This document shows, one piece after another, positions 1 to 64,000 of a DNA stretch of 64,000 bases (position 1 is its first letter; every line of letters begins with the position of its first letter). Below the pieces are notes generated by a model, which searched no databases, was not told the origin of the DNA, and saw only the letters and a list, made by a program, of their open reading frames with translations. Made by a program: the position numbers and the translations under genes. The DNA comes from a virus. The stretch is from the IMG/VR virus record IMGVR_UViG_3300030380_006721, positions 10,690 to 74,689 of that record. One strand, 5' to 3'.

Positions 1-264
1 ACCGATCGCTTCTTTACTGAAGTGATTCCTGTTGACATCGACGGTGATGTTCAGACTCAGGCTCCTCAGCAGTATCAGCAGAACTACGACATGCCTGCTC
101 CTCCGGCAGCAACTGCCGGTCAACCCCAAGCAGCGCAACCTCAGCAGCAGTGGGATGCTTTTGGTGATGCAATGAATCGCTCACCCGAGAATGCATGGCG
201 TCATCTGGCTCAAATGAGTCCTGATGCTCTGCGTTCCAAGCTTCTGTTCATGGAAGCTTCCTGA
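1..264 (+). CDS. C-terminal part of probable capsid scaffolding protein (5' truncated)
   Basis: Frame open from base 1 (TDRFFTEVIPV...); Q/P/A-rich linker then short helical C-terminus; lies upstream of the capsid genes. Confidence 0.5.
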   Translation, partial: TDRFFTEVIPVDIDGDVQTQAPQQYQQNYDMPAPPAATAGQPQAAQPQQQWDAFGDAMNRSPENAWRHLAQMSPDALRSKLLFMEAS

Positions 265-317
265 TATAGTTCGACGCCTTCACTTTCACGGTGGGTGGGT
301 GTCGGCTCCTCAGAATG

Positions 318-341
318 ACCCCTCTCAGGAGGGGTTTTTTT
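318..341 (+). terminator. Rho-independent terminator
   Basis: ACCCCTC-tcag-GAGGGGT stem followed by a T run. Confidence 0.8.
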
Positions 342-370
342 CTGCTAATTTTTACATAAAGGGTGTAATT

Positions 371-505
371 ATGAAAGCTTTGAACGCAAGCGGACGCAAA
401 GAAAGCCAAGGTAAAGCCAAAAAACCTCGTACAGGCGCTTCACCGGGTCCATCACGGCCTGTTGAGCCTAAAAACGAGCAATTTGACGAGAATGTTCAGC
501 TCTGA
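371..505 (+). CDS. small basic hypothetical protein (44 aa)
   Basis: ATG at 371 after the terminator, MKALNASGRK...; the longer track ORF crosses the terminator. Confidence 0.45.
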   Translation: MKALNASGRKESQGKAKKPRTGASPGPSRPVEPKNEQFDENVQL

Positions 506-822
506 GTGTCTTCTTCTTCGTTTTTAGCTTTAACAAGTTTGTTCAAAGCGATTTTTTCAGCCGAATTTAGAAGTTTTATACCTGCGTAACCACCGATGAA
601 CGCCACAGCGACTGATTCTGCTTTGGAAAACTGCATTCTGTGAGCAATGGCAGGAGCAATGAAGGTGGCGAGAAGCCATCCAACCGTCATGGCTCGTAAA
701 AAGTGCCTTAGAAAGTACTTTTTGTTTCGCGGGTGAACAAGCGATTCAGTCACAGTACCTGCAATCGAACTACCAGCTAATTCGGCATCAACTACCAACA
801 TAGAGACTAACTTTTCGATCAT
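496..822 (-). CDS. putative holin-like membrane protein
   Basis: 108 aa, 2-3 hydrophobic segments, AFIGGYAG motif, charged C-terminus. Confidence 0.5.
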   Translation of the reverse strand: MIEKLVSMLVVDAELAGSSIAGTVTESLVHPRNKKYFLRHFLRAMTVGWLLATFIAPAIAHRMQFSKAESVAVAFIGGYAGIKLLNSAEKIALNKLVKAKNEEEDTQS

Positions 823-889
823 TAGTCTCTAAAGGCCCGGTGCTATATCAAATATAATCCGGATTAAAGTAGAGTAAAAGCTTCAGAAA

Positions 890-1717
890 ATGACTTTTGC
901 TGCTCTTACCAACTGGAAATACGATAAATCCCTATATCACCGTATTCAATCTGGTCCTCAACACACAGGATCAAATTTAAACTTGATCGATACGTACCTG
1001 CTTACGTCAAGCGGGTATATCTGGAAAGAAGGTGAGCAACAGACATTTGTAGCACTCAGCGATCAAGGTATAAGCTTCGGAACAGTCACTCCGGGTCCGC
1101 CTAACTTATCTGGATTCTTCACAGATGCTTGGAGAGCTGTACCTACTGCAGTTTCAGGCTATTGGACTGATTACACGAATGTATACCCACATTCTTCAGG
1201 TGTTTTAGACGTTTACGACGGTTTTAGGCGTCAAGGTCTTATAAATACTGCCAACAGCACTGTACAGACGGCTTTCGGACCAGAACCTGGCCTGAAAGAC
1301 ATTGGACCATACATTTCTTACGGAAATAACCCACCGGATAATCAGTTTTACAGTCCTTTCGAAACTCCTGAGGGTAATTCGTCTACACAAGGCATAACTG
1401 GCGGCCCTGTTGCATATCCTTTATCTCAGTTTCCTCTTCTGACGAATCCCACACAAGGTACAACAGGATCTAGGGCAGATTGGGTTTACAACACGCCTGT
1501 CTACTGTCAGACGTGGACAGAAGCTGTCACAGCTCGCGTGCCTCCTGGTGAAACCGCTGACGGGACTAATTCAGTCGTTAGGGGTACGTATCGAGGCAGA
1601 TCTACTCGGTATGTTCCAAATTACGGCGGTGTCTATGGAGTTCTTGGCGAAGGTATTAGAGGCATGATCCGCACCTTTAGTTCTACAGTCAACAGTTCAA
1701 ATCAAAAAGGTATTTAA
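890..1717 (+). CDS. virion structural protein (hypothetical)
   Basis: G/T/P/S-rich 275 aa ORF directly upstream of the major capsid gene. Confidence 0.55.
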   Translation: MTFAALTNWKYDKSLYHRIQSGPQHTGSNLNLIDTYLLTSSGYIWKEGEQQTFVALSDQGISFGTVTPGPPNLSGFFTDAWRAVPTAVSGYWTDYTNVYPHSSGVLDVYDGFRRQGLINTANSTVQTAFGPEPGLKDIGPYISYGNNPPDNQFYSPFETPEGNSSTQGITGGPVAYPLSQFPLLTNPTQGTTGSRADWVYNTPVYCQTWTEAVTARVPPGETADGTNSVVRGTYRGRSTRYVPNYGGVYGVLGEGIRGMIRTFSSTVNSSNQKGI

Positions 1718-1799
1718 CGCTAAAAACAAGACATCAGCTATGTAGTTGTAACTAACTAACAGCTAAGATAATTTTGTAGTTTCTTGCGGACATTTATCG

Positions 1800-2915
1800 A
1801 TGTTTATCGATAATGATTTCCCCAAGATTCTTGGTGCGGAGCTTTACCGTCCCCATCCTGCCTATATCGTCGAGATGGCCGCCGAACCGGTGGTCGTTCA
1901 TGACTTCTCTAAGCAGCCTGGTCAGACTGTTCAGCTCGACCGTTACCGCTTCTTCGGTAACCCCGGCTCCAAAGAATCTCGGGAACGTACGGCTGAGCAG
2001 ACCATTGGTACTGCAAATAGCCGTAATATCGTGAAGGACAAGGTCCTTGTGACCTTGAAAGAGTATACCGGACCTGCAGATCCTGCTGATCCAACTCAAC
2101 CTTCAACGTTCAAGATTGCTCGGGAAACTCTTATCACAGCACAGCGTTTGCTGCTGGATACGGGCAACCTGACCACTTTCCACCAGTCAATCGGCAGCCT
2201 GACCCTGCTGGACGACTATAGAAGGTGGCGCGATCGGGTGTTTATCAACGAACTCCTGAAAGCTGTCTCAAAAGGTCAGTCTTCTGATACCCAGGGCGGT
2301 TACTACTTCCCCGGCGATCTCGCGACTGGCGCTCTTACTTACAACAACGCCGAACAAGCCAAGTTCGACGTTAAGGACGACCTCCTCCGTGTGGTTAAGT
2401 CCCTGCGTAAGCGCAACACTCCGACCTACCAGGACGGTTTCTACCGCTGCGTTTGTGACCCCACTTTCCTGATGCACTTGCGTCAGAACAGTGACTTCCG
2501 TGAGGTGGCTCGCTACCCCGGCAATGGTCAAATTAACCCGCTCATGTCGGCTATGCAGCCGAACGCGAGCATCTACATGGGTCAAGGGTTCGGCCAAGCT
2601 ACTTTCGTGGCTGGCGAGCCTATTATGCCGACCGGCTTCGTTTTTGAAGGCGTGCGATTCTTCGAATCCACCAACATGCCTTCCCAAACGCAAAACGCCA
2701 CCATCGGTGGTGCTGCAGCTGACTACAACGCTGCAATCGGCATGTTCTTTGGTCCTCAATCTGTTGGTGTGGGCATCGGCGGCAACAACGCCCAGGTGCT
2801 TCTCAACAACAATGACGACTTCAGCCGTTTCATCATGATGATCTGGAGCCTCTATGCAGGCTTCGAGCTTCTGAACGCTGATTTCGCCACCATTGCCTAC
2901 TCTTTCGACGCTTGA
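1800..2915 (+). CDS. major capsid protein, N4-gp56-like family
   Basis: 371 aa; HDFSKQPGQTVQLDRY, LVTLKEY, GFVFEGVRFFES motifs; strong C-ending codon bias typical of high expression. Confidence 0.85.
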   Translation: MFIDNDFPKILGAELYRPHPAYIVEMAAEPVVVHDFSKQPGQTVQLDRYRFFGNPGSKESRERTAEQTIGTANSRNIVKDKVLVTLKEYTGPADPADPTQPSTFKIARETLITAQRLLLDTGNLTTFHQSIGSLTLLDDYRRWRDRVFINELLKAVSKGQSSDTQGGYYFPGDLATGALTYNNAEQAKFDVKDDLLRVVKSLRKRNTPTYQDGFYRCVCDPTFLMHLRQNSDFREVARYPGNGQINPLMSAMQPNASIYMGQGFGQATFVAGEPIMPTGFVFEGVRFFESTNMPSQTQNATIGGAAADYNAAIGMFFGPQSVGVGIGGNNAQVLLNNNDDFSRFIMMIWSLYAGFELLNADFATIAYSFDA

Positions 2916-2929
2916 GGAGGTAATTAACT

Positions 2930-3808
2930 ATGGCGATCAATCCCAATCAGCTTCACGTTGCCAAGATCTATCCTGGTAACTACACGAACGTTCTTCGTTT
3001 TTGGCACGAAACGAAGACCATCCAGTATGAAAACGCCAACGGCGTTGATACAAACCTGACTGGACAGCCTGTCGGCGGTCCTGTTGGTGTTGTCTTCCAG
3101 CCTGGATGGATTGCACAACAGGCTGTTGGCTATGTCGACTTGAGCTACCAGGCTCTCGGCACCAACAATCAGCTGGCTTACTACACCAAGCCTTACGGCT
3201 CTGGTCAGAACTCCGCTGAGCAGCCTTTCCTGAACGCAAATGTCATCGTTCCGTCCCCCGACTTCCACAAGGATGTCCGGGCCGACATCACCGACGGCAT
3301 CGCAGTTCCCGCTTCCGCCTACGTTTATCGCGCTTCCCTGCGCTTAAGCGGCGGCGACATCGTGAGCAGCGGCGTTGCAGGTGCTGACGCTACCCCTGAA
3401 CTGACCCTCGTTCCCGCTGTGGGCGTTGGTCTTAAGGATGACGGCACTGTCGTCTCCGGTCAGTTCGGTGCAACCATCACTGGTGCTAACAGCGCCATTG
3501 CCAATGGCAGCACTGCTTCCACAAACATCTTCGATTCCAGCAGCTGGGCTGCACTTGGATCCGAGACCACCTGGAAGCTGTTCACCACAACTGACTTGGG
3601 CGGTGCTGCCGCTTCCGGTCTGGCACAAGGCTCCGGTGTCTATGACCCCCGTGCCGGTGTCAACAAACTTGCTGGTGATGACAAGGCTCTCGCAATCTGC
3701 GAAGTCTGCTGGATCATTCCCGATGAGCCGCCCGAGCGTCAGGACGTTGCCCTGCAGCCCGACGGACTTACCGAGTCTCAGGTCTACACCTCTACCTCTC
3801 CTTCCTGA
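2930..3808 (+). CDS. capsid decoration / minor capsid protein
   Basis: GGAGG RBS, same codon bias as MCP, co-transcribed up to a strong terminator. Confidence 0.6.
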   Translation: MAINPNQLHVAKIYPGNYTNVLRFWHETKTIQYENANGVDTNLTGQPVGGPVGVVFQPGWIAQQAVGYVDLSYQALGTNNQLAYYTKPYGSGQNSAEQPFLNANVIVPSPDFHKDVRADITDGIAVPASAYVYRASLRLSGGDIVSSGVAGADATPELTLVPAVGVGLKDDGTVVSGQFGATITGANSAIANGSTASTNIFDSSSWAALGSETTWKLFTTTDLGGAAASGLAQGSGVYDPRAGVNKLAGDDKALAICEVCWIIPDEPPERQDVALQPDGLTESQVYTSTSPS

Positions 3809-3830
3809 TAAGATCAGAGGGAACACGGAC

Positions 3831-3862
3831 AAGACCTTTCCTTCGGGAGGGGTCTTTTTTTT
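3831..3862 (+). terminator. Rho-independent terminator of the capsid operon
   Basis: AAGACCTTTCC-TTCG-GGAGGGGTCTT stem with cUUCGg loop and T run. Confidence 0.9.
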
Positions 3863-3934
3863 GTTTTAATTAACCTACCGTGCGTTACAAAAGATATAAG
3901 TAATCTAAAATATTTAAGACATATAAATAACACT

Positions 3935-4201
3935 ATGCCTGATCTGTCTGATATGTCGATCAAGAGCAAACAGTGTCAGAAGTGTGGAGCCACTTGGATA
4001 AATGGACAGCTTTATTGGTCTACGGGAAAACCAGGAAAAGATATAGATTTAGCTGGATTAGTCTGTAATACTGCCAAATCGCCTCAATGTCTCAACCCTC
4101 TCAAAGGAAAAACCGGTGGCGACACCTGGGCAAAGAGATTAGACGAGTTAGATAAACTTTCGTATCGTATGGATCAAGAACACGATATCCGGTGGGATTG
4201 A
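3935..4201 (+). CDS. conserved cyanophage Cys-rich hypothetical protein
   Basis: CxxC...WINGQLYW...DLAGLVCN...CLNP pattern recalled from cyanophages. Confidence 0.65.
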   Translation: MPDLSDMSIKSKQCQKCGATWINGQLYWSTGKPGKDIDLAGLVCNTAKSPQCLNPLKGKTGGDTWAKRLDELDKLSYRMDQEHDIRWD

Positions 4202-4203
4202 AA

Positions 4204-4653
4204 TTAGAACCGAGGCATAATCAAACCGCTAGGTCTCGGTATATCAATCTGTCTCTTGAATCCACCTGGATGACCGGCAGCTTCCAAGATTTCTTCTGTG
4301 GGCTTGTGTCGTCCACCGTATGCGGCTAAGCGCAGATAGTGCTCAATGTTTAGAGCTGGCGCTTTTGTGAAAGCGTCATTAACAGCTTTGGGTCCTTTTG
4401 GAGCTCCAAAATCTTCTCCAAGAACCCCGGCTAGTTCCATGAATGCTGGGATAGCATCAGCGCCGCCAGTCAGTCCTGAAGCTACAAGACCTCCGCCGCC
4501 GACAAACGCTGCGTTTTTTAATTTTTGAATGATATCTTTTTCTTGCGGGTTAGCAAGTTCTAGACCCACATTGATGATGTCCCCGGCAAAAGGGAGTTTA
4601 CTGAGAAATTTTCTAAATTTGCCCCCGCCCGCCATACGTATGGGTTGTCCCAT
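4204..4653 (-). CDS. hypothetical protein
   Basis: 149 aa ORF filling the gap, converging on 4201. Confidence 0.55.
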   Translation of the reverse strand: MGQPIRMAGGGKFRKFLSKLPFAGDIINVGLELANPQEKDIIQKLKNAAFVGGGGLVASGLTGGADAIPAFMELAGVLGEDFGAPKGPKAVNDAFTKAPALNIEHYLRLAAYGGRHKPTEEILEAAGHPGGFKRQIDIPRPSGLIMPRF

Positions 4654-4711
4654 TTTCTTTTTTCGATAATTACCATTCTAACTTATTCTGGTTTAAGCTT
4701 GTGCTCGTATA

Positions 4712-5173
4712 GTGACTGCCATGTCTACGAAAATTTACGGCCCTAGCGGCATCAAAGTCACCGTCTTATCGATTCACGATGAGGGTGAGTACATGATGGT
4801 TCAATCTGACACAAGCGGTAAAGTCTTTTACGCTCACAAAGATCAAATCCAGGAGCTTGTTGCTGTTGAAGGCGGTTCCGACGAAGGTCCTGCTCGCACT
4901 CGCCGCAACCGGAGAAAAGTTACATCTACTAAAAAAGAGCCGATTGTGGTCAAACCTCAGGTGCCTACGGACAACCGGGTGAACCTTAATACCTTGACAG
5001 CAGAAGGACTCACTCAAGTTCTTCCTGGAGTCGGTATCAAAACCGCAAAAGAGATTATTGAGTTGAAGATGGGTTTGCCTGGAGAACGATTCAGTAAACT
5101 GGATCAATTGAAGGCAGTAAAAAGGATCGACTGGGACGAAGTCTTTTCGACCGGTGAAGTTTACGTAGAATAA
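4712..5173 (+). CDS. helix-hairpin-helix (ComEA-like) DNA-binding protein
   Basis: RVNLNTLTAEGLTQVLPGVGIKTAKEII HhH motif. Confidence 0.75.
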   Translation: MTAMSTKIYGPSGIKVTVLSIHDEGEYMMVQSDTSGKVFYAHKDQIQELVAVEGGSDEGPARTRRNRRKVTSTKKEPIVVKPQVPTDNRVNLNTLTAEGLTQVLPGVGIKTAKEIIELKMGLPGERFSKLDQLKAVKRIDWDEVFSTGEVYVE

Positions 5174-5193
5174 AGCTATATGTCTGTTAGATC

Positions 5194-5814
5194 GTGGCTC
5201 AATTAACGCAAAGTGAACTCGAGCAGATTCAAAGTTATCTAGCTCAACAAGGTGTCACATTTAACGCCACGTCTACCGATGCTTCGAAGCGTGAAGTAAT
5301 TTATGCGGCGATCAATCAGATCACGCGCAACCCTGCACAGGTTTTTGGATATAAGCTTGATGACTATAACTTTAGCCGTGTCGCTTATCACCTTGCTTAT
5401 AACATCGCCACTGTTCCCGCTGGAGATTACGCCAGGTTAGTGGAAGCTTGCAATAGCATTCCTAGTGAGTTTTATAACGACAAAATTGTTCAGCAGATTG
5501 AGCGTTGTGAAGAAGCTGAAAGATTCACTGAGTTAGCTGACGGTAGGGCCACAAGCAGACAAGAAACGATTTTAGGAGACGTCAGTCGTTCTATTAACAT
5601 CCAAGATAAAAGAGAAACTGCAAGAATTTGGAGAGAAAACTATATGTATGAATGCGATCGGTTGGCCCAGATGCTTTACGTTGCAAACTATAGAGACCCC
5701 GTGGCGTCGCGTTACCGCTTCGAAAGATCAGGCGGTGAGTTCATTCAAGCAATACCTGGACCTCCTGATGTATCACGATCTGATCGTCTATATTTCCAAG
5801 CAAATTGGCGCTAA
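5194..5814 (+). CDS. probable head-tail connector / neck protein
   Basis: 206 aa helical protein downstream of the capsid genes; function assigned from position. Confidence 0.45.
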   Translation: MAQLTQSELEQIQSYLAQQGVTFNATSTDASKREVIYAAINQITRNPAQVFGYKLDDYNFSRVAYHLAYNIATVPAGDYARLVEACNSIPSEFYNDKIVQQIERCEEAERFTELADGRATSRQETILGDVSRSINIQDKRETARIWRENYMYECDRLAQMLYVANYRDPVASRYRFERSGGEFIQAIPGPPDVSRSDRLYFQANWR

Positions 5815-5843
5815 ACTAAATTTATCTAGCGTTAGATTTTGTT

Positions 5844-7376
5844 GTGTCTAGAGCTCAGGGGATTTCAGCATTATTACGCATGGGCGAAAGTAACGCCCGT
5901 GTTTTTTTAGAGGGTCTAAATCAAATGTTAGGCAAGCAGGGCACACGCCAGCTGCTTGAGTCTGTAGCGCCTCCAAGAAGTCCTCTCCAAGACGCGATGC
6001 GACAGCAAGGCGGTATCCGCATGGGCGTCAGGGAACTCCCTCAAACGCCACGACGAGCGCCTGAACCTGAGTTCACTGGACCAGCTCCTCGTCCTGAGCC
6101 TGTTGAAGTCCCAATGCCGAGTGCTCGCCCCATGGGCAGCAGGCCAGAGTACACCGTTAGACGTGGTGACCCCACCGCTCGACAGGATGTTCCCCCAGCT
6201 CCGAGTGCCGCAGAACCTTTTGAAGCAGGAAATCAGCTTCGTATTCCCTTTACCCAACCGGGCAGAGGTGGGCAAATGTATAGCCCAAGTAGAAGCTCTC
6301 AAAGTGCAGAAGCTGTTGCAGGCTCGATGCGTCAGAGTGTCGGAGATGTGAGTGATGCTCCTGACTTTCCTAGATTCAGAGGTTCTGAAGGTCAACGCGC
6401 ATTAGATCTAGAGCCAAGCGTGACTCGGGAGATGATGCAGCAAATGTCTCCTGGTGTTTCACGAGCTCCTCAAGTTCCGTCACCAATGGCCTTACCGCAA
6501 ACAATGCGCTCTGCAGGTGTCAACCAAGTGGATCTCAGCAATCCAATGGTTAGAGCTGCCATTTTCTCAGCAGGCATTGGAGCTCTGAGTCCTTTGATGA
6601 TGCAAGGACAAGATCCGGCAGTTCCCACTCCTATGGATAGTGGTGCTGATTTACCTGAGTCAATTGAGGAAGGAGCAGCTACTGGTTCTGTGGCTGCGAC
6701 GGGAGAAACTGATCCTATTCGATTGGAAGTACAACAGTTTGTAGAACAGCAACCTATGGGTCCAGAAGCTGCAGCTGTAGATGAGTCGATCAGTCGTGCT
6801 ACGACTGCGATGCAACAAAGTCCTGGAGAAGCAGGAGCAAGAGCACGCGCCATGGCTCCGCGCGATCCTTCTAGTTACTCAAACATCGCTGACTACTACG
6901 CCGACCGCAAACGGTTTGTCGACGCAATGAAAGGCGGTGAGTTTACGGAGAAGATGAAAGGAGCTGTTGCTGAGGCAACTCCCTCGATGTCAGAAGCAGA
7001 CATCGCTGCTTTTGTCGCTTCAAACCCCACGCTTGCTTATGAACTGATGATGCGTGGTCAGAGTCAGCGCCCCAATCCCATGATGAGTGAACAGACCGGT
7101 GAATCCATCACCACTCAAACTGTTGGAAGCGCACTTGGTGACGACAATCTTGCAAACGCTACAGGCCAAGCCTTGGCTGCAGCAGCAAATGTCTCCACGG
7201 AGCAGATGGAGGGAACCTTAGAAGGTGCAGCTCAAGCTCAACAAAACAATGAGATTATTGATGCAGCTCGACCGATTCTTCGCCCTCAGCTACAGCGGAC
7301 TGAAGAGTTTGTGGATGAGCAGTTCAGGCCCCGGATGGCTGGCTCTACTGGTTTCTTCAGACAAATGGGTCAGTGA
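5844..7376 (+). CDS. probable internal virion protein
   Basis: 510 aa, P/A/Q/M-rich low-complexity sequence in the structural block. Confidence 0.55.
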   Translation: MSRAQGISALLRMGESNARVFLEGLNQMLGKQGTRQLLESVAPPRSPLQDAMRQQGGIRMGVRELPQTPRRAPEPEFTGPAPRPEPVEVPMPSARPMGSRPEYTVRRGDPTARQDVPPAPSAAEPFEAGNQLRIPFTQPGRGGQMYSPSRSSQSAEAVAGSMRQSVGDVSDAPDFPRFRGSEGQRALDLEPSVTREMMQQMSPGVSRAPQVPSPMALPQTMRSAGVNQVDLSNPMVRAAIFSAGIGALSPLMMQGQDPAVPTPMDSGADLPESIEEGAATGSVAATGETDPIRLEVQQFVEQQPMGPEAAAVDESISRATTAMQQSPGEAGARARAMAPRDPSSYSNIADYYADRKRFVDAMKGGEFTEKMKGAVAEATPSMSEADIAAFVASNPTLAYELMMRGQSQRPNPMMSEQTGESITTQTVGSALGDDNLANATGQALAAAANVSTEQMEGTLEGAAQAQQNNEIIDAARPILRPQLQRTEEFVDEQFRPRMAGSTGFFRQMGQ

Positions 7377-7420
7377 TTTTATTAGTCTTGAATTAAACTA
7401 CAAACAATTAGGAGTTTAAA

Positions 7421-7975
7421 GTGGCATCGACCTCTACAAACAAACAACCAATGATGGTCGATCGCCCCTTTCTAAGGGGTGCAAAGATCACCAGTGCAAC
7501 TCCCACTGTTGACGCTGTAAATACTCAGTTTGCGAATTTAATCCAACTGGTGCGAGTCGGCGACGTACCTTCTGAGGACGCTGCGATAGTCGAAGATATT
7601 TTTGTTGTTTCAAACGAAGGCTACCCTGATGACGGTGGAGTTAGAGCTGCTGCTTTTGGTCTGTATGTTTATCTGCCTAATCAGGCAGCCCCTGCTACAG
7701 CAGCCTCAATTTTGCTTAATAAATTCACGGTTGGATTATCAGGGTCTACAGAAGGCTTAATTCAACGGGTTGAACTTCCTAAAACCATTGCGCCTACCCC
7801 ACAGGTTGGAGACACTGCTTTGACTCGACCTATTGAGCTCGGTGGAGCCGAAGCTCTTTACCTGGAAAAAGGCTATGTCCTGGGTGTTGGCTATCTAGGT
7901 GATTCAGCCTTGGCAGTCTCTGGTGGGCTAAGTCCTTCTGGTGTTTCTTTCTGGGCGCAAGGTGGCTTCTATTGA
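7421..7975 (+). CDS. virion structural (tail) protein
   Basis: MASTSTNKQPMMVDRP start and WAQGGFY end; beta-rich; structural block. Confidence 0.55.
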   Translation: MASTSTNKQPMMVDRPFLRGAKITSATPTVDAVNTQFANLIQLVRVGDVPSEDAAIVEDIFVVSNEGYPDDGGVRAAAFGLYVYLPNQAAPATAASILLNKFTVGLSGSTEGLIQRVELPKTIAPTPQVGDTALTRPIELGGAEALYLEKGYVLGVGYLGDSALAVSGGLSPSGVSFWAQGGFY

Positions 7976-7978
7976 TTC

Positions 7979-9550
7979 GTGAGCAAACGACGTAAAGGCT
8001 CTGATTTTTTCGGGTGGGATAACCACGCGCCTAAGAGTACAAGCTTTGCGTTTAACAAAGTAAAAGGTTCAAACACTGAACGGTCTTTGAACAGACCGAT
8101 GCCTTGGCATGAAAAATTTAGACCTGAGGTAAACCTAAAAGACTTCAGCATTCTCTACGACTACAACTACGCATCCATGTGGACGCGCTGGAGAAGAGGA
8201 TACGAACTTTTTATGTATACAAACCAGGCTTTGGTTGGTTTGAATTACACGTTCAGATACGCCATGAACGGGCAAGCCGGTTCTGGAGGAACCGAAATTC
8301 CGGGGCTGATGTATATGTACCCGTCCACAGAGCAGGACATGGGTATGAGGATGGTGGTGATAAGACCAAGAGACAGCATAAATCTTCTTGACTTAGGTCT
8401 TTCGATCAAAAGTGTTTTTAACTTTGACTTACTTAACAAAGTTATAGGCGTCGAACTCAGTAGCAACTTTGGTCCTCCGGTTTCAGATATGACCGGTGAG
8501 CTTGTTTCAGATCGATTCCAAGCAGACGGTACGCCAAAAACAACTTATGGAAATTACACAGTGGTCGCTGTGGGAACCAAGGCTGGCGGTCCTCAGGTTC
8601 CGACAGGGGCGGCTGATCTGGATACGTTGTTTCTTTCAGTCAGCGAGGAAAAAAGTTTCACCACGATCGAGGATAAGTCATTTGCTAGTCCAGCTTTTGG
8701 AAACCCTCAAGTAGGAGAATTTTTATCAACCGCAATGAGGTTTGGGTGCAATTGCCCAGACTATTTAAATCGGGAAGATTTTAATCTTTATAAATACGCT
8801 CAAAAGAAAACTTATCCATACACCGGCACTCAGGATCTGAAGCCTGGTACATACGACGCCGGTACAAATACATTTGATGGTGAGCGTCCTGTTGACACTC
8901 GAGATTTTCCTGGATTCGTAAGAGACTTTGGTTTTCTTTATACAAAAAATCTGTTTTTAGGTCCAGCTACTGGAGGAGACGGACCAGGCACGTCTTACTC
9001 CGATCCAAACTTGCTGTTCTTCCAGCCAAAATTTTGTAAGCACATCTACGCATCGTGGTGGGATATGCAGAACAGGTTTGAAAACTATAAATATTTGGAT
9101 GCATTTTTACAGCAGCCAACAGATGAGCCTATGGACGGAAGGTATCGAGAATATTTTGAAATTCAACTAGGCAAACAAACTCGTTTCTTACAGACAGCTA
9201 GAAGTTTGAATTGGTGGGAGGCTTATTCTCCTGCAAGAGACACAGTTCCTGATCATGTTCTTTACTCGGACATGAACCCAACCATGGTCAAAGTCTTAAA
9301 CTTTGACACGCTTGCTTCAGGTGTTTCGGTGCCTCTTGTGCCGAGTGGATTTGTGATGTTTGACATCGATGAATTCAATCCTCTTCAGCCTGTCCCACCT
9401 GAAAACAGACCAATCATCGATGGAGGTCAATACTTTAATGGCTCTCCTAGTGGTGTCAGTGGCACGATTATTTATGATGGAGGCACTTATCTAAACGGTG
9501 CGCCACTTCCTCCGCTGTTTAGCCCGATTATCAATGGGGGTACGTACTAA
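7979..9550 (+). CDS. structural protein with split SWIM-type zinc finger and C-terminal DGG repeats
   Basis: GCNCPDY ... FCKHIYA; C-terminal IIDGGQY / IYDGGTY / INGGTY. Confidence 0.6.
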   Translation: MSKRRKGSDFFGWDNHAPKSTSFAFNKVKGSNTERSLNRPMPWHEKFRPEVNLKDFSILYDYNYASMWTRWRRGYELFMYTNQALVGLNYTFRYAMNGQAGSGGTEIPGLMYMYPSTEQDMGMRMVVIRPRDSINLLDLGLSIKSVFNFDLLNKVIGVELSSNFGPPVSDMTGELVSDRFQADGTPKTTYGNYTVVAVGTKAGGPQVPTGAADLDTLFLSVSEEKSFTTIEDKSFASPAFGNPQVGEFLSTAMRFGCNCPDYLNREDFNLYKYAQKKTYPYTGTQDLKPGTYDAGTNTFDGERPVDTRDFPGFVRDFGFLYTKNLFLGPATGGDGPGTSYSDPNLLFFQPKFCKHIYASWWDMQNRFENYKYLDAFLQQPTDEPMDGRYREYFEIQLGKQTRFLQTARSLNWWEAYSPARDTVPDHVLYSDMNPTMVKVLNFDTLASGVSVPLVPSGFVMFDIDEFNPLQPVPPENRPIIDGGQYFNGSPSGVSGTIIYDGGTYLNGAPLPPLFSPIINGGTY

Positions 9551-10144
9551 ATGACAACCACACCAGTAACTCTTCTTTCTAAAAGATCTGGTAATACATC
9601 TGATCGACCTTTAGATACAACTGTCCAGGCAGGAGAGCTAGCGATTAACTTTGCTGCCGCCGAAAACGGCCTTTACTTCAAAGACTCTGTTGGTGATATT
9701 CGTAAAGTAACCGGTGTCCACTATGGAACAACTGCTCCCAATAGCAGTCCGGCAGGCGCAACAGGTAATTCTGTAGGCGAGCTGTGGTTAGAAGACGGAA
9801 CAAATCATTTTCTTAGGGTATGGGACGGTTCTGCATTCATCAAAATCGGCGCTGCTTTTGCTGACGCAGCTGGAACAGCGACAGTATCTATCGCATCAGG
9901 TGCGATCGTTGCAAATAGCGCCTTAGTAGCTTCCGGTGCATTTGGTGCAGTCGTTGCCTCGGGTGCATTAGGCACTCCCATAGCTTCAGGAGCTTTACTT
10001 GCTTCCGGTGCTCTTGCTCTCGAAGTAGCTGTAATCAGTGGAGCTTTTCCAGCCGTGCCTGCTTCAGGTGTATTTGGGTATCGAGTAGATCCGCCTAGCG
10101 GCCTTTATTTATCTTTTGGTGGAGGTTGGGTGCCTGTTTCTTGA
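9551..10144 (+). CDS. short tail fibre protein
   Basis: KRS...RP...GELAIN...GLYFKD N-terminal fibre domain, GELWL...LRVWDG, ASGA repeats. Confidence 0.7.
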   Translation: MTTTPVTLLSKRSGNTSDRPLDTTVQAGELAINFAAAENGLYFKDSVGDIRKVTGVHYGTTAPNSSPAGATGNSVGELWLEDGTNHFLRVWDGSAFIKIGAAFADAAGTATVSIASGAIVANSALVASGAFGAVVASGALGTPIASGALLASGALALEVAVISGAFPAVPASGVFGYRVDPPSGLYLSFGGGWVPVS

Positions 10145-10155
10145 TTGATATCGGA

Positions 10156-10689
10156 CTATCTCAGGGTCGCTTTGATTTTGCCAGCGTATTGGAAAAGGTT
10201 TCCGATAACTTCCGCAAGACACGCTTCAATGTCCGGAGCACCAACTTCACGCGCAACGTCATAGAGATCTTTCGCTTTGAAACCACAGTCCTCGAGGTTT
10301 CGCACATAAGTAACCAAGCTATCCCGTGACTCATAGCTTTTTACATTCTTGAAGTTCTTGTAAGCACCCATCAAACCCTTTTCGCACATGGGTAAGAGGT
10401 AATCCATGCTACGAACTTTTTCTGCTATGTGATTGAAATCACATAGGTGTCTTTTGTACTGCTCCTCTAAAAACTCACTCATCCCGAGTGAATTAGCTCC
10501 CTCAAGGTTCAGCGAAAGCAAGTTTGCTTGAATGTTCAAGTGATACAAATAAGAGGCCAGTTCGACCATCCCAAAGATGAGATTGTCGACGCTGACCTCT
10601 TTTGTGATGATGACTTCTTCTTTTACTATTTCACCAGTCGGTGCTACAGCAGCACCGGTAAGCATCTGTTGAATATTTGAAGAAGTCAT
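10156..10689 (-). CDS. Dps/ferritin-like protein with degenerate ferroxidase centre
   Basis: LSLNLEGANSLGMSEFLEEQY...FNHIAEKVRSMD aligns with Dps HWNVxGxxFxxLHxxLEEQY...DxIAERIR. Confidence 0.7.
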   Translation of the reverse strand: MTSSNIQQMLTGAAVAPTGEIVKEEVIITKEVSVDNLIFGMVELASYLYHLNIQANLLSLNLEGANSLGMSEFLEEQYKRHLCDFNHIAEKVRSMDYLLPMCEKGLMGAYKNFKNVKSYESRDSLVTYVRNLEDCGFKAKDLYDVAREVGAPDIEACLAEVIGNLFQYAGKIKATLR

Positions 10690-10694
10690 TTACC

Positions 10695-10985
10695 TCAAAA
10701 CGAGCAAGTGCCCGTAGTACATGTGGGAGTTTCTTCCCCTACTGTAGCTTCTGCGGTTTCGACAGATTCGATTTGTGCTTCGCTTTTAAGAAAATCTTGG
10801 AGTGCGTCCTTGTCGACTCTGAAGAGTGACTTGGCACCGTTAGGTTGAAGGTTGACGTAGGTGTGCTTAGGCCAGCCACCGGGCTGACGGGATTCGGTCA
10901 GAGAGATGCGCTTACGAACGAAACCAGCAGAGCAATTCAGAAGCTCGGCAGTCTGTGCAATTGTGAGAAGGTTCTGAGATGCCAT
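10695..10985 (-). CDS. excisionase-like HTH DNA-binding protein
   Basis: LLTIAQTAELLNCSAGFVRKRI; start placed at MASQN. Confidence 0.7.
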   Translation of the reverse strand: MASQNLLTIAQTAELLNCSAGFVRKRISLTESRQPGGWPKHTYVNLQPNGAKSLFRVDKDALQDFLKSEAQIESVETAEATVGEETPTCTTGTCSF

Positions 10986-11123
10986 GCAATTAAAGATGTT
11001 TGTGGGCTGCAACAGCAAAAGATTAGCAGGAATATCTGAGTGTGCATGAGGAAAAGGCAGCGTAATTTTGTCTTAATGTTTTATGGGCGTTATGATATAT
11101 CAAGAAGATCTTGACGGTATCCA

Positions 11124-11375
11124 ATGGCACAAGTTCGGGTCGCTGGTGAAGTCTTTTCAGGCTATAACAAGCCGAAACGGGACAAACAAAGCGGCAAAGA
11201 GTTCTCCGTAGCCGCTAAAGAAGGTGACAAGGTAAGACTCGTAAGGTTTGGGGACCCGAACATGAAAAACAGAAGTGACGATCCAGAGCGTCGCAAAAAT
11301 TTCAGGGCTCGTCACAACTGCGATGAAAAAAAATCAAAACTGACTCCCGGCTATTGGTCATGCAAGAACTGGTGA
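11124..11375 (+). CDS. conserved small basic phage protein
   Basis: GYNKPKR...LVRFGDPNM...RRKNFRARHNC...YWSCKNW motif common in marine phages. Confidence 0.75.
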   Translation: MAQVRVAGEVFSGYNKPKRDKQSGKEFSVAAKEGDKVRLVRFGDPNMKNRSDDPERRKNFRARHNCDEKKSKLTPGYWSCKNW

Positions 11376-11436
11376 GCACCTAGTTACACGGTGTATTCAT
11401 TAGTTTTTAACTTAGACTGGGCAAAGCAGCTCGCTA

Positions 11437-11667
11437 GTGATGAATTCATCTGAGCACATCAGTGTTGGTCTGACTCTGGAAGACGAATTCACCCTGACCC
11501 GCATCAAAAACGATGCTCACGAACTCAGAGGAAAAGAACGAGATCAGTATTTATGGAACAGGATCGTCAGATTAATCTGCCGAGAAAGAGCTTATAAATA
11601 CGTTGTCGATGAACTTGGTGTAGTTGTAGACCCTAATATAGGAGTGTTTGAGGAGCTGGAAGATTGA
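11437..11667 (+). CDS. nblA: NblA-like phycobilisome degradation protein (candidate 1)
   Basis: LTLEDEFTL...YL...RERAYK aligns without gaps to the NblA pattern LSLEQQFxL...FL...RExxYK. Confidence 0.55.
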   Translation: MMNSSEHISVGLTLEDEFTLTRIKNDAHELRGKERDQYLWNRIVRLICRERAYKYVVDELGVVVDPNIGVFEELED

Positions 11668-12521
11668 AACTTTATTCCTTACTAGCTTCACTGTTATTCG
11701 CTTTTCCTCTTGGTGCTATGGCTAACTCTCTTCCGGTAGAACAAATCAGAGAGCTTGCTATAAAAGCAGGTTTCGCTCCGGCAGACGCAAGCACGATGGC
11801 TGCCATCTGTAAGTCAGAATCGGGAGGTAGACCAGGTGCTCATAACTCCACATATCCTGACGACTCATACGGACTGTGCCAAATAAACATGCTGGATGAA
11901 CCAGGCTACAAGCTTGGTGAGGAGAGGAGGCAGAGATTCGGTATCGGATCTAATGAAGATTTGAAAGATCCCCTGACAAATCTCAAAGCCGCCAAACAAG
12001 TTTTTGATAGTCAAGGTTTTGGAGCGTGGTCAGACTTCAAAAACGAAAGATATTTAAAGCACTTACCTGCTGCTCAAATGCAATACGACAGCTCAAGCTC
12101 GAACCAGAGTTCAAATTTAGATGAAGCAAAAGCTGGAAATGAAGAGGCAAAAACTCGATTGCGCTTAGCAAAACTGTCAGATGATCTGACGGCTTCGAGT
12201 CAGGGTCCGATCCGAATTGAAGTTCAACCCTACCAAGAAGAGCAGCCCCAAGCTGACGAACCTAAAGCTCAGCCCCCAACTAACGAACCTAAAGCAGAAG
12301 ACAAACCAAAGGGTGAGGTCGGTAAAGACTCACAACCAGTAAAAGCAGAGACAAAAGATTCTGAGAAAGACATTGAACTTTTAAAATCTTTGTTTGCTAT
12401 GCAAATGAAGCAACAGCAAGCCGCCTCCGAAGCAGCTCTCTTAAAATCGTTTATGGATCGAACGAAATCCAGCGTGGCTAATGCCATCGGCAATTACCAG
12501 ATGGGTAAATCAGTTCTCTGA
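11664..12521 (+). CDS. virion-associated lytic transglycosylase (lysozyme-like fold)
   Basis: AICKSESGG (catalytic Glu), SYGLCQIN, DPLTNLKAA, GFGAWS; N-terminal hydrophobic segment; low-complexity tail. Confidence 0.8.
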   Translation: MKLYSLLASLLFAFPLGAMANSLPVEQIRELAIKAGFAPADASTMAAICKSESGGRPGAHNSTYPDDSYGLCQINMLDEPGYKLGEERRQRFGIGSNEDLKDPLTNLKAAKQVFDSQGFGAWSDFKNERYLKHLPAAQMQYDSSSSNQSSNLDEAKAGNEEAKTRLRLAKLSDDLTASSQGPIRIEVQPYQEEQPQADEPKAQPPTNEPKAEDKPKGEVGKDSQPVKAETKDSEKDIELLKSLFAMQMKQQQAASEAALLKSFMDRTKSSVANAIGNYQMGKSVL

Positions 12522-12563
12522 AACGGTATACTGATAAAAGATACTTAGTTTGCCGACGGGTAA

Positions 12564-13427
12564 ATGTCCAGTTCTTATCTGCCAGATTTTAATTTTTCTA
12601 CCGGTATCAGTCTGCCTGGCTTTGGTAGTAATGGCAGCAACCCGTATTCAGGTTTCAACTATGACTTAAACACGGGTGCTGACTTCGACTTTGGTATTGA
12701 TTACGATAATCTTCCAACTTTTGAGGACTCACCTTATACGTTTGACCCAACAACATTCGATACTGGTGAACGTAATCCTTTAGAGAATATTTTAGATTTT
12801 ATAAACAGAGATGATGTTCAGGGTGTAGCAGGACAAATTCGTGATTTATTTTACTCAGGGGATGGTGTCCAATACCCTGGGTTTGATAATTCTCTCAGTG
12901 AAGAAACAGTCCAACGTATTAACTTTGATACGGAGCAGAGACTAGCCGATCTTCGCGGTGTCATGAATGACATTGCTTATCTGACCGGCAAGAGCACACC
13001 TGAGTTTGTTCAAGAAACTGACGCTAGGTTTGCTAATTATTTCGAACCTGCAGCTCAACGGGGATACAATTATCTGTTTAACGAACCAGCAAACTTTGGT
13101 GAAAAGGTAAGTCAGTCTTCTAAACAAGCTAAAGATAACATCGATGATTACCTTGAGCAGTACAGCAATCTGAACAGAGAGACTTTTATGTCTCAAGCTG
13201 TCAATCCCACGACTGTTTCTATCGACCCATCTATATACGACGAGCAGATTAATAAGTATATGGATCGAGCGAACATGGGCAAGATGTACGACTACGGAGA
13301 TCCTCAGTCACAGGAATTTATCTCCGGTGCTGGGTCGCCAGATAGTAAATATGATCGTAAGCGTATGGCAGGTTTTTACGCATCAGATCCTGGAGTTCAG
13401 CAGTTGATGAGTTTCTCCTCTTATTAA
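12564..13427 (+). CDS. hypothetical acidic protein, possibly internal virion
   Basis: 287 aa ORF, D/F/Y-rich. Confidence 0.55.
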   Translation: MSSSYLPDFNFSTGISLPGFGSNGSNPYSGFNYDLNTGADFDFGIDYDNLPTFEDSPYTFDPTTFDTGERNPLENILDFINRDDVQGVAGQIRDLFYSGDGVQYPGFDNSLSEETVQRINFDTEQRLADLRGVMNDIAYLTGKSTPEFVQETDARFANYFEPAAQRGYNYLFNEPANFGEKVSQSSKQAKDNIDDYLEQYSNLNRETFMSQAVNPTTVSIDPSIYDEQINKYMDRANMGKMYDYGDPQSQEFISGAGSPDSKYDRKRMAGFYASDPGVQQLMSFSSY

Positions 13428-13738
13428 TGGGTCTTGGAAGATCTCCGATAGAGAAAAGAGCAGATAGCCAGATCTATCGAAGGGCTTCGCATGTAGACAA
13501 AAACCCAGCGTTTCGATTAGCGGGAAAAATATTTCAAGAAAAAGATTACCGAGACGAAAAAATGAGAAGTGAAAGATCTTCGCTCATGAGAAGTCGTCCC
13601 ACTGGTTACGGTTTTGGAAATGAAGATGAGTATGGTCCGGACAATGACTACAGCTCTGTCGAATCACTTAGACGTATACACGACCGAGATCACTATATTG
13701 TTGGCGGAAATCATGGATTCTCTGCTCCCAAAATCTGA
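13427..13738 (+). CDS. hypothetical protein
   Basis: TAATG coupling to the upstream gene. Confidence 0.55.
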   Translation: MGLGRSPIEKRADSQIYRRASHVDKNPAFRLAGKIFQEKDYRDEKMRSERSSLMRSRPTGYGFGNEDEYGPDNDYSSVESLRRIHDRDHYIVGGNHGFSAPKI

Positions 13739-14246
13739 CGGACGGTAGATAAAAAACAAAACCGAAGACTCTAGACCCAGATAGTGTCTCAAAATTATCA
13801 GTATCTTTTATAAGTTTGGGATGCTCCTTAAGAACACAAAGAGGTAAGTCTATATTCATTTTTTGCGTGGAGATAAGAGCTACCTCAGTTGAAGTTATAA
13901 ACACTATGCCTTCATCGAACTCTTGCCTCATCCATTTTTTATAAGCTGATTCAAGCCAAATTCTTTGATTTGATTTTTTAAAATAAGTAGATTTTTCAAA
14001 CAGCCTGGTTGAACGAGGTTGTTCATCTTTCAAAGCTATATCCCTAGGCGGGTACAAATAAATATTTTTTCCTTTCCAATCTTGTTTTAAACCGTTGTCT
14101 TTCCAATTGAAATACCTGGTGGCTTGAACAATCGTATTTGCTCTTTCACTTGACGCAGGGTCTAAAAAAATTTCACCCCCTAAAAACGCTGTGGTCTCAG
14201 CGATTAATTCAGGAGGTGATATGTAATCATGTGAGGCTAGTACCAC
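13668..14246 (-). CDS. phage Dam-like N6-adenine methyltransferase fold, catalytic NPPY replaced by YPPR
   Basis: DYISPPE...LDPASS...NGLKQDWKGKNIYLYPPRD. Confidence 0.7.
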   Translation of the reverse strand: MVLASHDYISPPELIAETTAFLGGEIFLDPASSERANTIVQATRYFNWKDNGLKQDWKGKNIYLYPPRDIALKDEQPRSTRLFEKSTYFKKSNQRIWLESAYKKWMRQEFDEGIVFITSTEVALISTQKMNIDLPLCVLKEHPKLIKDTDNFETLSGSRVFGFVFYLPSVRFWEQRIHDFRQQYSDLGRVYV

Positions 14247-14509
14247 TACTCCTCTTCAACAAGCCGAAGCCTCATGCTTGAATGTGTACTTTCTGTCCGG
14301 GTGCCGTGCCAAAAGACAGAGTAATAAAAATGACCGACACCTTTTTTATTCTTTTTTACAATGATTTTTTTAATTACGCCGACATCTCTGTCTTGCCGAC
14401 GAAAGTGAGCAGCAGTCGCCTTCGAATCTATAACTAGAGAAGGCTTATTCACTTCAATCACCCGATCTCCTTCTTTGAGCTTTGGCTTAGCTTGTCGCTT
14501 TTTATCCAT
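14246..14509 (-). CDS. small basic SH3/KOW-like hypothetical protein
   Basis: PKLKEGDRVIE...GVIKKI...YYSVFW. Confidence 0.55.
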   Translation of the reverse strand: MDKKRQAKPKLKEGDRVIEVNKPSLVIDSKATAAHFRRQDRDVGVIKKIIVKKNKKGVGHFYYSVFWHGTRTESTHSSMRLRLVEEE

Positions 14510-14922
14510 CAGATAATTAATCCGTTTGTAGCAGAGTCGATCTGTTCATTCGCCCGTTCAGGGTCTAGACGCATTAGTTCAAGCGAATCCTCTTGGAAAA
14601 ACGCCACTAAAGCTAAACCAGAGTCATCCTCTTTTTCGATAAATTTTAAAACTTTTAAAAACATATCTGTAAGGTTTTCATCCATCGCCTCTTGAGCAAT
14701 AGATAAATCAGCTTCGACATCTTTTTCAGTGACGTACTTGCTTGTGTTTGGGTCTTCAGGATTAAATACAAGAAGACCCTTACCCCGATATTTTCTATTC
14801 TCTCCGTAAAGAGTAATCATATCACTTATGATGCTTCTAAAAACACCTGCACTAAGCATACGCTCAGCTTCATCCCCCTGTGAAATCATCTGCCTTAGAC
14901 GTCGCACGGCATCGTTAGTCAT
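14509..14922 (-). CDS. hypothetical protein
   Basis: Coupled to both neighbours; start placed at MTNDA. Confidence 0.6.
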   Translation of the reverse strand: MTNDAVRRLRQMISQGDEAERMLSAGVFRSIISDMITLYGENRKYRGKGLLVFNPEDPNTSKYVTEKDVEADLSIAQEAMDENLTDMFLKVLKFIEKEDDSGLALVAFFQEDSLELMRLDPERANEQIDSATNGLII

Positions 14923-15241
14923 ATTTAAAATTGCTCCAGGCTGCTTTGAGAATCTCATAAGGATCATACAGAAACTTAGAACTATTGTTTTCGTTCGGAT
15001 CTAATTTGCAGTAGTGTTTTCCCTCAACCAGTCCTGATTTACCGTCTGATTTGAGTCCTTGAAGGATGAGCTTGTCGACTGAAATCGAAGGCACCCCGAG
15101 CCGTTGAGCAATGATTTTTTTAGTAACAAAAGCACTCGTGGTCTGTGTTTTGTTGTTTGCGATGAGCTGAAGTGAAACATCAATACTGTTTAGAACGTCA
15201 GAAATTGATTTGATTTCTTTTTTTAGTGATTCAGAATACAT
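14915..15241 (-). CDS. excisionase-like DNA-binding protein
   Basis: FVTKKIIAQRLGVPSISVDKLI...LVEGKHY. Confidence 0.6.
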   Translation of the reverse strand: MYSESLKKEIKSISDVLNSIDVSLQLIANNKTQTTSAFVTKKIIAQRLGVPSISVDKLILQGLKSDGKSGLVEGKHYCKLDPNENNSSKFLYDPYEILKAAWSNFKYD

Positions 15242-15247
15242 GACAGT

Positions 15248-15366
15248 GGAAGGTTCCCCTCGACCACCTGACGTCAGGCAACCAGGGCGACTTGCGTGAG
15301 GGCGGAAAACGGTAAAACGCTACCTCAACCTTCCGTGATCGTTATGCCGTTTCTTACAAAACGATC
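15248..15366 (-). promoter_or_regulatory. structured 5' leader (multi-helix RNA element)
   Basis: GGAAGGTT/AACCTTCC 8-bp stem enclosing two hairpins, plus a GATCGTT/AACGATC hairpin; ends 6 nt before the ATG at 15241. Confidence 0.5.
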
Positions 15367-15370
15367 GCAG

Positions 15371-15865
15371 TCAGTCTAGAAGCGCCTGGGCTTGCTCGTG
15401 AAAGTTGGGCGAGTCCTCGATGAGTAACTCGATCAGCTTATCGAGCTTTGAAGGCGCGTCAAGGGCTTGAGTGCTATTCAAGATCATCCAATATTTATAT
15501 GCGTTCAGTAAGTAGTATTGTGACTGTTTAGCTTTGAGAGCTTGACATTTCCATTTTTCAAAGTCATAGGAAGATTTGTAGCGACTACTGCCCATGGCGC
15601 ATTCGCTCTGACGTATGTCTACCTGAAGATCGATGTCGATGATGGTGTATTCAATGGCTGAGATTTTTGCTTTGCAATCTCTGATGTTGGTGGGCGGGTG
15701 GTTGTCGCTGTAAATCCAGGGCGGAAGATTGTCAATGATGTACTTGTCTGCCCAGAGTGAAGGCTTAGGCTGCTTTGTTTCCAGAGTCGAAGTAGAAGGA
15801 CTCGAGTATGTCTTCGATGTACCGGTTGAAATCGCCATTGATGCAATAGAGCGTGTGGTGTTCAA
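15371..15865 (-). CDS. hypothetical coiled-coil protein (start uncertain)
   Basis: Helical ORF; N-terminus overlaps the upstream gene. Confidence 0.55.
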   Translation of the reverse strand: MNTTRSIASMAISTGTSKTYSSPSTSTLETKQPKPSLWADKYIIDNLPPWIYSDNHPPTNIRDCKAKISAIEYTIIDIDLQVDIRQSECAMGSSRYKSSYDFEKWKCQALKAKQSQYYLLNAYKYWMILNSTQALDAPSKLDKLIELLIEDSPNFHEQAQALLD

Positions 15866-16208
15866 ATTGGGTTCTGATTACTAAATCGAGCTTTCTAAGT
15901 TTTTTAAGCTGCTCTCTTGTAGTTGCCTGAGACTGCCCCAAAGCTTCAGACAGTTGATTTACGTCTGTCGGTTGAAGAGACTGTAACTCATAAATTAAGA
16001 AGCGCAGCTTTTGGATTTGGTTATACCTTTTCTTATTCTTTGAATTGATCTCACTGACAGCTCTATAGAGAGCCTCTCGTGCAAAAGCTGCTGAATCAAA
16101 CTCGTCGACACCTTTTGATGAACCAGTTCCGAGATAAGCATCGTGGCTTGAGGAGTCAGAGAAGTGTGGCGTTCTACGGTCAGACATAGATGGTAGGGGT
16201 TGATACAC
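15765..16208 (-). CDS. ArsR-like winged-helix protein (start uncertain)
   Basis: PTDVNQLSEALGQSQATTREQLKKLRKLDLVI...LYCIN. Confidence 0.65.
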   Translation of the reverse strand: MYQPLPSMSDRRTPHFSDSSSHDAYLGTGSSKGVDEFDSAAFAREALYRAVSEINSKNKKRYNQIQKLRFLIYELQSLQPTDVNQLSEALGQSQATTREQLKKLRKLDLVIRTQFEHHTLYCINGDFNRYIEDILESFYFDSGNKAA

Positions 16209-16732
16209 AATGGATTAGAGCAACTGGAGCGCACGTAGTACCCCGGTTGCACCTTTTTTCTCCAGAATTGTTCGTACACAAACCTTCGCGTACGTGAGTA
16301 ACGCTCAGCGCATGATTCCTTGAAAAAGCCCTTGTCGGTAGGGAACTCTAAGCAAGTGGATGAGTCGAGTGTGGCTCGATGCTGATTAATCCATGCAACA
16401 AATCTTTGTGATTTGCTTCGAGCTTCCTGAAGCTCTTTCCTGCAAACGTCGCAAGCGTGAACACCGTCACAAGGCAAAAGGACTCGCTCGGAGTCAGCGG
16501 TTGTTAGGTAGATCGGCTCAGACCGACCGCATGTACAAAGCCAGGAGACCTTGTCTTCGAAATGCGAGAGAGTCCAGTGTCCTTTTTTAGACACCTGTAA
16601 GGGCTCCCCTGAGGGTGGGCCAGGGTCAAGCGGTTGGAGCAGTCCCAAAAGGGCGGCGCATCTCTGGTTTCGAGTTTCCATAGGCATGTTGATGTTGATA
16701 TAGACGTATCCTACCGCACAGAGCGCATGCAA
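15995..16732 (-). CDS. Zn-ribbon + HNH-like (catalytic His absent) + HTH protein
   Basis: WLCTCG...CDVC; VRSSCSNPLCINPYHL versus canonical VRHxCDNPxCVNPxHL; C-terminal LSVRSIQRIR. Confidence 0.65.
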   Translation of the reverse strand: MHALCAVGYVYININMPMETRNQRCAALLGLLQPLDPGPPSGEPLQVSKKGHWTLSHFEDKVSWLCTCGRSEPIYLTTADSERVLLPCDGVHACDVCRKELQEARSKSQRFVAWINQHRATLDSSTCLEFPTDKGFFKESCAERYSRTRRFVYEQFWRKKVQPGYYVRSSCSNPLCINPYHLCLTVERHTSLTPQATMLISELVHQKVSTSLIQQLLHERLSIELSVRSIQRIRKGITKSKSCAS

Positions 16733-17004
16733 GGTTAGTACCGCCAGTTTTTTTAATGAATATACCTTTCTCTTGATAGTGCTTTTTCTATACGGTCCGT
16801 CGCTTTGACAAGATTTTTATCTAAGGCTGACCAACGACGGTCAGTCATTTTTCCCTTGAAACCCTAGTAAAAATACTTATACGTTTATAAATAAACGACA
16901 CTGGCGACATCTTGTATGGATTACCACTGTCACAGGGATTTGATTAAGCAAGCATTATTCCAGACGTTCCGTGGTTAGCAGAATTAATTACAATCGTATA
17001 CAAT

Positions 17005-17187
17005 GTGAGTAGTTACCCGAATACTGTGAAAGGGTCTCCAGCTCTAGACACTCCCTCAGATAGCTGGCAGGCACTAAAACAACGTGCTGATCTTTTAGGT
17101 ATACCGGCCTGGAAGCTTGCGGAAGATATGGCTTATCACGAAAGTGACGGTGCATTGAATATATCGAGCAAGAAGAATAAAGAGTAG
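17005..17187 (+). CDS. hypothetical protein
   Basis: 60 aa ORF after a TACAAT -10-like hexamer. Confidence 0.5.
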   Translation: MSSYPNTVKGSPALDTPSDSWQALKQRADLLGIPAWKLAEDMAYHESDGALNISSKKNKE

Positions 17188-17243
17188 AATTTAAATTTCT
17201 AGCTCTTTACAGATAGACTGGTACGAGGAGGTGGACTATTTAA

Positions 17244-18593
17244 ATGCCTGAACGTAATAGCCCTGCGTGTCCACTTCACGGCGATTTACCCAGGGCACGA
17301 GCACCGCACAACTTCTTCGGAATTGTGTCGGTTGTCGATAACCTCATCGAAACCATTAGCGGCGTGGGAACTACTAGCTACACAAGATGCCCCTACGGAT
17401 ATCCACCTAACTTCGAAGGTGTAGTAAGGGCTCTTGAAGATTTAAACTCTACAGCTAGCGGCATCGAGGCTACCGGAGGACTCCTAGTCCCAGGTTCCGG
17501 AATCAGTATTACGACGAGTGGTCTTTATAGCATCATTGCAAGCCTGATTACTCAATCTCTACCGGGCTCTGGTGTATTAGGAGTAGCTAGCGGTGCAAAC
17601 ACTATTTTTGATGTAAATATCCAAGGCGAAGGTAATAACGATGTCGAGTACGACGGAAAACTAATTCAAATCTCTGGCACCAACGAAGGTGCCGTAGCTG
17701 TCGTCAGTGGTCTTGTTGGCGGCGATGGAATCATCATTACAGCAAGTGGCGACACTGCTGTCGTTAGTACTGATCTTGTTGGTCAAGGCTCAGTCGACTT
17801 CTCTTACAACTCTTCTCGTGTTGGAGTCATCTCTGGAACGTCTCAACAACTTCTTGTTGCTGGTTCTGGAACAAGCGTCACGCAAAGCGGGGATTTCCAA
17901 ATCGTCGATGTTGGTGTTCTTGGCGAGCCCGGTATTGGCGTCAGCTACTCAGGTTCGTTTGTAACTCTCGAAAACCTGATCAGTACAGGATCTGGTACGT
18001 CCGTGGCCTCTAGCGGGGACTTTAAACAAGTCAATGTTGGAGCACTTCCTGGCACCAATGTCACCATTGGCTACTCCGGCGCGTTCTTTACGACAAACAG
18101 TACAGCCGAAGCGGGCGCTTCTGTGGTCACCGTTTCTGGCGAGCCAGGGGACAATTTCCTTGGCGGTTCGCTCTGGTTCGATACGAACGAAGGGCGCTTG
18201 TTCGTGTACGCATCAGGCAACGATGTTGCCAAACCAGACTGGTATATCGCAAACGCCGAAGCTCTCGCAATCAAGAGCGAAGTGCCGCCTTCCGGCACTG
18301 GTGGACTCAATGCTCCGCCTCGAGATGGCACCATCTGGTTCAACAACCTTATGGGTTCACTTTTCGTCTACGACGCTGCTACAAGCGGCTGGTACGAATC
18401 TGCTCCTTCGAGGACACCTTCTTATGGAGACACTCCTCCTGTTTACGCTGTTGATGGTGCTCAGTGGACCGATAGTCGCAGCAATGTCATACACGTATGG
18501 AACGGCACGCAATGGGCTGATGTTATCGCTAGCGGTAACCCTGCTGGCCTTACTACTGGCTCTGTTATTGGCCTGATCATGGGACTTAGCTAA
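17244..18593 (+). CDS. tail fibre protein with beta-repeat shaft
   Basis: GxGxxVxxSG repeats; GSLWFDTNEGRLFVY, GTIWFN...LFVY and WNGTQW fibre modules; ends IGLIMGLS. Confidence 0.75.
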   Translation: MPERNSPACPLHGDLPRARAPHNFFGIVSVVDNLIETISGVGTTSYTRCPYGYPPNFEGVVRALEDLNSTASGIEATGGLLVPGSGISITTSGLYSIIASLITQSLPGSGVLGVASGANTIFDVNIQGEGNNDVEYDGKLIQISGTNEGAVAVVSGLVGGDGIIITASGDTAVVSTDLVGQGSVDFSYNSSRVGVISGTSQQLLVAGSGTSVTQSGDFQIVDVGVLGEPGIGVSYSGSFVTLENLISTGSGTSVASSGDFKQVNVGALPGTNVTIGYSGAFFTTNSTAEAGASVVTVSGEPGDNFLGGSLWFDTNEGRLFVYASGNDVAKPDWYIANAEALAIKSEVPPSGTGGLNAPPRDGTIWFNNLMGSLFVYDAATSGWYESAPSRTPSYGDTPPVYAVDGAQWTDSRSNVIHVWNGTQWADVIASGNPAGLTTGSVIGLIMGLS

Positions 18594-18627
18594 CTTGTCT
18601 AAGTCGACTTAGTTCACTTCCTCAACC

Positions 18628-18747
18628 ATGGCAAAAGGAAAGTCCGAAAACAAAATTGATTCACGTCCTAAGCGCACAAGGCAAGGACAAGGGACTCACT
18701 CGAAACCATCTCATGGTCGGAAGTTACGTAGAGGTCAGGGCAAGTAA
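18628..18747 (+). CDS. small basic peptide (39 aa, below track cutoff)
   Basis: MAKGKSENKIDSRPKRTRQGQGTHSKPSHGRKLRRGQGK; the RGQGK-ending family is common in marine phages. Confidence 0.75.
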   Translation: MAKGKSENKIDSRPKRTRQGQGTHSKPSHGRKLRRGQGK

Positions 18748-18772
18748 AATTAAATGAAACACTGGAGGTAAC

Positions 18773-19168
18773 GTGCTCTTATCTTTCAAAGCTGGTGAAA
18801 CTATCGCTCTTGGCGATGCAGTAGCCGTGGATATGAGCACCTCCGGTCATATCCGGACTGCTCGTTCATCTGGTGATCTGGACGAAGCCAACACAATTGG
18901 TGTTTCTGTAGACGCAGTAAGTGCAGGCACACTTTGCCGTGTGGTTACAGATGCTCAAGCTGTCGTTTACTCAGGTCTTGTTCCAGGGCAACGTTATTTT
19001 GTCAGCGCAAGTGGAGGCAAAATAGTTGACTACCCAACATTTACTGCTGGATTTGATCAGCTTGGTGCATCTGGAGCTTATTTAGTAGAAATGGGTACAG
19101 CTATAAGTTCTTCTTCACTAAGGATTTCGCCTCAGCAGCCTCGATATGTAATTAGTGGGTTTCTTTGA
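18773..19168 (+). CDS. virion decoration / fibre-anchor protein
   Basis: AGETIALGDAV...IGV...GLVPGQRYFVS...GTAISSSSL. Confidence 0.6.
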   Translation: MLLSFKAGETIALGDAVAVDMSTSGHIRTARSSGDLDEANTIGVSVDAVSAGTLCRVVTDAQAVVYSGLVPGQRYFVSASGGKIVDYPTFTAGFDQLGASGAYLVEMGTAISSSSLRISPQQPRYVISGFL

Positions 19169-19207
19169 AAAAGTGTAGAATAAGGCGTAAGTATCTGGTT
19201 GTGATCG

Positions 19208-19723
19208 GTGCCCAACAGATCGATATTCAACCGCAATTACACAAGTTACCAGGCTGACGGTACAACTGTATATCTAGCTAACGGACAAGGAGTTGTCACC
19301 AACCCTGCTCCAACAGCTACTTTGACCGCTGGAGCTAATTTAATTGCTGGTGAAGTTGTCTCTGCAAGCGGTAATTTTGTAGTACCATCCACTGCTCTGA
19401 GTGGGGTTAACGCTTATCAATTTTCTCCTATTGGTTTTGCTTCTGAAGCTGCCTCTAATGGAAGTGATGTAGTCGTAAATCTCGATGGTGTCATCAGTCT
19501 GACTGATGTCAATATCACTGCTGATACTGCTTTGATACCTGGTGAATATTATTACTTATCTAAATTTGAAGGTGAAGTAGTTCGTTTCACAACAACTTCT
19601 GGGACAGTCACTGGTTCTGGAAGTAATGCATATCAAGCAGCAACAAGTCTTGGTTTAGCGATTACCTCAACACAATTGAGTGTGGAAATTTCGCCACCAG
19701 TCCTTCTCTATACTGGAGGTTAA
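19208..19723 (+). CDS. virion decoration / fibre-anchor protein, paralogous to 18773-19168
   Basis: AGANLIAGEVV...IGF...LIPGEYYYLS...GLAITSTQL. Confidence 0.6.
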   Translation: MPNRSIFNRNYTSYQADGTTVYLANGQGVVTNPAPTATLTAGANLIAGEVVSASGNFVVPSTALSGVNAYQFSPIGFASEAASNGSDVVVNLDGVISLTDVNITADTALIPGEYYYLSKFEGEVVRFTTTSGTVTGSGSNAYQAATSLGLAITSTQLSVEISPPVLLYTGG

Positions 19724-19734
19724 AAGGTTAAATC

Positions 19735-21246
19735 ATGGTAGTTCGCAGGCCGGTAGTTCTAGTCAGCGGCGCTCTAGCTGAGCTGCCTTTTGGTGACAGT
19801 ATTATCACCACTGCTTCTGGTGGTCTTCTGACAGCAGGTAGTGGTCTTGTAGGTGGGGGAAACACAGATTCTACTATTCGTCTTGATGTCGCGTTTACTG
19901 CAGAGCCAAGTGGCCTGATTTACGTTGGCAACGAAATTGGAACTGACGGCGTTGCGCTTGCACGCTCATCCGCTGCTCTTGCTTCGGGTAATGCTGCTCT
20001 CGCAGATTCAACTACTGCTCTGGCATCAGGAAATGCTGCGCTTGTTGAAGCAGAAGTAGCTCTATCTTCTGGTAACGCTGGTCTTACAGAGGCAGCAATT
20101 GCAATTGCTTCTGGTAATGCAGCTTTAGAAGTCGCTGCAGTAGCACTAAGTTCTGGCAACTCGTCACTGACACTCGGCGCAGCTGCACAGGCTTCTGGCA
20201 ATGCCGCATTACAAGATGCCGCTACAGCACTCGCATCAGGTAACGCAGCTTTAGTTCTATCTGAAGAAGCTCTTGCCTCAGGCAATGCTGCCTTAGTTGA
20301 TAATGTACGATCGCTTGCTTCAGGTAATGCCGCTTTAGCAGACGCCACTGAAGCTCTAACTTCTGGCAACGCCGGTTTAGCAGATGCTGTTACTGCTGTA
20401 GTTTCTGGCAATGCCGCCGTAAGTGATGCGGTAGATGCTCTTGCTTCAGGAAACGCGGCGCTTTTAGATTCTGAGCAGGCTCTGGCTTCTGGTGTTGAAG
20501 CTGTTCGAATATCTGTCGACGCTCTTGCTTCTGGTAATGCAGGTTTAGCAGATTCTCAAACTGCTCTTGCTTCTGGAAACGCGGCGACTGCTGATGCAAA
20601 TCGAGCTCTCGCCTCAGGTAATGCTGCTGTCGAACTTAGCAACACAGCTTTGGCTTCAGGTCAAGCCGCTGTGGCCTTGGCTAACACTGCATTGTCTTCA
20701 GGTAATGCTGGTCTCGCTGTTGCCAATTCTGCGATTGCTTCAGGTTCGGCCTCAATCGCTGTTGCACTTGCCGGTCTTGCTTCTGGTAATGCAGGTTTAG
20801 CTGTAGCTGTAGAAGCTCAAGCATCAGGTAATGCAGCTCTTGAAGATTTAGCTGGTTCATTAGCTTCTGGTAACTCCGGAATCAGTATTGCTTTAGCCGC
20901 TCAAGCTTCTGGTAACGCAGCAATATCCGACGGTATTGTTGCTCTTGCCTCGGGTAATGCTGGTCTTGCTTTAGCTGCTGTTGCAGCTACATCTGGCAAC
21001 GCTGCCATCGTTGATGCAACAGTCGCTCAGGCTTCTGGAAACGCTGCCTTAAGTCTGGCAAACACTTCACTTGCCTCTGGTAACGCAGCCCTCGCAGTTT
21101 CATCAACTGCTTTAGCTTCAGGTAATGCCGGTCTTGTGATTGTTCCAGTGGCGCAAGCATCAGGAAACGCAGCTCTCGAGGCTTTTGCAGCGAACCCAGG
21201 TCTTAGTACCGGGGCTGCTATTGGCCTAATCATCGCGCTCTCGTAA
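19735..21246 (+). CDS. coiled-coil fibre with ~30 x 14-aa ASGNAAL repeats
   Basis: Strict 14-residue period over ~415 aa; ends IGLIIALS. Confidence 0.8.
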   Translation: MVVRRPVVLVSGALAELPFGDSIITTASGGLLTAGSGLVGGGNTDSTIRLDVAFTAEPSGLIYVGNEIGTDGVALARSSAALASGNAALADSTTALASGNAALVEAEVALSSGNAGLTEAAIAIASGNAALEVAAVALSSGNSSLTLGAAAQASGNAALQDAATALASGNAALVLSEEALASGNAALVDNVRSLASGNAALADATEALTSGNAGLADAVTAVVSGNAAVSDAVDALASGNAALLDSEQALASGVEAVRISVDALASGNAGLADSQTALASGNAATADANRALASGNAAVELSNTALASGQAAVALANTALSSGNAGLAVANSAIASGSASIAVALAGLASGNAGLAVAVEAQASGNAALEDLAGSLASGNSGISIALAAQASGNAAISDGIVALASGNAGLALAAVAATSGNAAIVDATVAQASGNAALSLANTSLASGNAALAVSSTALASGNAGLVIVPVAQASGNAALEAFAANPGLSTGAAIGLIIALS

Positions 21247-21247
21247 A

Positions 21248-22756
21248 ATGACTCTGCGTAGAGGACTTGTTTATTCCGGCGGTTTCGTTGTTGAAAATCA
21301 CGACGATGACGTAATTCCGATTACTGGTGATTTGATCGCCGGAAGTGGTTTAGGCGGTCGTATTTTTACGCTCGGTCAAGATAATTTTGTACAAACTGAT
21401 CTTCCGGACAATGCGTCTGGGCTTATTTATACCGCCGACGGCAAACTCGGTTTAGATGGTGTTGCTCGCGAAAGAGGTGTAATCGCGATCGCATCTGGCG
21501 ATGCCGCTGTGGCATTAGCTGCAATTGCGCTCTCATCTGGTATTGCTGCAAATGTAGTTTCTGCCACCGCCCAAGCGTCAGGTAATGCATCCATATCTCA
21601 ATCGCTGACTGGACAGTCCATTGGTAACAATGCTCTTAGTTCTGGTGCAGAAGCACAAGCATCTGGCGATGCAAGTTTAGTAGTTAATAGAGATGCTTTA
21701 GCTTCAGGAAACGATGCTCTTGAAGATACAGCTGTTGCTGTCTCCTCTGGTAATTCAGGTCTGGCTTTTGCTGTAATAGCTGGAGCATCAGGCTTTGCTG
21801 CTGAATTTAATGCAAGCTCCGCTCTTGCCTCAGGCAATGCGGCCCTTACTAATAACGCTCAAGCTATTGTTTCAGGCACAGCAGCTGTAGTTAATTCGCA
21901 AACTGCTATTGCATCTGGTGCTGCTGCAATTGCACTCAGTCAAATTGGTATTGCTTCAGGCACTGCAGCGACTACGGACGCTGGACTCGCTCAGGCTTCT
22001 GGTAACGCTGCCTTGGTGGATGCAAATATCGCTTTTGCTTCTGGTGCAGCTGCCTCGGAACAAGCTGCTATCGCAACTGCATCTGGTAACGCAGCCCTAA
22101 ATCAATCAGAAAATGCTCTTGCATCAGGAAACTTATCTCTTGTCAATGCAGTTGAGGCTTTAGATAGATCTCAAGATTCTACAATCACGTCTATATTCAC
22201 CATCTTCCAGGCTGATAATGCAGTTGAAGCCTCGGATGACGCTATTGCGTCAGGTGCTGCAGGCGAGGCGCTCGTTCCGACAGCAATTGCTTCTGGCGAT
22301 GCCGTTCATGCACCTGCTGCTACAGCTTTAGCATCCGGCAACGCAGCTCTTGCTGAGATACCTGAAATTATTGCTTCAGGTAATTCTTCCGTTTCTGTGG
22401 CGCTTGTCGCTTTAGCTTCAGGCAACGCTGCCCTCGCAAAAACTTTTGAAGCAAGAGCTTCCGGCAACGCTTCTATTTCAGCGTCACTCACGTCTATAGA
22501 AGTTGCTAACACTGCAATCGTTAGCGGAAATGCTGCCATATCCACTGGTGCCACAGCAACAACCAGTGGAGTCCTTTCAATTTCTCAAGCTGATCGTGCA
22601 ATCGTATCTGGTTTAGAGGCTCAATCTTCTGGCAACGCCCTAGTTAGTGATGCAGTTTCTGCACTTGCTTCTGGCAACGATGCGTTATCACTAATTATCA
22701 ATAATCCTCCCGTGGATTCTGCAGGGATCATTGGCTTAATTATGGCGTTGAGCTGA
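21248..22756 (+). CDS. second coiled-coil fibre with 14-aa ASGNAAL repeats
   Basis: Same period and near-identical length (502 vs 503 aa); ends IGLIMALS. Confidence 0.8.
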   Translation: MTLRRGLVYSGGFVVENHDDDVIPITGDLIAGSGLGGRIFTLGQDNFVQTDLPDNASGLIYTADGKLGLDGVARERGVIAIASGDAAVALAAIALSSGIAANVVSATAQASGNASISQSLTGQSIGNNALSSGAEAQASGDASLVVNRDALASGNDALEDTAVAVSSGNSGLAFAVIAGASGFAAEFNASSALASGNAALTNNAQAIVSGTAAVVNSQTAIASGAAAIALSQIGIASGTAATTDAGLAQASGNAALVDANIAFASGAAASEQAAIATASGNAALNQSENALASGNLSLVNAVEALDRSQDSTITSIFTIFQADNAVEASDDAIASGAAGEALVPTAIASGDAVHAPAATALASGNAALAEIPEIIASGNSSVSVALVALASGNAALAKTFEARASGNASISASLTSIEVANTAIVSGNAAISTGATATTSGVLSISQADRAIVSGLEAQSSGNALVSDAVSALASGNDALSLIINNPPVDSAGIIGLIMALS

Positions 22757-22804
22757 TTAGGTTCAATAGGCTATAATTAATTTATCTTCAGTGCTTGGCC
22801 TCGG

Positions 22805-23122
22805 ATGGCTACTTTTTTTAGTCGGAGCACTAAAAATGTTTCCGACGTCAATACGACGATCTATACGTCGACCAGTGACTCTACGATCATCTTGAGTGTT
22901 TTGGTCGCAAATACTGGTGCGAACGCAACAGATATCAACTGTTCTCTTTTAGATGCGTCTAACAACGTTAAGAGTCAGATTGCTAATACAATTACTGTGC
23001 CTCAGAGCGCAAACATCGATCTAATTGGTAACAAACTTATCCTTAGCAGCGGTAACAAGCTTCGTATTTCTACCAGTACAAGTGGATCCTGCGATCTGAC
23101 GCTCAGTTTCGTGGAGGTCTAA
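22805..23122 (+). CDS. small beta-sandwich fibre-tip / partner protein
   Basis: MATFF...TTIYT...IILSVLVAN...KLILSSGNKL...LSFVEV, a type seen after fibre genes in marine phages. Confidence 0.6.
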   Translation: MATFFSRSTKNVSDVNTTIYTSTSDSTIILSVLVANTGANATDINCSLLDASNNVKSQIANTITVPQSANIDLIGNKLILSSGNKLRISTSTSGSCDLTLSFVEV

Positions 23123-23127
23123 AGAAT

Positions 23128-23796
23128 ATGGCTGACTTTTCTTCAGCTAAATTCTCCAAAAACTCGAAAGAACCCGCTTTTTTACCAGATCGTCTTCGTC
23201 TTCCAGACGGTTTCACAAGGTATAAGTGGTCGATTACCCAAGAGGAAGTGGAAAGCTGTGGGTACGTAGGACCCATTGTAGATCCTGATCGATCTACAGG
23301 ACAAGAGTATATATGGGTCGAAGGTTCAGGATGGGTTGCACATGGTGACCCTAAACCTTTGAGCTCAAAGCAAAAAGTAAGCACCAACGCGCGTTTACGT
23401 AATGATCTCGGTCTAGTCTTGGCCGGTGAATACGTAAAAATGAAAGAAATAAAAGATGCTGGATATCTTCCTGCTTACAGACAAGCCTGGCAGGATTATT
23501 TTTTCAGTTTAAAAGAGCTGCTTGAGTCATCTGGGCTGATCGCTACATCGGATGTGCCTGCTGCACCTTGTGAAGGGGAGTATTTTAAAACTGAGGAGGA
23601 GCTTAAAGCTGCTTATAAAGTTTTTTATGATCAAGACTTTCAGAATCTGCGATTCGAATATGAAAAATATGGTGTAATATCTGGTTTACGAAAAGAGTTT
23701 GCTACTCTTTTTGCACCTGACCCATCGTGGGTTAAAGGTACTCAGGCAGTGCCTGAAGATCACGACACCATTATTATTGATTACAGGGACCTTTAA
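23128..23796 (+). CDS. tail fibre assembly-like protein
   Basis: EPAFLPDRLRLPDGFTR...GYVGP...AWQDY...LKEL. Confidence 0.5.
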   Translation: MADFSSAKFSKNSKEPAFLPDRLRLPDGFTRYKWSITQEEVESCGYVGPIVDPDRSTGQEYIWVEGSGWVAHGDPKPLSSKQKVSTNARLRNDLGLVLAGEYVKMKEIKDAGYLPAYRQAWQDYFFSLKELLESSGLIATSDVPAAPCEGEYFKTEEELKAAYKVFYDQDFQNLRFEYEKYGVISGLRKEFATLFAPDPSWVKGTQAVPEDHDTIIIDYRDL

Positions 23797-23799
23797 ACC

Positions 23800-24864
23800 A
23801 TGGCAAGGAAATACGCTGGGCGTCAAGGGCAAAAGGTACAAAGCACTTCTTTGAGCGCACCAGGTGCATGGATTTCACCTACTGAAGCAGCTCGTGAAAA
23901 AAGTGGCGGAGCATGGCCCAGTGCTGTTCCCGCTGGTGCAGCCGCCTCACCGGTTGGAAGTTTATCGTTTGCGATGACAAGCGGTGTGACTGACACTGCT
24001 GTGGCCGGAGGAAGATTTCTTGTATGTAACGGAGAGGATGTAAGCAGAGTTGATCAGGGCGGACTTTTCGGTGTCATCGGCACGTCCTTCGGAGTAGGGG
24101 ATGAAGCTACGACTTTTGGAATACCCGATATGTTTGACGGGTATATCTATGCAAAAGGTTCGAGTGGCTCAGGGGTTTATCCATTAGGAAGCGGTAAAGT
24201 CGGAGAGGGCCATCTTCATAACTGGTTCGGAGTCAGGTCGAGGCAGGGTCCTGACCGAAACCGAACTGGTAATGATCAAGCTTCTGCTGCTGGACCTTCT
24301 GTTGTGGTTCACGCCAGTACCACTTTTGGCGATATTCAGAATGAAATGAAAAAAAGGGAATTCGTTCCCATGGTTAATGTCGGCGGCGGCACTATGCAGG
24401 CCGGTATGGCTATTCCTTTCTTGTGGCCTGGTGAGGAGGGAAACCTCATAGGTTTTGCTGACAACCTGTTCGTTGTCGCAAGCGGACAAAATATAAGTCG
24501 TTCAGAGTATGCAGATCTTTTCGGTCTGTTTGGAACACATTTTGGAACTGGAGACGGGTCTACTACATTTGGTGTTCCGGATCTTAGGGGTGTTTTTGTT
24601 GCAGGATCTCGTCAAGAATACTCTGATGGATTCCAACCATCAGGTGTGATTGCTGGTTCGGGTTTCCTGAATGATACTTTTACTGCTCATTATCATATTT
24701 TTGAAGGCGGTAACTGGAACAGTCAGCAAGGTGGTGCAGGTAACCAGTCTCGAACTAATCAAGCTTCAACTCCTCAATCAGGAGTTAGTCAGGGACCTGC
24801 TGACGGAGAAAATAGAGCTGATAACATAAGTGTTATCTGGGCAATCGTTGCTTCTAACTCGTAA
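23800..24864 (+). CDS. tail protein with two tandem tail-collar domains
   Basis: FLVCNGEDVSR...LFGVIGTSFGVGD...TTFGIPD and GQNISRSEYADLF...FGTGDGSTTFGVPDLRG. Confidence 0.8.
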   Translation: MARKYAGRQGQKVQSTSLSAPGAWISPTEAAREKSGGAWPSAVPAGAAASPVGSLSFAMTSGVTDTAVAGGRFLVCNGEDVSRVDQGGLFGVIGTSFGVGDEATTFGIPDMFDGYIYAKGSSGSGVYPLGSGKVGEGHLHNWFGVRSRQGPDRNRTGNDQASAAGPSVVVHASTTFGDIQNEMKKREFVPMVNVGGGTMQAGMAIPFLWPGEEGNLIGFADNLFVVASGQNISRSEYADLFGLFGTHFGTGDGSTTFGVPDLRGVFVAGSRQEYSDGFQPSGVIAGSGFLNDTFTAHYHIFEGGNWNSQQGGAGNQSRTNQASTPQSGVSQGPADGENRADNISVIWAIVASNS

Positions 24865-24872
24865 GGAGAACC

Positions 24873-25418
24873 ATGGCTACTGGACAAGTTATTATGATGC
24901 TGGCAGATCAGGGAGCTCAGTTCTCTGATGGTTCAATCAACTACGTCAAGTTGAATGGACAGTCCGTATCAAGAACTGAGCACGAAGTGCTTTCGGCAAT
25001 TTGGCCTAGTGGAGCATACGGAGGAGGCAACGATACTGAACCGATGCACATGCCTGACACTGATGGCATGTATCTCCGTGGTTACGCTTTTAACAGCACC
25101 AACGATCCGGAAAAGGCAACTAGAACTGCGTTATCAGGTGCTCTACCCGTAGGCAACCAGGTAGGATCATTTCAATCAGCACAAATTACTGCTCACTTTC
25201 ACGTATCTGGTTCGCAGAATGTTCCAGGTCCTCGACAACAGCAAGGCGGAGGAGGCGAACCGGCAGGACAGCGTGAACAGCAAAACTTCAGTCAAAATAA
25301 CGCCGTCGTTAGATTTGCACAGGAAGCAGACGGTCGGTACATGGAAGTATCAACTAGCGAAGATGAAGTTTTTGACGTCGATCACACTATCTGTTATTTC
25401 TATGTTTGTGACGCTTAA
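24873..25418 (+). CDS. tail-collar domain protein
   Basis: LNGQSVSRTE...MPDTDGMYLRG...VGSFQ...AHFH. Confidence 0.75.
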   Translation: MATGQVIMMLADQGAQFSDGSINYVKLNGQSVSRTEHEVLSAIWPSGAYGGGNDTEPMHMPDTDGMYLRGYAFNSTNDPEKATRTALSGALPVGNQVGSFQSAQITAHFHVSGSQNVPGPRQQQGGGGEPAGQREQQNFSQNNAVVRFAQEADGRYMEVSTSEDEVFDVDHTICYFYVCDA

Positions 25419-26065
25419 ATTATCTGCAAGTCAAATCCACTTAAGTTAGATTTTTCTCCGACAGTACCAGTCGGAAACGTGTTGAAACTTAGTGTAATTC
25501 TGTCTTCATTTTCCATGTTGTTGTCGACAGAGTGAATTAAATTTGACGGAAAAATAATCATTTTTCCTGGGGTTGGCGTGTGTTTATGAATAATATTTTC
25601 TCTTTCAGATTCATAATAAGCGGGAAATTGATTCGAAAAATCGTATGGATTTTCTCGACTAAACCATGTTCTTCCGGAATTGCCTTGTAAATAGATAATT
25701 CCGCTCAGAAAGGACCAGGGGTGCCTATGAGCGTGGTGCCATTGTCCAGGTCGACTACGATTTGCCCAAAAAAGACAAACTTTCAAATTTATATTGTTGT
25801 TGTACTCTAAATCTGTCGTCACTTCTTTCAAACACTCTTCTATATATCGAGTGTGTTCTGCAAAATAAGGATTTTTGTGAAGTGATTTACTTCCTGGCGA
25901 GGATTCTCCGTATTCTTTCTTTCCTTTATATCTTCCGTAACCGTCTGTAATTTTGTGAGTGATAATAGTTTCAATAGCTTCTTCTACAAGGTTTTTCGGG
26001 TATTCAAACTCATATAGTTCTGTTGGCAATATCGGCAAACGTTGGAAACTCATTACGATCTTCAA
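25415..26065 (-). CDS. 2OG-Fe(II) oxygenase, TIGR02466-like
   Basis: HHAHRHPWSFLSGIIY...IFPSNLIHSV...RITLSFN. Confidence 0.85.
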   Translation of the reverse strand: MKIVMSFQRLPILPTELYEFEYPKNLVEEAIETIITHKITDGYGRYKGKKEYGESSPGSKSLHKNPYFAEHTRYIEECLKEVTTDLEYNNNINLKVCLFWANRSRPGQWHHAHRHPWSFLSGIIYLQGNSGRTWFSRENPYDFSNQFPAYYESERENIIHKHTPTPGKMIIFPSNLIHSVDNNMENEDRITLSFNTFPTGTVGEKSNLSGFDLQII

Positions 26066-26100
26066 GCTGAGCTATTATAGTGCCATAGCTTTAGACTGCG

Positions 26101-26685
26101 ATGAGTCTTTTAGATTACGTCAGAACATATAAAACTCCTGAAAGCTTGTCAGAACAGCTGGATGAGCATTACGAACGTCTAGAACAAAATACCTGGGAAC
26201 GACATTCTTGGTTTAGTTACAATCCGCAAGAAGGTAACTCTTCACATTCCGATGAAAATACAGACCCACTTGTACAAGATGTTTTCGAATTAGATTTATC
26301 GAAAAATTTAGCAGAGCATGCAATTCAATCTTACATAAACGATATGACAACTGAATATAACAAGGAGTGTTCTCTAATATCATCATTTACAAGAGTGCGC
26401 TTGAATAGATATTCAGAGGGAGAATGTATGCGTGTTCATTGGGACGCTATTCACTCTATCTTCGATGGTGATTACAAAGGTGTACCTGTTTTGAGCATCG
26501 TCGGATTACACAGAAAAGCAGAAAAAGGAGGAGATTTTATAATCAGAACTCCGCTTGGAGAAGAAAAACAATTCTTGACTGAAAATAACACGGTGGTTGT
26601 TTTTCCTTCAACTTTCATGTATAACCATGAAGTTACAACCGTTCAAAAAGGTTGTAGAGACTCCTATGTAGCTTGGGGATTTTGA
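26101..26685 (+). CDS. 2OG-Fe(II) oxygenase, prolyl-4-hydroxylase-like
   Basis: MRVHWD...GGDF...FPSTFMYNHEV...RDS. Confidence 0.85.
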   Translation: MSLLDYVRTYKTPESLSEQLDEHYERLEQNTWERHSWFSYNPQEGNSSHSDENTDPLVQDVFELDLSKNLAEHAIQSYINDMTTEYNKECSLISSFTRVRLNRYSEGECMRVHWDAIHSIFDGDYKGVPVLSIVGLHRKAEKGGDFIIRTPLGEEKQFLTENNTVVVFPSTFMYNHEVTTVQKGCRDSYVAWGF

Positions 26686-26686
26686 A

Positions 26687-27244
26687 ATGGATTTTTCCGT
26701 ACCTCACATCAACTGCAGTGCTGACCCTTATTGGGATGGGTATCGAACCCAAATCCTAGAGTCTGTTGAAAAATTTAAAAGTGAGCATCCTGAAGATGCT
26801 GTAGATGGAGACGGAATTATCACCGATTATCACTACAACGTAAAAAATAAAATTACACCAGAGTACAAAGAAGCAGTATATAAAAGTATGACCGGCGCGA
26901 TTATGTGGACAGCAAGAGGTTTTGACAAAGATTACCGACGTCTAAAAATCAAAAACCTGTGGTTTCAAGAAACTTCAGGACCTGTGTCACACGGAGTTCA
27001 TACACACGGTCCTCTAGGGCTTTCGGGTGTTTTATTCGTCGATTATGATCCCGAAGTTCATAAAAGCACTCGGTTAATTTCACCTCAATTGCATCCTTGG
27101 GAGGGAACACATATTGAGGAAGAGCCTTGGGTGGAAGAAGGAAACGTCCTTATTTTCCCCTCGTACTTACTTCATGAACAACTTCCAAGTTTTTCAACTA
27201 AAAAAAGATTAATTGTTGCATTCAACTTGCACTACGAGGAGTAA
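26687..27244 (+). CDS. 2OG-Fe(II) oxygenase, TIGR02466-like
   Basis: HGVHTHG...IFPSYLLHE...RLIVAFN. Confidence 0.8.
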   Translation: MDFSVPHINCSADPYWDGYRTQILESVEKFKSEHPEDAVDGDGIITDYHYNVKNKITPEYKEAVYKSMTGAIMWTARGFDKDYRRLKIKNLWFQETSGPVSHGVHTHGPLGLSGVLFVDYDPEVHKSTRLISPQLHPWEGTHIEEEPWVEEGNVLIFPSYLLHEQLPSFSTKKRLIVAFNLHYEE

Positions 27245-27269
27245 ACTATAAACAGGTCGCACCATATGC

Positions 27270-27656
27270 ATGGTCGATTCGGAACAGGATCTAGTATTCA
27301 GCCTTCAATGTTTACAAAAGAAGTCTGCTAGAAAACGGTTCCGAAGAAGCATTCTGGACGAATGGCCGGAGTGTGCTTATTGCGGTCGTAAGCACCCAAC
27401 GACACTCGATCACGTGATCCCCCGAGCTCAGGGAGGAAAACAGCATCGCCACAATTTGATCGGGGCTTGCGGTGCCTGTAATCTTGAAAAATCTGACCAG
27501 ACTTGGTTTGTGTGGTACAGAAGCCAAATTTTTTGGACACTCGAAAGGGAGGAGAGAATTTTAGGTTGGATTAATCAACCACAATTCGAACCACCTGCTC
27601 CTATTTTTGTTAACTGGATGGAAAAAGGGACTTTATTACTGCCAAGCGCAGCCTAA
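27270..27656 (+). CDS. HNH endonuclease (motif intact)
   Basis: CAYCG...TLDHVIPRAQGG...NLIGACGACN. Confidence 0.85.
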   Translation: MVDSEQDLVFSLQCLQKKSARKRFRRSILDEWPECAYCGRKHPTTLDHVIPRAQGGKQHRHNLIGACGACNLEKSDQTWFVWYRSQIFWTLEREERILGWINQPQFEPPAPIFVNWMEKGTLLLPSAA

Positions 27657-28231
27657 GGTTTCCAGTTATACCAACCGGTCATAATAATTTTTTCTTCAGA
27701 GGGTGATGCCACTCCGTGGTGTGTATGGGTGAAATCGGGAGGCCAGATCAAAAGCTTGCCTTTTTCAGCTTTTTCCTCATGATCAAAATGGACGAATCTT
27801 GTTCCACCTTTATCTTCAACGGTGTTTAAATAAAGCATCCACACGAGCATCCTACTTTGAGTGAGCTCACATAATCTTTCGCAATGTTTCATATGGAAAC
27901 CTCCTCCAGGTTCATATCCCTGCACCGCTAAATTTTCGCCCATATGAAAACTCGAGTCTCCTAGCACAGGAAACTGCACAGTTACATAATTAATTACTGA
28001 ATTCCACAAATGCTCTAAAGCTTTCACTAAGCAACCATAGGTATACGCTTTTTCGATAGACATCCTAATATCAGTTGAGTCTTTAGCCTCTTTACATACG
28101 CCTACATCGCCGTCTGCGTTTGCAGTAAGACCTGGACCACCCATGGTTTCTTTGTTTACTTTGTACCACTCAATTATTTCATCACAAAAATCTGTATCTT
28201 GAGCCTGATACGATCTAATAAAATTTTCCAC
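27653..28231 (-). CDS. 2OG-Fe(II) oxygenase, prolyl-4-hydroxylase-like
   Basis: KHCER...WMLYLN...GGTRF...THTHHG...KIIMTGW. Confidence 0.85.
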   Translation of the reverse strand: MENFIRSYQAQDTDFCDEIIEWYKVNKETMGGPGLTANADGDVGVCKEAKDSTDIRMSIEKAYTYGCLVKALEHLWNSVINYVTVQFPVLGDSSFHMGENLAVQGYEPGGGFHMKHCERLCELTQSRMLVWMLYLNTVEDKGGTRFVHFDHEEKAEKGKLLIWPPDFTHTHHGVASPSEEKIIMTGWYNWKP

Positions 28232-28265
28232 AAAAAGGCTTGATATCGTCAGTCAAGCCTAGGTA

Positions 28266-28466
28266 TTACGTATGAAGTACGCACCCAATCGGTTTTTGAA
28301 GTTTAAGTTTTCGAATGAGTAGTGACCTCCGATCAAGGTTCTCTGGTTTAGCAAACCAAGAATCTTCCATTACAACTTCGATCACTCCTAAGGTCTGCTC
28401 GCAGGTCATGTGTGGAGCATGTGGAGCGTGGTGATGAGCAAGCATCACAAGAGCAAGTTCGATCAT
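28266..28466 (-). CDS. hypothetical protein
   Basis: ATGA coupling to the upstream gene. Confidence 0.5.
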   Translation of the reverse strand: MIELALVMLAHHHAPHAPHMTCEQTLGVIEVVMEDSWFAKPENLDRRSLLIRKLKLQKPIGCVLHT

Positions 28467-28639
28467 TTTTTAGCAACCTTGGTGACGATTCCAGCGATCT
28501 TTTCAATAATTTTATAAAACTTTCCGTAGAGTTCGTCGTCCTTGGGAGTTGGTGTCATGTTGACGATTGCAAGAGCTAATAGGTGAGCTGCTCCTGCAAT
28601 CCCAACGATTGCCTCCCAGTTGTTGAGTAGAAAAGCCAT
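28463..28639 (-). CDS. small holin-like membrane protein
   Basis: Single TM followed by the TPTPKDD motif; start placed at MAFLL. Confidence 0.6.
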   Translation of the reverse strand: MAFLLNNWEAIVGIAGAAHLLALAIVNMTPTPKDDELYGKFYKIIEKIAGIVTKVAKK

Positions 28640-28685
28640 GGCAAAAAACCTATACAATATAAATATACTCCCAGACTTTAAACAA

Positions 28686-28973
28686 ATGCCTGCGATTCTT
28701 GAGGACGCTGTTAAGTCCATCATGAAAGAAAACCCGGATATGAAGAAAGGTGCTGCCTATGCGATTGCTACGAGCACACTTCAAAAATCTGGCGATTTAA
28801 AAAAAGGGACTGTTGAAGCGACTGAAAAAGGTAAGCGTCGCGGCGAGATGAGTAAAGCTACCCGAGCTAAAACACGGGCTAAAAAGTACAAAATTGAACG
28901 TAAAAAAGAGAAAAAAGGTGAGGCTCCCTCTCGCGACGGTCGTGACGAACGGAGCACTAGCGGACGGCTGTAA
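28686..28973 (+). CDS. small basic protein
   Basis: MPAILEDAVK...AYAIAT...LKKGT, K/R-rich tail. Confidence 0.65.
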   Translation: MPAILEDAVKSIMKENPDMKKGAAYAIATSTLQKSGDLKKGTVEATEKGKRRGEMSKATRAKTRAKKYKIERKKEKKGEAPSRDGRDERSTSGRL

Positions 28974-29579
28974 ATGCCGGAGTTCTTTTATCCCGACATA
29001 CAGCTCCCGAAAATCAAAAATTTTCCGGAGCCTGTAATCGATTATCTGGCACCATTATCACCTAATTACCCGGTGGTCTTGGTGCCTTCTTATCGCCCTG
29101 GTAAAGCTGCAGCGGTCTTGCCGAAAGAGACTCCCAAAGGACCGGTCCCTGAACAACCACCCACAAAATCTGTTGCAGAAAAGATCGTCGAAGATGTCGT
29201 GGAGGCGGTGCAGCCTGCTCTTGACTCACACACTACTGCGATAACTACCCTTCGAACTGACCTCAATCAGTTTGTCATTGAGGTAGAGGAAAAGGAGCTA
29301 GAAGCGTCTGAGGTGGTCAATAGCGTTTCTCTACCTGGTGGGATTGAAGTGCCAATCCCGAAACCTGAAATTCTTGTGGCGGCTGGAACAACAGCGACGG
29401 TTTCTGTGGGAGCAACGCTCCTAGCGACTTCTGTATTCAAAAAATGTGTTTCAGCTTTTAAACCCGCTGTCAAACAAATTATTAATCGGGTGCAGAGGAA
29501 GCTTGGGAAGAAGCCGGTAAGTTGGAGTAGGCAGCGATTGGCACAACGTCGTCGCAAATCGCTGAATACGGTGAGTTAG
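28974..29579 (+). CDS. conserved cyanophage membrane protein
   Basis: P-rich N-terminus; IPKPEILVAAGTTATVSVGATL TM; basic tail. Confidence 0.65.
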   Translation: MPEFFYPDIQLPKIKNFPEPVIDYLAPLSPNYPVVLVPSYRPGKAAAVLPKETPKGPVPEQPPTKSVAEKIVEDVVEAVQPALDSHTTAITTLRTDLNQFVIEVEEKELEASEVVNSVSLPGGIEVPIPKPEILVAAGTTATVSVGATLLATSVFKKCVSAFKPAVKQIINRVQRKLGKKPVSWSRQRLAQRRRKSLNTVS

Positions 29580-29999
29580 GTCGTATCATGTACCCTGCTT
29601 CGTACATAGCAGTGCATTCTCTTATGCGAGTGAGCAAAATATCAACTCTTTTTTGTTGAATTTTTTTTCTACCAAGCTCTTTACAAATTTCTTGAACAGA
29701 TCCGTCTAACGGAAGAGCAAAACTGATTTGAGCGCCATAATTTTCACTTCTTGAGTACTCTGGGTGAAAGCCAGACCCAAGATAAAAAGGTGTAAACACC
29801 ACAGTGCCGCTATTGCAGTAGTGCCCACTTCCGAGTCCTTGTGTCGCGTAAGATCCTTGATTTATTTGTACCGCACTGTTTGTTACTGAGCCGGTTGAAG
29901 ATGATTGAGGATTTGCGATAACTGTAGTCCCGTCATTGCTCTGTGCATAGACAGGACTACAGCCTAAAAATATTACTGAGAGAAGACACTTAAGGACGT
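29482..29999 (-). CDS. conserved cyanophage exported / outer-membrane-type protein (no canonical start found)
   Basis: Signal-like KCLLSVIFLGCSPVYAQ, then ANPQSSSTGSVTNSAVQIN...YGAQISFALPLDG...C; start coordinate approximate. Confidence 0.6.
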
Positions 30000-30332
30000 A
30001 GTCGTAGATTCGGTTTCGATTGTCCGCTCTATGTCTTGAGTTTCGATAATCCCAGCTGCTCGAGTGACAACTTCCAGCTGCCAGTTTGTGGCCCCTGAGT
30101 TCATCGTGTAAGTCGTGCCCGTGGCCCCGATAGCTGCACTGGGCGTCACATTGTGACCCGTTATGCTGCTGTAAGCGCCTCCATACTTCTCGATTTCGAT
30201 CGTCTCGGTGATCGTTTGTTCGGTGGTTGTGGTGCTGTTCATCGAGCCCTGAGTGAAGCCAGGTGCGCTTTGTGCGAAAGCCCCCAAAGGACTGAAAAGG
30301 CTTAATAGAGTAAGCCATAAGAGTGTTTTCAC
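29973..30332 (-). CDS. conserved cyanophage exported protein
   Basis: Signal peptide, PGFTQGSMNSTTTT, ends SVFSQ. Confidence 0.7.
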   Translation of the reverse strand: MKTLLWLTLLSLFSPLGAFAQSAPGFTQGSMNSTTTTEQTITETIEIEKYGGAYSSITGHNVTPSAAIGATGTTYTMNSGATNWQLEVVTRAAGIIETQDIERTIETESTTTSLSVFSQ

Positions 30333-30580
30333 GGCTTAGTTTTGGGTGTAGTATTCTCTTCTATTTTAGGTTCTTTTTGTTTCTTAATAGTATCGGTAGC
30401 ACGACTCAAACCGTACCCAGCTAACGACCCAGAAAAAATCGAGGCGACGAAAGTTGGGTCCATTTTTTGAAAGTAACCCATATACGAAAGGGTTAGCAAT
30501 GCCGCACTCCAGCCCAGCACTGAAACTTTTACGATTTCAGTCAGCCACTCGTAAGTTTTTTTGTTTTCATCGTCCGTCAT
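30329..30580 (-). CDS. two-TM membrane protein
   Basis: WSAALLTLSY...DPTFVASIFSGSLAGYG. Confidence 0.7.
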   Translation of the reverse strand: MTDDENKKTYEWLTEIVKVSVLGWSAALLTLSYMGYFQKMDPTFVASIFSGSLAGYGLSRATDTIKKQKEPKIEENTTPKTKP

Positions 30581-30635
30581 GGCTGAGATTTTTACTCTCG
30601 TCTTATAAACTATAAGAGTTAACAGGGATTTGTAA

Positions 30636-30863
30636 GTGGCAGAAACTGCGAAGAAAAAACACCCTGAAAAATGGGCTAGAGCTAAAGCAAAAGCCCGAAA
30701 GAAAATGGGTGGTCACTCTGCACGTGCTATGCAGTTAGCTACAAAATACTACAAAGAAATGGGTGGAAAATATGAAGGTAAGAAATCTAGCAAAAACAAA
30801 TTATCCAAATGGTCTAAGGAAGACTGGCAAACTAGAGAAGAGTACGAGAAGAAGAAAAAGTGA
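30636..30863 (+). CDS. small basic protein
   Basis: HSARAMQLA...YKEMGGKY...LSKWSKEDW. Confidence 0.7.
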   Translation: MAETAKKKHPEKWARAKAKARKKMGGHSARAMQLATKYYKEMGGKYEGKKSSKNKLSKWSKEDWQTREEYEKKKK

Positions 30864-31030
30864 ATTTGCCGAAGCAGCGGCGAAAGCTTCTGAGAATCGC
30901 AAAAAAAGCTCAAGAATGTATCAGTCGCGAGCAGGCTCAGAAACTGCTGAAGAAAACACGTAAAATATTTAAAAAGCTCGATAATTATGAATCCAACCGA
31001 AGTAAAAAAAGAGAGCTTGACCAGCCGTAA
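30860..31030 (+). CDS. small basic protein (56 aa, below track cutoff)
   Basis: GTGA overlap start; KLLRIAKKAQECISREQAQKLLKK. Confidence 0.55.
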   Translation: MNLPKQRRKLLRIAKKAQECISREQAQKLLKKTRKIFKKLDNYESNRSKKRELDQP

Positions 31031-31583
31031 AGGAGGTTTACTGCTTGAAAAAAAGATAACGGAAGTCAACCGTAAGTGCCCTCTAGCCACCGTTGATATC
31101 AAAGAAAACATCAAAAATAGAGATTGGACCACAGAAAACTATGGATATGGTCCTTTGAATCCTGCTGTACCTGATCCTGGTTTTTGGGAGAAAAAAGCAG
31201 AGCTTTGGAATACAGATTTAGAAACAGTAAAGACAGCTAGGTGCGGTAATTGCGCTGCATTCGATCAATCTGATGTCATTTTGGATTGTATAGAAAAAGG
31301 TATCAACGAAACCAATGCAGCAGACCCACGAGAGGTGATGCAGTTGGCTGATTTAGGATATTGCCAGCTGTTCAAATTTAAATGTGCAGGTTCAAGAACC
31401 TGTGATGCGTGGCTTTTTGGAGGACCTATTCGGGATCAACAAAGACAGACCATGCCTGAGACTGAGGTAGAAAATGAGCTTGTCGAAATTGTTGGACAGT
31501 TGGACAAAGCTTCGCAGACACATAGAAACCAAGCTAATAGACTAGAAATGCTTAAAAACTCTCTTGGAGGTTATGGCCGATAA
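30987..31583 (+). CDS. Cys-rich conserved phage protein
   Basis: CPLATVD...YGPLNP...RCGNCAAF...LGYC...FKCAGSRTCDAW. Confidence 0.7.
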   Translation: MNPTEVKKESLTSRKGGLLLEKKITEVNRKCPLATVDIKENIKNRDWTTENYGYGPLNPAVPDPGFWEKKAELWNTDLETVKTARCGNCAAFDQSDVILDCIEKGINETNAADPREVMQLADLGYCQLFKFKCAGSRTCDAWLFGGPIRDQQRQTMPETEVENELVEIVGQLDKASQTHRNQANRLEMLKNSLGGYGR

Positions 31584-31788
31584 AGCAAGAGAAAAAGGAC
31601 GCACAGAGCGATACCTGCCTAAAGCAGCGTGGGCCTCAATGTCGAAAGAAGAACGTAAAGCTACGGATGAAAAGAAGAAGAGAGCTACACGAGGTAAACC
31701 TGTAAACACTCACGTATCCAACACTGAAAAAGCCAAACGGGCTGGCAAAAAAGCTCGGTCGTACAAAGCATCTAAAAACAATGGCTAA
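31573..31788 (+). CDS. small basic protein
   Basis: TERYLPKAAWASMS...ATDEKKKR; GGAGG RBS. Confidence 0.7.
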   Translation: MADKAREKGRTERYLPKAAWASMSKEERKATDEKKKRATRGKPVNTHVSNTEKAKRAGKKARSYKASKNNG

Positions 31789-31915
31789 ACAAGGACCATG
31801 CTGGGATGGTTATGTCCAGGAGGGCATGAAAAAAAGCAAAAAATCGGGGAAAATGGTGCCAAACTGTGTGAGAGCTAAGAAAAAAGCTCGGTCCTACAAG
31901 AAGTCAAAAAAATGA
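31781..31915 (+). CDS. small basic peptide with CWxGY...VPNCV motif (44 aa, below track cutoff)
   Basis: MAKQGPCWDGYVQEGMKKSKKSGKMVPNCVRAKKKARSYKKSKK. Confidence 0.7.
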   Translation: MAKQGPCWDGYVQEGMKKSKKSGKMVPNCVRAKKKARSYKKSKK

Positions 31916-32073
31916 CTGATCAATCTTGTCCGATGCCCTCTTCTGAAAAGAAAGAAGAGCCCAAAAAATTACATTTCAAAAGACCTCTGACCATAGAGGA
32001 AGCTTTCTGGGAAGATCGTTGCGGTGATAATGGAGATCCGTCAGCTCCAGAGTGTTTGATCTACTGCGACTGA
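31912..32073 (+). CDS. CP12-like peptide (53 aa, below track cutoff)
   Basis: ATGA coupling; ends FWEDRCGDNGDPSAPECLIYCD, resembling the CP12 C-terminus CxxNPxAPECxxYDD. Confidence 0.6.
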   Translation: MTDQSCPMPSSEKKEEPKKLHFKRPLTIEEAFWEDRCGDNGDPSAPECLIYCD

Positions 32074-32402
32074 TCAGTAGCTTTTTCATTTTTATCCTCA
32101 TATAGCTCATAGGAGTAGCCCATCACTCCTCCTAGGGGTTCGTTGTGATTATCCTCGAAAAAATAAATTCCTTGAATTTTGGGTCGAAAAGTTTTAGCTT
32201 CCTCAGTATCCCAGTGCTCATGTAAATTTTCTACGTCTTCGTCTATCTCTTTTAGAACCAGTTGAGTTCTGAATTCACACCAATCATCACGACAGTACAT
32301 TCGTGTCCGAGAAATCCAAACGTTTTTTCTCAAATCAGGCCGTAAGCGGATTAAAAACTCAGTGAACTCATAAACCGCAGCGTTGAATTTGTTGTACCGC
32401 AT
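32061..32402 (-). CDS. hypothetical protein
   Basis: 113 aa ORF. Confidence 0.55.
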   Translation of the reverse strand: MRYNKFNAAVYEFTEFLIRLRPDLRKNVWISRTRMYCRDDWCEFRTQLVLKEIDEDVENLHEHWDTEEAKTFRPKIQGIYFFEDNHNEPLGGVMGYSYELYEDKNEKATDQSQ

Positions 32403-32480
32403 TATGTTATTGGAAATAAATCAAATCTAACCCATAGCCTTAGATACTAAAATAAAGGTAATCAATGATGTTTTGCTCAA

Positions 32481-32882
32481 ATGGCTCAGGTCACTTTCAA
32501 TCGTGAGCTGGGAGCTAATCCAGCCGGTATCACTCGTTTTGCTCAATACCGCACCGAGGATGGTGGTAACGTCGTAGTCAACTCGACAATTGAAGACACC
32601 TCTGAGGGATCTGAGAAAAGAGCTGACAAGCACGGCGTCACTTCCAGTGCTACCGGAACAGGCACTGTCACTCTTCAGGCCGGTTCTCAAAATGTAGGTC
32701 GTGTTTATATCCGAAGCGGTATCAATGGAGAGGTTTTAGGAGAAGTCCATTCTCCCAAAATTTCTAACCGTACGGATGTCTCCTTCACATTCAGCGTGGG
32801 AGCGTCAATCGAAAACTTTCTGTACGTAGAGAAAACCGATCGCTCTCCCTGCGTTTATCGAGTGACATATACCGCTGCTTGA
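32481..32882 (+). CDS. probable virion protein
   Basis: Beta-rich, T/S/G-rich 133 aa. Confidence 0.5.
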   Translation: MAQVTFNRELGANPAGITRFAQYRTEDGGNVVVNSTIEDTSEGSEKRADKHGVTSSATGTGTVTLQAGSQNVGRVYIRSGINGEVLGEVHSPKISNRTDVSFTFSVGASIENFLYVEKTDRSPCVYRVTYTAA

Positions 32883-32913
32883 TTCTAAGATTCAAGCACA
32901 CGAGGTTTTCTTA

Positions 32914-33069
32914 GTGACCAACCCAAACGCATGGGAATGTGTCTTAGCTAGGAAAATTTTAGAAGCATTGGAGGAGGGAGGTAAAACTTCCTCCTCTTAT
33001 TATGTTTCTACGGAAGAGACGGTCAAGGCTTGTGAAAAACAAGAAACTGACTTTAGTGACACTGAGTGA
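32914..33069 (+). CDS. small hypothetical protein (51 aa)
   Basis: GTG start; KILEALEEGGKTSSSYY motif. Confidence 0.4.
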   Translation: MTNPNAWECVLARKILEALEEGGKTSSSYYVSTEETVKACEKQETDFSDTE

Positions 33070-33179
33070 TTTATTTTTGTATCTTGTTTACGCAGTTGAT
33101 TTAAGCTCTCGTAGTTTCACTTATTTGTTTAATTCTTTACTAAAAAGTGCCTTGTTGATGTTGTTAATAACGTTCACGT

Positions 33180-34019
33180 TTGCCAAAATTAATCGGAAGC
33201 GGAGCGACCATGAATCGCCGGGAAGCGGATAAGCATCCCTTGTTGGGCCAGTCTCTGCTGGCGAAACACGATACTTGGTTGACCAAGGTGCCTCTTGAGC
33301 ACTCAGAACTTCTTCCTGAGGAAAAACTTTTTGTCTCTCGAGGGTCAGCCTGGGAGTGGTCTCAAATTATTGTGACCGCAGGTGAGCACCTCAGAGAAGT
33401 CCGTCTAGTCGCAAACCCAAATACTGCGTGGTATTTCTATGCTCCCCATTGGAAAGTAATCAATGACGAAGAGCAAAAAACTTCTTATAATCCAAATCAC
33501 CACATACAACTAAACGCACCGTATATAAAGAACTTATCCGACGAAGACAAAACTTACTTTTCAAGTGCTTGCTTTACCCTTGTAGACACTCTGGAATGCA
33601 GTGATGTATCCGGCGAAGAATACATCGATTTAGTTCTTGAGAACGGGGAGCCCACAGAAGCATGGGTTCAGCTCAAAACTCTGGATCAATGTGGACTACA
33701 TGCAGAGTTTCGTCAAGATGGTGATTGGGGAGATATCGAAGAGCTTCTATTTTCAGGAGTCCCTGTGCCAATGGGGATTTTGCACCACGGTCCTTTTGAA
33801 AATCCCACAGGGACGGGTCATTGGATAGTTGCTGTGGGAGTGACAAAGGATCGAGAATGTTTGATCGTTCACGATCCACTAGGTGATCTTGACCTTGTAG
33901 AGGGAGTATATGCTTCAGAGCACGGTGCATTTCAAAAGTATTCAAAACACTACCTTGCATCTCGTTGGATGGTTGAGAAAGGGTATAGTTCAGGTTGGTA
34001 TATCAAAGTAAAACCGTGA
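33180..34019 (+). CDS. C39-like cysteine peptidase fold with catalytic Cys replaced by Tyr
   Basis: LNAPYIKN...KTYFSSAC (expected PYxxQ...RxCFSSSC); GTGHWIVAVG and VHDP retained. Confidence 0.7.
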   Translation: MPKLIGSGATMNRREADKHPLLGQSLLAKHDTWLTKVPLEHSELLPEEKLFVSRGSAWEWSQIIVTAGEHLREVRLVANPNTAWYFYAPHWKVINDEEQKTSYNPNHHIQLNAPYIKNLSDEDKTYFSSACFTLVDTLECSDVSGEEYIDLVLENGEPTEAWVQLKTLDQCGLHAEFRQDGDWGDIEELLFSGVPVPMGILHHGPFENPTGTGHWIVAVGVTKDRECLIVHDPLGDLDLVEGVYASEHGAFQKYSKHYLASRWMVEKGYSSGWYIKVKP

Positions 34020-34201
34020 CCCCTTCTGATATTTTCGAAACTTGGGACATCGAACAAGAGAATCGCAAAGCCTTGTTTATAAATTTTTTGTATCAAAAAT
34101 CAGGTCGCACGAACGGCCTTTACACAGGTTTGTGGGAGGAGTGGTGTAAAGAAGCAGGTCAGAAGCTTCGTGACGCGCACTTCAACGACGAGAAAAACTG
34201 A
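34016..34201 (+). CDS. conserved cyanophage hypothetical protein
   Basis: LYQKSGRTNGLYTGLW; GTGA overlap start. Confidence 0.65.
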   Translation: MTPSDIFETWDIEQENRKALFINFLYQKSGRTNGLYTGLWEEWCKEAGQKLRDAHFNDEKN

Positions 34202-34593
34202 TGGCTACACAACATACAGATCAATCCATCAGAAATGCTCAACGCAGGTTCGCTCCTGTGTTCAAAGCTTTCTTACAGCAATGGCCCACGCAACACGAAA
34301 GGGTCAAGTTTGCAGAGGAGGCTTGCGGAACCGACTGGATCGGTTCACATTCTTGTGGCTTTGATAGTGAGTCCAGTTGCGTTGTAAATTGGGCCTCTGA
34401 TAAAACCAAAATTTCTTTGATGGGTCCTCGCTTTTACGTCGCCGTCGAGGAGATGAACAAAGCTGCCTTTGAGCAAGGTTTTACTCCAATCACATTCAGA
34501 GACTATGGAGACGATGTTTTACCTACTGCCTCTGATTTTTGGGCTGCGTTTCACGGACTAGGCGCACCAATTTGTTTTGTAATCGCACAATGA
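34201..34593 (+). CDS. hypothetical protein
   Basis: TGATG coupling. Confidence 0.55.
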   Translation: MATQHTDQSIRNAQRRFAPVFKAFLQQWPTQHERVKFAEEACGTDWIGSHSCGFDSESSCVVNWASDKTKISLMGPRFYVAVEEMNKAAFEQGFTPITFRDYGDDVLPTASDFWAAFHGLGAPICFVIAQ

Positions 34594-34599
34594 ATTTTA

Positions 34600-35262
34600 C
34601 TAAGGACCTACACCTGTTCCATACCCCTTAGGCACAGAAAATTCTACGTCGAAAGGAGCGGGTTCAGTCAAACGCATATTTATATAAGCTCTCAAAAATG
34701 AAGAGGGGTCTCCCAACATACCAGCCAAACCTCTGACCATTGCTTCAGGGACTTCTCTTGATTCTTTATATTCAAACTCTTCTGTCTCTGGGTTATATTT
34801 TTTCTTCTGCATAGACGGACTTTCAAACTCATTCCTAAGGTCATAAGTGTCTCTTACGGTATAGCGGTCACCTTCGTCAAATACGTTGTATCGACCTAAA
34901 GAATATCTGTAGGGAGCACCTTCAGGATTTTTATCGAAGGGTGTTGGTTTACCAAAAGCTGGTGGTAATGTGTCTACTCCCGGCACTAAGTACTGTTGTT
35001 GATAAGGAGTAACAGAAATTACGTCACCTTCTTGCGTGGGTCTATCAGTCCCTCTGCTTCTCAAAGCATTCATCACTGCTTGACGTTTAAATTCGTCAGT
35101 GAACTCTAAATTCTTATTACCGGTGCCTGTCACATATCGATAACCTAAGTTGATAGCTGGAGGCAGTTGGTTGAGTATTTCTGGCTGAACAGGTGTGCCT
35201 CCAAAAGGTAAAACACCTTTGAGAGCTTTATCTACACGCCTGTAATATTCTGGAAAACCCAT
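34600..35262 (-). CDS. hypothetical protein
   Basis: 220 aa; SLGRYNV...YTVRDTYD. Confidence 0.6.
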   Translation of the reverse strand: MGFPEYYRRVDKALKGVLPFGGTPVQPEILNQLPPAINLGYRYVTGTGNKNLEFTDEFKRQAVMNALRSRGTDRPTQEGDVISVTPYQQQYLVPGVDTLPPAFGKPTPFDKNPEGAPYRYSLGRYNVFDEGDRYTVRDTYDLRNEFESPSMQKKKYNPETEEFEYKESREVPEAMVRGLAGMLGDPSSFLRAYINMRLTEPAPFDVEFSVPKGYGTGVGP

Positions 35263-35309
35263 AAGTTTAGTAAGCCTTTCTTCATTGTACTTGTCTGTAG
35301 ACTTAATCT

Positions 35310-35546
35310 ATGGCTGATCGCGATTACAAAAAAGAATACAATGACTACCACGCTAAAGAGGGTCAAAAGAAACGTCGTGCTGCGCGTAACAAGGCTCGTC
35401 GACATATGGAACGGGCTGGCAGAGTATCTCGGGGAGACAGAAAAGAAGTCGACCACAAGGACTACAATCCGGAGAACAACAACGCTTCGAATCTTCGGAT
35501 AGTGGATAAAACCACCAACCGCAGGAGACAGCCCAAACGACAATGA
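35310..35546 (+). CDS. small basic HNH-motif protein
   Basis: RDYKKEY...RAARNKARR...KEVDHKD...NLRIV...NR. Confidence 0.75.
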   Translation: MADRDYKKEYNDYHAKEGQKKRRAARNKARRHMERAGRVSRGDRKEVDHKDYNPENNNASNLRIVDKTTNRRRQPKRQ

Positions 35547-36139
35547 ATCAAGAACACCACTTGGAGCTTTGCGTAACTCCTTTGTGGCCTGCAGTCCTCT
35601 TAGATTTTTTTGCTTCAGCTGATCCTGAAGCCGTCGCAAACGAGGTTTACAATCTTCGAGCAGCAGACCCAAAAGGAAGGCTGAAAAGCAACTTCGGAGG
35701 GTGGCAAAGCAAAATTATTCACGCTCCAAAGTTTGAAGATGTGTTACCTGCTGTAAGCAGCGTTCGCCAGGTGTGTTCACAAGCAGTTAGTGAAGCTTGT
35801 TTGCATCAATGGCCTCATGAACCTAGAGAAGTAACGATGTGCCAGTGGTGGGCAAACATAAATAAACCTGGTGAAGATTTTAATGTCAACCATCACCACG
35901 GCGACGCTTACGTTTCCGCTGTTTATTATGCACAAGTGCCTGAAGATCCAGGCAAACTACTTCTTGAGAGCCCGATAATTCACGGCAACTCTGCTTGGCA
36001 TGGTATTAAACATTTCACCCCGAAAGCAGGGCAAGTTTTGATGTTTCCAGGTAGCTACCGTCATATGGTTTTACCAACAGTTTCGACAGAGGGTAAGGAT
36101 AGAATTTCTATAGCTTTTAACTTCGATATTGACGACTAA
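35543..36139 (+). CDS. 2OG-Fe(II) oxygenase, TIGR02466-like
   Basis: SNFGGWQS...WANIN...NHHH...SAVYY...FPGSYRHMV...RISIAFN. Confidence 0.85.
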   Translation: MNQEHHLELCVTPLWPAVLLDFFASADPEAVANEVYNLRAADPKGRLKSNFGGWQSKIIHAPKFEDVLPAVSSVRQVCSQAVSEACLHQWPHEPREVTMCQWWANINKPGEDFNVNHHHGDAYVSAVYYAQVPEDPGKLLLESPIIHGNSAWHGIKHFTPKAGQVLMFPGSYRHMVLPTVSTEGKDRISIAFNFDIDD

Positions 36140-36154
36140 CCCTATAATTAACAT

Positions 36155-36676
36155 ATGGAAAACCAGAATTTTTTACAGCGCCCTGGTGGCTTAGGTCCCA
36201 TGCCACCCCTGAAGCCTTTAGGTATGGCAATGGCAAGCCCTACCTCGTATATGAACGACGAAATAAGTATTTCCACTCGCAGGGCACAGCACACTGATGA
36301 TGTAAATCGCATTTTTGCCCAGTACAACATTGACATGGGCACATACACTCGTGCTCCCGTAAATCCGCTGCCTTATGGTGACGGTAATATGCCTAAATCT
36401 CAAGAGACTACAGGCTTAGTCGGCTACAACCATCAAGAGACTCCACTTCCTGAGAGACCGATGGACATGAGCCCGGCTAAATATTTAGCGGACACCGTGA
36501 ACTCCGTGGATCCGGTCATGAGAGCAAACGTGCAAGCTCTGACTTTGATGCCTAAACAAAATTTCTTGAATACTCAAGAAGTAGGACCCATGAATCTGGC
36601 GAACGACTATCGCAGACGTGATGATCTCTCGCTACAAGAACAAGTCTTCGGAGGACAGCCCAATGCAAAGAAGTAA
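36155..36676 (+). CDS. hypothetical protein
   Basis: M/P-rich 173 aa after a TATAAT hexamer. Confidence 0.55.
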   Translation: MENQNFLQRPGGLGPMPPLKPLGMAMASPTSYMNDEISISTRRAQHTDDVNRIFAQYNIDMGTYTRAPVNPLPYGDGNMPKSQETTGLVGYNHQETPLPERPMDMSPAKYLADTVNSVDPVMRANVQALTLMPKQNFLNTQEVGPMNLANDYRRRDDLSLQEQVFGGQPNAKK

Positions 36677-36806
36677 TTCCATGATGCCAATGCGTATGGC
36701 AGGCATGGCTTTAGGTATGGGGCCTGCAGATATGGTCAAGGCGGTAAGTAATCCGTCTCAAATTACAGCGCGTCTCCGTTATCAAGAGACTTTTCCCAAA
36801 AGCTGA
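36663..36806 (+). CDS. small hypothetical protein
   Basis: MQRSNSMMPMRMAG...; the RMAG motif also occurs in the 4204 and 5844 proteins. Confidence 0.4.
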   Translation: MQRSNSMMPMRMAGMALGMGPADMVKAVSNPSQITARLRYQETFPKS

Positions 36807-36835
36807 AGTATTCTGACCCGAGCTAAGCATTACTA

Positions 36836-37540
36836 ATGCACTCGGTCAAGCTCGACTGGATTACACCCAAAGCCGAGCAGGTCATAGCTAAACACGCACG
36901 GGTTTCTACCTCTGATCCTGACAGAGAAGAGTACGCTCGTTTGATTACTTACTGCATCAAACACGGTCACTGGTCCATTCTGGAGCAGGCTAACGCTAGT
37001 TTTGAAATAATTACTTCTAGGGCAATCTCAGCTCAGCTGATTCGTCATAAAACTCTGTGCTTTCAAGAACTTTCTCAGCGTTATACAAATCCTTTTACAA
37101 CGATGCCTGATGGTATCCATGACAGGCCGCATGAATTTTTGCTGAGAAAACAAGCAGAAAAGAATCGCCAGTCGAGCACCGAGCCGATTGATCAATCAGA
37201 TTTAGCTCGTTTTAGAGATCGAATTTATAAATTCGATGCTGAGGCTCATTCTCTGTATAACGACATGCTCGAGGCAGGTGTGGCACGGGAGTGCGCTAGA
37301 AATGTTTTGCCTTTATATACACCGACAAGAATTCACGCAAACGCAACTGTGCGCTCATGGGTGCATTACGTCGGCTTGAGAGCGAGACCTGAGACACAGC
37401 TTGAGCATCAACTGATCGCTCGACAGATTGCAATGCTTTTGGATTTAGAAATACCTACCATTGTCAAAGCTGTAGTAGATCACAAAGACGACGCTTCACT
37501 CGATGGTTGGCGTTGGCTTGGCTGCTTGGAGGAAAACTAA
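36836..37540 (+). CDS. thyX: FAD-dependent thymidylate synthase
   Basis: HGHWSILE, QLIRHKTLCFQELSQRY, GVARECARNVLP, TQLEH. Confidence 0.92.
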   Translation: MHSVKLDWITPKAEQVIAKHARVSTSDPDREEYARLITYCIKHGHWSILEQANASFEIITSRAISAQLIRHKTLCFQELSQRYTNPFTTMPDGIHDRPHEFLLRKQAEKNRQSSTEPIDQSDLARFRDRIYKFDAEAHSLYNDMLEAGVARECARNVLPLYTPTRIHANATVRSWVHYVGLRARPETQLEHQLIARQIAMLLDLEIPTIVKAVVDHKDDASLDGWRWLGCLEEN

Positions 37541-38148
37541 TGAGCATCGTTACAATTGACGATAAGTTCGACGACCTTTTTCTTCACCAGTTTTACGACA
37601 CTGTCAGTAATATTCCTGTCTGCCAAGACAACGTAGCTAATAGATATTCATTTCCTTACGGCAAAAAAGGAACGCACACACTACAAGGGCAGTGTATTTT
37701 TGCGAGGAATGGTATTAATAATGTCGCCGTTCTGTGGAACCCACCAGAGGTAGTCCAAGATTTCTTTCGAATTTTGGAACACGTTGAAAGCATCATGTGT
37801 CAAAAATATTTTTTACACCGCATAGATTTAAATGTTCAACATAAAGGAGCCGATGGCTGCAGTCATACAGATGCTGAAAATACTGAAGATCTGACGATCA
37901 TGATGATGACTAGCCCTATCTGGAAACCAGAGTGGGGAGGTCAGTTTGAAATTATGAATATGGAGGAGACTGAAGTTGCTCAGAGTTTTGACTATGTCCC
38001 TGGACGTGTAATAGTTTTTCCAGGAATTATTCCTCATCGAGGATTAGGACCTGTCAAGGATGGTGTTTATCGGTCGACCGTCGTTTGGCGTGTCACACCT
38101 TTAGATATTTATATGAAACGTGTAGCAAAAACAAATCGATTTAGTTAA
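37540..38148 (+). CDS. 2OG-Fe(II) oxygenase
   Basis: SHTD...WKPEWGG...PGRVIVFPGIIPHRG...R; TAATG coupling. Confidence 0.8.
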   Translation: MSIVTIDDKFDDLFLHQFYDTVSNIPVCQDNVANRYSFPYGKKGTHTLQGQCIFARNGINNVAVLWNPPEVVQDFFRILEHVESIMCQKYFLHRIDLNVQHKGADGCSHTDAENTEDLTIMMMTSPIWKPEWGGQFEIMNMEETEVAQSFDYVPGRVIVFPGIIPHRGLGPVKDGVYRSTVVWRVTPLDIYMKRVAKTNRFS

Positions 38149-38333
38149 CCGTCTTCCTCTTCATCCGTGTGGTTAATTACTTCCCAGTAACCAATCGTTG
38201 TTTCTTTTTCAATGAAGCCAAGTAAATTGGCAAGGGCCTGATCAAGTAGCTCTTGATCTTCTTCTGACAACTTCTCTCCGGTTTCGTCGATCTCTTGATC
38301 GCGTTCATCTTCGTGTTCTTTAGACATCATCAA
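38145..38333 (-). CDS. small very acidic protein
   Basis: About one third D/E residues. Confidence 0.55.
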   Translation of the reverse strand: MMMSKEHEDERDQEIDETGEKLSEEDQELLDQALANLLGFIEKETTIGYWEVINHTDEEEDG

Positions 38334-38526
38334 ATTGCCTCAAGTAAGCTTGGCGGGCTTCTTCATCGATTTTTTTACGTAGGTAATCTATGTTGTCGTC
38401 GACTAGATGTTCGCTAGAGACATACGTAGCGAACATAAAACCGTCTCGTTTAACCTCCACTCTTATAAGCTCAGGACCTTGCGTGTCGATAGAGATCTCT
38501 TCTTCACTCACGATTGATGATTCCAA
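38320..38526 (-). CDS. hypothetical protein
   Basis: Coupled ORF; YVSSEHLV motif. Confidence 0.55.
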   Translation of the reverse strand: MESSIVSEEEISIDTQGPELIRVEVKRDGFMFATYVSSEHLVDDNIDYLRKKIDEEARQAYLRQFDDV

Positions 38527-39068
38527 GGGTTTGCGGGGACTGGAGCTTCTGTCGTTTGTCGAGGCGCTGTTACCTGTGCTAACTGAGCTGCACGAATCAT
38601 TTGTCGATGCTGCTCGAGTTCTTGAGAGAGAGCTGCATTCTGTTGCTGAGCCCAGTTTTGGGCGTTGACTGACAGCTCCTCTAAGACATTTGTATTGTGA
38701 GGAAAATTGAAAGTTGCGCCAACCCCTTTGTTGTTATTTATTTTAGTTGCGCCTGTAGTTTCGGCGAGAGCACTCAGAAAGCCGTGGGCTTGATCGATAC
38801 TGACATTTGCAATAAAAGAAAGTTCAACAGGATCAACTAAACCTCGATTACGTTCGTACATGGCACTGAACGCACCACTGACCCTGTGAGCGACTTCTAA
38901 ACCCTCGCGAGATCGACGATTTTTTTCATCGCTAGCTGAGACGCCAGCCATTGCACCTCCTACAAAAGCAAGAGGTGCGCCGAGAAAAATAGGAGCTTTG
39001 ACAGCAGTAACGACTGCTGAAGCCCCTCCGATCAGGATGATCAACGCAAATGCTTTAGGTGTTCGCAT
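38508..39068 (-). CDS. two-TM membrane protein
   Basis: Start placed at MRTPKAF; two N-terminal TMs, then a soluble domain. Confidence 0.6.
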   Translation of the reverse strand: MRTPKAFALIILIGGASAVVTAVKAPIFLGAPLAFVGGAMAGVSASDEKNRRSREGLEVAHRVSGAFSAMYERNRGLVDPVELSFIANVSIDQAHGFLSALAETTGATKINNNKGVGATFNFPHNTNVLEELSVNAQNWAQQQNAALSQELEQHRQMIRAAQLAQVTAPRQTTEAPVPANPWNHQS

Positions 39069-41826
39069 CGTGTTTGTTAAAACTGTTTTCCCATTTAGCA
39101 AACTCAGGCTCTTGTGCAAACTCCACCGGGTTGGGAAGTCTGGTGTCACCGTGAGATGCGCGATCTGATGTTAGATCAAATGGCTTAAGCCGCAAACCTT
39201 TGATAGCAGCCAAACCATTTTTAGTAGTTGTGGTGCAGTGTGGAAGCTTGAGGATATTGCAGAGAGTTTCCATTGTGCGTTCAACAAATCTTGGTTTTGC
39301 AGCAGCTTTGTACCCGCACGCCTTACAAAAATTGGCGTAGCTTGCGTAGAGCTCAGTGAATGCATTCTTCACATACATACCCTTTTCAGACTCATCAGTG
39401 CTGGGTCTGGCTGCTCCCCTTCCGACAACAGTCGCAGTGTTAGGCGCGTACAAGCAGCACTCAGCCATCCAGGCGACGTACTGATTGTTGAAGACAAGTG
39501 CGTCGATATTAGTCCTTGCCAGTGAAGGAGCGTGTTTTACTGGGTTTGCGAGCACATCTCTCATGTCCTCAAACGGCATTGACAATGCCCAAGAAACAAT
39601 TCCAGGAAGCTCCTTAACAAAGTCTCCTTCGAGCCTGTCGCCGTAAACAGAGAGCAGTTCACGTCTTTGACTCGGAGGGACTACCTGGTCCATAACGATG
39701 GTCAGTCTTCGTCTTTCAAGTCCACTCGTTGAGTCGTTAGAGCTGATGTGCTCATTACTCGCAATACACACCAGACACTCTGGTTTGAAGCTGATAATTT
39801 CTTTTCCGTACTTGCGCTCAGCACGCAAGGTGTCTGAAGCAGAGGTGAGCTTTTTGAGCACGTCCATCCGCTTGTTGTAATTAGATTCATCCGTCAACAG
39901 CAGAAGGCGTTTACCGATGAGGTTGTAACTCTCAAATTTGTTTGTCTCAATCAACTCGAGGCTTGACGTGTGGGTGCTGTTGAAACCCGCAAGGGCAATC
40001 ATCAGCTGTTGCATGGTCGATTTACCCGTACCACCAGGACCCACAAGGTGTAGAAACCGTTCGCCTGAGGTGTAGCCGGTAAGCAATGCTCTCGCAAAAG
40101 CTTGAATCAAACGTCCTTGTCCTTTACGCAGTGAAGAATCCAACCACGCAAGAAATTTTGGGCACTTACCTTGCTGGTCCCACTCATAAAGAAGTCTGCT
40201 TCGGAAGAAAAGATCTTTGTTTTTGCCTGGCTCGAACTCAAAAGTTTCACTGTCAAGAGCACCATTTGAGAATGGGATGTAACCTCTACCTTTGTTAAAG
40301 ATGCTTGTTCGTCCTCCGTTTAGCGAACGAAGCATTTTTGCCTGAAGCATCGCGTAGACGCTGTTGACAGTCGATGATTGATACTTAGGAAGGACGCCAG
40401 CAGATACAAAAGTATCTAGAGCATTAACAATTCTTTTCTTGACGTGCATTTCATCTTGCACGTACCAAATACCTGTATCGTTGTCGTAGGTATAAAAATT
40501 GTCGTGAGTGCTGTCGTATAAATAATTATCGCCCTGATTAGTGGCAATAATTTCAGCGACATCATTCTCTGCAAAAGCCCTGTTCTGCTGTTGAGCGTTC
40601 TGGAGGTTTACTAACTGTGCTGGTGTTTGTGGTGTCGACACTTGGTCTTGCCTCTCTGGTGTTTTTGTTGGTGTTGTTGTTTTCGTTGTGGCTGGCGATT
40701 CGTCTAGAGAGAAATCATCGAAGGTAAGAATTGAATTGACAGACTTAGCTCTTGTCTGCTTAATCCCTTCTTTGATTTCATCGGACGCAATCTGATTGAA
40801 AGCTTCTAAGTCAACAGACTTGAGTCTTTTCCAAGCAGCGATATCATCGTGCTCCGATGCCATAACGATAGCCGGTCTGATGGACTCGACGTCTCGAATG
40901 CTTTCGACTATTCGGGTGAACTTGCCATCGATCTCCGCAGGGTACGCATATACAGCATAGAACGCACGGTGTGCTACTGTCAAGGGCGAGACTCTTGATG
41001 AGATCCCGTTATCTCTTAGCCAATTAGTCCAGCCCAAAATCTCTTTGACTGCTCTTGTGACAGCAAGAGACCGATCGTCTACTGGTTTCCCTTCAAGAAT
41101 GTCTTTGACAGAGCGAGATACAAGCTTTTCTAAACTCACTCCGTCTTCTTCAATGACTACATCTTCAAGAGCGTCGGTAACGTCGAACTTTGAGCCCAGA
41201 CTTTCTTTAGGTAATGAATGAAAAACTTTTAGAGCTTCGTCAATTTTTGAGGAAGGGATAAATTTATCGCTTGTATAGAGAATGCCGTCCTTTGATTTTG
41301 AACCGTAGAAAAGATTCGGGACCTGTGTGGCTCGTATATCTGAACCAGGGATGTCTTTTGAAATAGCCCTAGTAAACCACTGATAAAAATCTCCATCGAA
41401 GATCGGTTTTTCTAAACCAAATACGAGTCTGAATCGAGGCCAACCAGGTTTAGTGGAGGGCGAATCGTAAGCCAGAGATAAATACTTTTTGCAAATATCT
41501 AATTGTTGCGCCTGCTCCCAAGTCAACTCTTGCTTTTGGATTTTATTACCGTCTTGATCTTTGCCGTCTGCTTGATTATCAATATCGATAATTATCAACC
41601 CAGCGTGGATTAAACCTGTCTCTCCTTTAACTCTTTTGCCGTTGACCAGGTGCCATGCACATAAACCTTTCGACTGAGCTACCTCTTCCGCGATTTGATC
41701 TGCAGATAAATTTTGTGATTCCCAGCCGCTGTTGAAGGAACTGTAGTCACCACCTGCCTCGATCTTGCCCGATACTGCATCAAGCGCCTGAACTACTTTC
41801 GTGTTTACCGAGCAAATAAAATGCAT
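39055..41826 (-). CDS. DNA primase-helicase (primase-like N-terminus + D5/P4-type SF3 helicase)
   Basis: IIDIDN, YDSPS...PRFRLVF; IPFSNG, GPGGTGKST, LLLTDES, IASNE, GLERRR. Confidence 0.9.
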   Translation of the reverse strand: MHFICSVNTKVVQALDAVSGKIEAGGDYSSFNSGWESQNLSADQIAEEVAQSKGLCAWHLVNGKRVKGETGLIHAGLIIIDIDNQADGKDQDGNKIQKQELTWEQAQQLDICKKYLSLAYDSPSTKPGWPRFRLVFGLEKPIFDGDFYQWFTRAISKDIPGSDIRATQVPNLFYGSKSKDGILYTSDKFIPSSKIDEALKVFHSLPKESLGSKFDVTDALEDVVIEEDGVSLEKLVSRSVKDILEGKPVDDRSLAVTRAVKEILGWTNWLRDNGISSRVSPLTVAHRAFYAVYAYPAEIDGKFTRIVESIRDVESIRPAIVMASEHDDIAAWKRLKSVDLEAFNQIASDEIKEGIKQTRAKSVNSILTFDDFSLDESPATTKTTTPTKTPERQDQVSTPQTPAQLVNLQNAQQQNRAFAENDVAEIIATNQGDNYLYDSTHDNFYTYDNDTGIWYVQDEMHVKKRIVNALDTFVSAGVLPKYQSSTVNSVYAMLQAKMLRSLNGGRTSIFNKGRGYIPFSNGALDSETFEFEPGKNKDLFFRSRLLYEWDQQGKCPKFLAWLDSSLRKGQGRLIQAFARALLTGYTSGERFLHLVGPGGTGKSTMQQLMIALAGFNSTHTSSLELIETNKFESYNLIGKRLLLLTDESNYNKRMDVLKKLTSASDTLRAERKYGKEIISFKPECLVCIASNEHISSNDSTSGLERRRLTIVMDQVVPPSQRRELLSVYGDRLEGDFVKELPGIVSWALSMPFEDMRDVLANPVKHAPSLARTNIDALVFNNQYVAWMAECCLYAPNTATVVGRGAARPSTDESEKGMYVKNAFTELYASYANFCKACGYKAAAKPRFVERTMETLCNILKLPHCTTTTKNGLAAIKGLRLKPFDLTSDRASHGDTRLPNPVEFAQEPEFAKWENSFNKHDANT

Positions 41827-41892
41827 AAGACGCTTTGATGTCTCGCTATTCTGCCTCAACTTTGCTAAACCGACAGTGCTCGAAGCAAAGTT

Positions 41893-42681
41893 TTAAGACT
41901 GCTGTGCTTTTGGACGCACCTCGGTAAAGAATTTATCCACCAAGGCAAGCCAAGCCATCTCATCTTTCTCTACTTCGGTTTCACCAAAGGTAAAAACCTG
42001 TGTTTGATACTCTTCGATAGCGGTCGAAACGATTATTTGTGTCTTATTGATTTTAATTCCTAAGCACTTTTCCGCCGCTAATTTATACGCAGCCAATTGA
42101 AGCCGTGTCTTTTTAACTTTGAATACACCGGATATCAAGGCTTTCCGCGTCTTCTCATCAAGGTTTTGCTTTTTGTTCGGGAAGCGAGCACTGTACGGAC
42201 CAGCACTGGTTTTGAAGTCAGCTAAAACAATTTCAGCATTGTTATCCATATAAATAAGGTCACAGCACCCGGCATAACCATGCCCAGTATTTTCGTCGTA
42301 GTAAAAAATCCTACCGACTCCATCCTCACCTACATATTTTGACCACGCAGGTTGATTGAAAGGACGCTCGGACCAGAGAACACGACCACCCTCGAGTATC
42401 TCATCGCACCTCTCAGGCACCCCTGTCCAATAGTCTGCGTACTGTTTTGGAGGTACTACCTTCAGCCCTCGTAAATAATTTTCAGTAGCCTCGTGGATCC
42501 AAGTACCCCTAGCGGCTGCTGCATCAGCAACTCCTGGATTCATAATGTTCCAGTGAGCCAGCTTCTGCTGCGTTTTAGCAGACGCTGTGCTGCTTAAAAT
42601 TGATGTGACCGACGGTAAGTAATCTGGAACTCCTGGGCATTTATAATGCCTTAGACCGTTTATAGTTTTACGTGTGTCCAC
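41893..42681 (-). CDS. PD-(D/E)xK exonuclease
   Basis: LPSVTSIL, RGTWIH, YAGCCD...LADFKTS, LQLAAY. Confidence 0.85.
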   Translation of the reverse strand: MDTRKTINGLRHYKCPGVPDYLPSVTSILSSTASAKTQQKLAHWNIMNPGVADAAAARGTWIHEATENYLRGLKVVPPKQYADYWTGVPERCDEILEGGRVLWSERPFNQPAWSKYVGEDGVGRIFYYDENTGHGYAGCCDLIYMDNNAEIVLADFKTSAGPYSARFPNKKQNLDEKTRKALISGVFKVKKTRLQLAAYKLAAEKCLGIKINKTQIIVSTAIEEYQTQVFTFGETEVEKDEMAWLALVDKFFTEVRPKAQQS

Positions 42682-42699
42682 AATTTATTTTTACTAAGT

Positions 42700-43008
42700 T
42701 TAAAACGTTCCTAAGTCGCTGTCAGGTGGGTCTGACGGACTTGGATCGTCTAGAAAAAACTCACTCTTCTGGTAATCATATTCTTTGTTTCTTTGATCTA
42801 GTTCGCCCAGAAGACAGCGACCAGCTGAAAAAGAATCCGCTACTAAGTCTGCGATATCTTGAGGAGTTCTACCATTGCCAGCATGATCCACACACTCTTG
42901 GAGTAACTGATTACTCACCAAGAGAGCTGTAATGGTATCAAGTTTTTTATTTGTCTCCTGTTGCGCTTCTACCCATTGGGTTAGAAGTAAACTTAGGCGA
43001 CCTTTCAT
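42700..43008 (-). CDS. hypothetical protein
   Basis: ATGA coupling; acidic tail. Confidence 0.6.
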   Translation of the reverse strand: MKGRLSLLLTQWVEAQQETNKKLDTITALLVSNQLLQECVDHAGNGRTPQDIADLVADSFSAGRCLLGELDQRNKEYDYQKSEFFLDDPSPSDPPDSDLGTF

Positions 43009-43538
43009 TTTCTTAAAAAAGACTTTGGTCGCTGCCAGCTTACATCGAAATCAATTTTTGTCTCTCCCTGTGATGATTTAGTTTTGTCGTATACGAACCA
43101 CGCTGAAGTCACAGAGTCATTTGTTTTTCTATTATCCGCACGAAATATCGGACGAGGGTTCAAAACAATCAGGTTAGATAAAGGTTTTGAGTGTAGAAAG
43201 GTTGCACGATTCTTTGTTGGCTCAAGAAAAGTCAGTCGATCCAGGATTATCAGCCCTTTCTGGGCAAGCTCATACCCAGGCTCGAGGATCCAATCAATGT
43301 CCTTCCGCATACCGTGGGTGATTGCCAAGGTCCAGTCAAATTCAGGCAGAGCTTTCCACCAAGAAGGATCGAGATAGTCTGTATCGTTTGATGGAATAAA
43401 ACATTCAGTGATGCCAAAGGTATGTAGCTGACGTTGCAGACCTCCAAAAAGATCTGTAGGGAGTACTACCCTCCCTCCGCAGATCTTTCTTTCTGCAATA
43501 GGATTAAAAATATTGTCAGGGACTTTGTAGAAGCTCAT
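43005..43538 (-). CDS. DNA adenine methyltransferase-like fold lacking NPPF and the SAM-binding motif
   Basis: FYKVP...RLTFLEP...R...RPIF...DSVTSAWFVYDK match small phage MTases, but DWTLAITHGM replaces DWIITNPPF. Confidence 0.65.
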   Translation of the reverse strand: MSFYKVPDNIFNPIAERKICGGRVVLPTDLFGGLQRQLHTFGITECFIPSNDTDYLDPSWWKALPEFDWTLAITHGMRKDIDWILEPGYELAQKGLIILDRLTFLEPTKNRATFLHSKPLSNLIVLNPRPIFRADNRKTNDSVTSAWFVYDKTKSSQGETKIDFDVSWQRPKSFLRK

Positions 43539-43776
43539 GGGTGACTCCGATGATCTTAAAAAACGATTGAGAGACTACATGACCATGGAGCAAGAGTTTT
43601 ACCACTCTCAGTTCATGAACCGTGCAAGCAAAATCGAAAAAGTTGATGATTTAGTTGAGATACTAGATCTTCTTCATGCAAACTACCTTGTGCAGAAAAG
43701 ATTGTTCTCTGGCTTGGCGCTCGAGGCTGCTAGATCTGGCATCGAACTCCCGAGCATTGCTAAACTTCTCCAATAA
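43537..43776 (+). CDS. nblA: NblA-like protein (candidate 2)
   Basis: MTMEQEF...DDLVEILDLLHANYLVQKRLFSGL; two-helix NblA pattern. Confidence 0.55.
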   Translation: MGDSDDLKKRLRDYMTMEQEFYHSQFMNRASKIEKVDDLVEILDLLHANYLVQKRLFSGLALEAARSGIELPSIAKLLQ

Positions 43777-43798
43777 AAAAGGGCCGCCGAGGCGACCC
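43775..43798 (-). terminator. Rho-independent terminator
   Basis: - strand GGGTCGC-ctcg-GCGGCCC followed by T6. Confidence 0.8.
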
Positions 43799-43821
43799 TA
43801 AGGGGGTGTGAGGTAACCAAT

Positions 43822-44628
43822 TTAAACCGCTAAACCAGCGGCCTTCAAGGCTTCCTTCTGTTCCTTTGTTAATTCTTTACCTTCTGCTTTAGCTTCAGGA
43901 GGAGCTGACTTGGGTTCGCCAGCGCCTGGAGGTAGGGCTGCCAATCCCTCTGCTTTAGACGCTTCTAGCTGTGGGTGAGCTTCGTTAAAAGCAGCTTTGA
44001 TCTGCTCGTGATCAGCTCCCAGAGGTAGCTCGACCAGATTTGCACCGGAGATATGAGCTCGAAGTGCAGACGATACCAGCTCTCCTCCATCAGTGGTAAG
44101 CCACTTGTCAATATCTTCGACAAGAGATTTCTCCTCATCGGAATTGACAGGTCGATCAGAAAATTCTAATACGTTGTAGTTGATTTTCTGACCGTCAGCT
44201 CCAGTGACTGGATCACGTTCAGTGAAACTTCTTTGAGAAAATTTCGTCTGAGTGATTACTTCCGCAACATTGATGCGATTGTTGTAAAGCTGTTGGAAGT
44301 ACGAGATGAAATTTTTCTGACTGCTTTTGCCAGAGACAATAGCGGTAGTGACACAACGAGCAGGAAGTAACCGATGCGTAGGATCCACACCAATGAACGC
44401 AATCCTGATGAACTCCTGATGGTCTCGCATACCGAGGTTCCCATAGAAGGGTGTAAACCCGAGGAGTACAAATGAGATGGGTATCCCGTTGTCGTTTCCG
44501 TCAGTAATGGCGGAATCTGGATCGTTGTCCGACTTCCAGCGACGTTGTTGAAGATCGATCCTGAGAGTGTTGGGCGGGACTTGACAGAGAATTTCATCAG
44601 CCGCAAATTTTCCAGCGATGTAGACCAT
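43822..44628 (-). CDS. replication/recombination-associated protein (possible ssDNA-binding or annealing protein)
   Basis: 268 aa next to SSB; function assigned from context only. Confidence 0.45.
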   Translation of the reverse strand: MVYIAGKFAADEILCQVPPNTLRIDLQQRRWKSDNDPDSAITDGNDNGIPISFVLLGFTPFYGNLGMRDHQEFIRIAFIGVDPTHRLLPARCVTTAIVSGKSSQKNFISYFQQLYNNRINVAEVITQTKFSQRSFTERDPVTGADGQKINYNVLEFSDRPVNSDEEKSLVEDIDKWLTTDGGELVSSALRAHISGANLVELPLGADHEQIKAAFNEAHPQLEASKAEGLAALPPGAGEPKSAPPEAKAEGKELTKEQKEALKAAGLAV

Positions 44629-44630
44629 GA

Positions 44631-45278
44631 TTAGAGAGAGAAGTTGACAGTACCAATAGCCGCTGCATTGACTTGCCCTTTATCGGGGTCAGATGCTTTC
44701 TTGGGCGCGGACTTCGTGCCCTTTGGAAGATAAAGAATCTGATCCACTTGGTAGTTCAGATACTGTTTATCGTCCTTTTCACTTGTGCTGACGCGACCGA
44801 CAGCGATTGTGGGCGTGCCATTGGGCAGCTCAGACAACTGTTGAGAGTGTTCGTTCCAAGCGGTGAGCTTGAACCAGTTGGTCTCTTTGTCGTCAGGTGC
44901 TTGCCAAGCAATCGAGCGGTTTGTGACAGTTGAGTCACCAACTTCATTCTGCTCAGACTTAGGTCCAAGACCCCCGCAAGCCATGAAAGTATTGATTGCA
45001 AGAATGTCTGAGAAGTTCTCAGGTGAGACAACCAGCATGGGCTGCATTTGGAGAACTCCGTCAGGCGTGGCCTTAGTGGGACCAATCGCTAGAACTTCCT
45101 GCTTTTCTTTGAGATCCTTTAGAAGTTTGCCTACGTAATGATCAGCCTTTTGAACGAGCTGAATTTTTGTAGAGACACGTTTGTTTGAAGAAGGAAGTGA
45201 CTCAGCAATGACGTTGACTTTGTCGTCCTCGACAATTGCCTCATCTGTAATCCTGATCCCCATCAGAAAGACGTTCAT
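44631..45278 (-). CDS. ssb: single-stranded DNA-binding protein with two tandem OB folds
   Basis: INTFMACGGLG...ETNWFKLTAWN...GTPTIAVGRV; N-terminal half is a diverged second copy. Confidence 0.75.
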   Translation of the reverse strand: MNVFLMGIRITDEAIVEDDKVNVIAESLPSSNKRVSTKIQLVQKADHYVGKLLKDLKEKQEVLAIGPTKATPDGVLQMQPMLVVSPENFSDILAINTFMACGGLGPKSEQNEVGDSTVTNRSIAWQAPDDKETNWFKLTAWNEHSQQLSELPNGTPTIAVGRVSTSEKDDKQYLNYQVDQILYLPKGTKSAPKKASDPDKGQVNAAAIGTVNFSL

Positions 45279-45834
45279 TTTTTAGAATCCGGTAAATCGT
45301 TGATCGGTGTACGTTAAGAGCCTTGGCGATCTGCTGAACGCTTACGCCTTGGCTACGGAATGCTAAGAGCATCTGCTTGTCTCCGCCACCAAGTTTCGAG
45401 TTTTTTGATGTCAGATATTGGTTATGGTATGGATTCACACACATGGTATTACCACATGTCGTTTTAACAACATCGTCTCTACTTATGTCAAGATAACCTA
45501 GTACAAGTGGTCTAACGTAATATCGCTCACCTAGAGCATATACTGACGGGCATCCGTTTGTCACTGACCCGTTCCATATGTCACACTCTTTATGGTTAAA
45601 CCTGTTATAGGTTAGCTTTTCGTACAGCCTGGATAATTTTGTGGCTTTCGTTTTTCCGTAGCTCAATCTGAACCGATCAGCCTCAAGACTACGTGCAATA
45701 TCTAACGCTTGACCCTGAGCGTGGGCAGCGTCAAGCGCACTCAAAGATAGCTCTAGCTTTTTATCTCCCTTCCAAATAATTAATTTATAGTGTTCAGCCT
45801 CTGACTCGCGCCGCGATTTGGTCATAAAGACCAC
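45241..45834 (-). CDS. HNH-like (catalytic His absent) + HTH protein
   Basis: ECDIWNG...VVKTTCGNTMCVNPYH; GVSVQQIAKALNVHRSTIYRIL. Confidence 0.7.
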   Translation of the reverse strand: MVFMTKSRRESEAEHYKLIIWKGDKKLELSLSALDAAHAQGQALDIARSLEADRFRLSYGKTKATKLSRLYEKLTYNRFNHKECDIWNGSVTNGCPSVYALGERYYVRPLVLGYLDISRDDVVKTTCGNTMCVNPYHNQYLTSKNSKLGGGDKQMLLAFRSQGVSVQQIAKALNVHRSTIYRILKNERLSDGDQDYR

Positions 45835-46924
45835 CGCCTCCGGGGACGTTACCTGCGCGGAGTGTACCCAGATTTTGATTCAAGAAATCCAGAACTTCTC
45901 GATCTGTCTTACCTGCAGCTTTAGCGGCGTCGTAATCGAGACCGCCAAAGAAGTTTTCAGACCCTTCAATGTCTGGATTCATTGCGCTGGTTCCCAGTTG
46001 ATACCCTGAAGAACCACCCGAGGATCCACCAGAATTTCCTGATGATCCGCTAGAGCTTTCAGCAGGTTTTAGAAGTTGACCGATCTCGCTTGTCCCACCA
46101 GGTACGTTCGGTCCTCGAACAAGATCAAGATTTTGATTTAGGAAATCTTTGATGTCAGCGTCGCTAAAGCCGGACTGTTTAGCAGCTCTGTAGTCTTCGC
46201 CGCCAAAGAATGTTGCGTCTTGGCCGAACCTGGTTGAGATCTGTGGGGCTTGATATTCGAAAGCATCTTTGAATGCCTGCGTGGCAGGGAACTCTCCGCC
46301 TTGTGCTGACGCATCAAAGTCCATCATCTTTTGGGCGTACTCTCTCGAAGTAGCTTTCGATGTGTCGACTTGTCCTGCTGCAAGTTCATCGTAGAAGCCG
46401 CCCGCTTGACCAGCCCTGTTGGAAAGGGCGAGCATCATTGGGTTTTCATCTAGATAACTTTTGATTTCATCGTCGGAATATCCAATCTCTTTTGCCTTGA
46501 TGTAATCTTGAGCGCCAAACAGCGCAGTCTGACCGTATTGAGCAGCCAGGTCGCGAAGACCTTGACGACTAGGCTGGGTCGGCTGTGTCGTAGTTGGAGT
46601 CTGAGGCGCGGGATCAGGCTGTGATGTCTGAGGTGTTTCAGTCGTGGGCGAATCCAAGGCAGGAGCCTCCACTTCACTAGGAGCGGCAACCTGTTGATCA
46701 CGTGGCAACAACTGCAGGATTGTTGTTACAGGATTTTGTTGTTGTGGGCGGTAAGTTAAGCCACTACCACGTCCTTTTGTCGTAGTTTTAAAAGTTAAAC
46801 CTGGAGCAAAGTCTCCCCGTTTGCTTTCATCATCACTGAACAGATCCAACAGATTTAGGCCAAAGAGGCCGCCCGCTTTACGCAGACCTTGCTTCATCGG
46901 CTGGTTATAACGAAGCGCAGTCAT
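45794..46924 (-). CDS. hypothetical protein with three ~45-aa repeats
   Basis: FGxxDYxxAKxxGxxDxxIxxxLxxN...N..G repeated three times. Confidence 0.65.
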   Translation of the reverse strand: MTALRYNQPMKQGLRKAGGLFGLNLLDLFSDDESKRGDFAPGLTFKTTTKGRGSGLTYRPQQQNPVTTILQLLPRDQQVAAPSEVEAPALDSPTTETPQTSQPDPAPQTPTTTQPTQPSRQGLRDLAAQYGQTALFGAQDYIKAKEIGYSDDEIKSYLDENPMMLALSNRAGQAGGFYDELAAGQVDTSKATSREYAQKMMDFDASAQGGEFPATQAFKDAFEYQAPQISTRFGQDATFFGGEDYRAAKQSGFSDADIKDFLNQNLDLVRGPNVPGGTSEIGQLLKPAESSSGSSGNSGGSSGGSSGYQLGTSAMNPDIEGSENFFGGLDYDAAKAAGKTDREVLDFLNQNLGTLRAGNVPGGGGLYDQIAARVRG

Positions 46925-46962
46925 CCTTAACAAACAGTTTTCTAATCTCTAATATAGTCGAC

Positions 46963-47517
46963 TTAATCAAGTCGAAGCCAAAAACGTGTGGTATCAAACC
47001 CTGGACCCACAGAACCTTTCAAAACTTTTGAAACACGCAACGCTGCTTCGTAATCTTTGAAGCGTTTTGCTTTTTGTTTATCTTTGGTGTATGAACAAAG
47101 TATTTTTTTCTCTTTGTTCAAACAGTCAAGGACATACTCATCCCCACGAGAGATCACCCACACCTCTTGAAAACTGAGGAGAGGCATGGCTTCTCTCTCG
47201 TCATTGCTATAAAGCTTTCCTGCTAACTTTACCCTTGATTTAGTTTTTGTCTTTTTTGGGGCAACATATTTAACCTTTTTACCTTCTTTATCTTTGCTCG
47301 GAACGCCAAAACTCTTTTTCAATTTCCTTGCAGCGTTGGCTGCCACCAAAGGCTTTTCAAACACTTCGGATGTTAAAAGAGTGTACTCAGGTGTCCTAAC
47401 GCACCCTACATATCCACTGTCTGACTTTGCAGTGAAGACGTCCTTGCCCTTGGCCTCTGGAATCCAGACGGTAAAATCTACTTCTCGGCCCACGAATCTC
47501 CTACGTTTGCGTCGCAC
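46963..47517 (-). CDS. basic hypothetical protein
   Basis: K-rich ORF after the polymerase. Confidence 0.6.
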   Translation of the reverse strand: MRRKRRRFVGREVDFTVWIPEAKGKDVFTAKSDSGYVGCVRTPEYTLLTSEVFEKPLVAANAARKLKKSFGVPSKDKEGKKVKYVAPKKTKTKSRVKLAGKLYSNDEREAMPLLSFQEVWVISRGDEYVLDCLNKEKKILCSYTKDKQKAKRFKDYEAALRVSKVLKGSVGPGFDTTRFWLRLD

Positions 47518-49373
47518 TTTACTGGAACTTTAGACAAAACGCTCTCTGCTGCTTCTTTCATCTGAGTTTCGAGGACAGTTTTGTAGTGGTCCGCCTTACC
47601 TTCGATGACCTCGAAGACCAATTCATCATGCACCGTGGCTATGGGTCGAAACTCATCGCTTACAAATTTTCCTAGGCGGGCGATTGCAAGCTTCAGTATG
47701 TCTGCCCCTGCACCTTGTATCAAAGTGTTGGCGCAAGTGGTCATGGCTGCATCGTCGTAACTCAACAGTCTTCTTCTCCCAATAGGAGTACGAACGTAGG
47801 TCCAACCGTCCTGAACCATAGCGTTTCGTTCTCGATGCCATTCTCTCAATCTGGGGTAAGCACGATGAAACCCTGCGTGAGCCACCTTGGCTTCTGACAG
47901 GGAAATGATATTACCTGAACTTGCAGCGTAGGTTTTGTATTTTTTAAAACCCATTCCATAAAGCAATGCGAAATTCAAAGTTTTACCCATTTGTCTTTGA
48001 GACTTTTGGACTGCCTCGATCGGTAGGCTGTAAATGAGACTTGCAGTAAGAGAGTGAAGATCGGCACCCTCTTGGAAGGCTTGGATCATTTGAGGAATGC
48101 GAATCAGTTCCGCTGCTAGGCGTAGCTCAATCTGTGAGTAGTCAGCGATAACAAATTTGTAACCAGGAGAAGGTATGAAGCACTCTCTAAACTCTTTATC
48201 ACGGGGTACTTGCTGAATATTTATTCCCCATTGCTCCTTCTTCTTTTTGCCGGTAATGCGCTTAGCTCCTGAACTTGTGAAGCGACCGCTGTTTGCACCG
48301 TAGGAGTTGTAACCACTGTGCATATGACCTGACACAGGGTTGATGTTGTCGATTATTTTTTCGACATGCGCCAACGCTGTCTCAAGTTTTGTTCTTTTTC
48401 TCAGAAGATTGAGTGTGGGATCATCACTGTCAAATTCGCTTAAGGCAACCTGAGACAGCGTTTGTTTTCCTGTTCGTGCATCAAGTGGTAAATCAGTTCC
48501 GATCGTGTTGAAGCACTTGATGCATTGTTGATTGGATCCAGGATTGAACTCCTTCTTTGGGTTTTTTCCAATGGCGATTGATCCATCGGGGAGCTTCGGG
48601 AGTTTATGGTCATCGGGAAGACGACTATCTAAGGACTCACAAAATACTCTAGTAGCTACGTCAAGCTCTGACTTTTTCTGAGCTTGTAGAAGTCTCACTT
48701 TACTTACATCTACATTGAAACCATAGTGACACATCAATGCAACTGGACGAATGACTTGACTTTCCAGACCGTAGACATCAAGCAGGTTTTCGCTGGCTAG
48801 CTCTTGAAGCTGAAGAGAAGCGATTTTAGGGAGAATGTCAACGTCCTTTGCTGCATACTCAATTTGCTCCATGGTCAGATCGAGCTGGCTCCAGTCAGAT
48901 ACCTGCTGCTCTTTAGAGATCTCTATCTCCAATCTTCTTTCTACAACTGCCTTAAGCGAGCAACTGACATCACCAAAAAATACTTTCTCTGTTTTTGGGC
49001 TTACCTTCTTTTCTTTGAAACCAGCTCTGAGACAACGTTCAGCGATGAAAGTGTCAAATATTTTTTTCTTGAAATCGATTCCTAATTTTAGGAAAAACTG
49101 AAAGTCAAAGTTTGCGTTGTGGAAAAGAAGCATGGACCGGGACTCTATGAGAGCCTTCAGACCATCGATATTTTTGCATTTGAATAAATCAATAACGTAA
49201 ACAATCCGATCCTCTTCATCCTCTTTTGTTGAGCAGAGCTGAAGCAGTCGTGGTTCATGCACTCGTGCATCGAGCCCGGTGGTCTCAAAGTCACAGCAGA
49301 GCTTGTTGATGGTCCAAAGTTCTGCGAGAGCACTCTCGAACTCAAAACGAGTGGTTACGTAGCGGATTTGCAT
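47478..49373 (-). CDS. polA: DNA polymerase family A with 3'-5' exonuclease
   Basis: DFETTG, HNANFD, YAAKD; ADYSQIELR, RQMGKTLNFALLYG (Phe762-type), TVHDE; start placed at MQIRY. Confidence 0.95.
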   Translation of the reverse strand: MQIRYVTTRFEFESALAELWTINKLCCDFETTGLDARVHEPRLLQLCSTKEDEEDRIVYVIDLFKCKNIDGLKALIESRSMLLFHNANFDFQFFLKLGIDFKKKIFDTFIAERCLRAGFKEKKVSPKTEKVFFGDVSCSLKAVVERRLEIEISKEQQVSDWSQLDLTMEQIEYAAKDVDILPKIASLQLQELASENLLDVYGLESQVIRPVALMCHYGFNVDVSKVRLLQAQKKSELDVATRVFCESLDSRLPDDHKLPKLPDGSIAIGKNPKKEFNPGSNQQCIKCFNTIGTDLPLDARTGKQTLSQVALSEFDSDDPTLNLLRKRTKLETALAHVEKIIDNINPVSGHMHSGYNSYGANSGRFTSSGAKRITGKKKKEQWGINIQQVPRDKEFRECFIPSPGYKFVIADYSQIELRLAAELIRIPQMIQAFQEGADLHSLTASLIYSLPIEAVQKSQRQMGKTLNFALLYGMGFKKYKTYAASSGNIISLSEAKVAHAGFHRAYPRLREWHRERNAMVQDGWTYVRTPIGRRRLLSYDDAAMTTCANTLIQGAGADILKLAIARLGKFVSDEFRPIATVHDELVFEVIEGKADHYKTVLETQMKEAAESVLSKVPVKCDANVGDSWAEK

Positions 49374-49379
49374 GGCATT

Positions 49380-49408
49380 AAAAAAGGGCTGCTTCATTTG
49401 CAGCCCCT
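49380..49408 (-). terminator. Rho-independent terminator just upstream of polA
   Basis: - strand GGGCTGC-aaatgaa-GCAGCCC followed by T6. Confidence 0.7.
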
Positions 49409-49427
49409 TGACTCTAGCTGTTGTTAC

Positions 49428-50225
49428 CTAGTTCACTCGGCTGTTCCAGTAGTTAGTAATGAACTCATCTGTGTCAGCCCATGTATCCGCTAACACTCTG
49501 CCTGACTCGGTGAGTTTCATTTGATAAACCCTACGGCGCAGATGCTTTTGAACTCCAGAAAGTTTTTTGTCCTCTGAACCATAAGAAATTTGCTCTTCGA
49601 GTTCGAGGAAACCACCCTGCACAAGGAAGCTGCAACCATCTCTCAGCGTCTGGTAGACATTAGATGTGTGATACGTTTTCACACCTCGTCTGGGCTTGGC
49701 GATGATGGGGTGGTATTTCCCTTTGACCTTGGCGAAACCAGTGAACAGAGTCGACTCTGGGTTGATTTTACGACGAGCAAAGGCGTTCACTGTTGAAACA
49801 GCAACGTTCCTCATAGTGGCTTCTGGTACTGTCGCTAAATGATTCAGAATCATTGCAGCGCCTGCAGTCTTAGCTCCCTTTGTCGTCAACAGGGCATCCA
49901 AAGCTGAATCAAGAGTAAGTTTGTCTACCTCTAAAGTCGCCATGCTTGCCCGTGGGGACTTCACGCGACCTTTTCGGTTGATTTTGATTTCAGGGTGTGA
50001 AATAGCCAGCTTTGCAGCCAGAGCAGCGAGATCAGGATTTTTTTTCTCAATGCTCAGCTTGAAAAGTTTTTTGGTATCAAGAAGGCTTGTATCCAAATGG
50101 TCAACTAAATCAACTGACAATGTTGGAGTTTGACTGTCAATCGTCAAAAGTGTTTTGGCTTCTGATTCTTTGAGGTCAATACCGGCGATTTGGAACTTGA
50201 CTTGCATAGTGATGTCAATCAACAC
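49428..50225 (-). CDS. hypothetical protein, possibly winged-helix DNA-binding
   Basis: C-terminal ...FLVQGGFLE...YQMKLTESGR. Confidence 0.55.
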   Translation of the reverse strand: MLIDITMQVKFQIAGIDLKESEAKTLLTIDSQTPTLSVDLVDHLDTSLLDTKKLFKLSIEKKNPDLAALAAKLAISHPEIKINRKGRVKSPRASMATLEVDKLTLDSALDALLTTKGAKTAGAAMILNHLATVPEATMRNVAVSTVNAFARRKINPESTLFTGFAKVKGKYHPIIAKPRRGVKTYHTSNVYQTLRDGCSFLVQGGFLELEEQISYGSEDKKLSGVQKHLRRRVYQMKLTESGRVLADTWADTDEFITNYWNSRVN

Positions 50226-50253
50226 CGGTAGCGTAATGTCAATATATTTTTAG

Positions 50254-50628
50254 TCAACTCTTCTTTGTTTTCGTAATGTCTTGTTCAACATCGCGCACTA
50301 TGTGCCACAGTTCGTATGCAGTGCAATTAATTACGCTGTGAAGCTCTTTGAGAGTGTTAAAAGAATAATTTTTACTTATGTATGGGCCGACACAGACAGT
50401 TTTTTCTGATCGAGGTCGACCGTCATGACCTATCATCATCACATTGAAGACTTCTGGACCAGATAAATATGTGATCAATTTATTATCAAACGCCGCTACT
50501 CTTTTTACTTCCTGATATTGAGTGAGACACGAAGCAATCCAATGAAGTAGCTCTTCCTTACAGAGATCTCGAGCATACTTAGCTGCGAGATCCTCAAGCG
50601 ATTTTATAGTGTCTTTTAAAAAATACAC
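50254..50628 (-). CDS. hypothetical protein
   Basis: 124 aa ORF. Confidence 0.45.
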   Translation of the reverse strand: MYFLKDTIKSLEDLAAKYARDLCKEELLHWIASCLTQYQEVKRVAAFDNKLITYLSGPEVFNVMMIGHDGRPRSEKTVCVGPYISKNYSFNTLKELHSVINCTAYELWHIVRDVEQDITKTKKS

Positions 50629-50669
50629 ACGGCTAATGCAAACGTATGTCTTTTAAATTTACACCTGAC

Positions 50670-52211
50670 TTACTGAATTGCTTTTTGAAATAGCTCAACT
50701 GACTCCACATCTTCACAGATATCTACTGTTTGAACGGTGTCACAGAACATCTCCAAAGAAGAACTTTTCTTACCGATGCAAAAAGAATGCACATCAATAT
50801 CATGATTGTTTTTGAATACATTGAATTTACGTACAGTGTTGTCAGTGACCTGGCACTGCCCGTCTGTAATAATAAGCACGTCAGCTTTGCAGTCAATCTC
50901 TGCTACTCCACAAGCATGCCTCATAACCTGATCGAATGATGTACCACCACGTGTGTACCAAGCAAGAATAAAGTTCAAAAGATCTCTAGCATCTCCCTGC
51001 TGTGGGTCGATAGTGATGCTCTGATCGATACCAGTGTCGAAGAGGTGAACTTGGACCTGACGCTTTGTTCTGTAGCACTCCTCGGCGATGACGTAAGCCA
51101 TTGCTTTTGACCACAGCTCGTTGTCTCCGCACATAGACCCCGAAATATCGATGTACATGACGACTGGTCCCTGGACCAACTCCTTTGTACGAGCCTCGAA
51201 GTCTTTCGTAAGTATTGTTTTTTGAGAATGCTTCAAAGCAAACAAAGCTCTACCTTTTTGAGACGCTGCGAGCGCCAGCTCAGCAGGGAAAGCTTTGGTT
51301 ACGTCGTCCGACATGTTTGCGCCCACGATGTCGCTGTAAGACGAAGAATGCTTTTTTGCTCTTTTTCGCTGGTTCCAAGCCTGTTTCATAGCACCTAAAC
51401 GACGAGCAAAATCCATCAATTTTTTATTCTTTTTCAAACGTGAAGCTAATTCTTGTTTCTCGTTCACATTGCCGAGCTTGACTCCGAACCCTTGATTATC
51501 ACCTGCCAGGTTATTTAGAGCTGATGAAGTAAACTCACTGTCCTTCTGTGCTTGTTCGATGCTTTTGTCAATCTCTGATTTATTTACGGAATGAATGTCA
51601 CTCAAAATATCCTCGATGTTTTCGCCAAGTTCTTTGCCCCTCTGTCGCAGCTCCGCTGCCTGTGCGGTGTCACCAGCCTTCATCGCCTCGACAAAAGATT
51701 CTCTCAACCCTTGCAGCTCTTCTGCCATGGAAGTCAGTGCTGCGTGGACCTGAGTATTCGTCTCGAGCATTTCGTGAAGAACGTCAGACAATTCGTTCAA
51801 AACACAAACCGCTGCGTTGCCTGATTCGAAATGTTTTCCCAAACAGTTTTGCTGAAAAGCTGGGTATGCAGGACTGTTGGCTACGTCAATGAGTACTTTC
51901 GACCAAAGGGTGTATTCAGGTTTGAATCCTTTTGGGGTTTCAGGATTAAGACCATCTTGCTTTGCACGAAAATAATTTTCTATGTCATCAAGAGAAACCA
52001 CGTGCTCAGCCTCGCCGCCGCAGTAAAAGAATTCAAACAACTCCTTACCAAACCTGCTGAGCTGTCTGATTTCGAATTGATCAGCAAAATATTTAACTTG
52101 TGGTTTTGCGTCTCTTACAAACTCAGGCCAAAGAAAATCTGTAAGTGCGGAGACTTTCAAGACAAGTGGGTCTGATGTAGCTAAGCGAAGAAAATCTACA
52201 GTGCGATTCAT
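50670..52211 (-). CDS. VWA domain protein (ViaA-like)
   Basis: MIDAS DISGSM, GGTSF, IITDG at the C-terminus; helical N-terminus. Confidence 0.85.
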   Translation of the reverse strand: MNRTVDFLRLATSDPLVLKVSALTDFLWPEFVRDAKPQVKYFADQFEIRQLSRFGKELFEFFYCGGEAEHVVSLDDIENYFRAKQDGLNPETPKGFKPEYTLWSKVLIDVANSPAYPAFQQNCLGKHFESGNAAVCVLNELSDVLHEMLETNTQVHAALTSMAEELQGLRESFVEAMKAGDTAQAAELRQRGKELGENIEDILSDIHSVNKSEIDKSIEQAQKDSEFTSSALNNLAGDNQGFGVKLGNVNEKQELASRLKKNKKLMDFARRLGAMKQAWNQRKRAKKHSSSYSDIVGANMSDDVTKAFPAELALAASQKGRALFALKHSQKTILTKDFEARTKELVQGPVVMYIDISGSMCGDNELWSKAMAYVIAEECYRTKRQVQVHLFDTGIDQSITIDPQQGDARDLLNFILAWYTRGGTSFDQVMRHACGVAEIDCKADVLIITDGQCQVTDNTVRKFNVFKNNHDIDVHSFCIGKKSSSLEMFCDTVQTVDICEDVESVELFQKAIQ

Positions 52212-53395
52212 TTTTGATACCTAGAAATAGATTCTGCGATTGCGTCAAGGTTGTGATTAATTTGCTGACAAACTTTCGTAGCCTTCATTCGTGCAGATGC
52301 AGTGAATCGAACGCTGTCATTGTCTAAAGTTTGTTCTGTTTTTTCGGCAACCTTTTTCATGTCAGAGTGAAGCTTCTTGAGCTTGTTGACGTGGAAGTTG
52401 ACCTCAGCTAACTGATTGATTTGCTTGGATCTCAGCGCATTGAACTCGTTCATGATGTGCGTAGACGCACGTTGTGCCGATTTGACAAACTTATCGGCAG
52501 TAGGTACGCACTGGTCTACAACTTCTTTGATTACAGATACATCCTCTGGAGTTTGATAAACAATGTGATGGAGAGTCTCGTGGAGAAAGTCAGCGTGAAG
52601 ATTGTCTTCACCCTGCACCACTGCCCACCCTCTCAAGAATTTCAAAATCTGCACACGACGTCTGTCTGAAACCTGGATGCCACGACTCTCCAGCATCTCC
52701 ATGCATTCAGTGAATGCATTGATAAATTCCTCATGGACTTTTACAGCATTGGCAGCTTCGCGAAGCTTCACCAAACTTGCATAAGGAATACCAGTGTGCG
52801 GTTCAAGAGTCGGGCGCGACTCACCCAAAGCCCATTCATAAAGCAGACGTCTGCTGGTGGGCTTCTTGAGACCCTCTACAGTCGGCCTGAACAGAAAGCG
52901 ATCACAGAATGCTTGTAGAGATTCTTCTGTAGGAAAGGAGTTTGTTGCCGCGACAACTGAAACTATGTCTGTTTCGATTAGTTCCTTGCCGTTGTTGAAT
53001 GTTCTTTCGTTAAGTAACTGAAGAAGTGAATTCAAAACTGCAGAGCTACCTCTGAACAGCTCATCGAGAAAAGCAATGTTGCAGTCAGGAAGATAACCAG
53101 TGATGTCCCTGGTGTATTCATCCTCCAAAAGCTTGGAAACTGCTACAGGACCGTAGAGCTCAGATGGATCTGTGGTCGGTGAAAGTAGATAGCTAAAGAA
53201 CTTGCTGTTGAAAAAACCTTTTGAGATTGCACGCACAAGTTCTGACTTACCAGTTCCAGGAGCCCCAAACAAAAAGCAATTTTGTCCGGTGATGATCGAG
53301 GCAAGCACTCCATCGATGACATCTGTTCTCTCAAGAAAAGCTTTGTTGAGCTGTGTGCGAAAGATCTGAAATTGTTGAAAAAGATTGTCGTCCAT
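52208..53395 (-). CDS. MoxR-family AAA+ ATPase (RavA-like)
   Basis: GAPGTGKS, TDPSELYGP, FLDELFRGSSAVLNSLL, AATN, DRFLFR, SDRR. Confidence 0.9.
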   Translation of the reverse strand: MDDNLFQQFQIFRTQLNKAFLERTDVIDGVLASIITGQNCFLFGAPGTGKSELVRAISKGFFNSKFFSYLLSPTTDPSELYGPVAVSKLLEDEYTRDITGYLPDCNIAFLDELFRGSSAVLNSLLQLLNERTFNNGKELIETDIVSVVAATNSFPTEESLQAFCDRFLFRPTVEGLKKPTSRRLLYEWALGESRPTLEPHTGIPYASLVKLREAANAVKVHEEFINAFTECMEMLESRGIQVSDRRRVQILKFLRGWAVVQGEDNLHADFLHETLHHIVYQTPEDVSVIKEVVDQCVPTADKFVKSAQRASTHIMNEFNALRSKQINQLAEVNFHVNKLKKLHSDMKKVAEKTEQTLDNDSVRFTASARMKATKVCQQINHNLDAIAESISRYQK

Positions 53396-53455
53396 GATCA
53401 GAAAAATCTACGTTTTTTGGGATGAATGTCTAGTGATTTGCTGTGAAGTAAATTT

Positions 53456-54655
53456 TCAAAAGTCGCAGTCCTGCGTCGACTTGATGTCGGCTTCCTCAAG
53501 CTCCGAAGCAATTGCTTCCAGGTGGGAGTTAGCAACCAAACGTTCCTGGCATTTGCTGAAAATTTGAGAAAGGTGTTTCGCACGGTGCTTATAAACGCTT
53601 GTCTGCGTTTCAAGCTCTGTCTGGTACGTCTTGAGATCATCGAGTGTTTCGCAATTGGTAAGGTTTGAAATCAAATCCTGGTAGGTGTTGGAAAGAGTAA
53701 GAGACATTTGCAAAGACTCCAATCCTTTTGATGAGTCTTTACCTTTGATGATCGCTCGAGCCTCCTCTTGAATCTCTTCACGCACTGAGGCGTACCTTTT
53801 GAATGCAGCCATTCGAGCCACACCCTTAGGTGCATCGCGCATCGTCTCTCCAACCTGTATCAACTCCTGAACTAGAGCTGACATTGTCTGAAGCGTTGGA
53901 TTGTGTTTCGCAGAAAGTTGCAGATCAGATTGAATTATGCGCCAAGCACCACGCTTCTTGTTGTTTGTTGAAAGAACTCTTTCTCCAACCTTGTGGGCAG
54001 GCCGAGCATCAAGATCATCAAGAAGCTCAGCGATCTTACCCATGCTGGCGTCGAGCGCACCAGCTTGAGCAGCCTTCAACACTTCTTCAGTGTTAATGGC
54101 TGCTTCATTTTGAATTCGATCTTCAAGACAGTCAGGTGTGTCAGAACGCTCGAGTTTTGCAGGGTACGGACCGACTACGCTCACACTGATTGGTGCAGCA
54201 AACTCTTTTGCCGTGGGAAAGATCTTCATGTAAGCCTCGCGCACCATCGATAGCTGTTGACGATCCTTAAACAAAGGCGAGAAGAAGTTGTCGATAGTGG
54301 CTTCCCACTTAGTTAACTCAGAAGACCAAAGGTCTTTGAGTTGCTCGTTGAACTCATGAGCTCGAGCTTTGATCTCATTGATGCGTGACATCGCTTCATC
54401 GAAGTCATCAGGGTGTAGGAAGTGAACATCACCCTGGTTGATTGTGCATCTGTCGTACAGATACCGCTGCATCAAACGAAGCTCATCCAGATACTTTTTC
54501 AGAGCACCTGATATTCTTGGCCGGATTGAAATGGCATCAGCTTTTCTGAGAGTTTCGATGACATCAGCCGGAAGCTTGTAATCTTCAAAGGCAATCTGTA
54601 CGCTCTGACGCACAGAGGCAGACACTGAGCAATGGAGAATGAAGACGTCATTCAT
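53456..54655 (-). CDS. DUF3150-like protein
   Basis: ~400 aa helical protein directly upstream of AAA + VWA; family call is tentative. Confidence 0.5.
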   Translation of the reverse strand: MNDVFILHCSVSASVRQSVQIAFEDYKLPADVIETLRKADAISIRPRISGALKKYLDELRLMQRYLYDRCTINQGDVHFLHPDDFDEAMSRINEIKARAHEFNEQLKDLWSSELTKWEATIDNFFSPLFKDRQQLSMVREAYMKIFPTAKEFAAPISVSVVGPYPAKLERSDTPDCLEDRIQNEAAINTEEVLKAAQAGALDASMGKIAELLDDLDARPAHKVGERVLSTNNKKRGAWRIIQSDLQLSAKHNPTLQTMSALVQELIQVGETMRDAPKGVARMAAFKRYASVREEIQEEARAIIKGKDSSKGLESLQMSLTLSNTYQDLISNLTNCETLDDLKTYQTELETQTSVYKHRAKHLSQIFSKCQERLVANSHLEAIASELEEADIKSTQDCDF

Positions 54656-55068
54656 TGTGCAATCCTCTTAAAAGCTGTGCTGATCTTTTCGGTAACAAAA
54701 TCGTGAGCTTTGATTTTCAGTGCCGCGATGTAAGCCTTGCGCTTGTTTCTCGCCAGCTGCAGCTCACGCTCGAGTTTCTCGATGCGAATGTTGATACGAT
54801 CGAGCTCGTCGGTAGGGACTGGGACACGGCTGATTCGAACCATGACCATCGTTCCCATTTCAGGGAATCTAAAGAGCGACTCTGGTCCTTGATACGGCTC
54901 GAGGTCGATGCCGTCGCCGTCAGCAATCGTCAGCGCAGATGTAAGCGTTTGCCGAGCAGCTTCCCACGGAGTTCCGTAGGTCTCTTCTACTTCTGAGAGA
55001 GCGTCGTCGCACTCAAGCCACAGCGTGGCAGCCTTGCGGGCTTTGGTAACCAGTTGATCGGTTTTCAT
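54652..55068 (-). CDS. hypothetical coiled-coil protein
   Basis: Start placed at MKTDQ; ATGA coupling to the downstream gene. Confidence 0.6.
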   Translation of the reverse strand: MKTDQLVTKARKAATLWLECDDALSEVEETYGTPWEAARQTLTSALTIADGDGIDLEPYQGPESLFRFPEMGTMVMVRISRVPVPTDELDRINIRIEKLERELQLARNKRKAYIAALKIKAHDFVTEKISTAFKRIAQ

Positions 55069-55110
55069 GTTGATAAGAAGTGATGGAGTGATGCGGTGAG
55101 CACACAGTGT

Positions 55111-55139
55111 ACTGTACATCCTAGTTCAACTGGTGTCAA
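55111..55139 (-). promoter_or_regulatory. sigma70-type promoter
   Basis: TTGACA-N17-TACAGT on the - strand, upstream of the DUF3150/AAA/VWA operon. Confidence 0.8.
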
Positions 55140-55142
55140 CGC

Positions 55143-55158
55143 TGTAGCATGAGATACA
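55143..55158. promoter_or_regulatory. NtcA-type box
   Basis: TGTA-gcatgaga-TACA, directly upstream of the -35 hexamer. Confidence 0.55.
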
Positions 55159-55305
55159 TTTCAGTGACATGGCGGGTGAGTACAAACAGAAAAATGTAAT
55201 TTAATACTTTTCATACAAAAGCTAATCCCATACAGATTGTCGCTGACGCTGTAGATATAACTAAGGCAACGTACACATACAGAAAATATAAGCCCGTTGA
55301 TGAGC

Positions 55306-55536
55306 TCAGAATTTAGGGATGATGTTCTTTGTTGGTAGGTCTAAATCACCTGAATTTCCTGGTACGGGTAATGCTCCCCCGACACCTGGGATCAGGTCAG
55401 TCACCATTTCAGTGACCTGCAGTTTTGCCTGGTCGATGATTGACGGCAGCCTCGTATAAAGAAGTGCTGCACCGGTCAGCATTCCTGCTGACATCAAGAA
55501 ACTCAGAACTGCAAGAGTGTCAATCAATTTTCTCAA
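55306..55536 (-). CDS. conserved cyanophage single-TM protein
   Basis: MRKLIDTLAVLSFLMS...; P/G-rich tail. Confidence 0.65.
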   Translation of the reverse strand: MRKLIDTLAVLSFLMSAGMLTGAALLYTRLPSIIDQAKLQVTEMVTDLIPGVGGALPVPGNSGDLDLPTKNIIPKF

Positions 55537-55708
55537 GAAACTCTTTCTCCTTGCTATAGGGCGGGTGAGAGTAGAACTCGACTAAATCATAGACGTAAGG
55601 AATTAACCAGGTTGGCGGCCAACAGTGCTTCCAGTTGTTTGGATGCATGCAGTTGACCACCACTACCTGGTAAAAGGACCAACCGTAGTTGGCCCAGGTC
55701 CTTACTTT

Positions 55709-56047
55709 TCAGATACCCCAGCGAGCACCAGCCTTGATGCCGACAGTCAGCTCGTCTCCAGTGATGAAGGAGGCTTCACCGTACAAAGGACCGGAACCGA
55801 CGTTGACCTTTCCTGAGAACTCAACCTCAGTCTCGCCTGAGTCTGGAATCAACAGAACTGGACCTGCCTGAACGCTCACGCCATTGTCGAACTGATAGCC
55901 GATGTGACCATCGAGGGAAGCAGCGCCGAGACCGGTATCGGCTCCTGCCGAAGCATTGAACTCAGGATTAATGAACATTTCACCAGCGACACCTGCACCA
56001 CTGAAGGTCAGGAGAGCAGCGAATGCGCCGACGGCAGACTTAAGCAT
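55709..56047 (-). CDS. small cyanophage outer-membrane beta-barrel-like protein
   Basis: Signal peptide, amphipathic strands, HIGY, YGEASFITG, GIKAGARW. Confidence 0.7.
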   Translation of the reverse strand: MLKSAVGAFAALLTFSGAGVAGEMFINPEFNASAGADTGLGAASLDGHIGYQFDNGVSVQAGPVLLIPDSGETEVEFSGKVNVGSGPLYGEASFITGDELTVGIKAGARWGI

Positions 56048-56113
56048 TGGTAATAAGAAAAACCGTGCCTACGGTACTGAGTACCTGTACTGTTTGGATT
56101 GGCACAGTGCCAC

Positions 56114-56302
56114 TTATTCAGCGGTCCTCTTCAGGTTCTTGAGCTCAGTGATCGCTTCCTGGGTGATCTTGATCTCGTTTAGATCTTGAACCGGGTCCAG
56201 TCGCTTGAGCTCCAGCACGAAGCTTTCGATCGTGTGATCCTGATGTCTTGAAGGTAGACGGATATACGTCTGGAGAAACGAATTACTTAACGGATGCTTC
56301 AT
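56114..56302 (-). CDS. hypothetical protein
   Basis: Start placed at MKHPL. Confidence 0.45.
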   Translation of the reverse strand: MKHPLSNSFLQTYIRLPSRHQDHTIESFVLELKRLDPVQDLNEIKITQEAITELKNLKRTAE

Positions 56303-56639
56303 GCAGCGTGGGTTTCGACTCTCGCAAATAAGAATGCCACAGGTCAATACCCTTGTCAGTCAAATGAAGAAAGGATGTACGTTCGTCTGAATAGTGATGA
56401 GCCCTTGAGACCAAACCCACCTTTGTGAGATTCTTCAAGACACGAGACATTGTTGTTTCTGGAACGTCTTGTAGTGCTGGAAACGAGCTGAGGTTACAAC
56501 GCAGCACTGGGTCTGGATAAGACTCAGCAAGCACGGTAAAGACGGTCAATCCGAGAATGCTGGAGGCATTCATCTCGGTTTGCATGTGACGCAGGTAGCG
56601 AGAAAGACTCATGACGAAAAAGCCGAGAGGGGAGCACAA
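56283..56639 (-). CDS. MarR-like winged-helix protein
   Basis: ETTMSRVLKNLTKVGLVSR...DERTSFLHLTDKG. Confidence 0.75.
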   Translation of the reverse strand: MCSPLGFFVMSLSRYLRHMQTEMNASSILGLTVFTVLAESYPDPVLRCNLSSFPALQDVPETTMSRVLKNLTKVGLVSRAHHYSDERTSFLHLTDKGIDLWHSYLRESKPTLHEASVK

Positions 56640-56808
56640 TAATAAGCGTCACCAACCACTGTGGTTATGTGAATCAATGTTCTGTGATGAGTTTGCCTGC
56701 ACTCATCTTTTGCTCGTTGATTGAGCTGTACTTGCATGCCTCTGGTGAGCAACATACCAACTCCTGCGCTAGCGCAAAGAATTAATAAAGTCGGAAGGAA
56801 TTTGGTCA
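56609..56808 (-). CDS. small membrane/exported early protein
   Basis: MTKFLPTLLILCASAG...; start coordinate approximate. Confidence 0.45.
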
Positions 56809-56852
56809 TTGTGTAACGTGCTGAACTACGTGATTTGAATGAAAGAGTTACA

Positions 56853-56866
56853 GTAACAACAGATAC
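56853..56866. promoter_or_regulatory. NtcA-type box overlapping a -10 hexamer
   Basis: GTA-acaacaga-TAC overlapping TACAGT (56849-56854), 10 nt before the ATG at 56877. Confidence 0.55.
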
Positions 56867-56876
56867 AAATTTGAAA

Positions 56877-57032
56877 ATGTCAACTGTTGTCGTCGACTTT
56901 CTGGACAGAAAGCGTGCCAAAGCCAAGCGTGAGGAGAAAATCCAAAACCGTGAAAGACTTCGCCTCGCTGAAGAAGGACGTAACATCCTTGTTTACCGAG
57001 GAGTTCCTTACGTTCGACGCAACGCAAGGTGA
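56877..57032 (+). CDS. DUF4278-family small protein
   Basis: Basic helix followed by the LVYRGVPY motif. Confidence 0.7.
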   Translation: MSTVVVDFLDRKRAKAKREEKIQNRERLRLAEEGRNILVYRGVPYVRRNAR

Positions 57033-57038
57033 ACCACT

Positions 57039-57239
57039 TCATTGAATGGTTCTGCTGAATTCACTGGCTTTCATCAAACCCTCCAGCAACTTCAAGCCTT
57101 GCAGTGTAGAAGGTTGAAGTTCATAAGCTCGATCCAACTTGAGTCGTAGATCGTTCTTCAGGAGGATTCTTTGTGTCGGACTAATCGAGTCCAACATAAA
57201 AAGGATTGCTTCGCTGTAGATCTCTGCGGTACTAGCCAT
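57039..57239 (-). CDS. hypothetical early protein
   Basis: Start placed at MASTAE. Confidence 0.5.
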   Translation of the reverse strand: MASTAEIYSEAILFMLDSISPTQRILLKNDLRLKLDRAYELQPSTLQGLKLLEGLMKASEFSRTIQ

Positions 57240-57636
57240 GGATGTGAAGTACTTGTGATAATTGTTGTTGAGAGACTCGACGTGGAAACGTAAAAGCCTG
57301 TGCATGTGATGGGAGCTTACGCCATTGATGTTGCACTCCGGTAAGTTTGCTTGTTGATCGCCAATGCCACTCACCCTGCACTTGAATAATTTCAGTGCAG
57401 CCGTTGAATTCACGCATGACAGCATTAATTCTTGACTTGGTGGTAGCAGTCATGAACCCGTGGTGATTAACTTCGAGCTCATCATCTGTTAGTTGACAGA
57501 TGCATTTTCCATGTAGATAGACGTTTATACGCTTATCTAAACCATCGAAATCAATGACTTCAACTCGAGTGTTTCCGAGTTTTGCGTCCTTCTGTTCTTT
57601 GATTGCGAGCAGCATTCGCTCTTCTAGCTTTCTCAC
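57232..57636 (-). CDS. conserved cyanophage early protein (paralogue of 60679-61017)
   Basis: GNTRV...VYLHG...TATTKSRINA. Confidence 0.7.
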   Translation of the reverse strand: MRKLEERMLLAIKEQKDAKLGNTRVEVIDFDGLDKRINVYLHGKCICQLTDDELEVNHHGFMTATTKSRINAVMREFNGCTEIIQVQGEWHWRSTSKLTGVQHQWRKLPSHAQAFTFPRRVSQQQLSQVLHIHG

Positions 57637-57805
57637 GGGTGCTTAATGCCTTTGCAAAGTAAAAATGAGCATCAGGGTTTTCGGCTTGAAGCTCTTTGAT
57701 TCGTTTCTGACCGACCTCCCACGAGGGACAAGTCTCCACAAGTCTGCCCTTATAGCCCGTGGAATAATCCCGCATGCGAATGTGACAGAGTGCTGGAAGT
57801 TTCAT
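57560..57805 (-). CDS. hypothetical early protein
   Basis: First ORF after the 57839-57867 promoter. Confidence 0.5.
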   Translation of the reverse strand: MKLPALCHIRMRDYSTGYKGRLVETCPSWEVGQKRIKELQAENPDAHFYFAKALSTREKARRANAARNQRTEGRKTRKHSS

Positions 57806-57838
57806 AAATCAAAGCATAAAAAAGCTGCCACTTCCGGC

Positions 57839-57867
57839 AGTATGTCGCAGGAAGTACAGCATGTCAA
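57839..57867 (-). promoter_or_regulatory. sigma70-type promoter
   Basis: TTGACA-N17-CATACT on the - strand. Confidence 0.65.
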
Positions 57868-58216
57868 CAGTGACGTTAGGATTCTTCTACAATCTCTGGC
57901 TCGTTGTCTGAGTTCAGACGCAATCCAGACACTGCATGGTAAGTCCCATCACTGCACAAGATTTTAACAGGCATTCTGCGTTGATCATCAGTCAGATTCT
58001 GGATGATTTGCAGGGCTAAATCTCTGTACGTGTACATGATTACGTATGTCAATACCTCATTTTAGGTACAAGGTTCACATTCATTCGGAATGCAGGCATA
58101 AATCGCTTTGTACTCAGTAGAAGCTTTGAATTTTACTAAAGCATCGATTGAATCTGCTGCAGTGACACTCTGCTTGTGCAGCTCATTTTCAGCATTGCGA
58201 TATCTAATGATGTACG

Positions 58217-58444
58217 TCATGAACATGCTTTAGCCTTCGAAAAACCAAACTTCTCAGTGAGTTTATCTCTCTCGCGATCATTTCTTAGCTTTGTTGCCAG
58301 TTTTGCAACATGCTCCATGACTTTCAAGGTGTCGTCAACCGATGAACCCTCAGGCATACCATCGCGAACTATTCCAAGGCATTCAAAGAACATGTCTGCT
58401 GCTTCCGACATCTCCGCAGGTGTCAGTGGTTCAGTTTTATGCAT
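58217..58444 (-). CDS. conserved cyanophage hypothetical protein
   Basis: EAADMFF...MPEGSSVDDTLKVMEHVAKLA...FGF; start placed at MHKTE. Confidence 0.65.
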   Translation of the reverse strand: MHKTEPLTPAEMSEAADMFFECLGIVRDGMPEGSSVDDTLKVMEHVAKLATKLRNDRERDKLTEKFGFSKAKACS

Positions 58445-58637
58445 CGATAGAAAAATAAGGATGATCAGTGTCGAGAACCTGGTTCTTTCCCGATGCAAAT
58501 ACAAACCGATCGATCGGTAAATATTCATCGGTCACAGAACAGTAGACCGTGGGCACACAATCAAGCTGCTCTTTGTCTAGAACTTCGAGAATCTTTAGAA
58601 GTTGGTGATAAGACTGGACATTGCCAGGTTCAGACAT
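58437..58637 (-). CDS. hypothetical early protein
   Basis: EQLDC...DEY...VLDTDHPY. Confidence 0.6.
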   Translation of the reverse strand: MSEPGNVQSYHQLLKILEVLDKEQLDCVPTVYCSVTDEYLPIDRFVFASGKNQVLDTDHPYFSIDA

Positions 58638-58727
58638 AATTCAGAATTGCTTTGGGATCAGCCTAATAGGACACAACATACGGGCACGGCAGCCCTGCAA
58701 AAGTTAATGATGATAGGGGAATTCCCC

Positions 58728-59426
58728 TTAGTTCTTTACATACTTACCCCCTGAACCATGAGCCTCAACAAAGATGTCAGTCTTAGCGCCGTCACACAGT
58801 GAGCAAGTCAAGCACTTGGCATGGCTGTTCTCAGCCGTGGCCGGGCATAGCTTGCCGCTGAATGCCTGCCCACCCTTAGCAACCACAGCAAATGTTTTCC
58901 AACCATGGGCACTAGCGTCAAGATAGTCTGCGAAAGAATCACATGAAGCTTGAAACACTCCCTTGCACCACTGCGCCCACGGTTGTCTCCACTGATGCGT
59001 GTAACCTGTATGACCTGCAGCGTGCTCATTGAGTATGCTTACAAGTGTCGAGTCGATCATTGCAGGATCGCCATAGGCACCCCAGCGAATCTTTCTGTTC
59101 TTTAAGACTGATAAGTCGAGATCAGATAGCTTGCCATAAATACCACGCTTATATGACTTCCAAACAGCAGCAGGAGCTTGACCCACATTCACATAGCAAG
59201 AGCGTGAACCGTCGGCCTGTTTACGGTGTGGGCAATCACCACAAACGGTGTCATCCACACCGAGGTTTACAGCATCGACCGGGTGAACATTCTCATGAAG
59301 TATCCACACCTGACACATATTCCCCGTCTTAGTGTTACCTGACTCCATAGTCATTACAACTACAAAGGAACAACCGTTGACAGGAGATGTGCCGTGTTGA
59401 AGTACATAACCTTTGAACTTAGACAT
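58728..59426 (-). CDS. Cys-rich metal-binding phage protein (Gp88-like / radical-SAM-related)
   Basis: NTKTGNM, CGDCPH...CYV, RWGAYGDPA, TGYTHQW, CPA...CxxCxLCDG; start placed at MSKFK. Confidence 0.65.
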   Translation of the reverse strand: MSKFKGYVLQHGTSPVNGCSFVVVMTMESGNTKTGNMCQVWILHENVHPVDAVNLGVDDTVCGDCPHRKQADGSRSCYVNVGQAPAAVWKSYKRGIYGKLSDLDLSVLKNRKIRWGAYGDPAMIDSTLVSILNEHAAGHTGYTHQWRQPWAQWCKGVFQASCDSFADYLDASAHGWKTFAVVAKGGQAFSGKLCPATAENSHAKCLTCSLCDGAKTDIFVEAHGSGGKYVKN

Positions 59427-60682
59427 AGTGATGAAATGATGTTTCTTGTGTGAAGTTGTCTTGATACTTGAAGTCATCGTCAGTGGCTTCGCTTACCCAC
59501 TGAGTGAATTGTTCATCGTCATTGATACCTGGCGTCTGTTCAAATACATCTCGGTCATAGACAATCGTGCGTGTGACAATGATGCGTTTGATCTTCTTAG
59601 TCATTGAAATCCTCTAGTGATTGCCTGTGTTGAGTTGTAGAGATTGTCTATGTCTCCGAGATAGCCATCACAGGCGTGGTCCTCGTCATTGGGACAACTA
59701 CCACCGCAATAGCGACATGGTTCTTGTTGTTGTTCAGTGTCAGACATTAAACTCTCTATGTCGTTGCAGAACTCAAGGAGTTTGCACTCAATGCCTTCAA
59801 TCCGATCGACTATGTATCTCGGAGCATCTACATTTCGCAGTAGGTCAGAGATACGACCGAGCTGAATCATTGCCTCACAAGTTTCATTGAATCGATCAGC
59901 ACTGTTCACTGTTCCGCTCTCCTTTCGTCGTAAAGTTTCCATGCTTGATCTGGCGTGGGGTCAGGAACTATGTGGATCAGTTGTTCATTGACCGATGCAA
60001 TCCCTGACCATTTAGCAATAGCTTCGGACAGATCTTTTGCATAGATGTGAGTGAACTCACGCCTATGTTTAGGACCATCGAACCAGAGATAATACAGAGC
60101 GAGAAAGCGATTCATGATCTACCTAAGAATGCATTGATGAGTACAAGTAAAAGAAACAACAACCAAGCAAACAATCGGCGCATCAATCTTCCTCGGGTGA
60201 GTGATTCTCAAGAAACCAATCCTTCACGTTCTTATGAACATGACACTGGCACTCTGTGTATGTATCGAATGAAAGCTTGGTCTGAGGATTAGTGGGAGGC
60301 ATATTGTCCCACATCATGTAGAACATACCACTGTATGGGCACTTGACAAGCACGCCCACACGTAAATCACCTTCACCGATTGGATCAGTTAGGTATACAT
60401 ACTTATATGCTTTGTGTTTGACGTAGCTCGCAGGTTCGACGAAGTCAACATCAATAGTGAGTGGAAGTGTCATGATCAGTCCTCCCATTCCGTGGGGTGA
60501 TACTCAACGTGATAAGTCACAGCGATTGAATCCTCGCGTTGATTCTTCTCAGCCCGAGCCACATTGAATGTGTTACACATATCTAATGCGAGATGAAAAT
60601 CATCGGCTGAGTTATACCAACCTCGGGAAGGTTTACGCCCGAAGTCATGGTGAACAGTTTGAATGATGTTGTACATGATCAC
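59419..60682 (-). CDS. cluster of five small early hypothetical genes (59419-59604, 59601-59942, 59906-60115, 60183-60488, 60476-60682)
   Basis: Tightly packed, mostly coupled short ORFs on one strand. Confidence 0.55.
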
Positions 60683-61017
60683 TGAAAGGTGAAAGAACCG
60701 CAGAAGGGAATGTGTGTAACTTGGTTATCTTTGCCTAGGAAAGTAGTAACAAACCACTCGCCACGTTTCTGATATACAGACTCACCCTCCACACAATGCT
60801 CGCGGATGATTGCATTTAGCCGTGACTTCGTAGTCTTTGTCCGACGACCAGCGTCTGTAACTGTGACGAAGTTATCACCAATGGTGGCGATGTGGTTGCC
60901 GTATAGATATACACGAGAGTGACCAGATTCTTGGTCGAAAGTAACCTCAGTGTTCGCAAGTTTCCAGTTCTTGGAATCACTGATGGCGTTGTTCATAAGG
61001 ATTTCGATGTTACGCAT
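60679..61017 (-). CDS. conserved cyanophage early protein
   Basis: WKLANTEV...VYLYGNHIA...TKTTKSRLNA. Confidence 0.75.
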   Translation of the reverse strand: MRNIEILMNNAISDSKNWKLANTEVTFDQESGHSRVYLYGNHIATIGDNFVTVTDAGRRTKTTKSRLNAIIREHCVEGESVYQKRGEWFVTTFLGKDNQVTHIPFCGSFTFQ

Positions 61018-61145
61018 GTTTGGAATGAACGTAGAACAAAGGATGAGAGACTGAGTCCCTCAGTAAGGCACTATGAATGTTAGTGACTTAGTGAGAGCTT
61101 CATGATCAAAAATGATCTATTGAATAAACAATGAAGACTGAACTA

Positions 61146-61797
61146 TCCCTAGGGTATGTAAGATCTACACCCCCCAGGGAAGAAGTCCAGCTTACTTAGT
61201 GAAACTAAAAATGGTGCATGTAAAGCACACAGTAATACTATGTAAGGGGGGATCTCCCCGTATTTGTACCTAACCGTAAAGCGAACCGGTTCGTTCGATG
61301 ATTACCCTACTAGGGTCCACCGTACTGTTAGATAACTAAGCCTGTAGATACCAAGGGCCTTACTGCGGGCACTAAGTTAATCAAGGAGCGAAAGCCGTAT
61401 TAAGGCAGCTCCGGATACCTAGCGGGACGTGGGCGTTAGTCGAAGTTCCGACTCCACGTCTCTGGCTACCCTGACACTGGGGGGATTGATACCTCAGATC
61501 CAGGTGATAACTAAAGCTAGCAAGGGAAGAGCAGAGCTCACCGCTTGGTTCGATAGTGATCGTTGGAACTGTTGGCTGATGATGTGTTGACTGTAACCGC
61601 AGAAACTGCCGAAAGTGGTAGGAACTTGTGACAGTTTGGCGGCTGGTTTGTCGTCGGTGCTGATCACTAATGGATCGCTCTCCCTTCGACACCATTAAGT
61701 AGATCATGAATCGACACCGAATAGTTGGAATGGTGTGCGGTTTCTCGATTGTCACAGTCTTCTTGATTTGATTCTTAGTTATCGAGAGCTGATCTAA
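61146..61797 (+). ncRNA. candidate large structured non-coding RNA (unassigned family)
   Basis: Contiguous nested helices across ~650 nt with no credible CDS; G-U pairs mostly favour the + strand. Confidence 0.55.
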
Positions 61798-62067
61798 TTA
61801 AAAAAAAGAAACGCGCACCCGCCCACGCGCGTATATAGCACACAGGCGTGGATGATATTTACATTCTGTCATTCAAGTCAGACTAGGGCTTCACATGTGT
61901 ACCCATAATGTATATTTATCTGACCCCGCAATCCGGCCTTTTTTTACTTATTTGACATACACGTCGGCACGGGCGAGAAGGGTCTAGGTATCTTGCGGGT
62001 ATTTTGGGGTCAAATCGTCTGGAGTAGCAATATAATAACAGGCGCAGAAAAAAATTCGGTACGTAAT

Positions 62068-62235
62068 GTGGTACGTAAAAAGTTTTTCCGAGCGTGGGCA
62101 CGAGCACTTGGGCAAAAGGCGTCCACATGCAGTCGTGAAGCTGATCAAGTTGCGTTAATACGCACAGTTATTTTTTTGAGTTACTTGATTACTAACTGCT
62201 TTATCATTGCCGGTGTAATTAGACATTGGAATTAG
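62068..62235 (+). CDS. conserved cyanophage single-TM protein
   Basis: WARALGQKA...EADQVALIRT...ITNCFIIAGVIRHWN. Confidence 0.7.
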   Translation: MVRKKFFRAWARALGQKASTCSREADQVALIRTVIFLSYLITNCFIIAGVIRHWN

Positions 62236-62258
62236 ACTGTTAACAAAGGGCTAGTTAG

Positions 62259-62585
62259 ATGCTTTCGACTGAAGTACGCAAGAAAGCTGAATTTATTTGT
62301 TCCAGAATCGCAGAAAGAGCAGAAGTTCCGGTTTCAGACATGATCTGGATCCAGAAATGGGCAAAAAGCAACCACAGTGTCGAAGCGATGCTTCGTAGAG
62401 CCCGTCGAAGGTCACTGAGGGGAGATCAACCAGCCGAAGGGTTAGACCGTTTTCTTGAAGATATGGACTTAGGTGATCCAGATCCTACTGAACACTTATC
62501 TGGATCACAGACTCCTGTAGAACTCGCTGAGTGGTTTGCCAACAAGAAGAAATGGTTTGTCGACGATGAAGGCTGTAGAGACTAA
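62259..62585 (+). CDS. conserved cyanophage hypothetical protein
   Basis: MLST...EFIC...DMIW...LRRARR...LDRFL..MDLGDPDP. Confidence 0.75.
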   Translation: MLSTEVRKKAEFICSRIAERAEVPVSDMIWIQKWAKSNHSVEAMLRRARRRSLRGDQPAEGLDRFLEDMDLGDPDPTEHLSGSQTPVELAEWFANKKKWFVDDEGCRD

Positions 62586-62617
62586 CTGTATACTTACAGC
62601 GTCTTAGCGGATGCCAC

Positions 62618-63226
62618 GTGGCGGAAAATAAAAAAACGTGTGAGTGCAGGCCATTTGAATATTATTCGTGTGATGATTTTTTTACGGATAAAGAACTTTC
62701 TGAGATTTGGCAGGAGATATATATGGCTTTTGAGAACGGTTGGTTCGTACATGACGAAAAATCTTCTGCCAAAAACTACGAAGGTGAAGTTAAATCCTTT
62801 CGGTTTGCTTACTGGCCTAATGAAATACCGACTTGGAGCGGAAAGAATTCAGCGATCATGAAACATGTATCAAAAATTTTTGGAGAGCATCAATCGAAAT
62901 ATTCAGATAGTTGTTTTGCAGCCAGAAGCATAGATGCGTGCCACAGACACAACTGCGTTGTTAATTACTACCACGATCACGGCATTTATAACCCGCATAT
63001 GGACGATGCGATCCACACGGCAGTTTACTTTTTGAAAACTAATTACGCGGATTTTACGGGCGGCGAGTTTGTTTTGACTGAAATAGACGAAACCATTGAA
63101 TTTAAAAACAACAAAGTGGTGTTATTTCCTTCGCAAGCGGGTCACGGTGTCAAACCCGTGCATTTGAAAGGTAAAGATGCACCGTGGGGTGCAGGAAGGT
63201 TTGCTATAACCCAGTTCATAAGCTAA
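62618..63226 (+). CDS. 2OG-Fe(II) oxygenase, prolyl-4-hydroxylase-like
   Basis: YNPHMD...FTGGEF...LFPS..GHGV...GRFAITQF. Confidence 0.85.
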   Translation: MAENKKTCECRPFEYYSCDDFFTDKELSEIWQEIYMAFENGWFVHDEKSSAKNYEGEVKSFRFAYWPNEIPTWSGKNSAIMKHVSKIFGEHQSKYSDSCFAARSIDACHRHNCVVNYYHDHGIYNPHMDDAIHTAVYFLKTNYADFTGGEFVLTEIDETIEFKNNKVVLFPSQAGHGVKPVHLKGKDAPWGAGRFAITQFIS

Positions 63227-63234
63227 TAACCGTT

Positions 63235-63675
63235 TTGGACTTTAAATACACTCCTAAGCACTTCAAACTCGTTAAAAAAGTGCAGTGGTCAGACGTTCTG
63301 GCGAAGATATCACAGGAATTTGAGGTTCGAACTCAAAAATTTGTTGTAGGAAGCCTTGACACGCCTCCTACGTTCATTGGACATAACGATTTCAGACCTG
63401 GTACTCTCCAAGCTGCTTATGACGAAGTTCACGCAGATCAGTCAATAGACGAAATGCACGTTTATGTGTCTGTGGCAGCGAACAGCACGACATTTGGTCG
63501 GCACAAAGACGATATGAACGTTCTTATTGTTCAGTCCATCGGAGTTATTGGTTATAAGTTCGATAGCGGTACGGTTTGTACTTTGAACCCTGGTGACAGT
63601 ATTTTTATTCCTAAGGGTGTCTACCACGACCCGATTATTCAAGGTCCACGAGCAACTTTGAGTTTTTCATGGTGA
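63235..63675 (+). CDS. JmjC/cupin-type 2OG-Fe(II) oxygenase
   Basis: FGRHKD..NVLIVQ...LNPGDSIFIPKGVYH; TTG start assumed. Confidence 0.8.
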   Translation: MDFKYTPKHFKLVKKVQWSDVLAKISQEFEVRTQKFVVGSLDTPPTFIGHNDFRPGTLQAAYDEVHADQSIDEMHVYVSVAANSTTFGRHKDDMNVLIVQSIGVIGYKFDSGTVCTLNPGDSIFIPKGVYHDPIIQGPRATLSFSW

Positions 63676-63709
63676 TCTACTAAACTGTGTGTAGTGTGTT
63701 TTTTATAAA

Positions 63710-63952
63710 GTGGACTTAAGCGGTTTTGTAGATACGCTTGGCACTGTTGCTCAAGGTGTAGGTGCAGTAGGTAAAATCGCTGGGGGCCTCGGCGGTCTCA
63801 TGGGAGGCGGCAGATCTTCTTCTTCTGGCCCCATGGTCATGGGTGCAGTAGGAGGTGATGATGACCAACAGTTATTTCAGATGTTTTTGGACGCATATTT
63901 AGACGGCATTAAAGAGTCTTACGCTACTTCAGTTCGTCCGGTTGATCTCTGA
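63710..63952 (+). CDS. Gly-rich hypothetical protein
   Basis: 80 aa ORF; a coupled ORF starting at 63952 runs off the window. Confidence 0.5.
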   Translation: MDLSGFVDTLGTVAQGVGAVGKIAGGLGGLMGGGRSSSSGPMVMGAVGGDDDQQLFQMFLDAYLDGIKESYATSVRPVDL

Positions 63953-64000
63953 TGAGCCTTGTAGATACTAAAGAACGCATTTTTGTTAACGGTCAAATTT

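Follow-up and report, generated by a model that had tools for sequence, protein, structure and literature searches.

Long structured leaders with a terminator/antiterminator end control operons in many bacteria and in lambdoid phages. Lambdoid antitermination regions include the P_L-nutL-N leader, the P_R'-qut-tR' region with its 6S RNA, and the put RNAs of HK022. The locus described here resembles them in that a phage operon lies behind a promoter, a structured RNA and at least one intrinsic terminator that the polymerase would have to pass (all predicted here). A hairpin followed by eight U residues lies ~14 nt past the candidate promoter, and a second terminator-like hairpin precedes the first gene. 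It differs from the lambdoid regions in showing no similarity to nut boxA/boxB, qut or put, either directly or by Rfam, and in the length of its predicted leader, which at ~830 nt is far longer and is modular. We identified no factor like N, Q or LoaP, and a marine cyanobacterium is the presumed host. With bacterial attenuators and the expression platforms of riboswitches the locus shares a segment (Y) that is complementary to both a downstream (Z) and an upstream (X) segment, and all three co-change in the lineage of the sequence that we analysed. Unlike these systems, it matched no aptamer (at gathering scores or at E-values up to 10) and has no conserved leader peptide.

Phages also encode large RNAs. 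The element shares with GOLLD, ROOL and the phi29 pRNA its place in a phage genome, a length of hundreds of nucleotides, the lack of coding capacity and many conserved helices. Unlike them, it has no Rfam match and no adjoining tRNAs, its central third is replaced wholesale, and its position and terminator layout resemble those of a cis-acting leader. The first-pass annotation of this DNA had likened it to these RNAs and proposed a scaffold, decoy or packaging role. The likeness did not survive the Rfam scan, neither multi-way junctions nor pseudoknots were shown, and we found no evidence for any of the three roles. Finally, T7 and lambda early transcripts carry RNase III processing hairpins. 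One long irregular hairpin of the element (Hb, 22-30 bp) resembles these in form and would likewise be untranslated and ahead of the first gene of an operon, but it is one module among many.

The locus and its relatives

The IMG/VR record is linear, 74,689 bp long and estimated to be 92% complete. We analysed its last 64 kb (bases 10690-74689, hereafter the window, 64,000 nt). To judge from its genes, the source is an uncultured marine virus with a cyanophage-like repertoire. Hundreds of homologues of two small proteins that flank the region of interest, P0002 (phrog_554) and P0003 (phrog_507), occur in myoviruses of Synechococcus and Prochlorococcus. The best match of the DNA polymerase in a tblastn search of a phage database had 28% identity, hence the virus has no cultured close relative.

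An ORF-poor gap of ~1050 nt (61018-62067) separates two divergent operons. Its GC content (0.46 for 61001-62000) is similar to that of the rest of the window. P0002 (60679-61017, minus strand, 112 aa, function not assigned) is the first gene of the leftward operon, with its ATG at 61017. The minus-strand block at 38.5-61 kb encodes a D5-type primase-helicase, a DNA polymerase A, a VWA protein and a MoxR ATPase. The leftward operon would thus carry P0002, small genes, the MoxR/VWA pair, the DNA polymerase A and the primase-helicase. On the other side, the first small gene of the plus-strand operon (phrog_1679) was placed at 62068-62235 with an inferred start; the match covers residues 28-80 of the ORF at 61993-62235. 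The stretch 61146-61797, previously proposed to encode a ~650-nt plus-strand RNA, lies inside the gap.

A blastn search with the gap found no match among 50,697 phage records. We define the relatives as the twelve contigs obtained by searching IMG/VR and the JGI metagenomes with P0002 and two conserved DNA motifs. Ten full-length regions (the window included) have gaps of 1045-1157 nt. Three further contigs carry only part of the gap, and the alignment with the window comprises 13 sequences. In this alignment 61874-62050 is almost invariant, the left and right blocks of the gap are conserved, and central modules are replaced whole between lineages. Module content is mosaic across the relatives while the length of the gap is kept. 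A global alifold of the 13 sequences fails in the centre because the central modules are not homologous.

Coding potential and known RNA families

A scan of the whole window with the covariance models of Rfam 15, which cover GOLLD, ROOL, riboswitches, ribozymes, group I and II introns, tmRNA, 6S RNA and RNase P, gave no match at gathering scores. A permissive scan of 60900-62300 (E-value up to 10) returned only four chance-level hits, with 13.7-19.4 bits for gathering scores of 50-158. ARAGORN found no tRNA or tmRNA gene in the window. The gap has a single sizeable ORF (on the minus strand at 61381-61755, 124 aa), which was rejected as a gene: it matches no PHROG, and in the closest relative, L085, it is in short pieces. 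Six-frame similarities of the gap among relatives fall in several frames and on both strands, which indicates conservation at the nucleotide level. Short upstream ORFs overlap X and the adjacent hairpin H1; as read from the alignment, they differ between lineages in start codon, frame and length, and no conserved leader peptide was found among the relatives. By these sequence tests the gap stretch is non-coding. On this point, and on the lack of a known RNA family, our results agree with the first-pass annotation. A literature search for cyanophage non-coding RNA found nothing relevant.

Public RNA data touch the locus at few places. Logan contigs from four RNA runs cover small shares of the stretch; the runs are unstranded and three of them are possibly DNA. 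In one metatranscriptome, contigs lie over 61354-61471, 61686-61927 and 61889-62081, with a depth similar to that of the neighbouring genes; these are unstranded contigs of relatives.

The left domain

The strongest element of the gap is its left domain (61018-61250), half of which lies outside 61146-61797. Read on the minus strand it contains three hairpins, which as a very stable conserved fold would make up the promoter-distal 200 nt of a leftward transcript. The first, Ha (61204-61232, hairpin 61232-61214), has a GUGC..GCAC stem (in relatives GUGCGC..GUGCGC) and, behind it, a U-rich run. In the covariance-model alignment it is 95.5% paired and five of its six pairs are changed on both sides. 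The stem has only 4-6 bp, and its U-rich tails were read from the alignment. The second, Hb (61137-61191), is a long irregular hairpin with internal loops, G-U-rich on the minus strand. The same long hairpin was found in the minimum free energy (MFE) folds of three divergent relatives, and in the covariance-model alignment eight of its pairs are changed on both sides. Its cells are often G-U, and A-C if read on the plus strand. The third, Hc (61104-61117), consists of GAUCA, a 4-nt loop and UGAUC. Its stem is invariant and its loop variable; it is 95.8% paired in the same alignment and carries no informative variation.

We built a covariance model, R1, from the left domain, and the search with it produced the 12-sequence alignment used here. 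R1 re-found all members of the family and gave one distant match (L011, E-value 3e-6), directly upstream of a P0002 homologue with 54% identity. It had no further match elsewhere in the window or in ~70 loci of other cyanophages. Paired cells make up 82.6% of the R1 alignment; shuffles give 77.3 +/- 0.6 and slid partners 33-47%. Both sides are changed in 22 pairs, as compared with 11.0 +/- 2.1 in shuffles. None of 500 shuffles reached the observed pairing or the observed count of both-side changes. These pair statistics are inflated, both by the relatedness of the sequences and by the fitting of the alignment to the structure.

Folding energies point the same way. The minus-strand folds of three divergent members had z-scores of -4.5, -6.1 and -5.9, with none of 200 shuffles as good, and among the relatives, which span lineages ~40% diverged, the minus-strand z of the left domain goes down to -8. 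The structure exceeds chance, and its helices carry compensatory changes.

The terminator-like end and an alternative pairing

The predicted leader would end in H0, a terminator-like hairpin formed by Y and Z (61035-61062, hairpin 61062-61044, minus strand). UCCUUUGUU follows it, and 26 nt separate the hairpin from the ATG at 61017. The scan for intrinsic terminators found here an 8-pair stem with TCCTTTGTTC, a consensus match whose strength is uncertain because the U-tract is interrupted. Over the 12 sequences of the R1 alignment H0 is paired to 92.9%, and three of its pairs have changed on both sides. Relatives that carry a different first gene keep it too, which places the point of exchange right behind the hairpin.

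The 5' arm of H0 can also pair upstream. In this candidate antiterminator (61057-61097, minus strand), X (CUCUCA, 61097-61092) and Y (UGAGGG, 61062-61057) pair around H1 (61064-61090). The X:Y pairing is used in the MFE folds of L085, L084, L004, L105 and L111, and also in that of the window. Y has an A to G change in the window lineage (the window and L003), and X and Z carry the matching change. Both pairings, X:Y and Y:Z, can be read in the sequence. X:Y is 84.4% paired, against at most 60% with slid partners, and has one position with both sides changed; 75 of 500 shuffles were as good. Since this control is not significant, we infer the switch rather than observe it. As to a sensor, we found no Rfam aptamer, ligand pocket, protein site or conserved leader peptide.

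The central module and the right domain

The central module (61236-61480, minus strand) holds hairpins at 61246-61259 and 61424-61462, and a composite stem (61373-61423) that includes the GGAGC/GCTCC helix (61385-61412). It is common to the window, L085 and L090 only; the other relatives carry other modules there. An alifold of these three sequences gave 13 pairs with both sides changed, on either strand. In the comparison of the centre, GGAG/CTCC of the GGAGC/GCTCC stem becomes GGTG/CACC, an inner GCC/GGC becomes GTC/GAC and GCG/CGC, and GGGACGTGG/CCACGTCTC becomes GGGTATGGG/CCCATACCT. Inside the 9-bp helix 61424/61454, ACG/CGT becomes TAT/ATA. The GGGG/CCCC hairpin reads GAAG/CTTC in L090 in an earlier alignment (L090 is gapped there in the alignment used for the central alifold).

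The right domain (61480-61760) is listed on the minus strand, and its strand is ambiguous. Its alifold has nine pairs changed on both sides on the plus strand and four on the minus strand. The hairpin 61608-61621 covaries in four of five pairs, and there and in its neighbours the G-U pairs fall on the plus strand. The ACACCATT/AATGGTGT helix (61689-61736) is conserved and hardly variable. The domain is closed by AAGGGAAGAGC (61522) and GCTCTCCCTT (61677). Closing helices of another sequence occur at the same place, just 5' of CGACACC, in L083, L089 and L086. Long-range inverted repeats in the window (e.g., 61099-61140 with 61694-769, and 61331 with 61774) were discarded: they are not nested and we did not find them conserved.

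All complementary segments listed in the first-pass annotation, the GGGG/CCCC hairpin included, are present at the positions that it gave, and covariation among homologues from marine viromes was found for several of its helices. The ACAGTA/TACTGT pair that it described is present in the window, but has two mismatches in L085.

Strand preference

The plus strand had been proposed on the ground that most non-Watson-Crick positions are G-U on that strand and A-C on the other. A strand-blind count of isolated mismatches in hairpins, given in plus orientation, found 20 A-C and 6 G-T in the left half; the right half had 6 and 10, respectively. The pairs of the left domain are often G-U on the minus strand and therefore A-C on the plus strand. 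The rule fails overall: the left and central parts favour the minus strand and the right domain alone leans to the plus strand.

Thermodynamic and comparative folding gave the same picture. The proposed 652 nt had an MFE z-score of -1.73 on the plus strand, with two of 20 shuffles equally good, and of -3.15 on the minus strand. The whole leader (709-825 nt in ten relatives) had a mean z of -4.9 on the minus strand and -3.1 on the plus strand, and the minus strand was better in eight of the ten. The preference was strong in the left domain (61018-61250), with a mean z in ten relatives of -6.2 (minus) against -3.4 (plus), and RNAalifold energies in nine sequences of -24.8 kcal/mol (32 pairs) against -14.4 kcal/mol (23 pairs). 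The centre (61236-61500, three sequences) reached -51.9 kcal/mol on the minus strand (63 pairs) and -42.4 kcal/mol on the plus strand (58 pairs); in single sequences, z for the central ~250 nt was near 0 on both strands. The right domain differed: its alifold energy (61575-61752, ten sequences) was -8.85 kcal/mol on the minus strand and -11.9 kcal/mol on the plus strand, and its mean z (~61488-61760, ten relatives) was about -2.2 on both. In sum, the left and central parts prefer the minus strand, and the right domain is ambiguous with a slight plus lean. The plus-strand call is thus unsupported for most of the element. The claim of a structured RNA held as far as a conserved, structure-bearing element is concerned, but not for the 652 nt on the plus strand, which fold no better than their shuffles.

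The candidate promoter and the promoter-proximal hairpin

To the right of the structured part lies a promoter block of ~175 nt (61874-62050), nearly every column of which is identical across the 13-sequence alignment. It shows no folding signal (z of -0.19 on the plus strand and +0.35 on the minus strand, and none by alifold). It contains a TATAAT (62031-62036) for the plus-strand operon and the -35 element of a candidate leftward promoter, and we read it as divergent promoter/operator DNA.

The candidate promoter, P_L (61853-61881, minus strand), consists of TGACTT (61881-61876), a 17-nt spacer and TATCAT (61858-61853), with a start inferred near 61846. The scan of 60500-62700 reads it as CTGACT-18-TATCAT, with the -35 one base to the left. 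It is a consensus match of sigma-70 type (hexamers, a spacer of 16-19 nt, and conservation), and the only promoter-like site found in that scan. It is also the only one conserved across the relatives, six of which have GTGACT-19-TATCAT under the strict rule. No other conserved -35/-10 pair was found inside the gap across the relatives, on either strand.

A GC-rich hairpin (61800-61832, hairpin 61832-61811, minus strand) of 8 bp, followed by UUUCUUUUUUUU, lies ~14 nt after the inferred start of P_L. Two of its pairs are G-U on the minus strand and A-C on the plus strand, and together with its A-run it matches the terminator consensus on the minus strand only. The U-run occurs only in the window and L085, and in the alignment it is an A/T insertion relative to the other relatives. 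On its own such a strong terminator-like hairpin would stop transcription after ~45 nt, so that the operon here would require antitermination or a promoter other than P_L. This U8 hairpin (in the window and L085) is the chief obstacle to the leader reading; the slight plus lean of the right domain, the single both-side change in X:Y with its non-significant control, and the failure to find a sensor also speak against it. A possible plus-strand terminator at the T-run 61940-61946 was rejected, as the relatives lack a consistent stem in the alignment.

A proposed leader of the leftward operon and its alternatives

The hairpins of RNA type fit the minus strand best, and the element therefore looks like the leader of the leftward operon and not like a free-standing plus-strand RNA. 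We give an even chance to the reading of the ~1-kb gap as a control region with a structured minus-strand leader and an attenuator-like end. Transcription from P_L towards the leftward operon would run on the minus strand from 61846 down to ~61018. The product would be a modular leader RNA of ~830 nt, of which ~800 nt are hairpin modules, with the order, 5' to 3': GC-rich hairpin, right domain, central module, Ha, Hb, Hc, X, H1, Y, Z. Termination would take place at H0 unless Y paired with X instead, and a switch between X:Y and Y:Z would decide whether RNA polymerase enters the operon. The first-pass annotation was probably wrong on strand, extent and role.

A free-standing minus-strand RNA of ~640-800 nt, running from P_L to Ha (~61205) or H0 (~61040) and acting in trans, with read-through into the operon being incidental, would account for several of the same observations. 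Both candidate 3' ends bear terminator-like hairpins with U-rich tails, 700-800 nt are more structured than chance in ten relatives, the length is kept while modules swap, and there is no Rfam family. We nevertheless consider this reading unlikely. Ha has just 4-6 bp, the centre lacks a thermodynamic signal, and the left domain occurs alone upstream of the P0002 homologue in L011. The position next to the operon and the alternative pairing at H0 suit a cis element better. The depth of metatranscriptome contigs over the gap, which is weak evidence, is not above that of neighbouring genes. It is unlikely to the same degree that the ~0.8-kb minus-strand RNA represents an autonomous modular class beside GOLLD and ROOL, in which swappable modules would tune a function in trans (e.g., titration of a host factor, or a replication switch) and the terminator would only set the 3' end.

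The strand leans (left side minus, right side weakly plus) would also fit a function of the DNA itself, i.e., a replication origin or priming region with single-stranded hairpins, or palindromes bound by proteins. In one variant, the left hairpins on the minus strand and the right ones on the plus strand would be the lagging-strand templates of a bidirectional origin. Priming at single-strand hairpins has a parallel in the ssiA and ssiB sites of the RSF1010 oriV. The gap adjoins an operon with replication genes, holds perfect palindromes (CGAACCGGTTCG, CCCTAGGG, TGATCA pairs), and has 12 GATC per kb against 4.7 per kb elsewhere. However, the GATC enrichment is not common to the relatives (2-10 sites), the preference on the plus side is weak, and origin-like features are few: there are no iterons, only short direct repeats in two copies at chance level, and no AT-rich unwinding stretch apart from A/T runs. 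Terminator-like hairpins with U tails and the G-U-rich Hb of 25-30 bp are features of RNA. All this makes a role at the DNA level rather improbable.

The discrete plus-strand RNA of ~650 nt proposed at first now appears more doubtful still. In its favour, the consensus fold of the right domain is somewhat better on the plus strand, with G-U pairs on that strand around 61608-61621, and the contigs of one metatranscriptome bridge 61686-61927 and 61889-62081, although these are unstranded and may reflect carry-over of DNA. Yet the proposed 652 nt reach a z of only -1.73, and the left and central parts favour the minus strand. No conserved plus-strand promoter to the left or terminator to the right brackets such an RNA, whereas the minus strand has candidates for both, and the hairpin and A-run at 61800-61832 form a terminator on the minus strand only. 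Its extent fits no better: half of the strongest element is left out, and the ~250 nt at its centre have a z near 0. The same doubt covers a variant with divergent transcripts, in which the left and central parts would be made from the minus strand and the right domain from the plus strand as the leader of the plus-strand operon.

A neutral spacer with incidental hairpins, conserved through recent common descent only, is very improbable: the plus-strand z of the single sequence is weak, that of the centre is near 0, and exact inverted repeats of at least 9 nt are about as many as expected by chance (four in 1.1 kb against ~2-3 by our own estimate), but compensatory changes in the left domain exceed the shuffled and slid controls, 13 pairs in the centre are changed on both sides between two lineages, and the left domain reaches a minus-strand z of -8 across lineages ~40% diverged.

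Significance

We conclude that a conserved non-coding element with RNA structure exists here and that it belongs to no described family. Its strand was initially taken from G-U counts made by eye, and only the comparison of both strands across relatives pointed to the other one. An autonomous large phage RNA, if true, would be much more interesting than a regulatory leader. On the leader reading, which we prefer, the element would lie at the point where the leftward operon, with its DNA-replication genes, is switched on. To our knowledge, it would be the first such leader described from cyanophages, and little is understood of how these phages regulate their genes. With its swapped modules, its conserved length and terminal fold, and a first gene exchanged behind the terminator hairpin, the locus would be a useful case of cassette exchange in regulatory RNA. 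If the leader reading is true, abundant uncultured marine viruses with cyanophage-like genes carry a conserved structured RNA family of ~0.8 kb that has no match in Rfam.

The near-invariant block and repeated motifs of the gap

The right part of the ORF-poor gap between the divergent operons contains a block of ~175 nt (61874-62050) that is near-identical across 13 related contigs, while the neighbouring proteins diverge by 10-30%. We found no RNA folding signal in this block, which includes the sequences TTTTTTTACTTATTTGACATA, GGCGAGAAGGGT, and GGTATTTTGGGG. It probably contains densely packed DNA-binding sites, putatively promoters and operators or sites of another kind. At 62053-62076, two tandem copies of a direct repeat (AATTCGGTACGT / AATGTGGTACGT) lie across the inferred start of the first gene on the plus strand.

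A perfect 12-nt palindrome, CGAACCGGTTCG, lies within the central module of the window (61283-61294). In L090, L091, and L105, it occurs instead at the gap's right end, immediately ahead of ATTGGCACA. The palindrome resembles a mobile module or a site bound by a dimeric protein. The region 61018-61850 is rich in GATC, with 10 sites in 833 nt, i.e., 12 per kb vs 4.7 per kb in the remaining window, which places it in the top 1.4% of windows of equal size. These sites include the pair in ATGATCAAAAATGATC, and the relatives have 2-10 sites.

Hairpins, upstream ORFs and gene exchange on the minus strand

A strong terminator-like hairpin followed by U8 (61800-61832, minus strand) is located only ~14 nt past the inferred start of the candidate promoter P_L. 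Termination at this hairpin would produce an RNA of ~45 nt, unless the polymerase were rendered terminator-resistant. The U-run is present in the window and in L085, and absent from the remaining relatives. A 17-nt direct repeat with 82% identity (GCGTATATAGCACACAG / GCATGTAAAGCACACAG) occurs at 61829-61845 and 61216-61232, and brings the motif CUGUGUGC both to the inferred P_L start and to the hairpin Ha. This arrangement might mark an additional start site ahead of the left domain.

Short upstream ORFs overlap the segment X and the hairpin H1 in the window (61080-61103, minus strand) and at the equivalent position in L089. The former has seven codons (AUG-AAG-CUC-UCA-CUA-AGU-CAC-UAA), and that of the L089 group has 20, with its UAA stop within the loop of the terminator-like hairpin H0. 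The AUG is absent from the L084 group. Given the lack of conservation of the ORFs over X and H1, regulation through a leader peptide is doubtful.

The first gene after H0 differs from that of the window (60679-61017) in three relatives: L111, L091, and L084, where it is a 106-aa ORF (811-1131, minus strand). The 26-nt spacer between H0 and the ATG switches together with this gene, so the cassettes are exchanged right at the H0 hairpin.
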